Of a stretch of DNA of 64,000 bases, positions 1 through 64,000 are shown piece after piece. The DNA is from Clostridiales bacterium (lineage in GTDB: Bacteria > Bacillota > Clostridia > Oscillospirales > CAG-272): positions 16,523 to 80,522 of the forward strand of contig JAILLB010000006.1 of NCBI GenBank assembly GCA_024693345.1, read 5' to 3'. The notes below the pieces were generated by a model, which saw only the letters and a list, made by a program, of their open reading frames with translations, had not been told where the DNA came from and searched no databases. Both the position numbers and the translations under genes were made by a program. Position 1 is the stretch's first letter. Every line of letters begins with the position of its first letter.

Positions 1-1460
1 TATTTAACCGTACCGACAATAATCAGGAGCCAATAAGTGTTGTAGAGGTTAAAGTACTTGTTCGAGAACAATACAAAGAATGCAATACCTACGGCAACCG
101 ATGGCATCAAATAAGGCAAGAATGCTATGCTGTTTACGTAAGAAGCAAGTTTTGATCTTCTGTTCTTTGAAACTGCATATCCTATTAATGTACCTAACAA
201 TCCTGCAGCCAAAGCACACGCAAATGAAACGAGCATTGTGCCGCCGAATCCACGCCAGATCGTCTCGTTGAACAGCATTCCCTTCTGTCCGTACATTCCG
301 TTTTCGGTGACGTTCTCACTTGTCAACCACCACTTAGTGGTTAAGTGCTCTAGGTTCCATGTATGCAAGAAACTATAGTCTCCCGGGTTAGGAAGGAATG
401 TCTCGAATGCGAATGAGATAATCGGGAAAATACTCGTAAAGAACGTGAGTATTATGAATATTGCAGCAATTAAAATGCATCCAACCTTACCTAGATTAAC
501 TTTTGAAATCTGACCGGACTTACCGGTAACAGTTGTATAACTCTTTCTGCTCTTCAAACTTCTCTGGTTGAAATACATGATTGCAACACCGAGCAGCATC
601 ATAACAACAGCGAGTATACTTGCTTCGCCTGCACGGCTCACATTCATCTCAAGATATTTTGTTGAGAGAGTCGTAAGGTTCAAAAAGTGCGGAACCGGAT
701 AAGATCCCATACTGCTTCCGAAAACAAGAAGAATTGTTGAAAGAATTGCAGGACGTACCAGAGGCAGAGTGACTCTAGTCATGATTTTCCATTTTGGAGT
801 ATTGAGAATTGTTGCTGCTTCTTCAAGGTTGGAGTCCATGTTTCTGAAGATTCCGCCTATAAGAATGTATGCAAAAGGAGCATAGTGTAAACCTAACACC
901 AGAATGCTCGGCAATAATCCCTGACACCACCAAAGCGGCATATGAATGTTAAACAAGCCTGCCAGCAAGCCGTCTTTTGTACCAGTTATGGCATTTGAGT
1001 CAAAAAGGTTTTTCCATACCATGGCGAGTGTCCACTGTGGCATGATATACGGGAAAATGAAAATAGCACTCAGATACTTTTTGAATCTCAAGTTTGTTCT
1101 TGTCACCAGGAAGGCGAATATTCCGCCGTACAGAATGGCAACAACACATGACATTACAGCAAGTATCAGTGTATTCAATAATGGATTCCACAAGTTGGTC
1201 TTTGCAACAGTACCGGTAAACAAATCTATATAGTTGACAAATGAGTAACCTTCGGTCTGTCCTGTCAGATGTGCATCTATTGTGCCGGGATGTATCTTCA
1301 AAGTGTCTTCCAGTATAGCCACAATCGGCGCAAATGTTGTAAGGGTGCATATAACTGCCATTACAACAAGTATCGTGTTCTGAGGCTTTGAGAAGAACGT
1401 TTTCAGATTGTTCCAAAAAAGAGTCCAACTTGATACTTTTTTCGTATTACTTAAAGTCAT
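1..1460 (-). CDS. ABC transporter permease, fused two-domain type (FbpB/ThiP-like); C-terminus lies beyond window start
   Basis: Absent from ORF track (no stop in window). Manual translation from ATG at complement 1460-1458 stays open to position 3: MTLSNTKKVSSWTLFWNNLKTFFSKPQNTILVVMAV... Many hydrophobic spans. EAA-type loop LEEAATILNTPKWKIMTRVTLPLVRPAI. RBS AAGAGGA. Directly downstream of the binding-protein gene. Confidence 0.8.
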   Translation of the reverse strand, partial: MTLSNTKKVSSWTLFWNNLKTFFSKPQNTILVVMAVICTLTTFAPIVAILEDTLKIHPGTIDAHLTGQTEGYSFVNYIDLFTGTVAKTNLWNPLLNTLILAVMSCVVAILYGGIFAFLVTRTNLRFKKYLSAIFIFPYIMPQWTLAMVWKNLFDSNAITGTKDGLLAGLFNIHMPLWWCQGLLPSILVLGLHYAPFAYILIGGIFRNMDSNLEEAATILNTPKWKIMTRVTLPLVRPAILSTILLVFGSSMGSYPVPHFLNLTTLSTKYLEMNVSRAGEASILAVVMMLLGVAIMYFNQRSLKSRKSYTTVTGKSGQISKVNLGKVGCILIAAIFIILTFFTSIFPIISFAFETFLPNPGDYSFLHTWNLEHLTTKWWLTSENVTENGMYGQKGMLFNETIWRGFGGTMLVSFACALAAGLLGTLIGYAVSKNRRSKLASYVNSIAFLPYLMPSVAVGIAFFVLFSNKYFNLYNTYWLLIIVGTVK

Positions 1461-1470
1461 AAATGTCCTC

Positions 1471-1518
1471 TTAAAAACTGAAGGCGCATAGTTGAATTAT
1501 ACGCCATGCGCCTTCCAG
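1471..1518 (-). terminator. Intra-operon rho-independent terminator between binding-protein and permease genes
   Basis: On minus strand: CTGGAAGGCGCAT-16 nt loop-ATGCGCCTTCAG (9 bp + 3 bp with one bulge) followed by TTTTTAAG. The permease RBS follows immediately. Confidence 0.7.
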
Positions 1519-1545
1519 AATCAGTTATGTGTCAACCGATAAGAT

Positions 1546-2853
1546 TTATTTTTTATCTCCTGAATATTTTGTGAGCATTTCAATCCATGAACCAACTGTG
1601 AATGCTACACTTGAGCAATAAGCAGGATCTTCGAGAACGAGCTGTCCTTGGCCAACCCACCAATCATATCCTCTATCGCCTTCATTTGTCTTATGCTGAT
1701 ATTTCTCTTCTGTTCCCTGTGCCACTGTCGGGTTGGATGAATAACCGCCCATATCTTTGCCCCAAGCTGAGAAACCATCAACTGTACATGTCATGTATGC
1801 GATGAATGCGCATGCTGTCCACGGAAGCGGTGAGTTATCTGTTACGAAGAGATAATGGCAATATCCATAACCGCCCATACCTGTGTAACCATCAGCATAT
1901 GCTGCAATTGTTACATTGTTCTTGGAAACTGTTTCAGATTCCTGAACTGAACGGAGTTTTGAGTAAACCAAAAGACCGAACTGATCTGTTGCTGTTTTAT
2001 TAACAAGTGTGTTACAAATAGGACCGTCATCAGCCTGTGCATTGTAGCTTTCAACCCAGAGTTTAATCCAAGCAAGAGCATATTTGCCGTTTTCACTGAG
2101 TCCGAGATCTTTTGCATCAGCTGCAAGAGCATCTACTGTAGGCTGGAGTTGAGATTTCTTGTCTGCAGAAAGTGCATCGAAAGCTGTCTTAAGATTTGCT
2201 GCATACTTATCCTGTGTAAGCATATACAGGAAGTTCTTACCAACGATTTCTGAGTCGATATCCATGTACAAACCATGTTCACCCGGAAGTACGAAGTCCC
2301 AGCAGTTTGTATATGTCTTGTCTCCAGTGTTGTTGTACATGAAAACTTTGTTCAATGTCTGAAGAGCAAGATATCCTTTGTATGTGTCTGCCTTAACGCC
2401 GTTAGCGTCTGCCCAATCCTTTGGAATGAATGTGTCAAGAATACCGGTCTTTACCATCTTGCTTTCAATCTGGTTGCCGTCCTGGATAAGTGTCATTGCA
2501 AATGTACCAGTTGTCTTAAGGCTGTCAGATGTAAGCTGATCGAAGATCTTGTTATTCTTCGGCTGCTGCCATTCAAAAGTCATGTTGTAATTAGGATCAA
2601 TTGTCTGGAGATAAGCGATGAAGAGAGGAAGAGCTGATTTACCACGGCTTGAGTTACCAACGCCATAGAATGTTTTTCCATTTGACTCTTCGATAGCTTT
2701 TCTAGCAAGTTCTTCGAGTGTCATTGTTTGAGCCTGTGCAATAATCTTCTGAACTTCACTCTGCTCTTTAGTCGGTGTTTTGCCACCACAGCTCGTCAAA
2801 ACGAGAGGAAGAACCAAAATCAGTGCAAGTGCTACTGCGATGAATTTTTTCAT
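1546..2853 (-). CDS. ABC transporter extracellular solute-binding lipoprotein (substrate unknown)
   Basis: 435-aa ORF. Signal peptide with lipobox MKKFIAVALALILVLPLVLTSCGG. Upstream of the fused permease on the same strand. Confidence 0.8.
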   Translation of the reverse strand: MKKFIAVALALILVLPLVLTSCGGKTPTKEQSEVQKIIAQAQTMTLEELARKAIEESNGKTFYGVGNSSRGKSALPLFIAYLQTIDPNYNMTFEWQQPKNNKIFDQLTSDSLKTTGTFAMTLIQDGNQIESKMVKTGILDTFIPKDWADANGVKADTYKGYLALQTLNKVFMYNNTGDKTYTNCWDFVLPGEHGLYMDIDSEIVGKNFLYMLTQDKYAANLKTAFDALSADKKSQLQPTVDALAADAKDLGLSENGKYALAWIKLWVESYNAQADDGPICNTLVNKTATDQFGLLVYSKLRSVQESETVSKNNVTIAAYADGYTGMGGYGYCHYLFVTDNSPLPWTACAFIAYMTCTVDGFSAWGKDMGGYSSNPTVAQGTEEKYQHKTNEGDRGYDWWVGQGQLVLEDPAYCSSVAFTVGSWIEMLTKYSGDKK

Positions 2854-2884
2854 ATTTTGTCCTCACAAAAAAATATTTTTTACT

Positions 2885-2914
2885 GCAAACAAAAAGGCAA
2901 AAACTCTTTTTGCC
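2885..2914 (-). terminator. Terminator-like hairpin inside the 5' leader of the binding-protein gene
   Basis: GGCAAAAA-GAG-TTTTTGCC (2896-2914) followed on the minus strand by TTTTTGTTTG. Lies between the predicted promoter (2934-2962) and the ATG at 2853. Confidence 0.45.
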
Positions 2915-2933
2915 AATTTGAATCCGCGGAATT

Positions 2934-2962
2934 ATTCTAGCACATTAAAATATTTAATTCAA
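2934..2962 (-). promoter_or_regulatory. Sigma-70-type promoter for binding-protein/permease operon
   Basis: Minus strand TTGAAT (2962-2957), 17 nt spacer, TGcTAGAAT extended -10 (hexamer 2939-2934). Confidence 0.55.
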
Positions 2963-3010
2963 TGGATTTTGTTAAATATGCCGATGTTTCACAAAAATCA
3001 TCTATATTTA

Positions 3011-3058
3011 TGTGCAACATGCACAAATATTTGTGTGCGCGTCACGGCATGTGACCGC
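3011..3058. promoter_or_regulatory. Stacked palindromes (candidate operator sites) in divergent intergenic region
   Basis: TGTGCA-aca-TGCACA (3011-3025). Perfect 14-bp palindrome CACAAATATTTGTG (3022-3035). Hairpin GTCAC-ggcat-GTGAC (3041-3055). Confidence 0.35.
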
Positions 3059-3084
3059 ATGTAGGGTGTGGAGGATTATAAACA

Positions 3085-3113
3085 TTGCGAATAATCTCGT
3101 TTTGAGTTATGAT
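3085..3113 (+). promoter_or_regulatory. Sigma-70-type promoter for 3146..4381
   Basis: TTGCGA (3085-3090), 17 nt spacer, TATGAT (3108-3113). Confidence 0.5.
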
Positions 3114-3145
3114 AGAAAAAAAGAAATGTTTTTACGGGTGACAGT

Positions 3146-4381
3146 ATGGCGACAATTGCTGAAGTAAAAAAACAATTAAAAGAGTTGCTTGTTATCGCAC
3201 AAGAGCGAGATGACCTCATTACGGAAAGACTTTGTATGGACTTTCCTCTGTCGAGAGAAAATCTGATAGAGGAAAAAGAGGAAGAACTCAGATATCATAC
3301 AACCAATAAGGATTACGGCATCTATGACGAAGAAGTACATAACATGAAAGAGCCGGAAATGCCTGATGTACCCGGGAAACCTGAAAAGAAGTTCACTCCT
3401 CTTCCATTTGATTATAAATGGGCATGGATGATACGCTCGGTAATTCTTGTATTGATGACAGTTTTACTTGTTGTGTTTATAAAGACCCTAAATGAAACCG
3501 CCCTCTATATGTGGTGTGGATACGTAGTGTTTGGATTGATGGGCCACATTATCCCTTTCGATAGTGATAATTATGCTTTCAAAGGCTTGTTTATAGGATT
3601 CTACCATATAATCATGCTGTACAGATTTCCAAAGTATTTGAAACAAAAAGCAGAAGACAACAATTACAACAGAACTGTCTATGTAGAATTGCTTAAGGAC
3701 TATGAGGAAAGATATAACAAAGCAAAAAACGAATACGAAATAAAGCTCGCCGATTACAATGAAAAACAGCGTGCATACGATCAAAAAAGAGAGGACGCGA
3801 TACAAGAACATCTTGATGAGTTCAAGAGGAATATAGATAGTGTCATGGAGGCTCAACAAGCAGAATATGAAAGAAAACTTGATGAGAACCACTTGAAAAT
3901 TGTCGCATGCAAGGAAAGAATGCAACCATACGCGAACATGGATGACAGCATTTCCTTTAATCCTGCAAAATACTCAGCAAAAGACATATCTGCTATAATT
4001 GACATTATTGAATGCGGAAGAGCCAGTACGCTGAAAGAGGCTTTTGACAAATATTACTACGATGAAAGAGACAGAAAAATAGAGTTGCAAAGACAGGAAG
4101 AAGCTCAAGAACAATTGCGCATTCTCCAGGAAGAATCAGATACACGGCTTGAAGAACAAAGGCGCCATAACAGAGAAATGGAATACAATGAGCAAGAAAG
4201 CCAAAGAATATACAGAGAGTCAGTCAGAATAGAAGGCGAAAAAGCAAAAGCGATGGCTGGGCAGGCGCAATCGGCAGCAAGAGTTGCGTGCCAGACATGT
4301 ATTTACAGAAGCAACTGCCATCACTTGATAACCGGAGATCCGCCTATAAACTGCTCAAGTTACCGAGGAGTCAGAAAATAG
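3146..4381 (+). CDS. Hypothetical membrane-anchored coiled-coil protein with C-terminal Cys/His motif
   Basis: 411-aa ORF. Hydrophobic block about aa 93-165 (WAWMIRSVILVLMTVLLVVFI..., YVVFGLMGHIIPF..., LFIGFYHIIMLY). Long E/K/Q/R-rich heptad-like stretches. C-terminus ACQTCIYRSNCHHLITGDPPINCSSY. No family recognised. Confidence 0.6.
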   Translation: MATIAEVKKQLKELLVIAQERDDLITERLCMDFPLSRENLIEEKEEELRYHTTNKDYGIYDEEVHNMKEPEMPDVPGKPEKKFTPLPFDYKWAWMIRSVILVLMTVLLVVFIKTLNETALYMWCGYVVFGLMGHIIPFDSDNYAFKGLFIGFYHIIMLYRFPKYLKQKAEDNNYNRTVYVELLKDYEERYNKAKNEYEIKLADYNEKQRAYDQKREDAIQEHLDEFKRNIDSVMEAQQAEYERKLDENHLKIVACKERMQPYANMDDSISFNPAKYSAKDISAIIDIIECGRASTLKEAFDKYYYDERDRKIELQRQEEAQEQLRILQEESDTRLEEQRRHNREMEYNEQESQRIYRESVRIEGEKAKAMAGQAQSAARVACQTCIYRSNCHHLITGDPPINCSSYRGVRK

Positions 4382-4435
4382 AATCAGACGATAAAGAAAG
4401 ATTCTTCCGTTTTTGTGTTTTCCAACAACACCTGA

Positions 4436-4480
4436 AAAAACAAAAAGCACTGATACAATCAAGGTTTTCAGTGCTTTTCT
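4436..4480. terminator. Bidirectional rho-independent terminator (ends 3146..4381 and the tRNA-Ser operon)
   Basis: AAAAGCACTGA (4443-4453) pairs with TCAGTGCTTTT (4468-4478). T-run follows on plus strand, A-run precedes (T-run on minus strand). Confidence 0.75.
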
Positions 4481-4482
4481 CA

Positions 4483-4576
4483 TGGCGGAGAAGGAGAGAT
4501 TTGAACTCTCGCGCCGGGTTTAATCCGACCTACACCCTTAGCAGGGGCGCCTCTTCGGCCTCTTGAGTACTTCTCC
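4483..4576 (-). tRNA. tRNA-Ser (anticodon GCU)
   Basis: Reverse complement GGAGAAGTACTCAAGAGGCCGAAGAGGCGCCCCTGCTAAGGGTG...GAGAGTTCAAATCTCTCCTTCTCCGCCA. Shows 7-bp acceptor stem, CTGCTAA anticodon loop, long variable arm, TTCAAAT T-loop and encoded CCA. Confidence 0.95.
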
Positions 4577-4594
4577 GAATTTGAAATAATAATA

Positions 4595-4683
4595 TGGCGG
4601 AGGGAAAGGGATTCGAACCCTTGTGCCCTTACGGACAAACGGTTTTCAAGACCGCCTCGTTATGACCGCTTCGATATCCCTCC
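4595..4683 (-). tRNA. tRNA-Ser (anticodon UGA)
   Basis: Reverse complement GGAGGGATATCGAAGCGGTCATAACGAGGCGGTCTTGAAAACCGT...AAGGGTTCGAATCCCTTTCCCTCCGCCA. Shows CTTGAAA anticodon loop, long variable arm and encoded CCA. Confidence 0.95.
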
Positions 4684-4696
4684 ACATAGCCCGTAT

Positions 4697-4726
4697 ATGA
4701 TAACACAGCAACATTTTGATTGTCAA
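4697..4726 (-). promoter_or_regulatory. Sigma-70-type promoter for tRNA-Ser operon
   Basis: Minus strand TTGACA (4726-4721), 18 nt spacer, TGtTATCAT (hexamer 4702-4697). About 14 nt upstream of the tRNA 5' end. Confidence 0.6.
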
Positions 4727-4745
4727 CAATTTTTTTACTTTTGTG

Positions 4746-4773
4746 TTGACAATTATTATTTTTATGTTAAAAT
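4746..4773 (+). promoter_or_regulatory. Sigma-70-type promoter for queF-yhhQ leader
   Basis: TTGACA (4746-4751), 16 nt spacer, TGtTAAAAT extended -10 (hexamer 4768-4773). Confidence 0.7.
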
Positions 4774-4787
4774 ATACGAGTCGCAAG

Positions 4788-4832
4788 ACCGACAGTTCGT
4801 TTGTACCATCCTGTCGTAAAATAAAACCAGGG
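4788..4832 (+). promoter_or_regulatory. Candidate preQ1-I (class I) riboswitch aptamer
   Basis: Hairpin CGACAG (4790-4795)/CTGTCG (4811-4816). Loop begins UUC and ends ACCAUC, then an A-rich tail UAAAAUAAAAC follows. Loop GUUU (4799-4802) can pair with tail AAAC (4824-4827) as a pseudoknot. Overall shape matches the remembered preQ1-I consensus (stem-UUC...AC-stem-AUAAAAAACUA). Placed between promoter and terminator, upstream of queF and a queuosine-precursor transporter. Confidence 0.6.
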
Positions 4833-4867
4833 CTGCAATTGTATTTTGCTTTGTGCATCAATTTCTC

Positions 4868-4895
4868 CCCATGTATTGTACATGGGTTTTGTTTT
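4868..4895 (+). terminator. Leader terminator (expression platform of the putative riboswitch)
   Basis: CCCATGTA-ttg-TACATGGG followed by TTTTGTTTT. Lies 60 nt upstream of the queF ATG. Confidence 0.75.
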
Positions 4896-4956
4896 CGATG
4901 CAAATCTAGTATTGCCCGGTTTTACACCGAGCATTTTTTTATAGGAGATAAATCAC

Positions 4957-5436
4957 ATGAGAGAAAAGGAAAATCTTACTTTACTGGGTAATAAATCAAA
5001 ACCTATTTTTGATTATGACCCTTCTCTGCTTGAGAGTTTTACAAACAAGCATCCTGACAATGACTATTTTGTTAAATTCAATTGTCCAGAATTCACCAGT
5101 CTCTGTCCAATCACAGGACAGCCTGACTATGCAACAATATACATATCATATGTTCCCGACATCAAAATGGTCGAGAGCAAGAGTCTGAAACTGTACTTGT
5201 TCTCTTTCAGAAATCATGGAGATTTTCATGAAGATTGTGTCAATGTCATCATGAAAGACTTAATAAAACTCCTTGATCCTAAATACATAGAAGTTCTCGG
5301 TAAGTTTTTGCCAAGGGGCGGCATCTCTATAGACCCATATTGCAATTACGGAAAACCCGGAACAAAGTGGGAAGATGTAGCATGGGAAAGACTCTCAAAA
5401 CATGATATGAACCCGGAGAAAGTGGATAACAGATAA
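4957..5436 (+). CDS. queF: NADPH-dependent 7-cyano-7-deazaguanine (preQ0) reductase
   Basis: 159 aa. Catalytic-Cys region [14 protein letters not shown] and QueF motif [24 protein letters not shown] 8 nt upstream. Confidence 0.9.
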
Positions 5437-5437
5437 A

Positions 5438-6130
5438 ATGGATACTAATACCAACAAAATATCTAAAACTCCCCTGTCATTTTTGTTTTTGATAATCGGA
5501 TTTATTTACGTCTCATGTTTGATTACTTCGAACATAATAACAGCCAAGATGATATCTGTTTTGGGCATCACACTTCCGTCAGCTGTAATACTATTCCCGA
5601 TTACATACATTATAGGCGACGTAATGACAGAAGTTTATGGATTCAAAAAAGCTAGAATCATAATCTGGGCAGGATTCGGATGCAATCTTTTCGCTGTGCT
5701 TATCTTTATGATCACAATCATACTTCCCCATCCGGATTTCTGGACAAATCAGGAAGCATATGCTTCAGTTCTTGGAACTACTCCACGAGTACTATTAGCT
5801 TCTTTGACAGGTTACTTATTCGGTGAATTCTCCAACTCAATTGTCCTTTCAAGACTGAAAGTAGTCACTAACGGCAAACGACTTTGGGTCAGAACCATTG
5901 TATCAACCATCATCGGAGAATTGCTGGACTCCGCAATATTCATTACTATTGCATTCATAGGAACCATGGATTTCAAGGAATTATTATTGATGATTCTTTT
6001 CCAGTACCTGTTTAAAGTTCTTTACGAAATACTCTGTACACCTTTGACCTACTTTGTTATTAACAAGGTCAAAAAACATGAGGAAATCGATACTTATGAC
6101 GTTGGAGTCAAATACAAACCGCTGTTTTAA
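5438..6130 (+). CDS. yhhQ: Queuosine-precursor transporter (YhhQ/VUT, DUF165 family)
   Basis: 230-aa polytopic membrane protein. N-terminal region resembles YhhQ family (NIITAKMISVLGITLPSAVILFPITYIIGDVMTEVYGF). Starts 1 nt after the queF stop. Confidence 0.8.
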   Translation: MDTNTNKISKTPLSFLFLIIGFIYVSCLITSNIITAKMISVLGITLPSAVILFPITYIIGDVMTEVYGFKKARIIIWAGFGCNLFAVLIFMITIILPHPDFWTNQEAYASVLGTTPRVLLASLTGYLFGEFSNSIVLSRLKVVTNGKRLWVRTIVSTIIGELLDSAIFITIAFIGTMDFKELLLMILFQYLFKVLYEILCTPLTYFVINKVKKHEEIDTYDVGVKYKPLF

Positions 6131-6136
6131 AAAATT

Positions 6137-6169
6137 GCCCGAGGCATTTGAAACCTCGGGCTGTTTTTT
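6137..6169. terminator. Bidirectional rho-independent terminator
   Basis: GCCCGAGG (6137-6144)/CCTCGGGC (6154-6161), flanked by an A-run upstream and TGTTTTTTC downstream. Sits between convergent yhhQ and the TetR gene. Confidence 0.85.
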
Positions 6170-6178
6170 CATCTAAAA

Positions 6179-6757
6179 TCAATTGTTTTCTGACTGTTCT
6201 CTTTCCATTTTTCTTTTTTCAAGTGAATGACGAATATTACCATCAAGCAAAAATCCGAGTCTGCTGATATACTCGTCTGAATTCTTCTTCATACCGCTTT
6301 GCAGCCATAGGATAACCATGTACATCAGTGCAGATGAATAGAAGACTATGAGTGCATCTCTGTCTTCATCATCAGCCTGTATTTCTTCAGCAATGGGAGC
6401 AACGTATTCCGTCATGTTCTTCAGAATAACCTTGTACAGGTAATCCTCAACAATTTGTCGGTTTACTGAATTAAATATATGGTATATTGCCTTCTTGTTA
6501 ATTCTTGCAAATCCTACAGCTATAAAGAAAGCTTCTTCCCAAGTGTCGTAGTGCTGATGTTTCTTAATAATCTTATCCGTCTCACTCGTAAATATCTCTT
6601 CCAGAAGCTCATATATGTCCTGGTAATAGTAGTAAAACGTATTGCGGTTTATGCCGCATCTGCTGACTATATCTGTCACGGTAATCTTGTCAAAAGATTT
6701 TTCGTTCAACAGTTGCATAAATGTCTTTATGATAGCCTGTTTTGTCTCCTGAGCCAT
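6179..6757 (-). CDS. TetR/AcrR family transcriptional regulator
   Basis: 192 aa. N-terminal HTH FDKITVTDIVSRCGINRNTFYYYYQDIYELL. Extended -10 TGcTAGAAT upstream on minus strand. Confidence 0.85.
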   Translation of the reverse strand: MAQETKQAIIKTFMQLLNEKSFDKITVTDIVSRCGINRNTFYYYYQDIYELLEEIFTSETDKIIKKHQHYDTWEEAFFIAVGFARINKKAIYHIFNSVNRQIVEDYLYKVILKNMTEYVAPIAEEIQADDEDRDALIVFYSSALMYMVILWLQSGMKKNSDEYISRLGFLLDGNIRHSLEKRKMEREQSENN

Positions 6758-6853
6758 AATAATCTCCTGTTCCAGAGCATTTTTACACTTTCAATTCTAG
6801 CATAGAAAAAAATTTTACACAATAGAAAAAGCTATATGCCTTAGCAAATGGAA

Positions 6854-6877
6854 TGGCAGCCGGTTGCCCGACTGCCA
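6854..6877 (-). terminator. Possible clpB terminator hairpin (weak U-tract)
   Basis: TGGCAGCCGG-ttgc-CCGACTGCCA (one mismatch) immediately after the clpB stop. Downstream U-tract is poor. Confidence 0.35.
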
Positions 6878-6885
6878 CATGTGTA

Positions 6886-9480
6886 TTAATCACAAATAAG
6901 TTTTCCTTCAGAAGAATCTACAGTTATGACACTTCCAGCCGAGTAGTTATTTCTCAAAATCTGTTCAGCTATCAAAGTCTCAAGATTGCTCTGCAGATAT
7001 CTCTTGAGAGGCCTTGCTCCGTAATTTGAATCATAGGATTTTTCAATAATCAAATCCTTTGCATTATCAGTCACTTTCAGTGTCAGTTGCATATCTTCAA
7101 GTCTCTTCTTAAGGTTATCCAGAAGAATGTCTATGATAGAATACAGGTTCTCCTTAGTCAAAGGCTTGAACATTACAATTCCGTCAAGTCTATTCAAGAA
7201 TTCCGGTCTGAATGTTCTCTTCAGTTCGAGTTCAACTTCTTTCTGTGCTTCTTCAGTGATATTTCCAGTTTCATCAATTCCGTCAAGAAGATATGGTGAG
7301 CCCAGATTACTTGTGAGAATTATTACTGTATTTTTGAAGTCCACAACTCTTCCGTGGCTGTCTGTAAGCCTTCCGTCATCAAGAATCTGAAGGAGGATAT
7401 TAAACACATCAGGATGAGCCTTTTCAACCTCGTCAAACAGAATGACTGAATATGGTTTTCTTCTGACTGCTTCAGTCAGCTGTCCACCCTCGTCAAATCC
7501 AACATAACCGGGAGGAGCTCCTATGAGTCTTGAGACACTGAATTTCTCCATATATTCGGTCATGTCTATTCTTATAAGATTCTTTTCATCGTCAAACAAT
7601 GTCTTTGCCAGAGTTCTGGCAAGTTCTGTTTTTCCGACACCTGTTGGACCGAGGAACATGAATGAGCCAATCGGACGATTCGGATCTGCAATGCCGGCTC
7701 TGGACCTCAAAATAGCCTTTGAAACCATGTCTACCGCTTCGTCCTGACCTATGAGCCTCTTGTGAAGAATCTCAGGCATTGAAAGGAGTTTTTCTCTTTC
7801 ACTCTCGACGAGTTTACTGACAGGAATTCCTGTCCACTTTGACACTATTTCAGCAATCTCATTATCCGTAACAGTGTCTCTTACCATTGAGTTGTTGCCT
7901 CTGTAGGATGCGTTCTTTTTCTCTGCTTCCTGAAGTTTGTTCTGCAGTTCCGGGAGTGTTCCGTAGCGCAATTTGGCCGCCTTTTCATATTCATATGCAG
8001 CCTGTGCACTTTCAATTGCAAGATTTGTCTGTTCTATTTCCTGTTTTATCTTTTTAATCTCATCAGCACTGGATTTTTCGGAATCCCATCTGCTCTTCAT
8101 CTCATTGTACTTATCTCGTTCTTCTGCAAGTTCATTGCGAAGTTTTTCGAGTCTTTCCTGAGACAGGGTGTCGGTCTCCTTTTTGAGTGCCATTTCTTCT
8201 ATTTCAAGCTGAATGATGTGTCTTCTGACTTTGTCTGCTTCTGCAGGCATTGAGTCAATCTCGGTTCTTACTGTAGCACACGCTTCATCTACAAGGTCGA
8301 TGGCCTTGTCAGGAAGAAATCTGTCGCTTATGTACCTGTTACTCATCGTGGCTGCAGCGACTAAAGCATTATCGTGAATTCTTACGCCGTGATAAACCTC
8401 ATATCTCTCTTTGAGACCTCTCAAGATGGATATTGTGTCTTCAACATTTGGTTCTTCCACCAAAACTGGCTGGAAACGTCTCTCAAGTGCTTTATCCTTT
8501 TCAAGATATTTTCTGTACTCGTCAAGAGTTGTGGCGCCGATGCAGTGCAATTCGCCCCTCGCAAGCATAGGCTTGAGGAGGTTGCCTGCATCCATTGAGC
8601 CTTCGGTCTTTCCTGCTCCGACTATGTTGTGTATTTCATCGATGAACAGAATTATCTTGCCATCGCTCTTCTTTACAGCTTCCAGTACAGCTTTGAGCCT
8701 TTCTTCAAATTCTCCTCTGTACTTTGCACCTGCAATCAGTGCCCCCATATCCAGTGAAAAGATTGTTTTATCTTTCAGACCGTCAGGAACATCTCCTCTA
8801 ACTATTCTCTGCGCCAGACCTTCAACAATTGCAGTTTTACCGACACCAGGCTCACCTATGAGCACGGGGTTATTCTTTGTCTTTCTTGAAAGAATAAGAA
8901 TTGTGTGTCTTATCTCTTCATCTCTGCCTATCACCGGATCAAGTTTCTGTTCTCTTGCGTTAGCAACGAGATCTGTTCCGTATTTTGACAGAGCATCATA
9001 TGTCTCTTCAGGATTGTCTGAAGTAACTCTTGCTGTTTTGACTTTTCCTAGTTCTTTTGCAAAATCTGTTTTGTTGATGTTCCATTTTTTGAATATTTCT
9101 TTCAGTTTCTGAGTCGGGTTGTCCAAAAGGGATATCATGAGATGCTCTACAGAAATGAAATCATCTCCGCTCTTTGAACAGGCTTTTTCAGCACCTGAAA
9201 GAACAACATCTGTCTCCTTTGAGATGAGAATTGAATCAGGATCTCTGCCTGCTCCTGAAACTTTTGGCAGATTGTTTACTGCTTTTCTGATGTCATCAAG
9301 CAATGCATTGCATTCAATCCCCATTTTTGTAAACAGTGACGGTATCAGTCCGTTATCCTGAGAAACAAGGTTGTAGAACAAATGCTCAGGCATTATATAC
9401 ATATTTCCGTTTTCTATAGCCATTGTCTGGGCATTTGATAATATCTCTCTGGATTTTTGTGTCAGTTTGTTAACATCCAT
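6886..9480 (-). CDS. clpB: ATP-dependent chaperone/disaggregase ClpB
   Basis: Two AAA+ modules (Walker A GEPGVGKT and GPTGVGKT) with a long coiled-coil middle domain between them. Start moved from the track's TTG (9486) to ATG 9480, 8 nt after AAGGAGG. Confidence 0.95.
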   Translation of the reverse strand: MDVNKLTQKSREILSNAQTMAIENGNMYIMPEHLFYNLVSQDNGLIPSLFTKMGIECNALLDDIRKAVNNLPKVSGAGRDPDSILISKETDVVLSGAEKACSKSGDDFISVEHLMISLLDNPTQKLKEIFKKWNINKTDFAKELGKVKTARVTSDNPEETYDALSKYGTDLVANAREQKLDPVIGRDEEIRHTILILSRKTKNNPVLIGEPGVGKTAIVEGLAQRIVRGDVPDGLKDKTIFSLDMGALIAGAKYRGEFEERLKAVLEAVKKSDGKIILFIDEIHNIVGAGKTEGSMDAGNLLKPMLARGELHCIGATTLDEYRKYLEKDKALERRFQPVLVEEPNVEDTISILRGLKERYEVYHGVRIHDNALVAAATMSNRYISDRFLPDKAIDLVDEACATVRTEIDSMPAEADKVRRHIIQLEIEEMALKKETDTLSQERLEKLRNELAEERDKYNEMKSRWDSEKSSADEIKKIKQEIEQTNLAIESAQAAYEYEKAAKLRYGTLPELQNKLQEAEKKNASYRGNNSMVRDTVTDNEIAEIVSKWTGIPVSKLVESEREKLLSMPEILHKRLIGQDEAVDMVSKAILRSRAGIADPNRPIGSFMFLGPTGVGKTELARTLAKTLFDDEKNLIRIDMTEYMEKFSVSRLIGAPPGYVGFDEGGQLTEAVRRKPYSVILFDEVEKAHPDVFNILLQILDDGRLTDSHGRVVDFKNTVIILTSNLGSPYLLDGIDETGNITEEAQKEVELELKRTFRPEFLNRLDGIVMFKPLTKENLYSIIDILLDNLKKRLEDMQLTLKVTDNAKDLIIEKSYDSNYGARPLKRYLQSNLETLIAEQILRNNYSAGSVITVDSSEGKLICD

Positions 9481-9493
9481 AATCAATGCCTCC

Positions 9494-10132
9494 TTAGATC
9501 AGTATTTTTGCATTTTTGCAAAACATTAAATACTCTTCATTTATATCACTTGCGCTCTTGTTGCCTGCAACATAAGACTTTAGAGAATTATCAAAGAACT
9601 TGACATACTCGGAAATTGCACTTGCCAGTTCATTGGACTGGTAATCCATTACTTCGTTTATTACAATGCTCCTTGAGAATTTTCCATCAATCAAATCATA
9701 CTCATGAACAGTCGGAAGTGTTCTTCCTTCTATAGCTATCCACAGTTTAAAGAATTCAACAAGCAAGTCGAGCAGTTCACTCGACGTTGTTCTGAATTGA
9801 ACATTCAGTTTTCCCACTGCACTCTTATATGTCATGTTGTACAGTTCAACGTCATATCTCATGGTAGGTCGGTATCTGTATTCAAGACAGCTCTTGAGTG
9901 ACATTGACGTCTGGTTCGGAACATAATTCGGAACAATTTCTCCGTTTCCGAAGAAATCATTGATAAGTCCGAAAATATCATTGATTCGCCTTTCAGGAGT
10001 TGTGATTGATGCATGTTCTGCCAGTATCTGGTTAATATAGTTTGACCTGTTGGTCCCGTTTCTGTGCGCCAGAACATCAATCTTTCTTATGACTTCATCA
10101 GACAATATGAGACTGTATAAACTCTTACCCAT
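9494..10132 (-). CDS. Ribbon-helix-helix (CopG/Arc-like) domain protein with uncharacterised about 150-aa C-terminal domain
   Basis: 212 aa. N-terminus LYSLILSDEVIRKIDVLAHRNGTNRSNYINQILAEH fits the strand-helix-turn-helix RHH pattern. Its stop codon overlaps the clpB RBS (TAAGGAGG). RBS AAAGGAAGG. Confidence 0.55.
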   Translation of the reverse strand: MGKSLYSLILSDEVIRKIDVLAHRNGTNRSNYINQILAEHASITTPERRINDIFGLINDFFGNGEIVPNYVPNQTSMSLKSCLEYRYRPTMRYDVELYNMTYKSAVGKLNVQFRTTSSELLDLLVEFFKLWIAIEGRTLPTVHEYDLIDGKFSRSIVINEVMDYQSNELASAISEYVKFFDNSLKSYVAGNKSASDINEEYLMFCKNAKILI

Positions 10133-10156
10133 AATGTCACCTTCCTTTCGCCACTT

Positions 10157-10185
10157 ATGTTACATCAATTTATATAATTTGTCAA
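10157..10185 (-). promoter_or_regulatory. Sigma-70-type promoter for RHH gene-clpB operon
   Basis: Minus strand TTGACA (10185-10180), 17 nt spacer, TAACAT (10162-10157). Confidence 0.6.
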
Positions 10186-10296
10186 TGGTTTTATATAAAA
10201 TTCTTAGCAAATTTTGCAAAATATTTTTGATGTTTTCATAATCAGGATACGTGTGGTATAATTCATTTGTAATACTTGACCGATGAGAGGTGTCAT

Positions 10297-12024
10297 ATGG
10301 AAAGAAAAGCTTATCCGCGTCCTGAACTTGTTAGAAAGAGCTGGACAAATCTAAATGGAAAATGGGACTTTGAATTTGATTTCGGTGCGACCGGAAGAGA
10401 AAGAAAAGTATATGAACAGGAACGTTTCAGCAAAAAAATAAATGTACCCTTCTGCCCTGAATCAAAACTTTCAGGCATCGAGTACAAAGACTTCATAAAC
10501 GCATGTTGGTACAGAAAGACAATAAAAGTCGGAAAACTGGGAACCGACAGACTGCTCATTAACTTTGAAGCAGCATTCTATAAGACATTCCTTTACGTCA
10601 ACGGAAAAGAAGTAGGTTCACATAAAGGTGGATACACTCCATTCTCCTTTGACATTACAGATTTTGTCACAGAAGGCGACAACGTGATCAATGTGTGCTG
10701 CGAAGGCAACTCACGCGACAATATACAGCCTTCAGGAAAACAGTCTCCGAAATACAATTCATACGGCTGCATGTACACAAGGACAACAGGAATATGGCAG
10801 ACAGTATGGCTTGAAAGAGTTCCTGCGGTTTATCTCAAAAAGATATTCATTGACACTGATATAGATTCCAAAGTTGTTACAGCCAGAATTTATACAGAAG
10901 GAACAGGCGAAAGAAAAGTAAGTCTTGTTTCAAAATTCGGTTCAACTGTTCAGGGAAAAGCTTCTGTAACAACCAAATCCTCATTCACAACACTTCAGTT
11001 CAGTTTAAAAGATCTTCATTTGTGGGACATCAAAACACCCGACCTCTATGATTTATCCATAACAATTGAATCTGAATACGGCAAAGACAGTGTAACCTCA
11101 TATTTTGGAATGAGAAAAGTTGAAATTGACGGAACACAGCTCAAACTCAACGGAAAGAATATCTTCATGAAACTTGTTCTCGATCAGGGATTCTATCCGG
11201 ACGGAGTTTACACAGCACCAACCGACGAGGCACTCCTCAATGACATTCTTCTCTCACAAAGATTTGGTTTTAATGGCGCTAGACTCCATGAAAAGGTGTT
11301 TGAGAGAAGGTTCATTTACGAAGCAGATAAACACGGTTATCTGGTGTGGGGCGAATATCCGAACTGGGGATTCGATCCTTCACAGGATGCTGGAGTTCAG
11401 ATCTATCTTCCCGAGTGGATGGAATCTGTTGAGAGAGACTACAACCATCCGTCTATCATAGGATGGTGTCCGTTCAACGAAACCTGGGATGTGGGCGGAA
11501 GAAGACAGAACAATGAACTGCTCAGAAGAATATATCTTGAAACCAAACGATTTGATTCTTCAAGACCAGTAATTGACACAAGCGGCAACTATCACGTGGT
11601 TACCGATATCTTTGATATTCACGATTACAACCAGAACGAAGTTTTCCTGCACGAGAGATATAAGGATTTCAATGAAAACGAAGTCTTTGTAAACTATACT
11701 GACAGACAGGCATACACTGACGGACTTCCGTACTTTCTCTCAGAATACGGCGGCATCAAGTGGACAGGAAAAGACGATCAGGGATGGGGATACGGAAATG
11801 CACCCAAGACCCTTGAGGAATTCGAGAAGAGATATGTGGGAATGATTGATGCATTCCTTGCAAATCCGAGAATGTGCGGTATTTGTTATACACAGCTCTA
11901 CGATGTTGAACAGGAACGCAACGGTCTGTATTACTACGACAGAACTCCTAAGTTCAGCGAAGAAATGATGGACAGAATGAAAAAGGCCATGGAAGCGCCT
12001 GCAGCAATAGAAAAACTGAAATAA
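10297..12024 (+). CDS. Glycoside hydrolase family 2 (beta-galactosidase/beta-glucuronidase-like)
   Basis: GH2 three-domain layout. NHPSIIGWCPFNE (acid/base region) and FLSEYGG (nucleophile region). Start moved from the track's TTG 10276 to ATG 10297 behind GAGAGG. Confidence 0.8.
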   Translation: MERKAYPRPELVRKSWTNLNGKWDFEFDFGATGRERKVYEQERFSKKINVPFCPESKLSGIEYKDFINACWYRKTIKVGKLGTDRLLINFEAAFYKTFLYVNGKEVGSHKGGYTPFSFDITDFVTEGDNVINVCCEGNSRDNIQPSGKQSPKYNSYGCMYTRTTGIWQTVWLERVPAVYLKKIFIDTDIDSKVVTARIYTEGTGERKVSLVSKFGSTVQGKASVTTKSSFTTLQFSLKDLHLWDIKTPDLYDLSITIESEYGKDSVTSYFGMRKVEIDGTQLKLNGKNIFMKLVLDQGFYPDGVYTAPTDEALLNDILLSQRFGFNGARLHEKVFERRFIYEADKHGYLVWGEYPNWGFDPSQDAGVQIYLPEWMESVERDYNHPSIIGWCPFNETWDVGGRRQNNELLRRIYLETKRFDSSRPVIDTSGNYHVVTDIFDIHDYNQNEVFLHERYKDFNENEVFVNYTDRQAYTDGLPYFLSEYGGIKWTGKDDQGWGYGNAPKTLEEFEKRYVGMIDAFLANPRMCGICYTQLYDVEQERNGLYYYDRTPKFSEEMMDRMKKAMEAPAAIEKLK

Positions 12025-12033
12025 GAACTAAAA

Positions 12034-12074
12034 TACCCCGTATGAGCCAATCGGTTCATATGGGGTATGTTTCT
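12034..12074 (+). terminator. Rho-independent terminator after GH2 gene
   Basis: 15-bp stem TACCCCGTATGAGCC/GGTTCATATGGGGTA (two G-U pairs) then TGTTTCT. The right arm overlaps the 3' end of the convergent VanZ gene. Confidence 0.6.
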
Positions 12075-12577
12075 ACTTGGATATCTTCTTTTTTGTCTCT
12101 TTTCTTCTGAGCAATTGCAAATATTATAAGTATTATTGCCGTTGCCAGAAGTGCACCCGAAGAGTCTATTCCTACATCTACGGGAGATGCAAACCTGTCT
12201 GAGACAAACGACTGATGAAATTCATCCGTCACGGCATACAGACTGCAGAAAGCAAGAGATATTCCGGAAAGTGCAACTCTGTTCAGTCTGATTGTGTACA
12301 TGAACAATGTAACAAATACGCTGAGTACAAAGTACTCTGAGAAGTGACCGCCCTTCCTGATGATAAGACTGACAGTATCAAGTGCCTCTTCAGGATTCTC
12401 AAACTTAACCTTGAATACGTTTTCAATTGTATCCACGACAAATTTCGTCAGTCCGTCACTCAGGCCTCCGGATTCATCACCGTTCTGGGATGACATGAAG
12501 AAAATAACAGCCATCATTGCAAGTGCAAGAATGCCGAAAACTATTCTTTTTGCCACCACATGTTTTTGGTTGTACAT
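12056..12577 (-). CDS. VanZ family membrane protein
   Basis: 173 aa. KGGHFSEYFVLSVF and TDEFHQSFVSDRFASPVDVGIDSSGALLA are typical VanZ-like motifs. Confidence 0.8.
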   Translation of the reverse strand: MYNQKHVVAKRIVFGILALAMMAVIFFMSSQNGDESGGLSDGLTKFVVDTIENVFKVKFENPEEALDTVSLIIRKGGHFSEYFVLSVFVTLFMYTIRLNRVALSGISLAFCSLYAVTDEFHQSFVSDRFASPVDVGIDSSGALLATAIILIIFAIAQKKRDKKEDIQVETYPI

Positions 12578-12775
12578 CCTTCATTCCTTCCTCTATTTTT
12601 ATATCTGTTTGTTTAGCGTACCACATTTACAGAGCCAATTCAATATTTTTCTTGAAAACCTTTCCTGAATTGTGTAACGTAACAATTTTGCATAAATCAA
12701 CATTCCGCATTGATTTGACTTTGTCCTCATATTATGCAATAATTAATTGCTAACAATAATTGATAGGGATAAATA

Positions 12776-14491
12776 ATGAAAATTTTACTCACTCACATGA
12801 AAAAGTACAGGGTCGAAAGTATCCTGGCTCCGTTGTTCAAGCTGATTGAAGCACTTCTCGACCTGCTCGTTCCTTTCGTAATTGCATCGATTATCGACAA
12901 CGGTGTACTACAATCGGATAAGTCCTTTGTCATCAGGTATTGCATACTTCTGGTGGGAATAGCACTGATAGGACTTGCGTTTTCCGTTACAGCGCAGTAC
13001 TTTGCCGCAAAGTCAGCAGTAGGTGTTTCATCTTCACTCAGACGTGCTCTGTATACCAAGATTCAGTCGTTGTCATATACCGAACTCGACAAAGCCGGAA
13101 CGTCAACGCTCATAACAAGACTTACTTCGGATACACAGTCGGTACAGTCGGGCATCAATATGGCGCTGAGACTGTTTCTGCGTTCTCCGTTTATAGTCAT
13201 AGGAGCAGTAGTGTGCTCATATCTGATAGATGTCAAGACAGGTCTCATTTTTACGGGCGGTCTCGTAGTGCTTTCGGTTGTAGTATTCATACTGACAAAG
13301 AAAACCATACCTCTCTACGTAAAGACACAGGGAAACCTGGACAATGTTCTCTCAACAACAAGGGAGAGTCTTTCGGGAATCAGGGTTATAAGGGCATACT
13401 GCAACGAAGCAAACATAAATGAGGAATTCAACAGGAATAACAACCTGCTGAACAAGATTCAGATTTTCTCCGGAAAGATATCCGCGATAATGAATCCCCT
13501 GACATATCTCCTGATAAATATAGTGCTGATAATCATGATCAGGTCAAATGCAATTTCAGTCGACAATGACATACTTACTCAGGGTCAGGTCATAGCGCTC
13601 TACAACTACCTTTCACAGATTCTTGTTGAACTTATAAAGTTCGCAAACCTCATAATAACCACATCAAAAGGCATAGCCGCATCAAAGAGGATTTCGGAAA
13701 TACTCAGGGCAGAAGACTCTGATCCGGATATTGACTCCGACATAGTTCCCGAAGACGGAAGCGTCAGATTCAGCAACGTATCTCTTACATATTTCGGAGC
13801 CGGTGCTCCTTCCCTTCAGGATATAGACCTGTATATACCTTCCGGCACCAAAGTCGGTGTGATAGGCGGTACGGGCTCGGGTAAGACTTCTCTTGTGAAT
13901 ATGATTCCTGGCTTCTACAAGGCAAGTGAAGGCGATGTCTTCGTAGGCAACCACAACGTAAAGGAAATGTCACGCAAAAACCTCAGGGATGCAATAGGAA
14001 TCGTTCCACAGCATGCCCAGGTGTTCTCCGGAACAATCAGGGACAACATCCTCAGGGGAAATGAGAATGCCACGGAAGAAGAAATCAACGATGCACTGAA
14101 ATTTGCCAGTGCATATGATATAGTAGTCAAAAAAGGCGGTCTTGACACGGTACTCAGCGAAGGCGGTTCAGATCTTTCGGGAGGCCAGAAACAAAGGCTC
14201 ACAATTGCACGTGCGGCTGTCAGAAAGCCAAAGATACTTATTCTTGACGACTCGGCTTCTGCCCTCGATTTTGCCACTGAAAAGAACCTCAGAGGCCAGA
14301 TAAACAGCCTGAAGGATACGACGGCATTCATAGTCAGCCAGAGGATATCTTCCGTTATGCATCTTGACAGAATTATAGTCATAGATGACGGAAAGATCTG
14401 CGGATTCGGAACACATGACGAGCTCATTTCATCATGTCCCGTTTACAGGGAGATTTACGAATCCCAGATAGAAACGGAGGTACAGGCATGA
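12776..14491 (+). CDS. ABC exporter, fused permease/ATPase subunit (heterodimer partner 1)
   Basis: 571 aa. N-terminal 6-TM domain, Walker A GGTGSGKTS, signature LSGGQKQR, Walker B ILILDD. Confidence 0.9.
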   Translation: MKILLTHMKKYRVESILAPLFKLIEALLDLLVPFVIASIIDNGVLQSDKSFVIRYCILLVGIALIGLAFSVTAQYFAAKSAVGVSSSLRRALYTKIQSLSYTELDKAGTSTLITRLTSDTQSVQSGINMALRLFLRSPFIVIGAVVCSYLIDVKTGLIFTGGLVVLSVVVFILTKKTIPLYVKTQGNLDNVLSTTRESLSGIRVIRAYCNEANINEEFNRNNNLLNKIQIFSGKISAIMNPLTYLLINIVLIIMIRSNAISVDNDILTQGQVIALYNYLSQILVELIKFANLIITTSKGIAASKRISEILRAEDSDPDIDSDIVPEDGSVRFSNVSLTYFGAGAPSLQDIDLYIPSGTKVGVIGGTGSGKTSLVNMIPGFYKASEGDVFVGNHNVKEMSRKNLRDAIGIVPQHAQVFSGTIRDNILRGNENATEEEINDALKFASAYDIVVKKGGLDTVLSEGGSDLSGGQKQRLTIARAAVRKPKILILDDSASALDFATEKNLRGQINSLKDTTAFIVSQRISSVMHLDRIIVIDDGKICGFGTHDELISSCPVYREIYESQIETEVQA

Positions 14492-16218
14492 AAAAGCAAA
14501 CCACCGTTTCAAGAATTCTTAAATCAGTCTGCAGACAGAGATCCACATTTGTATTTGTGATTCTCTGCACGGTTCTCTACTCAGTACTTGACCTGCTTCT
14601 TCCTATTCTCATAGGACAGGCAATAGATACCCTTATAGGAGCAGGAAAAGTAGATTTTGAAGCACTGTTCGTGATACTCGCCAAAATAGCGATTATTATC
14701 ACGGCAACTGCGTGTCTTCAGTATTTCTCAAGCACTCTTTCAAACAGAATTTCATACAATACTGTAAAAGAAATAAGGAAAGAGGCTTTCGAACACATTT
14801 CAAATCTCCCGATTTCCTATGTTGATTCACACAAACAGGGAGACCTTGTCAGCAGGATAGTTTCCGATGCATCGGTTCTCTCAGACGGACTCATTATTAT
14901 AATGACGTCATTCGTTCCGGGCATAATCACGATTATCGGAACACTCATATTCATGCTCACGCTCTCACCTCTTACAGGTGCAGTCGTAATAGTTCTCACA
15001 CCTCTGTCAATCCTGCTTGCAAACTTCATTTCAAGCAGAACACACAAGATGTTCAAGAAATCATCGGGAATTCTCGGTGAAGAGACAGCATATGTGAATG
15101 AGATGATTGTACGCCAGAAAGTGACTGATGCATTCAGCAATGAAGACAGGTCAATGAAGGAGCTGGAAGAAATCGACGACAGATACAAGAAATCCAATCT
15201 GCTTGCCATATTCTTCTCTTCACTGGTAAATCCTTCAACAAGGTTTATAAACTCCACAATCTATGCTATCGCTGCCCTGATCGGTTCATTCTCGGTTATA
15301 GGCGGAGCTCTCACTGTCGGCGGACTGTCAAGCTTCCTCGCATATGCAAATCAGTACGGCAAGCCATTCAACAACATTACAAGCGTAATGTCAGAAATGC
15401 AGAGTTCAATTGCTTGTGCCGAAAGACTTTTTGAAATTATAGACGAACCGAGTCAGTCACCGGATGACAGTTCCGAGACTGCAAGGGACAACGGCGAGGT
15501 TGTTTTTGACCATGTATATTTCTCATATGTCAAGGACAAGCCTCTCATTCAGGACTTCGACTTCTCCGTATATAAAGGCAAACACATTGCACTTGTAGGT
15601 CCTACGGGATGCGGCAAGACGACAATTATCAACCTGCTTCTGAGGTTCTATGAAACCGACAGCGGCACAATAAAACTCGGTGATGCGGACATCACCAAAA
15701 TGCCAAGGTCGGATCTGAGAAACAACTGCACCATGGTACTTCAGGAAACATGGCTGAAGTCCGGCACAATTGCTGACAACATCAGGTTCGGCAACAACGA
15801 AGCTACGGAAGAGGACGTCATAAATGCAGCAAAGGCAGCATGTGCAGACTCATTTATCCAGAGACTTCCGGATAAATACAACACCGTGATTTCCAATGAG
15901 TCAGGCAATCTCTCAGAAGGTGAAAGACAGCTTCTGTGCATCGCAAGGGCGATGCTGCACCAGTCTTCAATCCTTATTCTCGATGAGGCAACTTCATCAA
16001 TAGACACAAGAACCGAAGTACTCATAGGAAAAGCATTTGACACTCTCACGTCAGGCAGGACGAGTATCATAGTGGCACACAGGCTTTCAACCATTAAGAA
16101 TGCTGATGCAATCATAGTGATGAAAGCAGGAATAATAATTGAAAAAGGCAATCATGAAGAATTGATTTCACTCGGAGGACTGTACGCAGAACTGTACAGA
16201 AGCCAGTTCGAGAAATAA
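14488..16218 (+). CDS. ABC exporter, fused permease/ATPase subunit (heterodimer partner 2)
   Basis: Start set to ATG 14488 (MKKQTTVSRILK), which overlaps the upstream TGA as ATGA. Walker A GPTGCGKTT, signature LSEGERQL, Walker B ILILDE. Confidence 0.9.
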   Translation: MKKQTTVSRILKSVCRQRSTFVFVILCTVLYSVLDLLLPILIGQAIDTLIGAGKVDFEALFVILAKIAIIITATACLQYFSSTLSNRISYNTVKEIRKEAFEHISNLPISYVDSHKQGDLVSRIVSDASVLSDGLIIIMTSFVPGIITIIGTLIFMLTLSPLTGAVVIVLTPLSILLANFISSRTHKMFKKSSGILGEETAYVNEMIVRQKVTDAFSNEDRSMKELEEIDDRYKKSNLLAIFFSSLVNPSTRFINSTIYAIAALIGSFSVIGGALTVGGLSSFLAYANQYGKPFNNITSVMSEMQSSIACAERLFEIIDEPSQSPDDSSETARDNGEVVFDHVYFSYVKDKPLIQDFDFSVYKGKHIALVGPTGCGKTTIINLLLRFYETDSGTIKLGDADITKMPRSDLRNNCTMVLQETWLKSGTIADNIRFGNNEATEEDVINAAKAACADSFIQRLPDKYNTVISNESGNLSEGERQLLCIARAMLHQSSILILDEATSSIDTRTEVLIGKAFDTLTSGRTSIIVAHRLSTIKNADAIIVMKAGIIIEKGNHEELISLGGLYAELYRSQFEK

Positions 16219-16230
16219 GGAGATGATTAT

Positions 16231-17844
16231 ATGAAAGTTAATCTGATTCAGCCGTTTTACTCATCAAAGCAGGAGGATACACAGAAGTGTTTTGAACAGC
16301 TTCTCTCTCTCCTCGACAAATGTACCGAAGACATGGACCTTATAGTCCTTCCCGAGTACAGCGACATTCCGGCAGTTCAGAATGATGAAAAGTCATTCTA
16401 TGAAAACACAAAGGCCAATCACGATGCCCTTCTCTCAAAGGCGTGTGAGACGGCAAAGAGATGCAATGCAATAGTTTTCGTAAATGCCCTGTACATGTCG
16501 GAAAAAGGCGGAAGAAACACAACTTATGCCATAAACAGACAGGGTGAGATCGCAGGAAAGTATTTCAAGGCACACCCTGCTCCGTCTGAAATAAAACTCC
16601 ATCTTGATGACACATATTCAAGAACACCTTCCGAACCGTATTCAGTTACAATTGACGGTATTAAGTTCGCATTCCTTACATGCTATGATTTCTACTTCTA
16701 TGAGAATTACACTCAGATAGCAAGAATAAAGCCGGATATAGTAATAGGAAATTCACTTCAAAGAACAGATTCCCATGATGCTCTTGAGACAATGTGCAGA
16801 TTCGTGGCATACAATACAGCAGCTTATCTTGTCCGTGCATCAGTTTCACTCGGAGAGGACTCCGGGATATGCGGAACAAGCTGTGTGGTAAATCCCGACA
16901 GCACCGTATTGGTAAATATGCATTCTGAAATCGGCATGAGATGTGTTGAGATAGACCCGAAGAAGAAATATCTCAAAGTTGCCGGATTCGGAGGAAGCCT
17001 CGCTACACATCCTGAATATACCGAAGTAGGCAGAAGACCCTGGCTTTACAGGAATGCAGGTCCTTCCCTCCTTCCTTTCAACGACATGATTCCGTTCCCG
17101 AGAGTATGTGCTCACAGAGGATTCAGTGCAGTTGCACCTGAAAACTCACTCCCTGCACTCGGAGCCGCTGTGGCAATGGGTGCTTCTGAAATTGAGTTTG
17201 ACCTGTGGCCGACAAAAGATCATGTAATCGTATCAAGTCATGATATGACTCTTTCAAGAACATCTGACGGCGAAGGAAGAATTTACGAAAAGACTTATGA
17301 AGAGCTCTCAAAGCTTGATTTCGGTTCAAAATTCAATGCAGAGTTCAAGGGACTCAGAATAGTCACTTTCGAAGAGATACTCCGCAAATTCACCGGCAGG
17401 ACAATAATGAACATTCATGTAAAGTGTCTGAGTGACTATGAGCCGATGCCGGAATGGTTCCTGGAAGACATCGTTGCCCTGATAAAGAAATATGAATGTG
17501 AAAAATACTGTTATCTCATGATAACAAACAATGATATGCACGAGCGCATGCAGAAATATCATCCTGAGATTGAAGTCTGTGCAGGTGCCCAGACAAAAGA
17601 CCTGGATGCATATCACATGGTTGACAGAGCCGTAAAATACGGATGCAAGAGAGCTCAGTTCTTCAAACCTTATTACGATGAGGGTGCATTCAAGTATGCT
17701 CACGACCACGGAATACTGGTCAATGTATTCTGGTCAGACGACCTTGAAGAGGCAAAACAGCTCATAAAATGGGGTGCAGACTGTATCCTTTCAAACAGAT
17801 ATCAGACCGTTGCGGAACTGGACCTCGGAGTAAAGCTCATTTAA
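16231..17844 (+). CDS. Fusion protein: N-terminal carbon-nitrogen hydrolase (nitrilase superfamily) domain + C-terminal glycerophosphodiester phosphodiesterase (GDPD) domain
   Basis: 537 aa. N-half has an E-K-C triad context: LIVLPEYSD, GKYFKAHP, FAFLTCYDFYF. C-half has CAHRGFSAVAPENSLPALGAAVAMGASEIEFDLWPTKDHVIVSSHD. RBS AAGGAG lies 12 nt after the ABC stop. Confidence 0.75.
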   Translation: MKVNLIQPFYSSKQEDTQKCFEQLLSLLDKCTEDMDLIVLPEYSDIPAVQNDEKSFYENTKANHDALLSKACETAKRCNAIVFVNALYMSEKGGRNTTYAINRQGEIAGKYFKAHPAPSEIKLHLDDTYSRTPSEPYSVTIDGIKFAFLTCYDFYFYENYTQIARIKPDIVIGNSLQRTDSHDALETMCRFVAYNTAAYLVRASVSLGEDSGICGTSCVVNPDSTVLVNMHSEIGMRCVEIDPKKKYLKVAGFGGSLATHPEYTEVGRRPWLYRNAGPSLLPFNDMIPFPRVCAHRGFSAVAPENSLPALGAAVAMGASEIEFDLWPTKDHVIVSSHDMTLSRTSDGEGRIYEKTYEELSKLDFGSKFNAEFKGLRIVTFEEILRKFTGRTIMNIHVKCLSDYEPMPEWFLEDIVALIKKYECEKYCYLMITNNDMHERMQKYHPEIEVCAGAQTKDLDAYHMVDRAVKYGCKRAQFFKPYYDEGAFKYAHDHGILVNVFWSDDLEEAKQLIKWGADCILSNRYQTVAELDLGVKLI

Positions 17845-17861
17845 TTTAAGAAAAATAAAGA

Positions 17862-17900
17862 ATGGCAGTTAAGAAAATAATCTTAACTGCCATGTTTTTT
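17862..17900. terminator. Bidirectional rho-independent terminator
   Basis: 13-bp stem ATGGCAGTTAAGA/TCTTAACTGCCAT then GTTTTTT. A-rich run upstream. Sits between convergent genes. Confidence 0.85.
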
Positions 17901-19209
17901 ACCATTTGTGATTTCCTTCGGAATAGTCATGACCGCCGCAAATCTGCGGGTAATAACTTCTGTATTTGTGTCTCGGCGGAGCATCAAATTCCATCTTCAG
18001 AACCGTGACTCCGCAAATCTTGTCAGGAGGAGTGTCAGGAAGGCCTGAAAGAATAATCCTGTGTCCGTCAACCTTGAAATCAATGGGCTCTCCGGTTGCA
18101 AGATAGGATATCTTCTTAGGGGCATCCATGAATCCGCCGAAACGCATTGTTCCGTTCTTTGGCCATACCCAGTTCCAGAGATAGAATGTCTTAAGGTCTT
18201 CATCAGCTGATACGCCTGAAAGCGATGTTGCACTGTACACGGAAGCCGTAGGATATTTCTTTCCGTATGCTGCCTGTCCGTATACCTTCAGCCAGTTACC
18301 TACTCTTTCGAGTGTTTCATCTGTATATTTGTCAACGCTTCCGTCCGGTGTGGGCGAAATATTCAGAAGAAGGTTTCCGCCCTTACATGTACAGAGGTGA
18401 AGTTTTCTGAGAATCTCCTTATATGACATCATGAAATCCTTGGCCTGATCGGGATCTACATATCCCCATGAAAGGCTGGTGAGCGTCAGACAAGACTCAA
18501 AGAATCTGTCGTCATCCCTGTTTATATGTTCCTCGGGTGTGCCGAAGTCTTCGGGAAGCATGCTCCTGTTGTTGATTATGATGTCAGGCTGCAGCTGGCG
18601 AAGTCTGTAGTTCCTGTTTATGGAATCCCATCCTTCTGCGCAGTTTATAGGGCATGAAACGTCATACCAGAGTATGTCAATCTTTCCGTAATTCGTGAGG
18701 AGTTCCGTGTTCAGGTCCTCTATGTATTTGTCAAATCTTGCCCTTGCTTCAGGATCATTTGCGCATCTCCATGAATCCGGATGATGCCAGTCCATAAGAG
18801 ATGAATAGAGTCCTATTCTAAGATCATATTTTCTGCATGCATCAACGAATTCGCGGACTATATCCCTTCCACAGTAATTCATTGAGTTGTACGGATTTAC
18901 TTTTGAATCCCAGAGTGAGAAACCTTCATGGTGGCGTGTTGTGAGAACGACATATTTTGCTCCCATTTTCTTCGCGGTTCTGCACCATTCGTCGCAGAGT
19001 CCTTCCTTAGGGGCAAATGTCTTGGCCAGCTGTTCATATTCCTTGACGGTGTAATTCTCGTTTGCCTGTGACCACTCACCTGTTCCAAGCTGTGAATAAA
19101 GACCGTAATGAATGAACATTCCGAGTCTCGCTTCCTTGAACCACTCCATTCTCTTTTCATGTGTGGATGCGACAAATGCTTCATATTCCCGTCTGCTGAT
19201 ATATTCCAT
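17899..19209 (-). CDS. Alpha-L-fucosidase (GH29)
   Basis: EWFKEARLGMFIHYGLYS and VVLTTRHHEGFSLWDS are GH29 hallmarks. Start trimmed to ATG 19209 (MEYISRREYE) behind AAGGTGAAG. Confidence 0.85.
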   Translation of the reverse strand: MEYISRREYEAFVASTHEKRMEWFKEARLGMFIHYGLYSQLGTGEWSQANENYTVKEYEQLAKTFAPKEGLCDEWCRTAKKMGAKYVVLTTRHHEGFSLWDSKVNPYNSMNYCGRDIVREFVDACRKYDLRIGLYSSLMDWHHPDSWRCANDPEARARFDKYIEDLNTELLTNYGKIDILWYDVSCPINCAEGWDSINRNYRLRQLQPDIIINNRSMLPEDFGTPEEHINRDDDRFFESCLTLTSLSWGYVDPDQAKDFMMSYKEILRKLHLCTCKGGNLLLNISPTPDGSVDKYTDETLERVGNWLKVYGQAAYGKKYPTASVYSATSLSGVSADEDLKTFYLWNWVWPKNGTMRFGGFMDAPKKISYLATGEPIDFKVDGHRIILSGLPDTPPDKICGVTVLKMEFDAPPRHKYRSYYPQICGGHDYSEGNHKW

Positions 19210-19228
19210 TTTCTTCACCTTCTGTAAT

Positions 19229-19849
19229 TTAAAACAACTCATTTTCCGCATAGAGACAGATTGCATGATATACAGGCAATGTCAGTTCCTGTACTTTGTA
19301 TGTTTCTGTTTCATCTATAGATATGTTGCAGTCTGAGTGTTTCTGTATTTTTCCACCGCTTTTGCCTGTGATTGAGATAACTTTACAACCAAGCGCCTGA
19401 GCGGTCATTGCCGCGTAGAGTGTGTTCTTTGAGTTGCCCGATGTCGTAAGCGCAATAAGCACATCAGTGTCTTTTGCATAACCATAGACCTGCTGTGCAT
19501 AGACGTAGTCAGGATCCATATCATTTGCAAATGCGCTTATAAGTGCACTCTGGGAAACCAGAGATATAGCCTCAAGCGTACCCTGCAGGTTATCTGCAAG
19601 TGCCTTAGTCTCTTCGTCATTCATTACCTTATCGGCAAATTCTTTTTTAAGCGGTCTTTTTTTGCAGAAACTCTTCATGAGTTCTCCGACGATATGCTCT
19701 GAATCGGCAGCGCTCCCTCCGTTTCCGCATGTGAGCACTTTTCCGCCGTTTTTATATGCAGTTACAATTATTTCACAGGCACTGGCAATTGCTTCCCTGG
19801 AAGATTCAAGAGCCGGGTATCTGCAAATGAGTTCATCTATGATTGTCAT
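19229..19849 (-). CDS. SIS-domain sugar-phosphate isomerase (GmhA/phosphoheptose isomerase-like)
   Basis: LTCGNGGSAADSEHIVGELMKSF and LTTSGNSKNTLYAA. Start trimmed to ATG 19849 behind GAAGGGGA, overlapping the ROK gene end by 17 nt. Confidence 0.75.
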   Translation of the reverse strand: MTIIDELICRYPALESSREAIASACEIIVTAYKNGGKVLTCGNGGSAADSEHIVGELMKSFCKKRPLKKEFADKVMNDEETKALADNLQGTLEAISLVSQSALISAFANDMDPDYVYAQQVYGYAKDTDVLIALTTSGNSKNTLYAAMTAQALGCKVISITGKSGGKIQKHSDCNISIDETETYKVQELTLPVYHAICLYAENELF

Positions 19850-20810
19850 ATTTTTCCCCTTCGATTGCAATTGATACAGCTGCATAGTCGCCGATCAGGT
19901 CGCCGAGTTCAGCTTTCTTTATTTTACATATTTTTCTTGTATATTCAAGTGCTTCTTCACTTATTGCCTTTTCCATCTCTGCCCTGAGAAGATCTTCGCT
20001 TCTTTCAAATATGCTTCCGATAACCACGGTGTCAGGATTAATTATGTCCAAAAGTATCGAAACAGACCTTCCGAGATTTCTACCGCACTCCCTGTATATA
20101 TCGAGTGCGAGTTCGTCTCCTCTTCTGGCAGCTTCGGCTACTGTCTTGGCATTCAGGCTGTCAGCCTCGGCAACGCTATTACAAAAAGAGACACTTTTTC
20201 CTTCCCTGATGGCGTGTTTTACCTTTTCGGAGGAAATCCTCGCAAGACCGCCTCCGGAACAGAATCCCTCGCATGAGCCTTCTTTGCCATACCCTACAGG
20301 TCCGCTTTCTTCAAGTCTGACATGGCCTATTTCACCTGCATATCCGTTTGTGCCCCTGTACAGTCTTCCGTCCAGTATAAGGCCCGCACCGAATCCGGTT
20401 CCGAATGTCAGGAAAATCATATTCCTTGATTCTCTTCCGGCACCGAATCTGTATTCGGCAAGTGCGCATGCGTTGGCATCGTTTTCCAGGTACGCACCTG
20501 TTCCGAACCTGTCTTCAAGCATATCCTTGATTCTGACTTCATCCCATCCGGGAAGATTCGGAGGAGACAATATAATTCCTTTTTCAGCATCAAGCGGGCT
20601 TCCGCAGCTTACTCCTATGGAAGAAATCTTTTCTTTCCTGCTGAAACATTCGACAGCATCAAGTATCCGTTCTATCGTTGCGGGATAATCTTCAGTAGGA
20701 AAAAGTTTCTTGTCCCGAAAAGAAATCTGAGCTCCGTCAGAACACGCTGATGTGACGGCACATTTAGTCCCGCCTATGTCTATCCCGATATAGTATTTAA
20801 AGTCTGTCAT
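19833..20810 (-). CDS. ROK family sugar kinase (no HTH domain)
   Basis: YIGIDIGGTKCAV, ENDANACALAE and a Cys-rich zinc motif region. Start trimmed to ATG 20810 (MTDFKYY) behind AGGAG. Confidence 0.8.
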   Translation of the reverse strand: MTDFKYYIGIDIGGTKCAVTSACSDGAQISFRDKKLFPTEDYPATIERILDAVECFSRKEKISSIGVSCGSPLDAEKGIILSPPNLPGWDEVRIKDMLEDRFGTGAYLENDANACALAEYRFGAGRESRNMIFLTFGTGFGAGLILDGRLYRGTNGYAGEIGHVRLEESGPVGYGKEGSCEGFCSGGGLARISSEKVKHAIREGKSVSFCNSVAEADSLNAKTVAEAARRGDELALDIYRECGRNLGRSVSILLDIINPDTVVIGSIFERSEDLLRAEMEKAISEEALEYTRKICKIKKAELGDLIGDYAAVSIAIEGEKYDNHR

Positions 20811-20821
20811 AAAACTCCTGT

Positions 20822-20853
20822 AACACAAAAAGCCTTCCGGAAAACCGGAAGGC
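20822..20853 (-). terminator. Rho-independent terminator after yegP-like gene
   Basis: GCCTTCCGG-aaaa-CCGGAAGGC; on the minus strand it is followed by TTTTTGTGTT. The U-tract ends about 8 nt before the ROK RBS. Confidence 0.8.
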
Positions 20854-20859
20854 AAGGTA

Positions 20860-21225
20860 TTATTCTTTTACAACCTCTGCTTCAGGTGCATTTTTCTTTA
20901 CGCTCTCAACTCCGTTAAGGCAATTAGCTTTTGTTGTATAGCCTTCGGAAACTGCAACGATTTCGCCGTTTCTTGCTTTAAGACGGAAACGGAATTCACC
21001 TGCTTTATCTGTGTATACTTCAAATTTCGGATTCTTGAGTTCTTCAAAACCTTCAACCGTCTGATCTTCTACTTCTGCAACGCTGTTTGTTTTTACACTC
21101 TCTATGCCGTTTTCGCAAGCAGATACTGTTGAATAAACCTGTGAGCTGGCAATGACTTCACCATTGCTTGCCTTCAAGTCAAACTTGAATCCATCTTTTG
21201 CTTCTTTGACTACGAATTTTCCCAT
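20860..21225 (-). CDS. YegP family protein (tandem DUF1508)
   Basis: 121 aa with two repeats: KFDLKASNGEVIASSQVYSTVSACENGIESVK and RFRLKARNGEIVAVSEGYTTKANCLNGVESVK. Confidence 0.8.
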   Translation of the reverse strand: MGKFVVKEAKDGFKFDLKASNGEVIASSQVYSTVSACENGIESVKTNSVAEVEDQTVEGFEELKNPKFEVYTDKAGEFRFRLKARNGEIVAVSEGYTTKANCLNGVESVKKNAPEAEVVKE

Positions 21226-21284
21226 AATAAATGCTCCTGTTCCTTTTTTCTTTTAACCGAAAATATCAACGGTTACAAATATAT

Positions 21285-21312
21285 ATTATATTTAAAACTG
21301 AAAAAAAATCAA
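21285..21312 (-). promoter_or_regulatory. Sigma-70-type promoter for yegP-like gene
   Basis: Minus strand TTGATT (21312-21307), 16 nt spacer, TATAAT (21290-21285). Confidence 0.5.
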
Positions 21313-21341
21313 TAGTAGCAGGAAAAACAATAATAATTTTC

Positions 21342-21655
21342 TCAGTGACCGCCGCAATGGTGTTCACCGCAATGATCGTGACCGCAGTCTCCGTCATGGT
21401 GTTCATGATGATCACAATGTGCATCGGGATCATACTCAAGAGTGCCTTCGGCAAATGCCTTTACTGCATCATCAGCTGAGCCGCTTACACCTCCGAAAAG
21501 TTTAATTCCGCAGTCAGAAAGAGCAATCTGCGCACCCATTCCTATGCCTCCGCATATTAGCACGTCAACATCAGCTGCTTTCAGGAACCCCGCAAGTGCT
21601 CCGTGTCCGCTTCCGTTTGTGCCGACCACCAGTTCGTCGATCTGATTGAACGGAA
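21342..21655 (-). pseudogene. 5'-truncated NifB/NifX-family (FeMo-cofactor-binding-like) gene with His/Cys-rich tail
   Basis: Retains VVGTNGSGHGALAGFLKAADVDVLICGGIGMGAQIALSDCGIKLFGGVSG...DPDAHCDHHEHHDGDCGHDHCGEHHCGGH. It lacks the about 35-aa N-terminal beta-alpha unit expected for this family, and also lacks an ATG and RBS (the track uses an internal GTG). Confidence 0.6.
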
Positions 21656-21656
21656 C

Positions 21657-22121
21657 AGCGGCATTGATTCGTTGAATCGGAGAAAAGCGGCGGAAGCGGA
21701 AATCGAACGGCTTTTGAAGAGGAACGAAGAAATCGACCGTTTGTTTACGTCAGTATACGAGGACAAAATCAAGGGAACTGTTTTCGATGAGCGTTTTGTT
21801 AAGATGACGCAGGGGTACGAAAAAGAACAGGCGGAAAACAAAGTGAAAATAACGGTTTTGACGGAGCAAATAAAAAGCGACGTCAAGCAAGTTGACACCG
21901 CAAAGGTTTTCCTTGAAATTGTTGATCGTACCGTCGATCCGGAAAAGTTGACCGAAGACATTGTCCGCAGCTTCATTGATAAGATCGTCGTTCATCATCG
22001 ACAGGTGATAGACGGCGTCAACGTGCAGAAGGTCGAGATATTCTACAATGTCATCGGAAAATTCGAACCGCCGCCGATTTTTGATTCCGAGGAAAACCAA
22101 GCAAACGACGAAACGGCATAA
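21657..22121 (+). pseudogene. C-terminal remnant of a large serine recombinase (DUF4368-type tail)
   Basis: AEIERLLKRNEEIDRLFTSVYEDKIKGTVFDERFVKMTQGYEKEQAENKVKITVLTEQIK...LTEDIVRSFIDKIVVHHRQ...VQKVEIFYNVIG matches the C-terminal domain of clostridial large serine recombinases. No resolvase, recombinase or zinc-ribbon domains, no RBS. Visibly CpG-richer than its flanks. Confidence 0.7.
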
Positions 22122-22163
22122 AAATGACGGTTGAAATAGGATTTAGTCCTATTTCAACCGTCA
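22118..22163 (-). terminator. Rho-independent terminator of tRNA-Leu/tRNA-fMet operon
   Basis: Perfect 17-bp stem TGACGGTTGAAATAGGA/TCCTATTTCAACCGTCA (22125-22163); on the minus strand it is followed by TTTTTAT. Confidence 0.85.
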
Positions 22164-22166
22164 GCA

Positions 22167-22243
<77 letters not shown>

Positions 22244-22251
22244 ATATATTT

Positions 22252-22340
22252 TGGTGCCGGAAACCGGGATCGAACCGGTACGGGTTTTAAAGCCCACGGG
22301 ATTTTAAGTCCCGGGCGTCTGCCAGTTCCGCCATTCCGGC
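22252..22340 (-). tRNA. tRNA-Leu (anticodon UAA)
   Basis: Reverse complement GCCGGAATGGCGGAACTGGCAGACGCCCGGGACTTAAAATCCCGTGGGC...GGTTCGATCCCGGTTTCCGGCACCA. Long variable arm, CTTAAAA anticodon loop. Confidence 0.95.
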
Positions 22341-22357
22341 AGATTTTGTGCCTATCT

Positions 22358-22386
22358 ATATTATCACACAAAGAAAGCTTTGTCAA
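22358..22386 (-). promoter_or_regulatory. Sigma-70-type promoter for tRNA-Leu/tRNA-fMet operon
   Basis: Minus strand TTGACA (22386-22381), 17 nt spacer, TGaTAATAT extended -10 (hexamer 22363-22358). About 17 nt upstream of the tRNA-Leu 5' end. Confidence 0.7.
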
Positions 22387-22549
22387 CACAATTGTTTTTG
22401 CCCTGAAACGAGTCGAAATCATACAAAAGTGCAAAAAGTCGAAAAAAACAACAATATTGATAGACAATCAGCCTCCTTTATACATTGATTTAGTTTTCAA
22501 TGATTGTTATACTACATGTGTTGATTTTTATTTTAAAGGAGATTATAAT

Positions 22550-23497
22550 TTGCATTACCTTTTCGTTATAAATCCGATTTCAGGCGGAACCAAGAACAAA
22601 GACGACCTCGTAAAGAAAATTGAAGAGACCTGCTCAGGAATGAATCTTGATTACGAAGTGTACCTGACAAAAGAACACAAGGATGCAACAAGGTTTGTAA
22701 AGGAATATTGCGAAAATAACATAGATAAGGAAACCAGAATCTTTGCATGCGGAGGAGACGGAACTTTCAATGAAGTTGTCACCGGATGCATCGGCTATGA
22801 AAATATTCAGGTATCCCCCTTCCCTGCAGGCTCGGGAAATGATTTCATAAAAATGTTTACCAACAACGAAAATTTCAGCTTCATAGAAAAGCAGGTAAAC
22901 GGAACAGTAAGGAAAATCGATGTCTTGAAAATGGGGGAAATATACGCAGTCAACGAATTCAACATTGGATTTGATGCATCAGTTGCATACAAAATGAATT
23001 CAATGAGAGACTCTATTCTTCCGACAAAATTCGGATATATCGCTGGAATAGTATCAGCAATGTTCAAGGCATTTGGTCATGACTACAAAGTAACAATCGA
23101 TGACGGCGAACCTTTTGAATCAAACCTTTTGCTGTGTGCAATGGGCAACGGAGGCTTCTACGGAGGCGGATTCAGAGCTCTTCCGTTGAGCAGTATTGAC
23201 GACGGAATGATGGATGTGTGTGCAGTCGACAAAATATCCCGATTAAACTTTATAAAAATCGTCGGAAAATACAAAGCAGGCGAACATTTGTCAGTTGACC
23301 CGCCATACGAATTCATACACTATTACAAGTGCAAAAAAATAACACTTGAACCCGGTGAAGTTGTCAAAGTATGTCTCGACGGAGAATTTGTTCAGACCGA
23401 CAAAATAACAGTAGAAATCGTTCCTTCAGCAATCAACCTGGTAGTGCCTGAAGGATGCGAACCAATTGAACCAAAAACAGTTAATCTTAAACAGTAA
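22550..23497 (+). CDS. Diacylglycerol kinase-family lipid kinase (YegS/BmrU/DagK-like)
   Basis: FACGGDGTFNEV motif. Track ORF (from 22346) trimmed to TTG 22550, 7 nt after AAAGGAGA, because the upstream part overlaps the tRNA promoter. Confidence 0.75.
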   Translation: MHYLFVINPISGGTKNKDDLVKKIEETCSGMNLDYEVYLTKEHKDATRFVKEYCENNIDKETRIFACGGDGTFNEVVTGCIGYENIQVSPFPAGSGNDFIKMFTNNENFSFIEKQVNGTVRKIDVLKMGEIYAVNEFNIGFDASVAYKMNSMRDSILPTKFGYIAGIVSAMFKAFGHDYKVTIDDGEPFESNLLLCAMGNGGFYGGGFRALPLSSIDDGMMDVCAVDKISRLNFIKIVGKYKAGEHLSVDPPYEFIHYYKCKKITLEPGEVVKVCLDGEFVQTDKITVEIVPSAINLVVPEGCEPIEPKTVNLKQ

Positions 23498-23506
23498 GGA
23501 ATTATT

Positions 23507-26149
23507 ATGCCAAGAGAATTATCTAAAACATACAACCCAAAGGAAATAGAAGAGCCTTTATACCAGGAGTGGTGCGACAAGAAGTATTTCACACCCTCAC
23601 CGGACAAAAACAAAGAACATTTTACAGTTGTTATCCCGCCACCAAATGTAACGGGACAGCTTCACATGGGCCATGCACTTGACGAAACTCTGCAGGATAC
23701 TATTGTCAGATTCAAAAGAATGCAGGGATATAACACTCTGTGGGTACCGGGAACCGATCACGCAGGAATTGCCACTCAGATTAAAGTTGAAGAGACACTC
23801 CGCAAAGAACAGGGTCTGAGCAGATATGATCTCGGCCGTGAAAAGTTTACGGACATGGTCTGGGAATGGAAGAAAAAATACGGAAACAGGATTATATCCC
23901 AGATCAAGGCTATGGGTGCATCATGCGACTGGTCCAGAGAAAGATTCACAATGGATGAAAACCTCTCTGCTGCCGTTAAAAAGGTGTTCGTAAGCCTGTA
24001 TAACGACGGACTCATGTACAGAGGTTTCAGAATAAGCAATATATGTCCAAGATGTGAAACAGCGCTTTCAGATGCTGAAGTTGAACATGAAGACACAGAA
24101 GGTGCTTTCTGGCACATCAGATATCCGCTTGAAGACGGAAGCGGTTACATTGAAGTCGCTACCACAAGACCTGAGACAATGCTTGGTGATACTGCAGTTG
24201 CGGTTCATCCGGACGATGATAGATATTCCAAATTTGTCGGAAAGACTCTCGTTCTCCCTCTTGTCGGAAGAAAGATTCCGGTTATTGCCGATGAATATGT
24301 TGAAAAAGATTTCGGAACCGGTGCTGTAAAGATAACACCCGCTCACGACCCGAATGACTTTGAAGTCGGATCCAGACACAACCTTGAAACTATCATCGTA
24401 ATAAGCAACAAAGGTATTATTACCGAAGAAGGCGGCAAGTATGCAGGCCTTGACAGATATGAGGCAAGAAAACAGATTGTTGAAGATCTCGAAGAACAGG
24501 GCTATCTTGTAAAAATCGAGAAATGCACTCATGCAGTAGGTCACTGCTGCAGATGCGGAACTGTTGTTGAACCCATAGCATCAAGCCAGTGGTTTGTAAA
24601 GATGGGACCTCTTGCAGAAAAGGCAATAGAAGTTGTTGAAAACGGAACAATAGATTACATTCCCGACAGATTCTCAAAGATTTACATGAACTGGATGAAG
24701 GGACTAAGAGACTGGTGCGTTTCACGTCAGCTCTGGTGGGGTCACAGAATCCCTGCATATTATTGTGAAGACTGTGGTGAAATAACGGTTTCTGAAAATG
24801 ACGTAACCGAATGTCCGAAATGTCATTCAAAGCATGTTCATCAGGATGAAGATGTTCTTGACACTTGGTTCTCTTCTGCTCTCTGGCCTTTCTCAACACT
24901 GGGTTGGCCAAACAAGACTGAAGACCTGGAATATTATTACCCCACATCAGTTCTGATTACAGGATATGACATAATCACATTCTGGGTTTCAAGAATGATT
25001 ACCATGGGCATGTACTGCATGAAAGAAAAACCATTCAGCCATGTCATAATCCATGGTCTTGTAAGAGATGCTCAGGGCAGAAAGATGTCCAAATCTCTCG
25101 GAAACGGAATTGATCCTCTTGAAATAATTGACAAATGCGGTGCCGATGCACTTAGATTTGCTCTTCTCACAGGAAACTCACCCGGAAATGACATGCGTTT
25201 CTCGGATGAAAAGATTGAAGCTGCAAGAAACTTCACAAATAAAATCTGGAATGCCGCAAGATTTGCTCTGATGAATATTCCGGACGAATTGACAGACACA
25301 AAGCTGCCTTCTACAGACAAACTAAAGATAGAAGACAAATGGATTCTCACAAGATATGAGGAACTTGTCAGCGAAGTAACCGAAAACCTCGAAAAATACG
25401 AACTCGGAATTGCTCTTGCAAAACTGTATGACTTTTTCTGGGGCACACTTTGTGACTGGTACCTTGAACTTGCAAAACCGAGACTCTTTGACAAAGAAGA
25501 TACCGAAGGAAATACAAACACCTGCAGAGTTCTGTCTTTCGTTCTGAGAGGCACAATGGAGCTAATGCATCCGTTTATGCCTTTCATAACAGAAAAAATC
25601 TGGCAGCAGCTTCCTCATGAAGGAGAAAGCATCGTAATAACGAGTTATCCGAAATTTGATCCTTTCCTCTTATTCAATAAAGAATCAGATCAGACCGAAC
25701 TTATTATCTCTGCTATCAAAGCAATCAGAAACAGACGTACAGAGATGAATGTTGCTCCGTCAAGAAAAGCAAAAGTATACATTGTTTCCGATGAAAAGGA
25801 TGCCTTCAATGACAGCAATTCACCGTTCTTTGTAAAGCTCGCCGGTGCTTCTGAAGTTGAGTATCCGGATGATATGCATGATGAGAATTCAGTGCTTATA
25901 GTGTCGGACAAAGCGAAGATTTTCATTCCACTTTCAGATTTGGTCGACATGGATGCCGAAATAGCCAGACTTGAAGCAGAAAAAGAAAAGCTGCTCGGAG
26001 AAATAGCAAGAATAGACAACAAGCTTTCAAACGAAGGATTTGTTTCCAAAGCTCCTGCTGCTGTGGTGGAAGCAGAAAAGACAAAGAGAGTCGGATATAA
26101 GGAAAAACTTGATGTTGTTATTGCTTCTCTTGCAAAATACGGGAAATAA
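23507..26149 (+). CDS. valS: Valine--tRNA ligase
   Basis: 880 aa. HIGH-type motif PNVTGQLHMGHAL, KMSKS, and a C-terminal coiled coil typical of ValRS. Confidence 0.95.
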   Translation: MPRELSKTYNPKEIEEPLYQEWCDKKYFTPSPDKNKEHFTVVIPPPNVTGQLHMGHALDETLQDTIVRFKRMQGYNTLWVPGTDHAGIATQIKVEETLRKEQGLSRYDLGREKFTDMVWEWKKKYGNRIISQIKAMGASCDWSRERFTMDENLSAAVKKVFVSLYNDGLMYRGFRISNICPRCETALSDAEVEHEDTEGAFWHIRYPLEDGSGYIEVATTRPETMLGDTAVAVHPDDDRYSKFVGKTLVLPLVGRKIPVIADEYVEKDFGTGAVKITPAHDPNDFEVGSRHNLETIIVISNKGIITEEGGKYAGLDRYEARKQIVEDLEEQGYLVKIEKCTHAVGHCCRCGTVVEPIASSQWFVKMGPLAEKAIEVVENGTIDYIPDRFSKIYMNWMKGLRDWCVSRQLWWGHRIPAYYCEDCGEITVSENDVTECPKCHSKHVHQDEDVLDTWFSSALWPFSTLGWPNKTEDLEYYYPTSVLITGYDIITFWVSRMITMGMYCMKEKPFSHVIIHGLVRDAQGRKMSKSLGNGIDPLEIIDKCGADALRFALLTGNSPGNDMRFSDEKIEAARNFTNKIWNAARFALMNIPDELTDTKLPSTDKLKIEDKWILTRYEELVSEVTENLEKYELGIALAKLYDFFWGTLCDWYLELAKPRLFDKEDTEGNTNTCRVLSFVLRGTMELMHPFMPFITEKIWQQLPHEGESIVITSYPKFDPFLLFNKESDQTELIISAIKAIRNRRTEMNVAPSRKAKVYIVSDEKDAFNDSNSPFFVKLAGASEVEYPDDMHDENSVLIVSDKAKIFIPLSDLVDMDAEIARLEAEKEKLLGEIARIDNKLSNEGFVSKAPAAVVEAEKTKRVGYKEKLDVVIASLAKYGK

Positions 26150-26165
26150 CTGAGATTTAATAATA

Positions 26166-26210
26166 CCCTCCATCGTCTAAGAGACAGAAAAGACGAGGAG
26201 GGTGTTTTTT
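26166..26210 (+). terminator. Rho-independent terminator after valS
   Basis: CCCTCCATCGTC...GACGAGGAGGG (one bulge) followed by TGTTTTTT. Overlaps the RBS of the next gene. Confidence 0.55.
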
Positions 26211-27098
26211 ATGAAAAAACTCAAACAATTGACCATTATTCTTCTTAGCATTGCTGTAGTTGCATCAGTTCTCTGTTCTTGCTCAAATTCATCCGGAAAA
26301 GCAGTATCCTATGTTGATTCCGAGTATTCAAAGAGCATCAGCACCCCTGAATACTCAGATATTTCAAACGAAGATAAGTCCATAGCATATAACCAACAAC
26401 TGGTAAAGAAATTCAATATAGATATGGATACCAAATCATTCGATGAAACCCTTGAGAAACTGAAACATCTCATAACAGGATACGGATATGTTTCCAATTC
26501 TTCTGTTCAGCAGTCAACATCAAGATATTCTGAAAAATATGCATCTTTTACTTTCAGAGTTGATTCTGAGCGCGTGGATCAGTTTGTAGAAGAAATAGGA
26601 AAGCTTGGCAGCGTCACAAGAAGCACTTCCACTGTAGAAGACATAACAAAGATGTATTATGATCTTGAATCTCAGATGAATGCACTGATTGAAGAAAAGA
26701 GCAACTTCGAAGCATTGAGAAAAGGTGCAGATTACGCAACACTCATAAAAATTGAAGACAAAATTGCAAGCCTGACTTCTCAGATCAATTATCTGAATTC
26801 ACAAATTGAGTATTACAAAAACTCAATCTCATATTCTTTTGTATATCTGAATGTTCATGAAGTTAAGGAATATGTGGTAAAAGAAGAAACATTCTGGGAT
26901 GAAATCGGAAATACATTCAAAGATTCTTTTAAGGCGTTCGTCAGTGTTCTTCACGGCTTTTTGAACGTATTGATATATATTCTTCCTTTTGCTGCCGTAC
27001 TGGGCATTGTAGCAATAATAGTCATAGTCTGTACGAAAAAGAACAGGAAGAAAAAAGCAGCTGAAAAAGAACAGAATACAACCGAACAGCAGTCGTAA
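26211..27098 (+). CDS. DUF4349-like lipoprotein with C-terminal membrane anchor
   Basis: Lipobox VLCSCSNS, central coiled-coil region (YYDLESQMNALIEEKSNFEAL), C-terminal TM segment LIYILPFAAVLGIVAIIVIV. Start moved to ATG 26211. Confidence 0.6.
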   Translation: MKKLKQLTIILLSIAVVASVLCSCSNSSGKAVSYVDSEYSKSISTPEYSDISNEDKSIAYNQQLVKKFNIDMDTKSFDETLEKLKHLITGYGYVSNSSVQQSTSRYSEKYASFTFRVDSERVDQFVEEIGKLGSVTRSTSTVEDITKMYYDLESQMNALIEEKSNFEALRKGADYATLIKIEDKIASLTSQINYLNSQIEYYKNSISYSFVYLNVHEVKEYVVKEETFWDEIGNTFKDSFKAFVSVLHGFLNVLIYILPFAAVLGIVAIIVIVCTKKNRKKKAAEKEQNTTEQQS

Positions 27099-27139
27099 AA
27101 AAATATGCACTTGGACGCAAATCCAAGTGCAATTTTTTT
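27099..27139. terminator. Bidirectional rho-independent terminator
   Basis: 10-bp stem TGCACTTGGA/TCCAAGTGCA (27106-27131), flanked by A-run and T-run. Sits between convergent genes. Confidence 0.85.
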
Positions 27140-27887
27140 ACTCGTCTTTTACCTCTGCGGGATAGTATTTGTCCTTCTTAGCCATTCTTCTGACTAAGAT
27201 AATTGAGATAACAAATAATACAAGAACGAAACCTATAAACACAAAGTCACCATACTGAGACTCAACAGAGGCAACATAGTCATATGCCCCGTGAATGGCT
27301 GCCGGAATGAGCAAGGCAAGAAGCTTGCAGAAATTCTTTGCAGCCTTGTTTCCTTTTGCCTTATATCCACGCGCCAGCCCGTAGAAGATGCCCATGAACA
27401 CTCCAAAACAAGCATGGCCGGGAACAGCCGTCAGTGCTCTTAAAAGCGCTGTAGAAAAGCCATAGTGCAAAACATAGCTTATGTTTTCCCAGAGGGCAAA
27501 GCCAAGCGATACAAATACAGCATATACTACCCCGTCAAATTGACAATTGAATTCTTTGCTCTTCCAGCTCCCTAAGTGCAACAGCAAGTATTTTGACAAT
27601 TCCTCAAATAAACCTACAACCAGGAAATACAGCAATATGTTGTATAGTTTGTCTTCCTGTGAGACAAATACACAAAGGACTGTATCTCCGATTTTTTCCA
27701 GCAACAAAGCAAGGTTCGCCGACAATATTCCGAACAGAACCATCTTTAAAAGCATTGAAGGCTTCTCTTTTTCGAGTTTATCCAGTCTGTTTACAACAAT
27801 CATGAGTATGATTGCAGGAATCACTGCTGCAAGAATCAGCAGTACGTCGAAATCAATCAGCGTCGAGATTATGAAATAGAACATCAA
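27138..27887 (-). CDS. PrsW family intramembrane metalloprotease
   Basis: 249-aa polytopic protein with FEELSKY and HGAYD motifs. Confidence 0.7.
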   Translation of the reverse strand: MMFYFIISTLIDFDVLLILAAVIPAIILMIVVNRLDKLEKEKPSMLLKMVLFGILSANLALLLEKIGDTVLCVFVSQEDKLYNILLYFLVVGLFEELSKYLLLHLGSWKSKEFNCQFDGVVYAVFVSLGFALWENISYVLHYGFSTALLRALTAVPGHACFGVFMGIFYGLARGYKAKGNKAAKNFCKLLALLIPAAIHGAYDYVASVESQYGDFVFIGFVLVLFVISIILVRRMAKKDKYYPAEVKDE

Positions 27888-27894
27888 AAAAACC

Positions 27895-29298
27895 TTACGC
27901 TTTAAAGAACGCAGCCAGAGCCTTGTGTGTCATGTAGACATCGGTTTTTCCGACCACTTCGATAGGAGCATGCATTGAAATGACCGGTACCCCTATATCT
28001 ATAGTGTCAACATTCTTTTTGGCAATGAATTTTGCAACTGTGCCGCCGCCGCCCTGGTCAACTTTTCCAAGTTCGGATGTCTGCCATACGACTTTGTTTT
28101 CATCGAGCAGATTGCGGACATAACCCATGAATTCTGCGCTTGCATCGTTTGATCCGGATTTACCTCTGGAGCCTGTGAATTTGGTAATTACAACGCCCTT
28201 GTTCATGAAACAGGAGTTTCTTCTCTCACATGTTTCGGGGAAATTGGGGTCAAAACAAGCATTGACGTCAGCTGAAAGGCATTTTGCGTTCTTTCTGACA
28301 ACTGCATCCAGAACCTTCTGAGTCTTTGCCATATCTGAAATGATGTCAAAGAACACTTCGCACTGCATACCTGTGTTTCCTTCGCTGCCTATTTCCTCTT
28401 TGTCAGCAAGAATGGCCATGCAGGTGTGAACGGGTGCTTTTGAGCATTCAACAAGTGCTGTAAGCGACGGATAAGCACATACTTTGTCATCGTGGCCGTA
28501 TGCGCCAATCAGTGAACGGTCAAAGCCGATGTCGCGAGCCTTGGATGCAGGCACTGCACAAAGTTCAGCAGACATGAGATCTGCTTCAGTGATTCCGTAT
28601 TTTTCATTCAATATATTTAGAACATTCAGTTTAATTCCATCAGCTTTTACATCAGGATAAGGCTTTGAGCCTACGAGAACATTCAGCTGTTCGCCTGTTA
28701 TACCATCGCTGAGAGTCTTTCTCATCTGATCACCGGAGAGGTGAATCAAAAGGTCGTTTATATAGAAAACCGGGTCGTTTTCTTCGTCACCTATTTTAAT
28801 TGTGACTGTCTCGCCGTTTGCCTTTGTTACAACTCCGTGGAGGGCAAGTGGTATAGTAGTCCACTGATATTTCTTGATTCCGCCGTAATAGTGTGTCTTG
28901 AAGAAACACATTCCGTCAGCTTCATATACAGGGTGCTGTTTGAAATCCACTCTCGGTGAATCTATATGGGCAGCTGTAATGTTAAGGCCCTTGTCCAGTG
29001 TTTCCTTACCTATTACGAAAGCAGCAAGAGATTTGTTGTGGTTGTTGTAGTAGTACTTGTCTCCTGCTTTAATCTTTGCACCGAAATCAAACTCCTTGAA
29101 TCCCTTCTTTGTAAGGTATTCAATTGATGCTTTTACAAATTCTCTTTCGGTCTTTCCTTCATCGAGGAATTTCTTGTATCCCTCGCAGTAGTCATAAGCC
29201 TTTTTCACATCAGCTTCAGTCATTTTCTCATAACAACTCGGATTGCTGAAAAACAGTTTCTCCTTTAATTTGTCTGATGTTTTCTTTTCGTTTGCCAT
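27895..29298 (-). CDS. M18 family aminopeptidase
   Basis: ITAAHIDSPRVDFKQHP and overall M18-like layout. Start trimmed to ATG 29298 (MANEKK), 8 nt after GGAGGA. Confidence 0.75.
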   Translation of the reverse strand: MANEKKTSDKLKEKLFFSNPSCYEKMTEADVKKAYDYCEGYKKFLDEGKTEREFVKASIEYLTKKGFKEFDFGAKIKAGDKYYYNNHNKSLAAFVIGKETLDKGLNITAAHIDSPRVDFKQHPVYEADGMCFFKTHYYGGIKKYQWTTIPLALHGVVTKANGETVTIKIGDEENDPVFYINDLLIHLSGDQMRKTLSDGITGEQLNVLVGSKPYPDVKADGIKLNVLNILNEKYGITEADLMSAELCAVPASKARDIGFDRSLIGAYGHDDKVCAYPSLTALVECSKAPVHTCMAILADKEEIGSEGNTGMQCEVFFDIISDMAKTQKVLDAVVRKNAKCLSADVNACFDPNFPETCERRNSCFMNKGVVITKFTGSRGKSGSNDASAEFMGYVRNLLDENKVVWQTSELGKVDQGGGGTVAKFIAKKNVDTIDIGVPVISMHAPIEVVGKTDVYMTHKALAAFFKA

Positions 29299-29319
29299 CT
29301 TTATATCCTCCATGAAATT

Positions 29320-30423
29320 TTAATCAAATTTATATCCTTTATCTTCTCCGTCAAGTCTTATGGACCTTCTGTAATGACCCATTACTTTGAAAAGATAATT
29401 CTGGGCTTCTTCAGGAAGCTTGTCAGTAATAAGACGTCCGTTTTCCGAATAATTATCATCCTCAAGCCAGGATTTAATCTGTGTCACTCCGACATGGTAA
29501 GAGATAGATATTTCGTTAATACCGTCAAGTCTGTAATCCAGCCAGTGGAGCAGATACGCCCCGCACATTATGTTGAATTCCGGGTCGTACAGTTGATCCG
29601 GATTGTCTTCCAGGTTGAGATTCTGTGCTATGTCCACTGAAAATGTATCAGGCATTATCTGCATCAGGCCAATCGCACCGGTTTTGGATGTCCTGTAGCA
29701 GTAGAAGCTGCTCTCCGTCTCGATAATTGCCATTATGAGGTTGTAATCGACTTTATACTTCTGTCCGTACTTTTTCGCATATTCAAGTGCAGTTTCTCTT
29801 GGCAAAAGGACTGAATCGTAGTCCGGAGCTTCACCGTAGTAGAGACAATAGCTGTTGTAATACTTCATAATCCTCTTGACATATGTCTTAACTGACTCAA
29901 TAGGTATGTCTTCAACTGCAATGTCTACTTCACCGCCAAGTTCAGTCATCCAGGATCTGACTCTGTTTGGACCGCAGTTGTAAGCCGCCAGTGATGCATT
30001 CGTTCCCCCCACAACAGAACAGTATGTTGCGTAATAATACACACCGCACGCTATGTTTGTCTCAGGATCCTTCAACGCCTCTTCAGGCGGAAGAGTGAAT
30101 CCGAGTTTTTCTTTCAGGTCGTTATACGTTGACGGCATCATCTGCATAAGTCCTATGGCACCGGATTTTGACACCGCATCCTTATTGAAACTGCTCTCAG
30201 CCATAATCATGGCCTTGATGAGATTCTCATCAACCTTGTATTTGATTGAGTACTTCGTGATGATGTCTGAGTACTTGTTTATGCATTCATCTTGTCTGTA
30301 ATACTTGGAATCGGGTGTTCTGTCAGTGCTGTAATAGACAATCAGCGTAACAGTGACAGCGATAATAAGGACCGAAAGTATTATTATGAGAATCCACAGG
30401 ATTTTGTTAATGTCTTTTTTCAA
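29320..30423 (-). CDS. Membrane-anchored lytic transglycosylase with two tandem SLT domains
   Basis: N-terminal TM segment. Two catalytic-Glu motifs: AESSFNKDAVSKSGAIGLMQMMP and TESSFYCYRTSKTGAIGLMQIMP. Confidence 0.85.
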   Translation of the reverse strand: MKKDINKILWILIIILSVLIIAVTVTLIVYYSTDRTPDSKYYRQDECINKYSDIITKYSIKYKVDENLIKAMIMAESSFNKDAVSKSGAIGLMQMMPSTYNDLKEKLGFTLPPEEALKDPETNIACGVYYYATYCSVVGGTNASLAAYNCGPNRVRSWMTELGGEVDIAVEDIPIESVKTYVKRIMKYYNSYCLYYGEAPDYDSVLLPRETALEYAKKYGQKYKVDYNLIMAIIETESSFYCYRTSKTGAIGLMQIMPDTFSVDIAQNLNLEDNPDQLYDPEFNIMCGAYLLHWLDYRLDGINEISISYHVGVTQIKSWLEDDNYSENGRLITDKLPEEAQNYLFKVMGHYRRSIRLDGEDKGYKFD

Positions 30424-30425
30424 GG

Positions 30426-31025
30426 CTAACCCCCTGTGTTAATCTTCGAAAGCAGTTTTGTCACATTGTCTTTCAATACTTCCAGTGTTGAGTTGTTTTC
30501 GATTATGTAGTCACACTTTTCCATGTAGAAATCATTTGATGGCTGTACTGCCATTCTGGCTATAATCTCCCTCTCGCTCAGCCCGCCTCTTATAACGGCC
30601 CTGTTGAGCCTTATTTTGTCATCAGAAACGATTCCTATGGTACAGTCGCAGTAATCATTCAAGCCCGACTGGAAAAGTGTCGGTGCATCTATTATGCACG
30701 GCAGTCCCATGGCAACAGAGGCACTCGACTGTTCTCTGACGCGGGCAAGAATAACAGGGTAACTCACGGATTCAAGCAGTTTAACATTTTCTTTTGATTC
30801 AAATGCTTTTTCAGAAACCGCTTTTCTGTCAACACTCTGTCTGCCTTCAATTTCAACTATGCAATCGGAGCCGAACACTTTGATTATTCCCTTTACAAAT
30901 TCAGGATCATCGTTAATTGAGTGGGAAATCTTGTCGCAGTCGACAACGGCAAAACCGAGTCCGGAAGCAATTTCCGCTACCGCACTCTTTCCCGATCCTA
31001 TTGATCCAGTCAATCCGATTATCAT
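30426..31025 (-). CDS. coaE: Dephospho-CoA kinase
   Basis: 199 aa. P-loop MIIGLTGSIGSGKSAV. Confidence 0.9.
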   Translation of the reverse strand: MIIGLTGSIGSGKSAVAEIASGLGFAVVDCDKISHSINDDPEFVKGIIKVFGSDCIVEIEGRQSVDRKAVSEKAFESKENVKLLESVSYPVILARVREQSSASVAMGLPCIIDAPTLFQSGLNDYCDCTIGIVSDDKIRLNRAVIRGGLSEREIIARMAVQPSNDFYMEKCDYIIENNSTLEVLKDNVTKLLSKINTGG

Positions 31026-31034
31026 AATAACCTC

Positions 31035-32087
31035 TCAGATTTCAATAATATTGTATCCTGAAGCTTTCAGCATTCTGTTTTTTACTGCCAGGCCGATTCC
31101 CGATTCATCTTCCGTGACAGCATAAATCTCCGTCACATCGGTTTCATCAAACTCCCGCAGAAAAGCAAACAGTTTCTTTGCATGTTCTGCTTTGTCATTT
31201 TTCGAGCCTAAATCTTTAATATACTCTCCATTGAGACATCTGCAGATTTCGCTGCAGCACATCGCACCCGTCTTTGGATTCTGTTCTATCTTTGAATTGA
31301 TGAACTTGACAGCTCTGTTCTCAAAATCCGACGAATTGTCATCAACAATCAAATACACTTTTGCTTCAGGTGCATAGTGTCTGTATTTCATTCCGGGGGC
31401 CTGTGGTTTGACATTGTCCGGTAGTTTTTCTCTTACCGCTTTGTCTATATTTATTTTTCCGCAAACGCTTTCGAGCATTTCAACGGATATGCCGCCTGGT
31501 CTTAAAAGCGATACGTTTCCGTCACATATCTTGACTATTGTCGATTCCAGCCCTATTACACACTCTCCTCCGTCTATTATGACATCGACTTTTCCGTCAA
31601 GGTCATCTCTGACATGCTGAGCACAGGTTGGGCTTGGCTTGCCCGAAGTGTTTGCAGACGGAGCTGCTATCGGAACTCCGGATAATCTGATCAGTTCCCT
31701 TGCAACTTTGTCTGAAGGACATCTCACTGCAACCGTGTCAAGTCCGCCAGTCACGGTAGAAGGAACAATGTCCTTTTTCTTCATTATGACCGTGATGGGT
31801 CCTGGCATGAATTTTTCTGCCAGTTTGTAGTACAAATCACTTGTAAAGCAGTACTTTTCAGCTTCTTCAGACTTAGAAATATGGATAATAAGCGGATTAT
31901 CGGAAGGACGTCCTTTTGCAAGGTATATCCTTTTTGACGCATCAGGATCGAGCGCACTGGCACCGAGACCGTAAACCGTTTCAGTCGGAAAAGCTACCAG
32001 TCCACCGTTCTTTATTACATCTGCTGCCTCAACAAGCTGAGGTTCAAGTTCTCTGTTTTTATCTATTTCAACAAATCTAGTTGTCAA
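31035..32087 (-). CDS. tsaC: L-threonylcarbamoyladenylate synthase (Sua5/YwlC type)
   Basis: 350 aa. VAFPTETVYGLGA and SANTSGKPSPT motifs, plus a C-terminal Sua5 domain. Confidence 0.9.
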   Translation of the reverse strand: MTTRFVEIDKNRELEPQLVEAADVIKNGGLVAFPTETVYGLGASALDPDASKRIYLAKGRPSDNPLIIHISKSEEAEKYCFTSDLYYKLAEKFMPGPITVIMKKKDIVPSTVTGGLDTVAVRCPSDKVARELIRLSGVPIAAPSANTSGKPSPTCAQHVRDDLDGKVDVIIDGGECVIGLESTIVKICDGNVSLLRPGGISVEMLESVCGKINIDKAVREKLPDNVKPQAPGMKYRHYAPEAKVYLIVDDNSSDFENRAVKFINSKIEQNPKTGAMCCSEICRCLNGEYIKDLGSKNDKAEHAKKLFAFLREFDETDVTEIYAVTEDESGIGLAVKNRMLKASGYNIIEI

Positions 32088-33163
32088 GAAATATCTCCCT
32101 CGCCGCTCTTGAGTTTTTCTGCTGTATCAGCCTCTCCAAGAGCATCTATCATTTTGTCCATGTCACCATTCATAAATGCTTCTATGCTGTGAATGGTCAA
32201 TCCTATTCTGTGGTCGGTAACGCGTCCCTGCGGGAAGTTATATGTCCTTATCCTCTCGCTGCGGTCACCTGTTCCGATCTGGCTTCTGCGCTCGTTTTTG
32301 AGTTCATTGTCGCGCTTTTCTTTTTCTATGTTATACAGTTTTGCCTTGAGAAGGTTCATCGCCTTTTCCCTGTTCTGGAACTGGCTTCTCTCTTCCTGAC
32401 ATTCAACGACTATTCCGCTAGGCTTATGCAGAATTCTGATTGCGGATTCTGTCTTATTTATATGCTGACCGCCTGCTCCGCTGGATTTCATTGTTTCAAC
32501 TTCAAGGTCCTCAGGCTTTATTTCGATGTTTATATCATCATCTGCTTCACAAAGAACTGCAACAGTTACTGTTGAAGTGTGAATTCTTCCGGATGCTTCT
32601 GTTTCAGGCACTCTCTGCACTCTGTGAACACCTGACTCATATTTCAATCTCGAATATGCGCCTTTGCCTTCAATTGTAAACACAACTTCTTTAAGTCCTC
32701 CGAGTCCGGTTTCACTCGAAGACATTACTTCAACCTTAAACCTGTGTGATGCTGCATACATTGAATACATTCTGAAAAGCGAATTTGCAAACAGCGCTGC
32801 CTCGTCCCCGCCTGCTCCGCCTCTTATCTCAACAATGACGTTTTTGTCATCATTCGGATCTGTAGGCAGAAGAAGTTTTCTGAGCTCGAGCGTGCATGAA
32901 TCTATTTTTTCTTTTGCATCGACGTATTCTTCCTGAGCCAGCTTCTTGATTTCAGGATCTGAATCATTCATCAGCTCTTCCGAATCAACCAGGCTCTGCT
33001 CATATGACTTGAGTTCTCTGAATTTCTCGACAATAGGTGTTAGCCTGCTGTACTCTTTTGTCAGCGACTTAAACTTTTCCTGATCCGATACAACATTCGG
33101 GTCTTCAAGCATTGCAGAGATCTGCAGATATTTTTCTTCAATTCCGTTCAACTTGTCTCTCAT
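32084..33163 (-). CDS. prfA: Peptide chain release factor 1
   Basis: 359 aa. GGQ motif SGAGGQHINKTES. RF1-type tripeptide region RVQRVPETEASGRIHTS. Confidence 0.95.
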   Translation of the reverse strand: MRDKLNGIEEKYLQISAMLEDPNVVSDQEKFKSLTKEYSRLTPIVEKFRELKSYEQSLVDSEELMNDSDPEIKKLAQEEYVDAKEKIDSCTLELRKLLLPTDPNDDKNVIVEIRGGAGGDEAALFANSLFRMYSMYAASHRFKVEVMSSSETGLGGLKEVVFTIEGKGAYSRLKYESGVHRVQRVPETEASGRIHTSTVTVAVLCEADDDINIEIKPEDLEVETMKSSGAGGQHINKTESAIRILHKPSGIVVECQEERSQFQNREKAMNLLKAKLYNIEKEKRDNELKNERRSQIGTGDRSERIRTYNFPQGRVTDHRIGLTIHSIEAFMNGDMDKMIDALGEADTAEKLKSGEGDIS

Positions 33164-33390
33164 AATAATTTCCCTATAAAATAGTTACATGATATTATAC
33201 CATAAATATCCGTCGAAAAAACACTTTTTTGCTCCTATATATGTCCCATTCAAACAATTATGGCAAAAAGTTGTCTGTGTAATCAAATTTTTTTGAAAAA
33301 TAATAAGCGAGCAAATGATATGAAAAACGGAGATTTTAAGAGATATACGGATATACGGGTATCGTAAATTAATTTTTGAAAAAATTTCTA

Positions 33391-33420
33391 TTGACAATGA
33401 AATGAACGTAATGATATAAT
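33391..33420 (+). promoter_or_regulatory. Sigma-70-type promoter for rplM-rpsI
   Basis: TTGACA (33391-33396), 18 nt spacer, TATAAT (33415-33420). Confidence 0.7.
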
Positions 33421-33483
33421 TCATGCGTTCACGAAAAAAGCGCCCTTACAGAGCGCAAAATCACAAATCGGAGGATCTTAATA

Positions 33484-33915
33484 ATGTCAACTTACATGGC
33501 AAAAAAAGAAACGGTTACACGCAACTGGTATGTAATCGATGCAGCCGGCAAACCGCTCGGAAAAACTGCTGTAGCTGCTGCTGATCTTCTCAGAGGAAAG
33601 AATACACCTGAATATACACCTCATGTTGACTGTGGTTCATTTGTTATCATAGTTAATGCTGAAAAGGCTGTTCTTACCGGAAAGAAGCTCGAAAACAAGT
33701 ATTATTATCATCATTCAGGATATATCGGCGGACTTAAGAAAGTCAACTACAAGACTCTTATGGAAACCAAACCTGAAAGAGCAATGGAACTTGCTGTTAA
33801 AGGCATGCTTCCCCACAACACACTCGGCGATTCTGCTTTCACACGTCTGAAAGTATATGCAGGACCGGATCACAACCATCAGGCTCAGAAGCCCGTTGAG
33901 TACACAGTTGAATAA
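33484..33915 (+). CDS. rplM: 50S ribosomal protein L13
   Basis: 143 aa. [15 protein letters not shown]...HSGYIGGLK is typical L13. RBS GGAGGA. Confidence 0.95.
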
Positions 33916-33935
33916 GAAAGGAAGGATAAGGAACA

Positions 33936-34337
33936 ATGTATACTAGTGCTAAACCGTATTTCTATGGTACAGGTAGAAGAAAAAAATCCATTGCACGTGT
34001 TCGCGTATATGTAGGCTCAGGTTCTATCGTTATCAACGGACGTACAATAGATGATTATTTCGGTCTTGAAACTCTTAAATTGATTGTTAATCAGCCTTTC
34101 GAAGTTACTGAAACAATGGGCAAATTCGATGTTGTCTGCACAGCAGCAGGCGGCGGTATTTCAGGCCAGGCAGGCGCAATCCGTCACGGCATCGCTAAGG
34201 CTCTCCTTCAGGTTGATGAAGCTTACAGAGCTCCCCTTAAAAAGGCAGGATTCCTCACAAGAGACCCGAGAGAAAAAGAAAGAAAGAAATACGGTCTCAA
34301 AGCGGCAAGAAGAGCTCCTCAGTTCTCAAAGCGTTAA
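33936..34337 (+). CDS. rpsI: 30S ribosomal protein S9
   Basis: 133 aa. [12 protein letters not shown]...[19 protein letters not shown]...APQFSKR. Confidence 0.95.
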
Positions 34338-34360
34338 CCGATACTTCAAAACAGTCAAAG

Positions 34361-34390
34361 CCCTGGAAACACAGCGTTTCCGGGGTTTTT
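34361..34390 (+). terminator. Rho-independent terminator after rpsI
   Basis: CCCTGGAAAC-acagc-GTTTCCGGGG followed by TTTTT. Confidence 0.85.
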
Positions 34391-34510
34391 CATATACTGT
34401 TTCAATTCCCTTTTGCTGAATTTAACATAGACAAAAATGAGCAAAAAAAGACAAGAATAAACAATTTGAGTATGATATAATCGGAACAACAAGACAAGGA
34501 GGTTGTCTAT

Positions 34511-35410
34511 ATGGAGTGGTTAACATGTGTCAGGACTTCAATCGAATATATTGAGAGTCATATAACCGAAGACATCAGTACACAACAAGTAGCTGATCAG
34601 GTGCATCTGTCTCCCTTTTTTCTCCAGAAAGGTTTTTCTGTAATGACCGGAATGGGCTTAGGGGAATACATCCGGAACCGCAGATTGTATCTCGCTGCTT
34701 GCGATCTTCAAAATACGAATGATAAAGTGATTGATATTTCTTTGCGATATGGGTATGAAACACCGGAGAGCTTCACGAAAGCATTTACACGATTTCACGG
34801 AGCAACTCCTTCTCAAGTTCGTGCCGGGGCTGACATAACACCCTTTCTTCCACTGACAATCAAATTATCCGTTCAAGGAGGTTACGAAATGGATTACAAA
34901 ATTGCACCAATGTTCCCTTTTAAGGTGATTGGATTTCAGAAAGTATTTGACATGGAATCATCGTATAAAAAAATACCTGAATTCTGGGATGAAATCTGCG
35001 AGAAGTATGCTAAAAACGTTTATGCGGGAAATGCTCCTGCCAATCCTTATGAACAGGCACTGGTAGATAACTGCATCGGCGAGTATGGTGTCTGCATCGA
35101 CGATATAGGCGGTGGAAAGTTCAGATATCTGGTTGCCGGAAGATATACTGGAGGAGATGTACCTGAAGGAATGGTCGTCTATGAATTTCCGCGTGGCGAG
35201 TGGGCTGTATTCAACTGCATTGGTCCTAACCCTGAGACACTACAGAGGATTAACACGCAAATTTTCCAGGAATGGCTACCAGGAAATCCGGATTACGAAC
35301 TATTCGGAAATGCTACGGTCGAATGGTACGACTGTGTAAACGGTGAGATGACTGATCCTGATTACCACAGCGCAATCTGGGTTCCGGTCAGGAAACGCCA
35401 TCAAGTCTGA
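34511..35410 (+). CDS. AraC family regulator with GyrI-like effector-binding domain
   Basis: 299 aa. AraC HTH ISLRYGYETPESFTKAFTRFHGATPSQ. C-terminal half resembles Rob/GyrI-like small-molecule-binding domains. Confidence 0.8.
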   Translation: MEWLTCVRTSIEYIESHITEDISTQQVADQVHLSPFFLQKGFSVMTGMGLGEYIRNRRLYLAACDLQNTNDKVIDISLRYGYETPESFTKAFTRFHGATPSQVRAGADITPFLPLTIKLSVQGGYEMDYKIAPMFPFKVIGFQKVFDMESSYKKIPEFWDEICEKYAKNVYAGNAPANPYEQALVDNCIGEYGVCIDDIGGGKFRYLVAGRYTGGDVPEGMVVYEFPRGEWAVFNCIGPNPETLQRINTQIFQEWLPGNPDYELFGNATVEWYDCVNGEMTDPDYHSAIWVPVRKRHQV

Positions 35411-35464
35411 TGAAATAAGTAAGAAGAATCATGCATTCTCAAAAAAGATATGGAAATCAAAAAA

Positions 35465-35491
35465 CTGCAGGTCAAATGGCCTGCAGTTTTT
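35465..35491 (+). terminator. Rho-independent terminator after AraC-family gene
   Basis: CTGCAGG-tcaaatgg-CCTGCAG followed by TTTTT. Confidence 0.7.
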
Positions 35492-35650
35492 CGTGTCTTG
35501 TCACTGTAAAAATCGTCATTTTTGCCGAATTTGTCAATTAATTTTGTTTACTTTTGACAAAATAGACATATTTATGTATTTTTATATGGCTTTTTTTGTG
35601 AAAATATACTATCATGTTATTTAGCAAATTGAAAAGGAGCTACCCAACAA

Positions 35651-37267
35651 ATGGAAGAAATGAATAACAAGCCCATTGAGCACAACGTAGATGCTCCGGG
35701 ACAACCCATTTCAAAGAGAAAACGTAAGAAAAGAGAGAAAAATCTGATTTTCTACCCGCTCGGCACGATCGGTAGAGACATGATGTATTTCTTATTTAAC
35801 AACTGTATTCTTACATACATCCTCTTCACAAAACAACTGACTGCAGAACAGCTGCTTGCAATTACAGGCATCATGGTTGCCGCACGTATCTTCGATGCAC
35901 TCAATGACCCGATCATGGGTAACATTATTGAGATAACGAGAACAAAATGGGGTAAATTCAAACCCTGGCTTCTCATCGGTGTATTATCCACATCAATCGT
36001 TATTTACCTTGCATTCAACATGCAACTTCAGGGATGGGGATTTGTTGTATTCTTCGGAATAATCTATTTTGCATACAGCATTACATATACGATGCACGAT
36101 ATCTCATACTGGGGCATGATTCCTGCAATGTCAAGAGACGCAGATCTTCGCAACCAGTACACATCAAGAGCAACATTCTTTGCGGGCGTTGGTTCGACTC
36201 TGGCATCCGTCCTTATTCCTGTTCTCACAACAGGTAACATGGCTATCGGAGGAAGTGCCGGAACTGCATACGGCGTCATTGCATTGATTATAGCAATACT
36301 CGGACCTGTATTTATCCTCTTCACCTTGTTTGGTGCCAAGGAGCACAGGGGCGATGATATGGAACCGAAGATGAAACTGAACTTCAGAAGATTCTTCCGT
36401 ACCATCAAACAAAACGATCAGCTCCGCTGGATGATAGTAATATTCCTTGTTCAGCAGATAGCAAACTCTCTCGTATTCGGTGGAATAGGCTCAAGTTTTA
36501 TCTACTTCCGCTATGGATATGAAGGTGGACTGTATTCAGTCTTCTCAATGGTAGGCGTTGCTGCAACTGCTGTTTTGATGCTTGCTTACCCTGCACTTTC
36601 AAGAAAGTTTTCAAGAAAGAAACTCATGACCTTCGGAATGATTATGGTAGCATTCGGAAGTGTACTTGAAATTCTCGGCGGTTTGATTCTGTCACCTGTT
36701 CCCGGCGCAGGACTTGCTGATATAAGCTTCATTATTCTTACAGTCGGATACATGACAGTAAACCTCGGACTCTATGCATTCTACCTCATCATGATGATTT
36801 CTATAGTAAACACGGTAGAATACAACCAGTTGCTCACAACACACCGCAACGAAGCAATCATTACTTCAATGCGTCCTCTTCTCACAAAGATGGGCAGCGC
36901 AATTGTAGTTGCTTTGACTTCACTCACCTATCTCATCTTCAACATCACTGAAAAGACAAACCTCATTTCATCATTTGAGCAGCAGGCTCAACTTGGAGAG
37001 ATCACAGATGTTGAACGTATGGAAGGTATTAAATCAGTAATTGATGGCGTTGAATCGTCACAGACATTAGGCCTTCTCATGGCAATGGTGCTCATCCCGA
37101 TAGTATTCGGATTTGTCTCATACATTCTGTATCAGAAGAAATACAAACTTGATGAAAAGACATATGACGACATCTGCCGTCAGCTCGAAGAGAGAAAGGC
37201 AGCTGAAAGCGAGACGGTTCCATCCGGTGAACCCGCAGCAGAACCTGTCGCAACAGCAGAAGAATAA
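35651..37267 (+). CDS. Glycoside-pentoside-hexuronide (GPH):cation symporter family transporter
   Basis: 538 aa, about 12 TM segments. GPH signature region AARIFDALNDPIMGNIIE. Long acidic C-terminal tail. Confidence 0.8.
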   Translation: MEEMNNKPIEHNVDAPGQPISKRKRKKREKNLIFYPLGTIGRDMMYFLFNNCILTYILFTKQLTAEQLLAITGIMVAARIFDALNDPIMGNIIEITRTKWGKFKPWLLIGVLSTSIVIYLAFNMQLQGWGFVVFFGIIYFAYSITYTMHDISYWGMIPAMSRDADLRNQYTSRATFFAGVGSTLASVLIPVLTTGNMAIGGSAGTAYGVIALIIAILGPVFILFTLFGAKEHRGDDMEPKMKLNFRRFFRTIKQNDQLRWMIVIFLVQQIANSLVFGGIGSSFIYFRYGYEGGLYSVFSMVGVAATAVLMLAYPALSRKFSRKKLMTFGMIMVAFGSVLEILGGLILSPVPGAGLADISFIILTVGYMTVNLGLYAFYLIMMISIVNTVEYNQLLTTHRNEAIITSMRPLLTKMGSAIVVALTSLTYLIFNITEKTNLISSFEQQAQLGEITDVERMEGIKSVIDGVESSQTLGLLMAMVLIPIVFGFVSYILYQKKYKLDEKTYDDICRQLEERKAAESETVPSGEPAAEPVATAEE

Positions 37268-37286
37268 ATATATTCAGATACGGCAA

Positions 37287-37316
37287 GACCCCGAAAGCAA
37301 TTTCGGGGTCTGTTGT
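37287..37316. terminator. Terminator hairpin between convergent genes
   Basis: GACCCCGAAA-gcaa-TTTCGGGGTC then TGTTGT. Modest U-tract. Confidence 0.6.
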
Positions 37317-37333
37317 ATATGTTGTCGTCAATT

Positions 37334-37879
37334 TCAGAACTTGAATATCTTTCTGTATATTCCTTTCAGATCTACCACAAACACAAGTATGATTCCGAGG
37401 AATCCTCCGACAAATGCCTGAAGAATCTGGTACGGCAGTTTCAGAAGTGCCTGTTCAGGATTTCCGTAAATGTATGCTCTTCCAAATGAATAGCCTACTA
37501 CCATTATTACTGCACCGACGAAAACAGCCAGAATGGATTTCCAGAATATTGGGTCTTCATCTGATCCGAGAAGAAGGTTCTCTTTTCTGAATCTGTGCGA
37601 GATGATAGAAATCGCAACCGCCTGAAGTCCGTGAGTTACAAGGGATACAAACATCGGTGCAGGATAGAAGAACAGGTCGCCAAGAAAAGCTCCTACGCCT
37701 CCCACAACAAAAGCAGGCAATGGTCCCAAAAGCATCGATGCCACCGCTATAATCACATCATTGAGGTAAAGGTGTCCTCCCGGAACCGGTACAGAGAAAG
37801 AACTCATTACTATATTCATTGCAGTAAAAACTGCTGTCACCGTTATAATCCTGATTGGAATTCTTTTATTGTTTTCCAT
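37334..37879 (-). CDS. ECF transporter S (substrate-capture) component, substrate unknown
   Basis: About 181-aa, 5-6 TM protein (IRIITVTAVFTAMNIVMSSFSVPVPGGHLYLNDVII...). Start trimmed to ATG 37879 behind AGAGG. Divergent from a MocR-type regulator. Confidence 0.65.
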   Translation of the reverse strand: MENNKRIPIRIITVTAVFTAMNIVMSSFSVPVPGGHLYLNDVIIAVASMLLGPLPAFVVGGVGAFLGDLFFYPAPMFVSLVTHGLQAVAISIISHRFRKENLLLGSDEDPIFWKSILAVFVGAVIMVVGYSFGRAYIYGNPEQALLKLPYQILQAFVGGFLGIILVFVVDLKGIYRKIFKF

Positions 37880-37978
37880 AACAACCTCTTGACTATTCTT
37901 GTGTTCTTGCTTTATTATATACCCATCTGGTATTATTTGTATCATCAGAAATGAAATATTTATTAAGGTCAGTTTGCC

Positions 37979-39052
37979 ATGCTAACATATTCAATGGACA
38001 ACAGAAAGAATGTTTCCAAAACCATTTATCTCTATAGGTGCATAAAAGATGACATAGAATCCGGAGCTATAAAAAAGGGCGAAAAACTGCCGTCCAAAAG
38101 AGCTCTGTCCGATCATCTTTCCATTAGCGTCATTACCGTGGAGAATGCATATTCTCTTCTGCAGGACGAAGGGTACATTGAGTCCAGACCCAAGAGCGGT
38201 TTTTATGTATCAAACGTCGTAAAGGTAAATACGAATCCATCAAACCCTTATGAGTTACTTGATGAAGATGAGGACAAGGAAGTCGCAACGGGAGATGCAA
38301 TTCAGCCTTCGATGGCAAAGATAATGAGAAAAGTAATCTCGGAAATGCCTGAAATAACGAGCATAAAACCTCCCACAATGGGCTGCGCTTGTCTCAGAAA
38401 CGAGATTGCCACTTTTCTTAAGCGATACAGGAACATGAACGTAAACCCGAAGAACATAGTTATAGGGTCAGGTGCTGAATATCTGTACAGCCTTATAGTT
38501 TACCTGTTCGGAACAAAAAAGACATATGCAATCGAAAATCCGTCATATGAGAAAATTAGCAGTGTGTACAAACTGAATGGTGCTCATGTCGAACAATTGA
38601 AGCTTGAAAAAGACGGTATTCCCACCGAGACATTAAAGAAAACAAAAGCATCTGTTCTCCACGTATCTCCTTTCCACAGCTACCCTTCCGGTATTACTGC
38701 TTCAGCGGGAAAGAGACGCGAGTATATAGACTGGGCAGTTGATAACAACGGGTATATCATAGAAGATGATTTTGATTCGGAATTTGTTTATTCAAAAAAG
38801 CCCCTTGAAACCATGTTTTCAATGGACAGCAGTCAGCGTGTCATATATCTGAACACTTTTTCAAAGAGCATTTCACCGTCAATCAGAATCGGATACATGA
38901 TTCTGCCTGATGAACTCAAAAAAGTATACGAAAAGAAATTGTTTTTCCTCTCGTGCACTGTTCCCGTCTTTGATCAGTATGTTCTGGCAGAATATATACA
39001 AAGCGGCAGTTTTGAGAGATTGCTGAACATAAGAAGAAAATCCAGTCAGTGA
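37979..39052 (+). CDS. MocR/GabR-type GntR regulator (wHTH + PLP aminotransferase-fold domain), C-terminally short
   Basis: GntR wHTH KLPSKRALSDHLSISVITVENAYSLLQDEGYIESRPKSGFYV. Fold-type-I domain with PLP lysine context LNTFSKSISPSIRIGY. Only 61 aa follow the lysine, whereas I expect about 160 in full-length family members. Confidence 0.7.
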   Translation: MLTYSMDNRKNVSKTIYLYRCIKDDIESGAIKKGEKLPSKRALSDHLSISVITVENAYSLLQDEGYIESRPKSGFYVSNVVKVNTNPSNPYELLDEDEDKEVATGDAIQPSMAKIMRKVISEMPEITSIKPPTMGCACLRNEIATFLKRYRNMNVNPKNIVIGSGAEYLYSLIVYLFGTKKTYAIENPSYEKISSVYKLNGAHVEQLKLEKDGIPTETLKKTKASVLHVSPFHSYPSGITASAGKRREYIDWAVDNNGYIIEDDFDSEFVYSKKPLETMFSMDSSQRVIYLNTFSKSISPSIRIGYMILPDELKKVYEKKLFFLSCTVPVFDQYVLAEYIQSGSFERLLNIRRKSSQ

Positions 39053-39144
39053 GAAGACAATGTCGTGTTGTGTTTTTCCCTGTGCTGGGATATAATAGTT
39101 CAAGAATTAATTGATGGTACTTTTTACACGTATCGGAGGTTTTC

Positions 39145-40269
39145 ATGATTGAAATTCGCGAAGTAAAAGGCAAAAGCATGCTGAGAAAGTTTATTGACTT
39201 TCCGGTAAAGCTATATAAAGGGTGCGAATACTTCACACCTTATCTGTATGAAGATGAGATTGAGAATCTCTCTCCGGGCAAGAACCCGCAGACAAGCCAC
39301 TGCATTTTCAAACTGCTGCTGGCATATAAAGACGGCAAAATTGTCGGAAGAGTCTGCGGAATAATAAACAAGTATGCAAATGAAAAATACAATCAGAAAC
39401 GTGTTCGCTTCAACAGAATCGACATGATTGATGATATTGAAGTTACAAAAGCATTGTTAAAAGCAGTCGAAGAATTCGGACTTGAATACGGACTTGATGA
39501 GATAGTAGGACCGCTCGGATACAGCGATCAGGACAAAGAAGGAATGCTCACTTACGGATTCGACCAGAAGAACTCTTTCATGACATTCTACACATACGAA
39601 TACTATGTTGAACACCTGAAAAAACTCGGATATGTCGAAGACGCAGTGTGGAATGAATACAGAGTGCCGATTCCTAAGGAAATGGATCCGCTCTTCACAA
39701 AATTATCCGGTTTGTGTCAGAAAAGATTTAAACTAAGACCCGTTCAACTCAAAAAGAACGAAAACCTGAAACCATATGTTGAGGAAGTTCTGAGTCTTAC
39801 AAATAAATGCTATGCAGACTTGTATGGTTATGTTCCCTACAGCAAAGATGAAATGCATCACCTGGCAGCACAGTACCTGCCCATGATAGACCCCAAGTAT
39901 TTGCCGATGGTATATAACGAAAACAATGATCTCGTAGCTTATGGATTGATGATACATACACCTGTCGATGCACTGAAAAGACACAACGGACACTTGTTCC
40001 CGTTTGGTTTTATTGATTTCCTATATCAGATAAAACATGCAAAAGTTCTTGATATGCTACTTGTCGCAGTTGATCCTGACTACAGAGAAAAAGGCGCATT
40101 GGCCATTATTCTGGAGCAAGGAATCAGAAATGCCATAAGCGACGGCATTGAATATGCCGAAACCGGTCCGACTTTGACAGAAAACAAAGAAATCCAGGCC
40201 ATGTGGGCAAGATTCAACAGAGTTCACCACAAGACAAGAGCATGCTTTATAAAGCCAATTGAAAAATAG
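39145..40269 (+). CDS. Large GNAT-like acyltransferase-fold protein of unknown function
   Basis: 374 aa. N-terminus KFIDFPVKLYKGCEYFTPYL...AYKDGKIVGRVCGIIN...RFNRIDMIDDIEV...GPLGYSDQDKEGML resembles a widespread uncharacterised GNAT-annotated family. This is recognition by memory, not by search. Confidence 0.5.
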   Translation: MIEIREVKGKSMLRKFIDFPVKLYKGCEYFTPYLYEDEIENLSPGKNPQTSHCIFKLLLAYKDGKIVGRVCGIINKYANEKYNQKRVRFNRIDMIDDIEVTKALLKAVEEFGLEYGLDEIVGPLGYSDQDKEGMLTYGFDQKNSFMTFYTYEYYVEHLKKLGYVEDAVWNEYRVPIPKEMDPLFTKLSGLCQKRFKLRPVQLKKNENLKPYVEEVLSLTNKCYADLYGYVPYSKDEMHHLAAQYLPMIDPKYLPMVYNENNDLVAYGLMIHTPVDALKRHNGHLFPFGFIDFLYQIKHAKVLDMLLVAVDPDYREKGALAIILEQGIRNAISDGIEYAETGPTLTENKEIQAMWARFNRVHHKTRACFIKPIEK

Positions 40270-40281
40270 AACAACTTACAG

Positions 40282-40311
40282 AAAAGCGCCCAGTATTGGA
40301 GCGCTTTTTTT
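40282..40311. terminator. Terminator hairpin between convergent genes
   Basis: AAAAGCGC...GCGCTTTTTTT. Short GC core flanked by A- and T-runs. Confidence 0.5.
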
Positions 40312-41423
40312 CACAATAAGAAGAAGTATGTAATTGCACCGAGTACAACAAGGAAAAGCAAATTCAAAAGAACAAATGTTTTAATATATTTCTTTCCGTC
40401 ATTCGGATACAACTTTTTGAATTCACTGTAAGTTATAAGGCTTGCAAGAGATGCAATCAGTGTTCCCGTACCGCCTATATTGACTCCCAGCAGCAATTCT
40501 TTGAAATTGTCAGTGAACCTTGAAAGCAGTATCGCTGTAGGAACGTTACTTATAACCTGACATGATGCAAGTGAGACAAGGAATGTACTCTTATCCAACA
40601 GTCCCGAAAGCAAGTCATGAATAAACGTAAGCCTTGACATGTTTCCGGCAAAGATGAAGAATGCCACAAATGTGAGTAACAGCGGGTAATCTACGGCCGC
40701 CAAAGCTTCCCTGTCCATAAACATCAAAACAACGAATATGAGGGCTGCTACGATATAATATGGCAAAATTCTGAACACTGCAAGTATTGACAGAACAAAC
40801 ATCACTATGTATACAGTTGTTCTTACAGGTGGCAATGGTTTTGAAATCTGCTCATCCACTTTCAGTTTTTCTGCAGGCAGCGGCAGACAGCATGCCACAA
40901 GCATCAAAACAGCAAGAATAAACGGTATTACCATTATTCCCATGAATTCGCCCGTCGGTATATTGAAATATGAGTAAAGGTACAGATTTTGAGGGTTACC
41001 GAAAGGAGTAAGCATTCCTCCTAGGTTAGCCGATATATTTTGCAGTATAAAAATGTATGCGCTGTGTTTTTCCTGACCCGTTACTGACAACGACAGATAT
41101 CCGAGAGGCAAAAACGTAATGAGAGCCATATCGTTTGCAATCAGCATGGACCCTATAAATGTCATTACTATCAGAATGATTGCCAGAACTCTGAGATTTC
41201 CGACCACTCTAACTATCTTACGAGAGATTATCGTAAAGAACATTATATCTCTCAATGCACAGACAACCGCCAGTGTCGCAAACAGACATGCTATTGTCTT
41301 GTAGTCTATATATGACAGATATTCTTTGTCGGGTGGCACCAGAAAGCAGCTTACAACAGCGCAAATAACTGCCACACAGAATACAACGTGCGACTTTATA
41401 AAGTGCACCACTTTTGTTTTCAT
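40311..41423 (-). CDS. Ion-transporter-superfamily anion permease (ArsB/NhaD/CitMHS-like)
   Basis: 370 aa, about 10-12 TM segments. Layout resembles the citrate/arsenite permease superfamily. Confidence 0.6.
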   Translation of the reverse strand: MKTKVVHFIKSHVVFCVAVICAVVSCFLVPPDKEYLSYIDYKTIACLFATLAVVCALRDIMFFTIISRKIVRVVGNLRVLAIILIVMTFIGSMLIANDMALITFLPLGYLSLSVTGQEKHSAYIFILQNISANLGGMLTPFGNPQNLYLYSYFNIPTGEFMGIMVIPFILAVLMLVACCLPLPAEKLKVDEQISKPLPPVRTTVYIVMFVLSILAVFRILPYYIVAALIFVVLMFMDREALAAVDYPLLLTFVAFFIFAGNMSRLTFIHDLLSGLLDKSTFLVSLASCQVISNVPTAILLSRFTDNFKELLLGVNIGGTGTLIASLASLITYSEFKKLYPNDGKKYIKTFVLLNLLFLVVLGAITYFFLL

Positions 41424-41467
41424 TAATTGTTCCTTTTTTCAATGCAAATCCAAAATGAATTCGCAGA

Positions 41468-41496
41468 ATATTACCGCAATATTGTATCACTTGCAA
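41468..41496 (-). promoter_or_regulatory. Sigma-70-type promoter for permease gene
   Basis: Minus strand TTGCAA (41496-41491), 17 nt spacer, TAATAT (41473-41468). Confidence 0.55.
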
Positions 41497-41507
41497 CAAA
41501 AAATACA

Positions 41508-41549
41508 ATACCAAAAAAAAAGAAAAACGGCCGATCAATCACCGGCCGA
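41508..41549 (-). terminator. Rho-independent terminator after SDR gene
   Basis: CGGCCG-9 nt-CGGCCG (41528-41548); on the minus strand it is followed by TTTTTCTTTTTTTTT. Confidence 0.6.
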
Positions 41550-41558
41550 TGTTCATAT

Positions 41559-42365
41559 TCAATTCGCGTATAATTTGTACAATACCCAGTTGGCAAATCT
41601 TATTGGAAGAAATTTCAATGCCACGGTAATCAGTTTGTATGAAAAACCAACAGTGTACAAAGGCTTTACATGTGATGCAAGAGACTTGTCTGCTATGAAT
41701 TTGCCTACCTTCTCTGCAGGCACTCCGTTTTTCTCGTCCTGTTCCATTCTTCTGACAGACTTGGAGATTCTGCCCGAATACTCTTCATCACCTTTTTCGA
41801 TCTTTTTTCTGTTGTCAGTAAATCCGGTCTTTGTGTCACCCGGCATTACGGCACATACAGTGATTCCGTATGGTCTTACTTCATTTGCGGTAGCACAAAC
41901 AAACGTGTTAACAGCAGACTTTGATGCAGAATAGTAAGTCTGGAAAGGAATCGGTGCAACTGCTGCAACCGAGCTGACACACACTATTCTTCCACTCTTC
42001 TGCTTTCTCATCTGAGGAAGGACTGCATGAACAGCATTGACCGTTCCCTTGAAAACCACATCAACCTGTTTTGTGACATCAGCTATATCGGTAAACTCAA
42101 CGGCTCCGGAAATACCTGATCCTGCACAAGTAACCAGTATGTCTATTTTTCCTTCTTCCTCAATAACCTTGGAAATGGCATTGCTGACAGAAGAATCATC
42201 ACAAACATCAGCACAGATGTGCTTTAATCCGTCGAATTGGAACTCTTTTCTGCTGATGATGTAAACCACACACGTTTGAGACAGTTTTTTGGCCGTTTCC
42301 AGGCCTATTCCGCTTGACCCTCCCGTGATTACCGCAACCTGCTTAGAGTTGACAGATGAGCTCAT
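41559..42365 (-). CDS. Classical short-chain dehydrogenase/reductase (candidate 3-keto-amino-lipid reductase)
   Basis: Start trimmed to ATG 42365 (MSSSVNSKQVAVITGGSSGIG). Catalytic YYSASK. Hydrophobic/amphipathic C-terminal tail YKLITVALKFLPIRFANWVLYKLY. Starts 1 nt after the upstream stop. Confidence 0.8.
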   Translation of the reverse strand: MSSSVNSKQVAVITGGSSGIGLETAKKLSQTCVVYIISRKEFQFDGLKHICADVCDDSSVSNAISKVIEEEGKIDILVTCAGSGISGAVEFTDIADVTKQVDVVFKGTVNAVHAVLPQMRKQKSGRIVCVSSVAAVAPIPFQTYYSASKSAVNTFVCATANEVRPYGITVCAVMPGDTKTGFTDNRKKIEKGDEEYSGRISKSVRRMEQDEKNGVPAEKVGKFIADKSLASHVKPLYTVGFSYKLITVALKFLPIRFANWVLYKLYAN

Positions 42366-42366
42366 A

Positions 42367-43539
42367 TCAGCACTCTTTGAGCACTCTGGAGATAATCTCC
42401 ACGGCTTCGTCAATCAATTCGTCGGTATGAGTAGCCATCAGACTTGTTCTGACAAGACATCCATCCGGAGGAGTTGCCGGCGGAACAGAACTGTTGGCAT
42501 ATACACCTTCATCGAACAAACGCTTTGTAATATATAGTGTTCTCTCAAGTTCATATGTGTAAATCGGGATAATCGGTGTTTCTGACATCATTGTTTCTAC
42601 ACCTTTTTCCACGAGTTTTTGACGCATGTACTGTGAGTTGTGTCTCAGTTTATCCACGAGTTCTGGATGCGACTCAAGCACTTTCAAAGCAGCAAGAGCT
42701 GATGCTGCTGATGACGGAGTCATTGATGCCGAGAAAATGAAGGGTCTGGAGTTGTGTCTGACGAAATCTGCGACTTTATATGAAGTTGCCATGAATCCGC
42801 CAAGGCTTGCCAGGGATTTACTGAATGTTCCCATATAGATGTCAACATCATCTTCGAGATTGAAGTGGCTTGCTGTTCCTCTTCCGCCTTTTCCTATAAC
42901 ACCTAAAGCATGTGAATCATCAACCATGACTCTTGCATTGTACTGCTTAGCCAGTCTGACTATTTCAGGGAGCTTTGCTATATCTCCGCCCATGCTGAAT
43001 ACGCCGTCAGTAACAATAAGTTTTCCAGCTTCTTCAGGTATTGTTTTCAGGACTCTTTCGAGATCCTCCATATCTGAGTGATTGAATGTCACTTTCTTTC
43101 CGAAACAAAGCTTACAGCCATCATAAATGCTTGCGTGGTTTTCCTTGTCGCATACGACATAATCACCGATTCTCACCAGTGAGCTTATAATACCGAGGTT
43201 TGTCTGGAATCCGGTTGAAAAAGTAACGACAGCTTCTTTGCCAAGGAACTTAGCCAACTCTTCTTCGAGTTCAAGATGGAGTTCGAGCGTTCCGTTCAGG
43301 AATCTGGAACCGGAACATCCTGTGCCATACTTTTCTACGGCTTTGATTGCCGCTTCCATTACCTCAGGATTTGTTGTAAGGCCGAGATAGTTGTTGGAAC
43401 CCAACATGATTCTCCTCTTGCCTTCCATAATAACCTCATTGGCCTGCTTTGATTGCAGTTCGTGGAAATATGGATATATGCCTTTTTCCCTGACTTCGTC
43501 TGCAGTTGTAAACTGATAGCACTTATCAAAAAGATCCAT
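42367..43539 (-). CDS. PLP-dependent alpha-oxoamine synthase, serine-palmitoyltransferase-like
   Basis: 390 aa. GIYPYFHEL, GSNNYLGL, HASIYDG, TDGVFSMGGD, VDDSHALG, GTFSKSLASLGGF (PLP lysine), RPFIFSASMTP, LVRTSLMATHT. Confidence 0.8.
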   Translation of the reverse strand: MDLFDKCYQFTTADEVREKGIYPYFHELQSKQANEVIMEGKRRIMLGSNNYLGLTTNPEVMEAAIKAVEKYGTGCSGSRFLNGTLELHLELEEELAKFLGKEAVVTFSTGFQTNLGIISSLVRIGDYVVCDKENHASIYDGCKLCFGKKVTFNHSDMEDLERVLKTIPEEAGKLIVTDGVFSMGGDIAKLPEIVRLAKQYNARVMVDDSHALGVIGKGGRGTASHFNLEDDVDIYMGTFSKSLASLGGFMATSYKVADFVRHNSRPFIFSASMTPSSAASALAALKVLESHPELVDKLRHNSQYMRQKLVEKGVETMMSETPIIPIYTYELERTLYITKRLFDEGVYANSSVPPATPPDGCLVRTSLMATHTDELIDEAVEIISRVLKEC

Positions 43540-43673
43540 ACTATTAACGGGGATAGTTTCCCTTTTCCTTCCGTAAATTCTTTAAAATTATACAGCAATG
43601 CTTTTGTCGAAAAAATAGACAAATTAAACAAATTGATACAAAACCATATGTAAAAATATGCAAATTTTATCCA

Positions 43674-45167
43674 CTATTTGTTAATTATATCAACAAATCT
43701 CATGAATGAATGCAGCCCTGATTCATTACATTTGTATACTCCCGCATCTTCCAGTACAGCAACAAATGTATTCCCTATTTCTTTTTTCAGGATATCCCAT
43801 GTGTTTTCTTTTGTGAACGTATATTTGCCTTTAAAACTGTCAAGCCATGCACTGTGCTTTGATAACACACTGTCTTCAGTAATATCTCTTCCGGAGAGAA
43901 TTGCTTCTTCAAGATCAGACATCTCTTTTTTGAGTCTTGATGGCAGTACAGCTAGTCCCATGACTTCAATGAGCCCTATGTTTTCTTTTTTGATGTTGTG
44001 TTTGTCCTGATGCGGATGATAAACACCAAGTGGATACTCATCTGTCGTTATATTGTTTCTCAGAACGAGATCAAGCTGGTATTTTTCACCTTTTCTTCTT
44101 GCAATAGGTGTTATTGTGTTGTGCTTTTCGCCATTGGTTTCTGCAAACACAAATGCTTCTTCGTCTGAATAAACTCTCCAGAATGTAAGTATCTTTTCTG
44201 CCAGATCCAGCATACTTTTTCTGTTATACGAAGTGAGTCTTATTACGGACAAAGGCCACTTGACAATTCCAGCTTCAACATCGTCGTATCCGGCAAAACT
44301 GATGTCCTTGATTATTGGGGCTTTTTCCATTGCAAACACGTATCTTCCGCCCTGCATATGGTCATGGCTGAGAATTGATCCTCCGACTATAGGCAGATCC
44401 GCATTTGAACCTAGGAAATAGTGAGGAAGGATGGAAATAAAGTCCATCATTCTTTCAAACAGATTCCTGTTTATCTGCATCGGTCTGTGTTCTGAACACA
44501 GTACAATACAGTGTTCGTTGTAATACACATAAGGTGAATACTGCAAATACCACTTTTCTCCGTAAAGATCCATCGGTATTATTCTGTGATTCTGTCTTGC
44601 TGGATATCTCAGATTGCCTGCGAATCCTTCACTTTCGGCACATAACAGGCACTTGGGATAACCGCTCTGAGGAGCAGATTTTGCAGCTGCTATAGCCTTC
44701 GGATCCTTTTCCGGTTTTGACAGGTTAATCGTAATGTCTATATCACCGTAATCGGACTCAACAACCCACTTGAGGTCTTTTTTAACTCTGTATGTCCTGA
44801 TATAATCGGTGGATTTTGAAAATTCATAATACCAGTCTGTGGCAATTTCAGGCGAAACATCATGAAGCGCCCAAAATTTTGAAATAACTTCGTGCGGAGG
44901 AGGCGTCAATATCCCCATGACAGATGTGTCAAAGAGATCTGTATATGCCTTTCCATCGCTTTCCACGATGCCTTTCTCTACTGCATACCGGTTTATATCC
45001 GAAAGAATTGTTTCGAGATCATCGCATTCAGAATATTCAATTGGTTCATATGAGTCAATACGCAGCTTTTCCAGCAGCCTGTTGACTGCCCAGATTCTGT
45101 CATCCTCTGTTATAAGGCCATGACATATTGCATAATCTACTAGCTGATTGATTCTCTCAACAATCAT
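43674..45167 (-). CDS. galT: UDP-glucose--hexose-1-phosphate uridylyltransferase (type 2 GalT)
   Basis: 497 aa. Long Gram-positive-type GalT layout (MIVERINQLVDYAICHGLITEDDRIWAVNRLLEKL..., SILSHDHMQGG). Confidence 0.85.
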   Translation of the reverse strand: MIVERINQLVDYAICHGLITEDDRIWAVNRLLEKLRIDSYEPIEYSECDDLETILSDINRYAVEKGIVESDGKAYTDLFDTSVMGILTPPPHEVISKFWALHDVSPEIATDWYYEFSKSTDYIRTYRVKKDLKWVVESDYGDIDITINLSKPEKDPKAIAAAKSAPQSGYPKCLLCAESEGFAGNLRYPARQNHRIIPMDLYGEKWYLQYSPYVYYNEHCIVLCSEHRPMQINRNLFERMMDFISILPHYFLGSNADLPIVGGSILSHDHMQGGRYVFAMEKAPIIKDISFAGYDDVEAGIVKWPLSVIRLTSYNRKSMLDLAEKILTFWRVYSDEEAFVFAETNGEKHNTITPIARRKGEKYQLDLVLRNNITTDEYPLGVYHPHQDKHNIKKENIGLIEVMGLAVLPSRLKKEMSDLEEAILSGRDITEDSVLSKHSAWLDSFKGKYTFTKENTWDILKKEIGNTFVAVLEDAGVYKCNESGLHSFMRFVDIINK

Positions 45168-45171
45168 ATTC

Positions 45172-46305
45172 TTATCTTTTCCCTTCCTGCTTTTTGAAAA
45201 ACTGGTAGTAAATGCACGGAATCATTCCGTTGTACAGTTTTCTCTTTTTATCCGCTTTTCTCTTGAAAAACTTTTCAAAGTTTTCGTTGTTTGTCAGGAC
45301 ATAGAACTGCCAGTTGTCAAGAGTGGCAAAATGCTTGCCCATTTCTGTATAAAGCCTCTCAGCTTCTTTCAGTGAAACAAGGCGCTCTCCGTACGGAGGA
45401 TTGCACACAACAGTTCCCCTTCTGCCTTCAGTCGTTATCTTAAGGGCATCCTGTCTGAAGACTTTTATGACTTTTTCCATTCCTGCGTTCTTGACACACT
45501 GCTTAGCTATATTAACCGCATTTTCGTCTATGTCCGAAGCATATGCTTCAAAAGTCGTTTCAACAACGGCGTTTTTTGCTTCATTGAATGCATCTTCCCA
45601 GACCTTTTTTCCTACAAAGCCGAACTTTTCAGCATCAAAATGCCTGTGCAGTCCAGGCGCAGTGTTCGTCATAATGAGTGCTGCCTCAATTGCAATTGTG
45701 GCTGAGCCGCACATAGGATCCCAGAACAGAACATTCTCCCTGGGTCTTGCAATCTTCACCATCGCTGCAGCCAGTGTCTCTCTTAAAGGCGCGGTGGTTG
45801 ATTCCGGTCTGTAGCCCCTCTTGTGCAGAGAGTCTCCGGAACAGTCAATCATGACGTAGGCGTGGTCTTTGAGAATGAAGAACTCGATTTTATATCTGTC
45901 TCCCGTCTCTTCGAGCCAGTTCTTTTTGTAAACAGAACCTAGTCTAGACGAAATAGCTTTTTTCACTATTTTCTGGCAGTCCGGTATACTGAACAGTTTA
46001 CTCTTTATTGAGTGCCCAGTCACTGGGAAAACTGCATTTTCAGGGAGATACTTTTCCCACTCGGCACGCTTTGTGCACTCAAAGAGAGTATCAAAGTCCT
46101 GAGCATCAAATTCAGTTACGACAATGAAGAGTCTCTCAGCTGTTCTCAGGTTTATGTTAGCCCTGGCAACAGCAGTTTCGTCACCTTCAAAGAATACCCT
46201 GCCGTCTATTGTTTCAATTCTTTTATATCCCAGCCCGTCTATTTCTTCACCCAGAAATCCTTCTAGTCCGAAAAGACAGGTTGCAGCATATTTGTATTGT
46301 GACAT
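45172..46305 (-). CDS. THUMP-domain class I SAM-dependent RNA methyltransferase
   Basis: 377 aa. N-terminal THUMP-like region, DPMCGSATIAIEAA and the NPPYGERL motif. Confidence 0.8.
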   Translation of the reverse strand: MSQYKYAATCLFGLEGFLGEEIDGLGYKRIETIDGRVFFEGDETAVARANINLRTAERLFIVVTEFDAQDFDTLFECTKRAEWEKYLPENAVFPVTGHSIKSKLFSIPDCQKIVKKAISSRLGSVYKKNWLEETGDRYKIEFFILKDHAYVMIDCSGDSLHKRGYRPESTTAPLRETLAAAMVKIARPRENVLFWDPMCGSATIAIEAALIMTNTAPGLHRHFDAEKFGFVGKKVWEDAFNEAKNAVVETTFEAYASDIDENAVNIAKQCVKNAGMEKVIKVFRQDALKITTEGRRGTVVCNPPYGERLVSLKEAERLYTEMGKHFATLDNWQFYVLTNNENFEKFFKRKADKKRKLYNGMIPCIYYQFFKKQEGKR

Positions 46306-46308
46306 ATA

Positions 46309-46683
46309 TCAGATTTCCGCGATTGCTTCTATTTCTACTAAAGCTCCCTTTGGAAGGTCTTTAACTGCGACACATGATCTTGCCGGTTTGGATACGAAAT
46401 ACTTTGCATATACTTCATTGAACTGTGCAAAATCCGAAATATTGTGAAGGAAACATACTGTTTTTACAACTTTGTCAAAAGAAGTTCCTGCAGCCTTCAG
46501 TACTTCGCCTACATTTTTGCAAGCCTGTTCTGTCTGTGCCTGAATATCTGTTGCCACTATCTGTCCGCATGACGGATCTATCGGAATCTGACCCGATGTG
46601 AACACCAGATTGGATGTGACTATTGCCTGTGAATAAGGTCCGATTGCCTCAGGTGCGTTCTTTGTGTAAACTACTTTGCTCAT
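46309..46683 (-). CDS. ridA: RidA (YjgF/YER057c) family reactive-intermediate deaminase
   Basis: Start trimmed to ATG 46683 (MSKVVYTKNAPEAIGPYSQA) behind GGAGGA. Directly downstream of ilvA. Confidence 0.85.
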   Translation of the reverse strand: MSKVVYTKNAPEAIGPYSQAIVTSNLVFTSGQIPIDPSCGQIVATDIQAQTEQACKNVGEVLKAAGTSFDKVVKTVCFLHNISDFAQFNEVYAKYFVSKPARSCVAVKDLPKGALVEIEAIAEI

Positions 46684-46697
46684 GATTTTTTCCTCCA

Positions 46698-47903
46698 TCA
46701 ATCATTGTTGTGAATTACTTTTATATTTAGTTTTTCGAGATTTGCGACTATTTCTTTTCCGTGTTCGTAATCTCTTGTTTCCATTTCAACATTCAGATAA
46801 CAGCTGTATATGTTGTCTGTGTTTGCAGCTCTGTTGTGTCTTATTTCTTTAATATTTGCACCGCTCTTGGAGATTATATCCACCACTCTTTCGAGCTGTC
46901 CCGGTTTATCCATGAGTTCAATTGTCAGGGACGTGATTCTTCCCGCGTTCATCAGACCTCTCTTGAGTACGCTTGAAAGATTTGTGACATCAATGTTTCC
47001 TCCGGATATGATGCTCAGAACTTTCTTGCCCTGTATCGGGAGTTTTCCGAACATTGCTGCAGCAACGGACACTGCTCCGGCTCCTTCTGCTATCATCTTC
47101 TGTCTTTCGACAAGAGCAAGTATTGCAGAACAGATTTCTTTTTCCGAAATTGTGACAATGTCATCAACATATTCATTAACGAGTCTGAATGTGTTCTCAC
47201 CCGGAGTCTTAACTGCGATTCCGTCAGCAATCGTATTAACACTGCTGAGTGTTTCAATCTTTCCGTCTCTGACTGAATTCAGCATGCTCGGAGCAGATTC
47301 TGCCTGAACACCGTAAACCTTAATCTTCGGATTGACATTCTTTACAGCATAAGCAACACCCGAAATGAGTCCGCCGCCTCCGATAGGCACTATGACTGCT
47401 TCAATGTCCGGCAATTCATCTAGAGCCTCCATGGCAATTGTAGCCTGGCCCGCAATTACATCTTCATCGTCGAAAGGATGAACAAATGTATATCCGAATT
47501 CATCTCTCAGTTCCAGAGCTTTCTTGTATGCGTCATCATATACGCCCGGAACAAGACATACTTCAGCTCCGTAGCTCTTTGTTGCCTCAATTTTTGAAAT
47601 AGGGGCACCTGCAGGGAGACAGATTATTGACTTAATGTTGTTCTTCATCGCTGCAAGAGCAACGCCCTGTGCATGGTTGCCTGCTGAACATGCAATAACG
47701 CCTTTTTCCCTCTCTTTTTCAGAAAGTTTGGCTATCTTGTATGCAGCTCCTCTAACCTTGAAAGATCCTGTTTTCTGAAGGTTTTCAGGTTTGAAGAACA
47801 AAAGGCAGTCATTTGTGAATCTGTGAGCCTTCTGAATGTCCGTATGTCTAACGACGCCCTCAAGAACTCTTCTGGCATCATTGACTTTGTCCATTGTTAA
47901 CAT
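46698..47903 (-). CDS. ilvA: Threonine ammonia-lyase (threonine dehydratase) with C-terminal ACT-like domain
   Basis: 401 aa. PLP lysine context GSFKVRGA, glycine loop IGGGGLISG. RBS GGAGG. Confidence 0.9.
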   Translation of the reverse strand: MLTMDKVNDARRVLEGVVRHTDIQKAHRFTNDCLLFFKPENLQKTGSFKVRGAAYKIAKLSEKEREKGVIACSAGNHAQGVALAAMKNNIKSIICLPAGAPISKIEATKSYGAEVCLVPGVYDDAYKKALELRDEFGYTFVHPFDDEDVIAGQATIAMEALDELPDIEAVIVPIGGGGLISGVAYAVKNVNPKIKVYGVQAESAPSMLNSVRDGKIETLSSVNTIADGIAVKTPGENTFRLVNEYVDDIVTISEKEICSAILALVERQKMIAEGAGAVSVAAAMFGKLPIQGKKVLSIISGGNIDVTNLSSVLKRGLMNAGRITSLTIELMDKPGQLERVVDIISKSGANIKEIRHNRAANTDNIYSCYLNVEMETRDYEHGKEIVANLEKLNIKVIHNND

Positions 47904-47931
47904 TTTTATGCCTCCGTGACAAATTGTCTTC

Positions 47932-48957
47932 TTAATTGTTTTCCACCGGTAAAAACGACTCTTTTTCGTCGAACTTGTACAGTCTTATGTTGCTTGCAAA
48001 TGTTTTGTCTTCATTTCTGTAATCGTGGGAGAAATAGTAAAGTCCGTCACCGAAAGAATACATTCCGGTGGTACCTCTGTTGAAACTGATTCCCTCATTG
48101 AAAAGGGTCAGTACTTTTCCGGTCTCACCATATGTTACTTTTTCGCTTCTCGGCTTAACTTTTCCGTCTATGATAAAGAACGGGTAATTTTTGAATTGTT
48201 CTTTGTGTCCTCTGTAAACAGCGACAAGCCAGTTTCCCGTATACTCATCATACTCGAGATTCTGTATTCCCCAGTCGGTATTTCCCGTGTAGAGGAAATA
48301 TATTTCTTCGGGTTCAATTCCCGAGTGGTGAGGCGTCAGCTGAGAAGGTGTCAGCGAACTTTCATTCAAAGATTTCAGGTCATACTGCATTATGATGTTG
48401 AAGTCATTGTCTTCTCTGTTGTTGTCACCATATATGCCGCATGCAACCATGAGCTTCTTCGTTCCATTTGCATCCCCGAAAACGGGGCCGACTCCGGTTC
48501 CGTCGATCCCGCTGACTGCATATTTATGCGGTGTGCCATCGGGCAGAACGGCGTCATACCACTCTACTACCTTAGGCAGATAAGTTGTCTTTACAACTTC
48601 ATCTTTTTCAGCATCCATATCCGGTCCTGTGATTTTATCCACGTCGATTATGGCTATATAGAACGCATTCTCGGACGCCAGTTTGACACCGGTATTCTTC
48701 TCAATGCTCGTTCCTATTGAATCGTGCTTGAGTTCGAGAGATGCATATACTTTTCCGTCATCATCGTTAAAGTCGATGCAGCCGAGATGCCCTATGAATC
48801 CTTTAACCCATCCTATTACTGTTCCGTCAAATTTAGCTTTGACGAGAACCGTTGTAAAACAATAGTATATGAGCTCATTCTTTTTGTCTACGGCAATTCC
48901 CTGAATATGTCCTTCAGACCAGTTGCCTGTGTTAATTGTGGTTGGAATCTTAGCCAT
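47932..48957 (-). CDS. Hypothetical cytoplasmic protein (no family recognised)
   Basis: 341-aa ORF with RBS ACGGAGA, 16 nt downstream of the ABC exporter pair. Beta-rich composition (GHIQGIAVD, GHLGCIDF, GIDGTGVGPVFGD). No signal peptide or TM segment. Confidence 0.6.
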   Translation of the reverse strand: MAKIPTTINTGNWSEGHIQGIAVDKKNELIYYCFTTVLVKAKFDGTVIGWVKGFIGHLGCIDFNDDDGKVYASLELKHDSIGTSIEKNTGVKLASENAFYIAIIDVDKITGPDMDAEKDEVVKTTYLPKVVEWYDAVLPDGTPHKYAVSGIDGTGVGPVFGDANGTKKLMVACGIYGDNNREDNDFNIIMQYDLKSLNESSLTPSQLTPHHSGIEPEEIYFLYTGNTDWGIQNLEYDEYTGNWLVAVYRGHKEQFKNYPFFIIDGKVKPRSEKVTYGETGKVLTLFNEGISFNRGTTGMYSFGDGLYYFSHDYRNEDKTFASNIRLYKFDEKESFLPVENN

Positions 48958-48973
48958 GATTATGTCTCCGTTA

Positions 48974-50794
48974 TTAACCGAGAGTTGTCTTTACAGCATC
49001 CTCGTCATACTGGCGCATGTAGAGGTCGTAGTACTGTCCTCTCTTTTTCATAAGTTCCCTGTGAGTTCCCTGTTCAACAATCTTTCCGTTAGAAACAACC
49101 AGGATCATATCTGCATTGACTACAGTTGACAGTCTGTGAGCAATCATGATTGTTGTCCTGTCCTTAATCAGGCTGGTTATGGCCGCCTGAATCTTCTGCT
49201 CAGTCAATGTGTCAACTGAAGCTGTCGCCTCATCCAGAATAAGGATTCTCGGGTTGGCAATTATTGCACGGGCAAAGGATATGAGCTGCTTTTCGCCTGT
49301 TGACAAAAAGTCTCCGCCTTCTCCGACATCGGTGTACAGACCTTTTTCCGCCTTTTCAACTATTCCTTCAGCGGAAACACTTCTCAGCGCCTCCATTACT
49401 TCTTCTTCCGTTGCATCAAGTTTTCCGAACCTGATGTTGTCTATTATGCTTCCGGAGAAAAGGTGAGGCGTCTGAAGAACAAATCCCATATTTGAGTGCA
49501 GCCACTGCTGAGATCTTTTTCTTACATCTGTTCCGTCTATCAAAACCTGTCCTTCTGTAGGCTCGTAGAATCTGCACACAAGATTTGCAAGTGTTGATTT
49601 ACCTGCGCCTGTCTCACCGACAATGGCAAGTGTTGTTCCCTGTGGAATCTTGAGGTTAAAGTGGTCAAGTACGGTTTCTTTTCCGTCAGGATAAACAAAT
49701 GAAACGTCCTTAAACTCTATGTCGCCTTTAAGAGGTTCCCAGTTTTCCTTCTTGGGCTCAAATGTATCTCCGTATATCTTTATGACCTCTTCTGTGTCAT
49801 TGACATCTGAAGATATGCTCAGAAGCCTTGTAACTCTCTCTATATTTACCTGGGTCATAATGAAGCCTGAGACAGAGTCTACAAGCCATCTAATAGGCTC
49901 AACAATTCCGAGTGAATATGACATGAACACTGAATATGTACCCAGTTCCATGACACCTTCAGTTGTGAGTATGCCTCCTCGCCACAGCACTACTGCAAGT
50001 GCAAATGAAGAAGCAAACACTATTGTGGAGGCAAACAAACCTCTCACTTTTGAGTGATTGATTGAAGTTCTTCTCATGTTCTGAGTTTCAGAGTTGAACT
50101 TGTTTATCATCTTGTCTTCAACTACGAGTGCCTTTATTGTTTTTGCACCTGTGATTCCCTCGTTGAAATTGCCTGTGATCTTGGAGTTGATCTCACGTAT
50201 CTTTCTGTGGTAGAATACCAGTTTTTTCTGGAATATTGAGAACATGAGCAAAACTACCGGTATTACTGTTATTACAAGCAGTGTAAGCATTGCGTTTGTT
50301 GTAAACATGACAACGATTGTCCCTATGACGTACGACATGTTCCATACAACACCCATCAATTCCCAAGACACAACTTCACCGATTCTTATGTTGTCGCTCA
50401 TAACCCTGGAGTGGATGTATCCGACTCCATTCTGGTTGTAGTAGGTAAATGACAGAGTCTGAAGGTGATCAAAGCATGCATTTCTCAGGTCTCTTGCAAT
50501 GGATATTTCAAGGTTGGCCGAGAACAGACATGACAAATAGTTTGTCGTGCACTCAAGAATAACCGTCGTGACATATAAAACCACAAAAGTAACTATGGTC
50601 TTTTCGAATACGCCGTCAGTTATGTGGTTTATGGCATATCTCTGGAACTGCGGGAGCAGAACGTCCAGAAGTGATACTGATATTCCGAACAGCACCATAA
50701 GAGCCATTTTCTTTTTGTACGGCTTAATAAACGGGGCAAGTTTCGGTATACCGAAGAAAGGAAGCGACTTGGACTTCAAATCAGCATTATCCAT
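48974..50794 (-). CDS. ABC exporter, fused permease/ATPase subunit (heterodimer partner)
   Basis: Walker A GETGAGKST, signature LSTGEKQL, Walker B ILILDE. ATG 50794 overlaps the upstream TGA by 1 nt. Confidence 0.9.
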   Translation of the reverse strand: MDNADLKSKSLPFFGIPKLAPFIKPYKKKMALMVLFGISVSLLDVLLPQFQRYAINHITDGVFEKTIVTFVVLYVTTVILECTTNYLSCLFSANLEISIARDLRNACFDHLQTLSFTYYNQNGVGYIHSRVMSDNIRIGEVVSWELMGVVWNMSYVIGTIVVMFTTNAMLTLLVITVIPVVLLMFSIFQKKLVFYHRKIREINSKITGNFNEGITGAKTIKALVVEDKMINKFNSETQNMRRTSINHSKVRGLFASTIVFASSFALAVVLWRGGILTTEGVMELGTYSVFMSYSLGIVEPIRWLVDSVSGFIMTQVNIERVTRLLSISSDVNDTEEVIKIYGDTFEPKKENWEPLKGDIEFKDVSFVYPDGKETVLDHFNLKIPQGTTLAIVGETGAGKSTLANLVCRFYEPTEGQVLIDGTDVRKRSQQWLHSNMGFVLQTPHLFSGSIIDNIRFGKLDATEEEVMEALRSVSAEGIVEKAEKGLYTDVGEGGDFLSTGEKQLISFARAIIANPRILILDEATASVDTLTEQKIQAAITSLIKDRTTIMIAHRLSTVVNADMILVVSNGKIVEQGTHRELMKKRGQYYDLYMRQYDEDAVKTTLG

Positions 50795-52623
50795 CAATCC
50801 ACCTCCGATCCGCTCTTCTGAATCTTGTAAATGGTGTTGTACAGACCGTCTTTTTCTACAAGTTCATCATGAGTTCCCTGTTCCACGATTTTTCCTTTAT
50901 CGAGAACAATTATATTGTCTGCATTCATCAATGTGGTTATTCTGTGTGAGACAAGAATAACTGTCGCATTGGAAAAATGCACTGCGAGTTCTTTTCTTAT
51001 TTTGGCGTCGGTCTGAGTGTCAACAGCTGACAATGCGTCATCAAACACGATTACCTGAGTTCCTGCAAGAACCGCTCTTGCTATGGCTACTCTCTGTTTC
51101 TGTCCGCCTGAAAGTGTAACACCTCTTTCTCCGACGAATGTTTCGTATTTATCCTTGAACTGTTCAATTGTTTCTTCAAGGCTGGCTATTCTTGCGGCAT
51201 TCTTTATGTCGTCTTCCGAAGGATTATCTGAAGAGATTGAAATGTTTCCGCCAAGCGTACTTGAGAACAGATACGGCTCCTGCATTACAATGCCAATATT
51301 CTTTCTCAGCCATGAAGCTTTGACGTCACAGATATCCGTGCCGCCGTTTATTGTTATGTTGCCGCATCCCGGTGCTAAGTCATACAGTCTTCCAAGAAGG
51401 GATATGATGGTCGTTTTTCCGGAACCTGTTCCTCCAAGTATTCCTATTGTCTGTCCTTCTTTAATTGTGAAGCTCATATCGTCAAGGACGGTTCTCTCGT
51501 CATATCCGTAGGAAACGTGATTGAAACAGATGTCTCCTATCTTGTCGAGCTCAACTGCATTGGGTTTATCCTTTTCCTCTTCAGCTGACATTATCTCCTG
51601 AATTCTGTCAAGAGAAACATCTGCTTTGCTGAGTTCAGCAAGCATTCTGCCGAGCTGTCTTATGGGCCCGATAAGCATAACGTTATATGAGATGAAGGCA
51701 ATGAGGTTACCAGAGGAAATGTTACCTCTTATGCAAAGAAGAGTTCCCACGGTCACTACAACAACGTTCTGCAGATATCCGATTCCGTCTGTCGATGACC
51801 AAAAGAATGTGAACAGTTTGTTCAGCTTCATCCACATACCCGCAAATTTGTTATTGAAAGTAATGAATTTGTCTCTTTCTTCTCTTTCTCTTCCGAATGC
51901 ACGGACAACTCTGACGCCAGTCAGATTCTCCTGAATCATGGTGGAAAGTTCACTCTCAGCTTCATCAGCTTCTCTGAATCTCTTGCCTACTTTGCTTCTG
52001 AACGCGATACAGTAAATAAGGATCAGAGGAATGAATGAAGTGGATATTATGGCGAGAGTCAGATTCATAGAATACATATAGTAAATGGACAAAACGAGCA
52101 TGACAATAATCCTGAACAGTGAAATGAGCTGTTCAGTTATGAAGTTTCTGATATTGTCCGCATCGGATGTACATCTCTGAATAATGTCTCCCGTTCTGTT
52201 CTTCATGTGCCATGAATACGGAAGTCTCTGAATATGTGAGAAAATCCTGTCTCTCATATTCTTCATCAGGGTTTCAGACGCATTTGTAATGAAATATCTG
52301 TTTGCAAAATAGGATATTGCTGAAATGAATGCCACAGATATAACCATTACGGCCGTGAATATCATGTTAGCCTTCAGGTTCTGATATCCACCGAAGAGTT
52401 GTATTATCTTTTCTACAACCATCGGAACATTTTCTGCTCCGTCACCGATTACGCCGTCGACAACAGCACTTACTATCTGAGGGTTCAACGTATCCATAAA
52501 TGAAATGAGGAATGTGAATACTATACCTGCAGCAAATAGCGAATAGGAACCCTTGAGGAAGTTCCCCAGCATTATTGTCTTGGCTTTTCTGCCGGCCTTC
52601 TTGACCGGCTTTTCTTTGGCCAT
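50794..52623 (-). CDS. ABC exporter, fused permease/ATPase subunit (heterodimer partner)
   Basis: 609 aa. Walker A GGTGSGKTT, signature LSGGQKQR, Walker B VIVFDD. Confidence 0.9.
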   Translation of the reverse strand: MAKEKPVKKAGRKAKTIMLGNFLKGSYSLFAAGIVFTFLISFMDTLNPQIVSAVVDGVIGDGAENVPMVVEKIIQLFGGYQNLKANMIFTAVMVISVAFISAISYFANRYFITNASETLMKNMRDRIFSHIQRLPYSWHMKNRTGDIIQRCTSDADNIRNFITEQLISLFRIIVMLVLSIYYMYSMNLTLAIISTSFIPLILIYCIAFRSKVGKRFREADEAESELSTMIQENLTGVRVVRAFGREREERDKFITFNNKFAGMWMKLNKLFTFFWSSTDGIGYLQNVVVVTVGTLLCIRGNISSGNLIAFISYNVMLIGPIRQLGRMLAELSKADVSLDRIQEIMSAEEEKDKPNAVELDKIGDICFNHVSYGYDERTVLDDMSFTIKEGQTIGILGGTGSGKTTIISLLGRLYDLAPGCGNITINGGTDICDVKASWLRKNIGIVMQEPYLFSSTLGGNISISSDNPSEDDIKNAARIASLEETIEQFKDKYETFVGERGVTLSGGQKQRVAIARAVLAGTQVIVFDDALSAVDTQTDAKIRKELAVHFSNATVILVSHRITTLMNADNIIVLDKGKIVEQGTHDELVEKDGLYNTIYKIQKSGSEVD

Positions 52624-52670
52624 GTTTTTCTCCTATCTGAGTGGGAACAATAATTATTTAAAACAAGATA

Positions 52671-52699
52671 ATTATATACATACGCACGCACGAATTCAA
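52671..52699 (-). promoter_or_regulatory. Sigma-70-type promoter for ABC exporter operon
   Basis: Minus strand TTGAAT (52699-52694), 17 nt spacer, TATAAT (52676-52671). Confidence 0.65.
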
Positions 52700-52773
52700 C
52701 ATACAATACAAGGCAAATTGTCGTTTTTTTCACCTGCTCTTCTCTGTATTAAATCCAATCGACAATCAAAATC

Positions 52774-52850
52774 AATTTTATCAAATAAAATTTTATCAAA
52801 CCTATTGACTTTCGAAATTCGATTTGATAAAATCTAATTGCAACAAATTA
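52774..52850. promoter_or_regulatory. Repeated 12-nt motif (2 direct + 1 inverted copy) and imperfect AT-rich inverted repeat around the gpx operon promoter; candidate MarR/OhrR operators
   Basis: AATTTTATCAAA at 52774-52785 and 52789-52800 (15-bp period). Inverted copy TTTGATAAAATc at 52823-52834 overlaps the -10. TAATTG-caa-CAAATTA at 52835-52850. Confidence 0.45.
52805..52833 (+). promoter_or_regulatory. Sigma-70-type promoter for gpx-trxR-like-trx-ohrR operon
   Basis: TTGACT (52805-52810), 17 nt spacer, TAAAAT (52828-52833). Confidence 0.65.
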
Positions 52851-52873
52851 AATGAACACAGGAGGAAAAAAAT

Positions 52874-53404
52874 ATGTCATTTTATGATTACTCAGTTATT
52901 TCAGCCAAGGGCGAAGAAATACCGCTCAAAAACTATGAAGGAAAAGTTGTTATTGTTGTAAATACAGCAACTGGATGCGGCTTTACTCCCCACTACAAAC
53001 CTCTTGAAGAAATGTATGAAAAATACCACAACAGAGGTCTTGAAATCATAGATATTCCCTGCAATCAGTTCGGAAACCAGACTCCCGGCTCTGATGAGGA
53101 AATCCATGAGTTCTGCACGCTCAAGTACAACACACAGTTCCCTCAGATGAAAAAATCTGATGTCAACGGAGAAAATGCCCTTCCCGTATACGGATTTCTC
53201 AAGAATGAAATCGGTTTCAATGGATTCGGAAAAGGTGTAAAGGCACTTGCAATGAATGCCTTTGTCAAAGATAAAGAAAGCCCGGATATCAAGTGGAACT
53301 TCACCAAATTCGTCATTGACCGCAACGGCAAAGTTGTTGCAAGATTTGAGCCTACTCACGACATGAAAGATCTTGAACATCTGGTCGTAAGACTTCTAGG
53401 CTGA
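52874..53404 (+). CDS. Glutathione peroxidase-family thiol peroxidase
   Basis: 176 aa. VNTATGCGFTP (peroxidatic Cys), PCNQFGNQ, KWNFTKFVIDRNG. Confidence 0.9.
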   Translation: MSFYDYSVISAKGEEIPLKNYEGKVVIVVNTATGCGFTPHYKPLEEMYEKYHNRGLEIIDIPCNQFGNQTPGSDEEIHEFCTLKYNTQFPQMKKSDVNGENALPVYGFLKNEIGFNGFGKGVKALAMNAFVKDKESPDIKWNFTKFVIDRNGKVVARFEPTHDMKDLEHLVVRLLG

Positions 53405-53405
53405 T

Positions 53406-54284
53406 ATGGACAGATTTGATATAGCCATCATAGGAACCGGACCTGCAGGGCTTGAAGCAGCGATTACAGCCAGCATAAGGAATAAAAAGATTCTTCTCTT
53501 AGGCAGTAAAAACCTCAGCGACAAGGTCGAAAAAGGTCATTTAATCCGCAACTATCTAGGATTGCCTGACATATCCGGAACAGATTTGTCAAAGAGGTTT
53601 AATGAGCACCTGGACTCTTTTGGTATTGATATAACCGAAGACAGAATAACTGCTGTTTATTCCATGGGTGATTACTTCTCTTTACAGGGATCCAGCGGAT
53701 CTTTTTATGAGTCAGAAACTGTAATTATCGCAACCGGAGTAATGACAGGCAAAGTGCTTGACGGAGAATCCGAATATCTTGGCAACGGAGTAAGTTATTG
53801 TGCAACATGCGATGCACCTCTTTACAGAAAAAAGGCAGTGGCAGTCATTTGCTACTCCAAGCACGAAGAGTCCGAAGCAGATTTTCTAAGTGAAATTGCT
53901 GGTTCAGTTGACTTCTTCCCGATGTTCAAAGAAGACTCGAATGTCAATGATTCAGTTAAAGTAGTAAGTAAACACCCTGTAAGTATTAAAAGAGACAATT
54001 TCAAAACAATTGTAACTACATCAGAAGGCAACACATATTCATATGACGGAGTATTTGTTTTGCGTGACAGCATTGCACCTAGCAATCTTGTGCCGGGACT
54101 GCTTACGGAAGGAGCTCACATAGTCTGTGACAGGAATATGAAAACAAACATCGACGGATGTTTTGCGTGCGGAGATATAACGGGACTTCCCTATCAGTAC
54201 ATAAAATCCGCAGGCGAAGGCAACATTGCAGCTCTGTCTGCATGTGCATACATAGATTCAAAAAAACGAAATTCTAAACAATAA
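53406..54284 (+). CDS. Thioredoxin-reductase-like flavoprotein lacking NADPH-binding motifs (FFTR-like)
   Basis: FAD motif IIGTGPAGLEAA, redox CATCDA, C-terminal FACGDITG. At the positions of GGGxxA and HRRxxxR the sequence reads VAVICYSKHEESEA and FFPMFKEDSN. Confidence 0.75.
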   Translation: MDRFDIAIIGTGPAGLEAAITASIRNKKILLLGSKNLSDKVEKGHLIRNYLGLPDISGTDLSKRFNEHLDSFGIDITEDRITAVYSMGDYFSLQGSSGSFYESETVIIATGVMTGKVLDGESEYLGNGVSYCATCDAPLYRKKAVAVICYSKHEESEADFLSEIAGSVDFFPMFKEDSNVNDSVKVVSKHPVSIKRDNFKTIVTTSEGNTYSYDGVFVLRDSIAPSNLVPGLLTEGAHIVCDRNMKTNIDGCFACGDITGLPYQYIKSAGEGNIAALSACAYIDSKKRNSKQ

Positions 54285-54299
54285 AGGAGATAATAGATT

Positions 54300-54611
54300 A
54301 TGGTAAACGTAGTAAAAAATGATGATTTTTCAGCAGCAAAAAAGGCAGCTGTAGCAGTAGTAGATTTTTCTGCAACATGGTGCGGCCCGTGCAGAATGAC
54401 AGCACCGGTTCTTGAAAAGGTATCTGAAAAGATGGCCGGCAGAGTTGAGTTTTACAACGTGGATGTTGATGATAATGGTGAACTTGCAAATCAGTTCCAT
54501 ATAACCAACATTCCGTGCCTGGTTCTTCTCAAAAACGGAGTTGAAGTATCCAGAAGCGTAGGATTCCAGCCAGAACCGAACCTGACAAGCTGGATTGAAT
54601 CAAACCTTTAA
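54300..54611 (+). CDS. trxA: Thioredoxin
   Basis: 103 aa. WCGPC active site. Confidence 0.9.
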   Translation: MVNVVKNDDFSAAKKAAVAVVDFSATWCGPCRMTAPVLEKVSEKMAGRVEFYNVDVDDNGELANQFHITNIPCLVLLKNGVEVSRSVGFQPEPNLTSWIESNL

Positions 54612-54614
54612 TTT

Positions 54615-55043
54615 ATGAGCACCATTTATCCGCAATTAAAACTTGAAAACCAGTTGTGCTTTCCTTTCTACGCATGTGCAAGAAAGATAGTCAATCTTTA
54701 CACACCTTATCTCAAGCCACTTGGTCTTACTTACACACAGTACCTTGTGATGATGGTGATGTGGGAGGAAAATGACACAACAATAAAGAACATATGCTCC
54801 AGACTGCACCTTGATTCCGGGACACTTACGCCCCTGATTCACAAACTTGAAAAGAGGCATATCCTGGAGAAACAAATCTGCGAACAGGATGAAAGAATCA
54901 CCTGTGTCAAACTGACAGATGAAGGAAAAAAGCTTCAGGAAAAAGCAAAAGACATTCCGATGAAAGTCGGTTCATGCGTCCACGTTTCCGAAGAAGAAGC
55001 AGCCCTTCTCTACACAACTCTGTATAAAATCTTAAACAACTGA
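54615..55043 (+). CDS. ohrR: MarR family regulator, OhrR-like (organic hydroperoxide sensor)
   Basis: 142 aa. N-terminal LENQLCFPFYACARKIVNLYTPYLKPLGLTYTQYLVMMVMWE with the conserved sensing Cys context QLCF. Confidence 0.75.
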   Translation: MSTIYPQLKLENQLCFPFYACARKIVNLYTPYLKPLGLTYTQYLVMMVMWEENDTTIKNICSRLHLDSGTLTPLIHKLEKRHILEKQICEQDERITCVKLTDEGKKLQEKAKDIPMKVGSCVHVSEEEAALLYTTLYKILNN

Positions 55044-55067
55044 AAACAGGCACCTTGCGGTGCCTGT
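55042..55067. terminator. Terminator hairpin between convergent genes
   Basis: ACAGGCACC-ttgc-GGTGCCTGT. A-run upstream gives a U-tract for the minus-strand GH39 operon. Confidence 0.65.
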
Positions 55068-55072
55068 CGCAT

Positions 55073-56428
55073 TTAATACAATACTTTGATATACCACGTT
55101 GAGTAAAGATCAAATCTCAATGTGGTTTTCTTTGTTTTAGCTTTGGTTTTTTCGGTTTTAATCAACTCACAGTCGTGGTCATTGTCAAGCAGGTAATACT
55201 CGATTGTCTTGTACCCTTCTTTCATTCCTGCAATCACGATTTCAACTTCTTTTGCAGGAGCTGAGTTATCATTGTCAAAATATGTGACCATGATGCACGT
55301 TTTTTTCGCGTTTCCAGCTCCGACAGCATATGTGTGTTCATTTTCAGATTCTGTCAGTACCTGCTTTTTCAGCCCGTACATCTCGCCGTACATCTTAAAC
55401 GGATAATAACCCTTAATGGGAGTTAGGAATGTCGTATCAAACATACCATTCCATGAGCATGGTCTGGCGTCATAATACATCATGTGATCAAGCTTGGATT
55501 TCTGTCCTGTTGCCATTGTTCCGGCAATGAAAGATGCACCCTTCAGACCTTTGATTGCATATATTGATTTAATGAACTCTGGACCTGTCCACTTATTGAC
55601 ATAATTCCATTCATCAAGTATGAGCTCGGTCTTGCCCTGAACTCCGTACTCGCACAGAAGCTCATATGCATGTTCACCGTCATCATAGTACTGTGAAGGT
55701 TCTCTGTGATATCCGTGGAACGAGAAGAAATCCAGGGTTATATCATTCTTTTTCAGGATATCGAAAAAATCATGATTAATACCATCTCTCCAGCATCCGC
55801 AATAAGCAGGTCCGCCTATTCTCAGATTCGGGAATCTCTGCTTAAGATGTTTGAACACAGTTACAAAAAACTCGTTGAACTGTTCAAGAGTTCCCTGCCA
55901 GCACGGATTTGAGCCATCTGCGTTACTGCACTCCGGCTCATTCCAGATTTCCCAGTATTTCATGTCGTAATGAAAACCATTACTCCACCCTTCATTGTAG
56001 TGAAGAATTATGTGTTCACAGATTTTTGCCCATTTCAAGAAATCCTTTGGAGGATAAGTGCCTACTTTTTTATAGTGTTCAATCATCGCACCTAGTCTGT
56101 AAAACACTTCGGATCCAACATCTCTGGCTGCCTGAACATACTTATCCGTATATTCGAAATCATATGATGCTTCATCATCGACATCTGCATCGAAATCTCT
56201 GAATATTCGGTGGACATCAACAATAAACTCGCCGCAGTATTCATAATAGCCTGCTGCATCGTGATTTCTGCAATACGGAATTTTGGCTTCCGCAAAAGCT
56301 TTGTAGTTGTTCATGCCATCTCTGACAAAGTCCCCCGCAGGAACATTGTTGACAGAATGCATGTCCTTCATTTTGGCTACGTATTCTGATGTATCTACAA
56401 TTAATCTCTCGGTTTTATTGACGCTCAT
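55073..56428 (-). CDS. Clan GH-A glycoside hydrolase, GH39-like
   Basis: YWEIWNEPE (acid/base), LRIGGPAYCG, DFFSFHGY, LILDEWN (nucleophile region); this parallels GH39 beta-xylosidase motifs. Start trimmed to ATG 56428 behind AAGGAGA. Confidence 0.65.
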   Translation of the reverse strand: MSVNKTERLIVDTSEYVAKMKDMHSVNNVPAGDFVRDGMNNYKAFAEAKIPYCRNHDAAGYYEYCGEFIVDVHRIFRDFDADVDDEASYDFEYTDKYVQAARDVGSEVFYRLGAMIEHYKKVGTYPPKDFLKWAKICEHIILHYNEGWSNGFHYDMKYWEIWNEPECSNADGSNPCWQGTLEQFNEFFVTVFKHLKQRFPNLRIGGPAYCGCWRDGINHDFFDILKKNDITLDFFSFHGYHREPSQYYDDGEHAYELLCEYGVQGKTELILDEWNYVNKWTGPEFIKSIYAIKGLKGASFIAGTMATGQKSKLDHMMYYDARPCSWNGMFDTTFLTPIKGYYPFKMYGEMYGLKKQVLTESENEHTYAVGAGNAKKTCIMVTYFDNDNSAPAKEVEIVIAGMKEGYKTIEYYLLDNDHDCELIKTEKTKAKTKKTTLRFDLYSTWYIKVLY

Positions 56429-56448
56429 ATTATTCTCCTTTTGATCAC

Positions 56449-57297
56449 TCAATATTCCGGTATTGCATCTTTTTGTGAAACAACAAACGCACTTAGTTTG
56501 CTGGCCTTTTTCAGACATTCATCTATATCTTTGCCTGACAGATAGTTATACATGAACGCAGCTGAAAAACTGTCTCCAGCTCCGACTGTCGAAACCACAT
56601 TTACCTTCTGTGCATCTGAGATATATGACTTACCGCTCCTGCAGTCATAAGCATACGACCCATTCTCTCCTCTAGTCACCACAATCATCTTTAGATTGCC
56701 GAACTCTTTAGACAACAGTTTTGTTGCTGTTGAATAATCACTGTCGCAGTTAAACAAGCACTTTGTGATTATTGGCAATTCCTCATCGCTTATCTTCATT
56801 ATGGTTGCATGTTCAAAAGCAAAACGAATCGTATCTATTGAATAGAAAGGCGGCCTTATGTTTATATCCACAAATATCTCTTTGAATTCATTGTTTTTCA
56901 TGAGTTCAGAAAGACAGTTCAGGTTATTCCTGCTTCTCAATGCAAGTGTTCCGAAATACAGAGCATCAAACTCTTTGCCTTTAATCTGACACTCAATGTG
57001 GTCATATGCAACATCACTCAGCAGGTCATATGAAGGGAGTCTGGACTCATCAAGTTTAACGAGACATTTTCCTGTCTGAATCCCAGGCAAAATGTTCACA
57101 AAATCGGTGTTAATTTTCCAATTATCCAGATCTTTCAATGCCATTTGTCCAAGTTCGTCATTGCCCAGTGAAGAAACCATATATGCACCGCCGCCCTGTT
57201 TGACAAAGTGGGCTGCAAAATTCAATGGCGCCCCGCCAATGTATTTGTTATCCGGATAAACATCCCACAGTATTTCGCCAAAAGATAATACACGCAT
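56449..57297 (-). CDS. PfkB family sugar kinase (fructokinase-like)
   Basis: 282 aa. SFGEILWDVYP...GGAPLNFA and GAGDSFSAAF motifs. Confidence 0.8.
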   Translation of the reverse strand: MRVLSFGEILWDVYPDNKYIGGAPLNFAAHFVKQGGGAYMVSSLGNDELGQMALKDLDNWKINTDFVNILPGIQTGKCLVKLDESRLPSYDLLSDVAYDHIECQIKGKEFDALYFGTLALRSRNNLNCLSELMKNNEFKEIFVDINIRPPFYSIDTIRFAFEHATIMKISDEELPIITKCLFNCDSDYSTATKLLSKEFGNLKMIVVTRGENGSYAYDCRSGKSYISDAQKVNVVSTVGAGDSFSAAFMYNYLSGKDIDECLKKASKLSAFVVSQKDAIPEY

Positions 57298-57305
57298 CTG
57301 TTTGC

Positions 57306-58334
57306 CTACGGAATAATTATATATTTGCCCTTAGCACGCATTGAATCATCAGCCAGTATCTGAGGCAGTTTTTCAAGCGGTTCACAGGCATAAACTATTG
57401 AACTGACATCAATTCTGTGTCCGTCTATGAGGGACAGTGCTCTCTTCTGTGTATAAGGGTTTATGAACGAAGCTTTGAGAACTATTTCCTTCTGGAATAT
57501 TTCAAATGGTTTAACGGAAATTGTATCTTCCGGTGCTGTAAGACCGAACATCATGACAACGGATTTCTTTCCGGCAATATCTATGGCCTGTTCAATTGTT
57601 GATGTTTTTCCGACACATTCAATTACTACGGATATTCTTGTGATGCCGTTATCTGACAACACTTCTTTGACATTTTCTTTTATGGGGTCGATTGTAATAT
57701 CTGCACCGAGTTTTTTGGCTATTTCTCTCTTTGATTCAACAGGTTCGATCATTATGAGCTTGCCTGCACCGGAAATCTTTGCCAGCTGCAGCATAATCAT
57801 TCCAATCAAGCCTCCGCCTATAACGGCAACAGTATCACCGCAGGAGATATTGCACATATCTATTCCATGAACACAGCACGCAACAGGTTCTGTCATTGCT
57901 GCCATTTCAAATGTGGTTGTATCTGCAATCTTATATACCTGAGACTGAGGAACTGCGCAATACTCGGCAAAACCGCCGTTTATACTCGTTCCTATTCCGA
58001 TCATGTTCTCACAGAAATGGCCTATACCGCTCTTGCAGTAATAACAATCATTGCACAGTTTGTTGGGATCCACGCAGACTCTGTCCCCGACTTTTATGTC
58101 TTTGACTTCGTCGCCTATTTCTTCGACTACACCTGCAAATTCATGACCCAAAACAGTTCCTACGGGCGTGGGAAAACATCCCTTGTCACCTTTGAAAATA
58201 TGTACATCTGTTCCGCAAATTCCACATGCCTTAACTTTAATCAGCACTTCGTCACTTTTTGGTGTCGGTTTTGCTATATCTTCAACTCTTAAATCGTTTG
58301 CCTTGTAAAAAACTCCTGCTTTCAATGTTATCAT
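57306..58334 (-). CDS. Zinc-dependent MDR alcohol/polyol dehydrogenase (sorbitol/threonine dehydrogenase-like)
   Basis: 342 aa. CGICGTDVH, GHEFAG, structural-zinc Cys cluster CNDCYYCKSGIGHFC, Rossmann VIGGGLIG. Confidence 0.85.
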   Translation of the reverse strand: MITLKAGVFYKANDLRVEDIAKPTPKSDEVLIKVKACGICGTDVHIFKGDKGCFPTPVGTVLGHEFAGVVEEIGDEVKDIKVGDRVCVDPNKLCNDCYYCKSGIGHFCENMIGIGTSINGGFAEYCAVPQSQVYKIADTTTFEMAAMTEPVACCVHGIDMCNISCGDTVAVIGGGLIGMIMLQLAKISGAGKLIMIEPVESKREIAKKLGADITIDPIKENVKEVLSDNGITRISVVIECVGKTSTIEQAIDIAGKKSVVMMFGLTAPEDTISVKPFEIFQKEIVLKASFINPYTQKRALSLIDGHRIDVSSIVYACEPLEKLPQILADDSMRAKGKYIIIP

Positions 58335-58354
58335 CTCCTTGTTTTTGCACTGAT

Positions 58355-59290
58355 CTATATTGCAAACAAAACATTTTCATTTCTCAAATTATTGTCTTTG
58401 ACATGGTCATTCACTGAATATGCATTCTTTTCCATGTCTGTGCACACAGCATCGCTCAGCTTCTGTAATCTGAGTTCATCTGCAACATCTGAGCAGATTG
58501 ATTCAATAATATCCAGTTTGTTCTCTATTTCACCATCTTCGTTTGAAGAAGAAATAAGGTATTCAAGATTTTCCTTGCACCCATTCATTATCTGCAATTC
58601 AGACATTGCTTTAAATGACCACTTGTAATACGGCATGTATTCTTTGTTCAGAAGGAATATGACGTTCATTGCAGCTTCAACAAACTTTGAAACAGCAATC
58701 TGAGCTGATCCCCTCTGGTCGTGGTCAAGGCATCTCTTGTAATTGTATTGCCCTGCCTGTCCCATGACAAGGACATTTCCTGCAATCTTTTTGATTCTGA
58801 CATCATCAGGATAATACTTCAAAGACTCCCTGATTTTGGAAAATTCCCCGTAATTGTCCATGAATACTTCTCCGTTTGTTGCTTCAGCAAGATAGAACTC
58901 AGGAATTGAAAACCAGTCATAAACAGTTTCAGGGCCACTGCTTGATCCGGTAAATTTCTTGTAAAAGTCACATGTTTTAATGACTCCATGCCTGTTTCCG
59001 CCAATCGGACTCAGTTTCTGTCTTTTGTGGCCCAAAAATTCTCCGGGGAGTTTGGCATATGCTCTTTCAAGAGCAAATTCTCTTCTTGAGTCTATGTCAT
59101 CAGGCACAAAAATACAGAATCCAGGCTCAAAATCATGGTCCTGTGATACTTCATCATCATAACCGAAACATTCAGATCCTTCGCCGACAAGCCCAACGGC
59201 AATCATTGGCATCAGGTCCTGAAAATCTTTATTCAGCATGGGAAGTCCGTATTCTTCAAAATACTTTTTTGAAAGTTCAAGTCCTCTCAT
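58355..59290 (-). CDS. DUF4037 domain protein (nucleotidyltransferase-fold-related, function unknown)
   Basis: 311 aa. LVGEGSECFGYDDEVSQDHDFEPGFCIFV matches my memory of the DUF4037 N-terminal signature. Confidence 0.6.
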   Translation of the reverse strand: MRGLELSKKYFEEYGLPMLNKDFQDLMPMIAVGLVGEGSECFGYDDEVSQDHDFEPGFCIFVPDDIDSRREFALERAYAKLPGEFLGHKRQKLSPIGGNRHGVIKTCDFYKKFTGSSSGPETVYDWFSIPEFYLAEATNGEVFMDNYGEFSKIRESLKYYPDDVRIKKIAGNVLVMGQAGQYNYKRCLDHDQRGSAQIAVSKFVEAAMNVIFLLNKEYMPYYKWSFKAMSELQIMNGCKENLEYLISSSNEDGEIENKLDIIESICSDVADELRLQKLSDAVCTDMEKNAYSVNDHVKDNNLRNENVLFAI

Positions 59291-60113
59291 AAATGTCTTT
59301 TACTCTCTTCCTCAATTCATCGGCAATTCCGAATCTTCCGTAAAAATCAAATGCGGGAATACACTTATCGCAGACATATGCGTAATAAAGGTCCATTTTA
59401 AGCTCTTTATCGGTTAAAAGCTGCTCAGATATATCTAAATACCTGTCTATCTCTTCACTCACTCCATCTTCGCCAATTTCGGCCTGAATGACATCTACTA
59501 GATTGAGATATGAAATGGCCTCCTCCAGTTTATTGTCCAGTTCTTTCATCAAATCAATCGCTTTCCCAAACATCTTCTTGGCTTCGCCATATTTACCTGC
59601 ATTTCCATAGGCCAGTGCCATGTTGTTGTAAAGACCGCCTAGTTTGTATTTGTTAACATTGACAGACTCATATATAGCTTCAGCCTTTTTGTAATACTCA
59701 AGCGCTCTTTCGGGTTCATCAAATGAGTTATATACCGTTGCAACGTTCAAAAATGTTGTTGCAGATGTCTCCGTGCCCTGAAGTCCAATTTCTTCAACGA
59801 GTTCAAGTCCTCTTGCAACTGCTTTGTCTGCTTCTTCTCTGTTCTTGCACCTCCTGTTTAGGCCCATCAATTCGTTTTGAATTGCAAGCTCTCCGCGCAG
59901 ATCGTTCCCAAATCTCGCTTCGCTCAGCCAATAGTCAAGATGTCTTCTTGCCGAGTCGAAATCGTCCCTTTCAAGATACTCATCGAGTTTTGCAGTCATT
60001 CGGTTTATATCTATACTTTTGACGGGCTTATTGCTTTTATACTGGTCAACGCAAAAAGGACAGTTTGGCTCTTCGTAATCTTCTCTTTTCAATATGGTTT
60101 TGTCTTCAAACAT
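59277..60113 (-). CDS. Tetratricopeptide repeat protein
   Basis: Start trimmed to ATG 60113 (MFEDKTILK) behind GAGG. N-terminal CPFC, then multiple TPR-like A/Y/L repeats (ALEYYKKAEAIYE, LGGLYNNMALAYGNAGKYGEAKKMFGKAIDL). 14-nt overlap with the DUF4037 gene. Confidence 0.7.
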   Translation of the reverse strand: MFEDKTILKREDYEEPNCPFCVDQYKSNKPVKSIDINRMTAKLDEYLERDDFDSARRHLDYWLSEARFGNDLRGELAIQNELMGLNRRCKNREEADKAVARGLELVEEIGLQGTETSATTFLNVATVYNSFDEPERALEYYKKAEAIYESVNVNKYKLGGLYNNMALAYGNAGKYGEAKKMFGKAIDLMKELDNKLEEAISYLNLVDVIQAEIGEDGVSEEIDRYLDISEQLLTDKELKMDLYYAYVCDKCIPAFDFYGRFGIADELRKRVKDIYERT

Positions 60114-60240
60114 ATACTGAACCTCGATGAATTTGCTGTGTTTTTCGATTTTGCTCCGAAAACAAAGATATAACACCGGGAAAAAGGCATTTTATATTTT
60201 TGTTTTCGCGCCTACATGTTAATTATACTATTATTTATGC

Positions 60241-60268
60241 CAAAAAGAAACCGCACATAGTGCGGTTC
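60241..60268 (-). terminator. Rho-independent terminator after ygjV-like gene
   Basis: AACCGCAC-ata-GTGCGGTT; on the minus strand it is followed by CTTTTTG. Confidence 0.75.
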
Positions 60269-60884
60269 ACTGATCTATTTTCTCTTTTTCTTCTTCAGGC
60301 AATTCTTTTTCTTCTTCACTTGTTGATTCAACTGTTTCTTTTCTCTTTAGGATATCAAGTCTGATAATGCCTACAATAGCTGAAACAATTGCCAATGATT
60401 CATTAATGGTTCCAACAATTGAAATAATAAGGACATCATAAGTAATCATGCATGCACCTATTGGGAATGCCATAATTCTTGACAACTTTGGTTTTCCGAT
60501 CCAGAAGCTTATAATAGCCAGGATAGATGCACATGTAGTCAGAAGGGTTATTGGTCCCCTCCAGGTGAGAAATGCCGAACCAACAGCTGCAGATATAAAC
60601 AATAATGGCCATACCACGCAATCTGCCCACTTGTGGGTTTTCCTGTTAATCGACACAATTTCTCTGAATACAGATATCAGGCAAATTGCAAATCCGGAAT
60701 ATGCAAAAAGGAACAGGTAGTGGAGTGTCCACAATACATCGGAAACCAGTTTGAATCTCAAAAGCATTTTTCTGCTTTTCTGCTGCATTATCAAAATGTT
60801 TCCGACTATTCCCAACAGTCCAAACACCTGCGCAATGATTCCAACTGTGTCAAGTGATGTGAAATACTCGATTATTTCATCCAT
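60267..60884 (-). CDS. YgjV family inner-membrane protein
   Basis: 205 aa, 5-6 TM segments. Pattern similar to YgjV (…ITYDVLIISIVGTINESLAIVSAIVGIIR). Acidic C-terminal tail. Confidence 0.55.
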   Translation of the reverse strand: MDEIIEYFTSLDTVGIIAQVFGLLGIVGNILIMQQKSRKMLLRFKLVSDVLWTLHYLFLFAYSGFAICLISVFREIVSINRKTHKWADCVVWPLLFISAAVGSAFLTWRGPITLLTTCASILAIISFWIGKPKLSRIMAFPIGACMITYDVLIISIVGTINESLAIVSAIVGIIRLDILKRKETVESTSEEEKELPEEEKEKIDQ

Positions 60885-61026
60885 TTTATGTACCAGCTTA
60901 AAATTTGTTCCACATGATTATAGTTTCACGCATTTTCAAAGTCAACAACTATCTATTCTAATATTCCCTTTTTAATGCAGTTGGTATATAATTGCCTTAG
61001 AAAAAACGCGAGGGAGATTATACAGA

Positions 61027-64000
61027 ATGTTTTATCCTAAAAGCAAAGAAAAAACACTGAACACTGAGCTGTTCAAAAACCCGACTTCCGAATACAGAGC
61101 AGCCCCGTTCTGGGCATGGAACTGTGACATGACGCTCGATCTTTTGAAAAAGGAGATTGAGTACATGAAAGATATGGGATTCGGTGGTTTTCACATGCAC
61201 CCGAGAGTCGGTCTTTCGACTCCGTATCTGTCCGATGAATTCATGGATTTGGTCAAGGGTTGCGTAGACAAGGCAAAAGAAGAAGATATGCGTGCATATC
61301 TATACGATGAAGACAAATGGCCATCAGGTTTTGCAGGCGGATTCAACACAAAGAAAGTTGAAAACAGACAGAAAACTCTCAGAATAACGCCTGTTCCGTA
61401 CCTTGATGACAGCATATCTCTTGAAGAAGACAAAACTATTGCTGAAAAGAAACTTCCGGGAGCAAAGTACTATCTTCTCTCCTGTTATGATGTCGAACTC
61501 GACAGTGAAAAGAAAATTGTTCGTTACTCGAAAATAGATCCGAAAACAAAGGCAAGAGGAATTAAGCTTTTTGCTTATGTCGAATATGCAGTTCCGACTT
61601 CATGGTATAACGGACAGACATATGTCGATACCCTAAAGCCAAGCGCTATCAAGGATTTTATAAAGATCACCCACGAAAGATATAAGGATAAGATTGGGGA
61701 TGAATTCGGAAAAACGGTTCCGTCAATATTCTCTGACGAACCTCAGATGACAAACAAGACTTTCCTCTCTTCTCCGGACGACAAATCTTCTGTTCTTCTC
61801 CCGTACACAACAGATTTTGACAAAACTTTCAAAAAGACTTTCGGTTACTCATTTACAGACAAACTGCCTGAAATGGTTTACGAACTGTCTGATGGCAGAC
61901 TGTCTCAGGCAAGATACCAATTGCATGACCATTTAGCTGAAAGATTTGCATCTGCTTTTGCCGACACCATAGGAAAATGGTGTAAAAAGAACGGAATTGA
62001 CTTCACTGCTCACATGATGATGGAGCCTGCACTTCAGTGGCAGACAGTTGCAACAGGTGAGACAATGCGCTCGTACAGGTCATTCTCGATTCCCGGAATT
62101 GACATGCTGGCCGATCACCACGAATTGTCAACGGCTAAGCAGTGCCAGAGTGCCTCCAGACAATATGGTCGCGAAGGAATGATGAGCGAACTTTACGGAG
62201 TAACAAACTGGTATTTTGATTTCAAAGGTCACAAGCAGCAGGGTGACTGGCAGGCCGCATTCGGCGTGACATTCAGGGTTCCTCACCTGTACTGGGTCTC
62301 CATGAGAGGCGAAGCAAAGAGAGACTACCCTGCTTCAATAGGATATCAGTCACCATGGTTCAGAGAATACAAATACATTGAAGATCACTTTGCCAGAGTC
62401 AACACCGTAATGACAAGAGGAAAACCGGTTGTAAACATCGGTGTAATCCATCCTATAGAATCATACTGGCTCAAGTTCGGTCCCATGTCGCAGACAAGGG
62501 ACGAGCGCAATGAACTGCAGAGAAAGTTTTATGAGATAATTAACTGGCTTGTATTCAGTTCTCTGGATTTTGACCTCATATCTGAATCGTTATTGCCTTC
62601 TTTGCACAAGACATCGGACAATAAATTCGTTGTAGGCAAAGAAAAATATGACGTGGTAATAGTCCCGAATCTTATTACGATTCGCTCTACAACACTGAAA
62701 TATCTGGAAGAATTCGCTAGCAACGGAGGAAAAGTCATTTTCATGGGAGATGTGCCTTCTCATGTTGATGCTTTGCCTTCAGAAAAGGCTGTAAAGTTAT
62801 CCAAAAAATGCAACAGAATAGACTGGAACAAAAAAGACATGCTCTACCTGCTTGAGCCCAGTCGCGAAGTACTACTGGCGGATCTGTCTGGAGAATATGC
62901 ATCAAATCTTGTGTACAACATGAGAAAAGACGGAAAATACAGACATTTGTTCGTGGCTCATGTGACAGAGCCTAAAGACTACGATGTCTCTCCGATAGAA
63001 AGTTATAACATAACAATCAAGGGCGAGTGGAAACTCACATTGTTTGATACCATCACAGGCGAAATAAAACCTCTGGTAGCAGACTATACTGACGGCAACA
63101 CCACATTCAGGTGGATTTGCGGAAGATGCGACTCAATATTGATTGAGATGGAAAAAGGTAGGCGCAGGAGCGGATTCAGTTTTGAAGAAAAGAGTTATTC
63201 AAAAACCGAACTGCTCGATTCTTCTGCTGAATTTACTCTGTCGGAACCCAATGTCCTTCTCCTCGACTTCCCTGCATATTCAATCAACGGAGGAGATTAT
63301 ACTGAGCCGCAATATGTTCTCTCTGCTGATTCAGATATCCGTGAAGCGCTCGGAATAAAGCAAAGAACATCAGGAATGGTGCAGCCATGGGTACACAAAG
63401 AAGCAAACGAGAAAAAAGAGAAAGTTACAATCAGGTTTGAAATCCGTTCAGAGATAGATTGCAAAGCTCAGCTCGCACTTGAATCACTCAATGATTCTCA
63501 CGTATCACTAAACGGAATAAAAGCTGATATGACCCCGAAAGGATATTATGTTGACGAAGAGGCAATCAAGGTAATTGATCTGCCGGAGATAAAAAAAGGA
63601 ATCAATGTTCTGACCATTGACCTTGATTTCGGATATTCAACACAGCTTGAAGCATACTATCTGCTAGGAGACTTCGGTGTCAGCTGCATCGGAAGAGATA
63701 TATGCATAACCAAAAAACCTGACAGACTCTATTTTGATGATATTGCAAAGCAGGGACTCCCCTTCTATGGCGGCAATATATCTTATCATTTCAAGTACGA
63801 AGGTGAAGGCAATAAAACCCTTCAGATTCAGCGTTTTTCAGGAACTGCAATATCCGTTGACACAGACGGAAAACGAGTCTCAGGAATGCTGGCATTCCCG
63901 CCAAACAGACTTTGTCTGGGAAAGCTGAAAAAAGGTGTACATGATATAACCATTACACTTTACGGAAACAGAATGAACACATTCGGACAGCTTCACAACA
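61027..64000 (+). CDS. Large glycoside-hydrolase-like protein (N-terminal TIM-barrel-like + C-terminal jelly-roll/sugar-binding-like regions); continues beyond window end
   Basis: Absent from ORF track (no stop in window). Manual translation from ATG 61027 stays open to 64000: MFYPKSKEKTLNTELFKNPTSEYRAAPFWAWNCDMTLDLLKKEIEYMKDMGFGGFHMHPRVGLSTPYLSDEF... ...LGDFGVSCIGRDICITKKPDRLYFDDIAKQGLPFYGGNISYHF. RBS GAGGGAGA. Confidence 0.7.
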   Translation, partial: MFYPKSKEKTLNTELFKNPTSEYRAAPFWAWNCDMTLDLLKKEIEYMKDMGFGGFHMHPRVGLSTPYLSDEFMDLVKGCVDKAKEEDMRAYLYDEDKWPSGFAGGFNTKKVENRQKTLRITPVPYLDDSISLEEDKTIAEKKLPGAKYYLLSCYDVELDSEKKIVRYSKIDPKTKARGIKLFAYVEYAVPTSWYNGQTYVDTLKPSAIKDFIKITHERYKDKIGDEFGKTVPSIFSDEPQMTNKTFLSSPDDKSSVLLPYTTDFDKTFKKTFGYSFTDKLPEMVYELSDGRLSQARYQLHDHLAERFASAFADTIGKWCKKNGIDFTAHMMMEPALQWQTVATGETMRSYRSFSIPGIDMLADHHELSTAKQCQSASRQYGREGMMSELYGVTNWYFDFKGHKQQGDWQAAFGVTFRVPHLYWVSMRGEAKRDYPASIGYQSPWFREYKYIEDHFARVNTVMTRGKPVVNIGVIHPIESYWLKFGPMSQTRDERNELQRKFYEIINWLVFSSLDFDLISESLLPSLHKTSDNKFVVGKEKYDVVIVPNLITIRSTTLKYLEEFASNGGKVIFMGDVPSHVDALPSEKAVKLSKKCNRIDWNKKDMLYLLEPSREVLLADLSGEYASNLVYNMRKDGKYRHLFVAHVTEPKDYDVSPIESYNITIKGEWKLTLFDTITGEIKPLVADYTDGNTTFRWICGRCDSILIEMEKGRRRSGFSFEEKSYSKTELLDSSAEFTLSEPNVLLLDFPAYSINGGDYTEPQYVLSADSDIREALGIKQRTSGMVQPWVHKEANEKKEKVTIRFEIRSEIDCKAQLALESLNDSHVSLNGIKADMTPKGYYVDEEAIKVIDLPEIKKGINVLTIDLDFGYSTQLEAYYLLGDFGVSCIGRDICITKKPDRLYFDDIAKQGLPFYGGNISYHFKYEGEGNKTLQIQRFSGTAISVDTDGKRVSGMLAFPPNRLCLGKLKKGVHDITITLYGNRMNTFGQLHN

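Follow-up and report, generated by a model that had tools for sequence, protein, structure and literature searches.

Sphingolipids produced by gut bacteria feed into the lipid pathways of the host and influence its immunity, and in the literature we reviewed they are attributed to Bacteroidota. The closest described counterparts of the locus analyzed here are the serine palmitoyltransferase (SPT) of Sphingobacterium multivorum (SmSPT; PDB 3A2B, 8GUH), together with the Bacteroidota SPT family NF047600, and the classical SDR BT_0972 of Bacteroides thetaiotaomicron (about 267 aa; Lee et al. 2022, PMC9278070; NF049977). Judging by their locus tags, the Bacteroides SPT and reductase genes (BT_0870, BT_0972) are apparently not adjacent. 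In the ceramide pathway of Caulobacter (Spt, bCerS, CerR; Klein laboratory, PMC11087976), SPT likewise comes first, and the formation of dihydroceramide requires an acyltransferase as well as a reductase; in this model, acylation precedes reduction and CerR is periplasmic. The same succession of an alpha-oxoamine synthase (AOS) and an SDR leads to a long-chain amino alcohol in the sulfonolipid synthesis of Alistipes and Chryseobacterium, where SulA/Cfat acts with a 3-ketocapnine reductase. Cysteate acyltransferases and SPTs can be told apart by one residue, which is Lys281 in SulA and Ala in SPT (PMC9304779).

Layout and expression signals of the operon

The window analyzed here, a stretch of 64,000 nucleotides from an uncultured rumen or gut Clostridia genome, harbors a two-gene operon encoding an AOS of the same length and fold class as SmSPT and an SDR similar in class and size to BT_0972. 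In contrast to SmSPT, the AOS belongs to a spore-forming Gram-positive lineage, and its gene shares an operon with the reductase gene. The relevant features are as follows:

42367..43539, minus strand: spt-like gene (AOS), encoding a 390-aa PLP-dependent alpha-oxoamine synthase of predicted serine-palmitoyltransferase type, with the PLP lysine K241 in GTFSKS
41559..42365, minus strand: kdsR-like gene (SDR), encoding a 268-aa classical SDR, candidate 3-ketosphinganine reductase
41518..41548, minus strand: intrinsic terminator at the operon end, consisting of the stem 41548-41528 plus a T-tract
43540..43673, minus strand: intergenic leader of 134 nt from galT to AOS, with a perfect TATAAT at 43592-43587 but no recognisable -35 (consensus match only)
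39145..40269, plus strand: tandem-GNAT N-acyltransferase of 374 aa, tentative and weakly linked accessory gene whose product is a candidate for the N-acylation step

All AOS motifs quoted in a preliminary description of this DNA are present in the 390-aa ORF running from 43539 to 42367 on the minus strand, and the features it reported for the SDR (TGGSSGIG, YYSASK and a hydrophobic tail) are all seen in the 268-aa ORF ending at 41559. The spacing of the two genes was also given correctly: the TGA stop of AOS lies at 42367-42369 and the ATG of the SDR at 42365. Because this ATG follows 1 nt past the AOS stop, the SDR is probably translationally coupled to AOS. A longer SDR ORF with a TTG start would begin at 42413, but we favor the ATG since it is supported by the orthologue alignment.

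The hairpin and U-tract noted earlier downstream of the SDR proved to be a strong terminator, with a stem (41548-41528) of eight pairs, six of them G-C, a 5-nt loop and then TTTTTCTTTT; the region contains six terminator-like sites against 1.9 expected. On the upstream side, the minus strand carries the TATAAT at precisely 43592-43587, but, for want of a -35 at a distance of 16-18 nt, a consensus scan does not call it a promoter. No terminator was detected in the interval from the stop codon of galT (43674) to the start of AOS. The pair, which had been described as insulated on both sides, is therefore clearly insulated downstream only, and co-transcription with, or read-through from, rlmL-galT is possible.

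The GC content of the pair (0.43-0.445) is the same as that of its surroundings. The gene order rlmL-galT-AOS-SDR is kept in the P0004 lineage, and this synteny is common to a 74%-identical lineage carrying sporulation genes; synteny with the nearest relative (L001) stops just beyond the terminator. A recent horizontal acquisition was considered and rejected, as there is no GC anomaly and the rlmL-galT-AOS-SDR order is shared with the 74%-identical lineage.

Family placement and active site of the synthase

Scoring against family models and PDB sequences, as proposed in the preliminary description, gave a clear ranking with SPT at the top. The best NCBIfam model for AOS was NF047600 (SerpalmtaseCFB) with 558.5 bits and a lead of 142 bits over the next family, followed by KBL-related (417 bits), KBL (399), BioF (367), ALAS (256) and CqsA (206) models. 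The score nevertheless remains below the curated equivalog cut-off of NF047600 (640 bits). The cut-offs of the other families were not reached either, neither those of the two KBL equivalogs (399 against 460 and 313.5 against 493 bits), nor that of BioF (367.5 against 426.45 bits), nor that of the CqsA/LqsA equivalog (206.2 against 428 bits). Among PDB sequences, Sphingobacterium SPT scored highest (460 bits), ahead of Thermus BioF/KBL (289) and alpha-proteobacterial SPT (284-287), with E. coli KBL (249), Cfat (224-229), BioF (about 170) and CqsA (118) at lower ranks. The alignment with crystallised SmSPT (3a2b) is gapless over 386 aa with 52.6% identity, and NF047600 was the best model for all of the nearest 50%-identity cluster representatives tested (10/10). 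A neighbor-joining tree placed AOS in a monophyletic Firmicutes clade within the SPT-like radiation that contains SmSPT, outside the Kbl group and apart from E. coli Kbl and BioF. Based on these comparisons, we assign AOS to the SPT type, in agreement with the initial view that it resembles SPT and not KBL or BioF.

This assignment is mirrored in the active site. Comparing AOS with the SmSPT active site as reported by Ikushiro et al. 2023 (PMC10196870), we found that N52, Y54, G80, S81, F83, L84, N85, F114, H138, S185, D210, H213, T241, S243, K244, F272 and A274 (SmSPT numbering) are kept and that the acyl-wall residues Y27/F28 are present; nearly all SmSPT active-site residues are invariant among 118 Firmicutes homologues. 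The roles considered were PLP binding by the lysine of GTFSKS, stacking of a histidine on PLP and binding of N1 and O3' by an Asp/His pair; the corresponding AOS residues K241, H135, D207 and H210 align with SmSPT K244, H138, D210 and H213 and are invariant in the 118 homologues. The serine-recognition network (SmSPT N52, G80, S81, S243) is conserved as AOS N49, G77, S78 and S240, and the carboxylate-activating arginine is R364, the counterpart of Arg376 in SulA, which has this function (PMC9304779). Three conservative substitutions distinguish the site from that of SmSPT, namely S53N, M271I and A212S, the last in the window copy. At the position of SulA Lys281, the window AOS carries alanine (A271), as do all homologues (118/118).

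The candidate reductase and its association with the synthase

The best NCBIfam model for the SDR was KdsR (NF049977, 217.8 bits), the family of BT_0972, and the match spans the full protein including its C-terminal tail (residues 7-266 against 2-267 of the 267 model positions). The margin over the runner-up, a generic oxidoreductase model (186.5 bits), is only 31 bits, and the curated cut-off of 400 bits is not reached. For both proteins, the scores lie below the equivalog cut-offs, so that NCBI curators could name neither of them via these models. Orthologues of the SDR from Bacilli scored 228-258 bits on NF049977, with margins of 43-46 bits. A PDB sequence search retrieved generic SDRs only (≤81 bits).

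The SDR contains the classical motifs TGGSSGIG (TGxxxGIG), S132 and Y145-x3-K149, and the Ser-Tyr-Lys residues as well as the SR motif (Arg after beta-2) are conserved among its orthologues. The enzyme is probably NADPH-dependent; the Arg and the conserved adjacency to AOS give indirect support to an NADPH-dependent reduction of 3-ketosphinganine. The C-terminal tail is amphipathic and conserved. Unlike BT_0972, the window SDR and that of the nearest relative L001 lack the Asn of the catalytic tetrad, which is replaced by Val105 (DVVF), whereas 45 of 50 adjacent SDR orthologues have it (DVNF); both also show TCAG where orthologues have NNAG. We take CerR of Caulobacter to be an SDR of a different class from this KdsR-like classical SDR, which in addition belongs to a bacterium without a periplasm.

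In 49 of the approximately 73 related loci that have space for a neighbor, nearly all from uncultured Clostridia or Bacilli, an SDR of the KdsR-like family adjoins AOS. It lies immediately downstream of AOS in 41 of these 49 loci and upstream or divergent in eight; the adjacency is also found in L081-L087, while about one third of the related loci have no adjacent SDR. Together with the best model being that of the Bacteroides enzyme, this conservation supports the earlier proposal that the SDR is likely the 3-keto reductase partner of AOS. Clustering of ORFs from 81 loci revealed the SDR alone as a conserved neighbor, with no ACP, acyl-CoA synthetase, ceramide synthase or kinase gene, and head-group genes are not consistently linked to AOS loci. 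Isolated exceptions are serA (3-phosphoglycerate dehydrogenase), found immediately upstream of AOS in L076, and an Sfp-type PPTase gene in L080.

Relatives of AOS were detected in at least 545 GTDB species representatives, and the best 80 matches are all MAGs. The cassette is not peculiar to this genome but widespread in uncultured Firmicutes. In comparison with the L001 orthologues, dN/dS was 0.02 for AOS and 0.11 for the SDR; both genes are under purifying selection.

The tandem-GNAT gene lies 1.3 kb from the operon. Its product matched Acetyltransf_1 in Pfam (26.1 bits) and nothing in NCBIfam at 1e-5; in Foldseek, its AF2 model (pLDDT 89.3) gave tandem GNATs (7q3a, 5kf1, 2wpw, MshD) as top matches. 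Homologues adjoin AOS and/or SDR in L063, L076, L086/87, L090/91 and L104-107. Viewed from the GNAT side, however, 74 of 80 metagenome loci have neither AOS nor SDR nearby, AOS neighbors being absent and SDR neighbors found in only six, and we therefore treat this protein as a lead, its candidacy for the N-acylation step being weak.

Proposed pathway, alternatives and significance

We consider it probable, judging from sequence comparison, that the AOS-SDR operon makes a sphingoid long-chain base, most likely by converting serine and a long-chain acyl thioester to 3-ketosphinganine and then to sphinganine. AOS would act as a soluble PLP-dependent homodimer of the bacterial SPT type, forming an external aldimine with L-serine; decarboxylative condensation of the latter with a long-chain acyl thioester would give 3-ketodihydrosphingosine. 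Of the two conceivable acyl donors, acyl-CoA and acyl-ACP, the second is more plausible for a Firmicute. The SDR would then reduce the 3-keto group to give sphinganine, as its best family match and conserved adjacency suggest. Reduction would thus precede N-acylation, as in eukaryotes and with Bacteroides BT_0972, and N-acylation and head-group addition would be encoded outside the operon. Several observations speak against a sphingoid product: genes for ceramide synthase, ACP or head groups show no consistent linkage, both proteins score below the curated cut-offs, the SDR lacks the tetrad Asn, and about one third of the related loci have no adjacent SDR. The Nostoc case also shows that having an SPT-like AOS need not mean that sphingolipids are made (PMC8895605).

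The same chemistry could operate on other substrates. AOS might use a small amino acid such as alanine or glycine, or an acyl-CoA of short or medium chain length, so that the SDR would yield 1-deoxy or short-chain amino alcohols. To our knowledge, Firmicutes usually lack long-chain acyl-CoA pools (FakAB/PlsX pathways), and short and medium acyl-CoAs are abundant in butyrate-type Clostridia. The three positions unlike SmSPT and the score under the SPT equivalog cut-off fit such a shift, and SPTs take Ala and Gly at low efficiency (PMC10196870). However, the contacts to the serine hydroxyl and carboxylate (N52, G80, S81, S243, K244, H138) and the acyl wall (Y27, F28, F83) are kept across the 118 homologues, and serA adjoins AOS in L076, which leaves other substrates as an unlikely, if not negligible, explanation. 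Synthesis of CAI-1 also proceeds through an AOS and then an NADPH-dependent SDR, and no membrane-lipid genes are linked to the operon, so a CqsA/LqsA-like enzyme and a VC1059-type SDR might instead produce a diffusible signal, that is, alpha-hydroxyketone or amino-ketone autoinducers. The low scores for CqsA (206 bits on the model, whose cut-off is 428; 118 bits against 460 for SPT in PDB) and the absence of a linked sensor kinase among the neighbors make this very improbable.

Even less weight falls on a housekeeping KBL or BioF (glycine C-acetyltransferase or 8-amino-7-oxononanoate synthase) beside an unrelated reductase. JGI and some NCBI records do label relatives as "8-amino-7-oxononanoate synthase", and the DDSH motif of the window copy looks KBL-like by eye, but the KBL (399 and 313.5 bits) and BioF (367.5 bits) scores fall under their own cut-offs and well under the SPT score, the scanned ORFs of the window include neither tdh nor bio genes, AOS does not join the Kbl group in the tree, and the SDR adjacency is conserved. 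Capnine or other sulfonolipid synthesis by a cysteate acyltransferase and a 3-ketocapnine reductase would follow an identical two-step logic, and KCR-like SDRs have been reported from Firmicutes genomes, though at low prevalence (PMC11211663). This option, raised in the preliminary description as a capnoid product, is excluded by the alanine at the SulA-Lys281 position in the window AOS and all 118 homologues, and the Cfat structures reach only 224-229 bits; we accordingly give it next to no credence.

The sphingoid-base reading would place a known kind of system in an unexpected phylum. In the literature we searched, neither SPT nor KDSR has been described from Firmicutes, although absence there is no proof. 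Our comparisons suggest that the ability to make sphingoid lipid bases extends beyond Bacteroidota to many Firmicutes. Taken together, and only tentatively, many uncultured gut and rumen Firmicutes (Clostridia, RF39-like and other Bacilli) could make these bases de novo from an operon with SPT followed by KDSR in a eukaryote-like order, in at least some lineages with a member of an uncharacterised tandem-GNAT family as N-acyltransferase; sphingolipids would then be part of a single-membrane Gram-positive envelope, and Bacteroidota would not be the sole bacterial source reaching the host.

The operon would further lend weight to reduction ahead of acylation in bacterial ceramide synthesis, an order that is disputed. 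If the proposal is true, sphinganine could be produced with a compact cassette of two genes, and the role of sphingolipids in a monoderm envelope would have a test case. If Clostridia and Bacilli carriers indeed make sphingoid bases, metagenomic estimates of "spt" abundance would need revisiting, as would studies of host-microbe sphingolipids in humans and ruminants.

Organisation of the gene pair

The ORF list and the sequence confirmed the positions and features that the preliminary description had assigned to the SPT-like alpha-oxoamine synthase (AOS; SPT, serine palmitoyltransferase) and the KdsR-like reductase (SDR) next to it:

43539 to 42367, minus strand: AOS gene, a 390-aa ORF containing every motif quoted in that description
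42365 (ATG) to 41559, minus strand: SDR gene, a 268-aa ORF starting 1 nt after the TGA stop of AOS
41548 to 41528, minus strand: stem (8 bp, 6 G-C pairs) of a strong intrinsic terminator 3' of the SDR gene, followed by a T-tract

The two proteins match Pfam Aminotran_1_2 (198.9 bits) and adh_short (145.2 bits), respectively, and the GC profile of the pair is unremarkable. Insulation on both sides had also been proposed, and it holds for the 3' side, where the terminator lies. It is shown there only, because no terminator was found between the upstream galT gene and AOS, and no promoter was called by the consensus scan at the perfect TATAAT (43592-43587) in the 134-nt gap 5' of AOS, which has no -35 at canonical spacing.

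Elsewhere in the window, a YegS/BmrU-family lipid kinase (22346-23497, plus strand; DAGK_cat and YegS_C; TIGR00147, 132.7 bits) carries an extra N-terminal stretch of ~70 aa; this family includes sphingoid and ceramide kinases, yet is common in Firmicutes. A 537-aa protein (16231-17844, plus strand) shows an unusual fusion of carbon-nitrogen hydrolase and glycerophosphodiester phosphodiesterase domains. Three further ORFs (47932-48957, minus; 1546-2853, minus; 3146-4381, plus; 341, 435 and 411 aa) had no Pfam or NCBIfam match.

Family placement and active sites

The AOS was scored against NCBIfam models and all PDB chains. Among the models, NF047600 'serine palmitoyltransferase' (CFB type) ranked highest with 558.5 bits, followed by TIGR01825 (BioF/Kbl-related, 416.8), beta-proteobacterial SPT (407.8), glycine C-acetyltransferase (KBL, 399), 8-amino-7-oxononanoate synthase (BioF, 367.5), ALAS (255.7) and CqsA (206.2). 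The best PDB match was the Sphingobacterium multivorum SPT (SmSPT, PDB 3A2B; 460 bits), with 52.6% identity over 386 residues and zero gaps, ahead of Thermus BioF/KBL (289 bits), Sphingomonas SPTs (284-287), KBLs (230-253), cysteate acyltransferases (224-229), BioF (about 170) and CqsA (118). NF047600 was also the best model for all ten nearest 50%-identity cluster representatives tested (440-625 bits). In a neighbour-joining tree, which carries no support values, the Firmicutes AOS sequences form a single clade within the SPT-like radiation containing SmSPT, while E. coli Kbl falls into a separate basal group and BioF forms the outgroup. Scores and tree thus bear out the earlier impression, gained by eye, of an SPT-like rather than a KBL- or BioF-like enzyme. 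Because its score lies below the 640-bit NCBI equivalog cut-off of NF047600, the GenBank entry (MCR5456578.1) reads only 'PLP-dependent aminotransferase family protein', and JGI names relatives BioF.

We mapped the SmSPT active-site residues described by Ikushiro et al. 2023 (PMC10196870) onto the AOS. The AOS retains N52, Y54, G80, S81, F83, L84, N85, F114, H138, S185, D210, H213, T241, S243, K244, F272 and A274 (SmSPT numbering) together with the acyl-wall residues Y27 and F28. The sole changes are S53N, M271I and A212S, and the mapped positions are essentially invariant among 118 aligned Firmicutes homologues. The AOS also has a counterpart of the carboxylate-activating Arg376 of the cysteate acyltransferase SulA (PMC9304779). 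SulA, whose acyl donor is acyl-ACP, shows one active-site difference from SPT, namely Lys281 where SPT has Ala (Radka et al. 2022, PMC9304779). This position is Ala in the AOS and in 118/118 homologues, which excludes the capnine product that had been considered as an alternative.

The SDR is of the classical type (TGGSSGIG, Ser132, Tyr145, Lys149), and an Arg sits directly after beta-strand 2, a mark of NADP(H) preference in the standard SDR classification. Its best model, NF049977 (3-ketodihydrosphingosine reductase KdsR), presumably built around Bacteroides BT_0972, aligns end to end (residues 7-266 with positions 2-267 of 267) at 217.8 bits, far under the 400-bit cut-off; a generic oxidoreductase model follows with 186.5 bits. 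Bacilli orthologues reach 258.5 and 228.4 bits on NF049977 with wider margins, and the amphipathic C-terminal tail is conserved across the family. In the window SDR and its counterpart in the nearest relative (L001), the catalytic-tetrad Asn is replaced by Val (residue 105; DVVF, against DVNF in 45/50 orthologues) and NNAG by TCAG (residues 80-83). Despite the Asn-to-Val change, the gene is under purifying selection (dN/dS against L001 of 0.11, compared to 0.02 for AOS). With 75% identity to L001, against 93% for AOS, the SDR evolves faster.

Conservation across genomes

Searching one genome per GTDB species yielded at least 545 stretches encoding AOS relatives. The best 80 of these share 59-93% identity with the AOS. 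Every one of the 80 is a MAG-type record; they come from rumen, gut and digesters, and nearly all carry the label Clostridia, Oscillospiraceae, Lachnospiraceae, Christensenellales, Mogibacterium or Bacilli/'Tenericutes'. The linkage to an SDR recurs in many of these genomes: in 41 loci a same-family SDR directly follows AOS in the same orientation, and in another 8 it lies upstream or divergent, giving 49 of the ~73 loci among the best 80 with enough flanking sequence. Clustering of all flanking ORFs revealed no other conserved neighbour. A 74%-identity lineage that is frequent in human-gut assemblies has retained the gene order rlmL-galT-AOS-SDR with adjoining spoVA genes; its carriers are therefore genuine spore-forming Firmicutes, in which the pair is vertically inherited. 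The pair is also present on a 3-Mb contig.

At one Faecousia MAG locus (L080 7166-9343, plus strand), the place of the SDR after AOS is taken by genes for an Sfp-type phosphopantetheinyl transferase and a carboxyltransferase, which hints at a carrier-protein-linked variant. In many 50%-identity cluster representatives, the SPT-like domain is part of much longer proteins (500-2140 aa; including P0157, P0160, P0168, P0179, P0180 and P0225), usually C-terminally, which suggests that it is fused to modules of the activating, carrier or PKS type.

Proposed pathway and its significance

Homology, active-site conservation and gene linkage best support a two-step reading, in which the AOS would condense L-serine with a long-chain acyl thioester to 3-ketosphinganine, as SPT does, and the coupled SDR would reduce this to sphinganine. 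By analogy with SulA, which uses acyl-ACP, and because Firmicutes generally lack long-chain acyl-CoA, acyl-ACP is a plausible donor. A small hint in favour of serine comes from a MAG labelled Hippea, where serA (D-3-phosphoglycerate dehydrogenase, serine biosynthesis; L076 4266-5855, plus strand) lies directly 5' of AOS. The eukaryotic and Bacteroides route follows the same logic, SPT then KDSR (PMC9278070), whereas in the Caulobacter model acylation precedes reduction and the reductase CerR is periplasmic (PMC11087976).

The AOS-SDR operon contains no acyltransferase gene. A tandem-GNAT protein in the window has homologues near related genes:

39145 to 40269, plus strand: 374-aa window protein with a weak GNAT match
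L063 7989-9125: third gene of an AOS-SDR-GNAT operon, Bacilli MAG
L076 7206-8279: tandem GNAT directly 3' of AOS
L086 8001-9128 (L086/87): convergent on SDR-AOS in a 76%-identical relative
L090 8001-9128 (L090/91, L104-107): directly after a KdsR-like SDR, Coprobacillus CAG:826 lineage

The predicted model of the window protein is confident (pLDDT 89.3) and has a tandem-GNAT fold most similar to MAB_4324, the Clostridium acetobutylicum glucosamine N-acetyltransferase and MshD. The 3436 homologues at E<=1e-10 are widespread in Firmicutes and annotated as hypothetical or GNAT only. They adjoin an SPT-like gene and/or a KdsR-like SDR repeatedly, not consistently: neither AOS nor SDR occurs nearby in 74/80 metagenome GNAT loci, and in the window's nearest relative ~19 kb separate GNAT and pair (L096 versus L001). 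As a lead outside the finding proper, a role as N-acyltransferase of the pathway is conceivable but rather doubtful. The window gene is abutted by a MocR/PdxR-like regulator (37979-39052, plus strand), divergent from an ECF-transporter S component (37334-37945, minus strand); the regulator appears C-terminally truncated, since its match covers just positions 5-355 of a 448-position profile.

Overall, the observation stands and the interpretation placed on it is well supported; the main uncertainties concern substrate identity and the Asn-to-Val change in this SDR copy, in a putative pathway read here from genes. In the literature searched, reviews and primary papers attribute gut sphingolipid synthesis to Bacteroidota, and no mention of Firmicutes or of an SPT-KDSR operon was found, which is no proof of absence. 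AOS and SDR are best classed as members of known enzyme families whose host group here is very large and was not expected, and whose operon arrangement is new.
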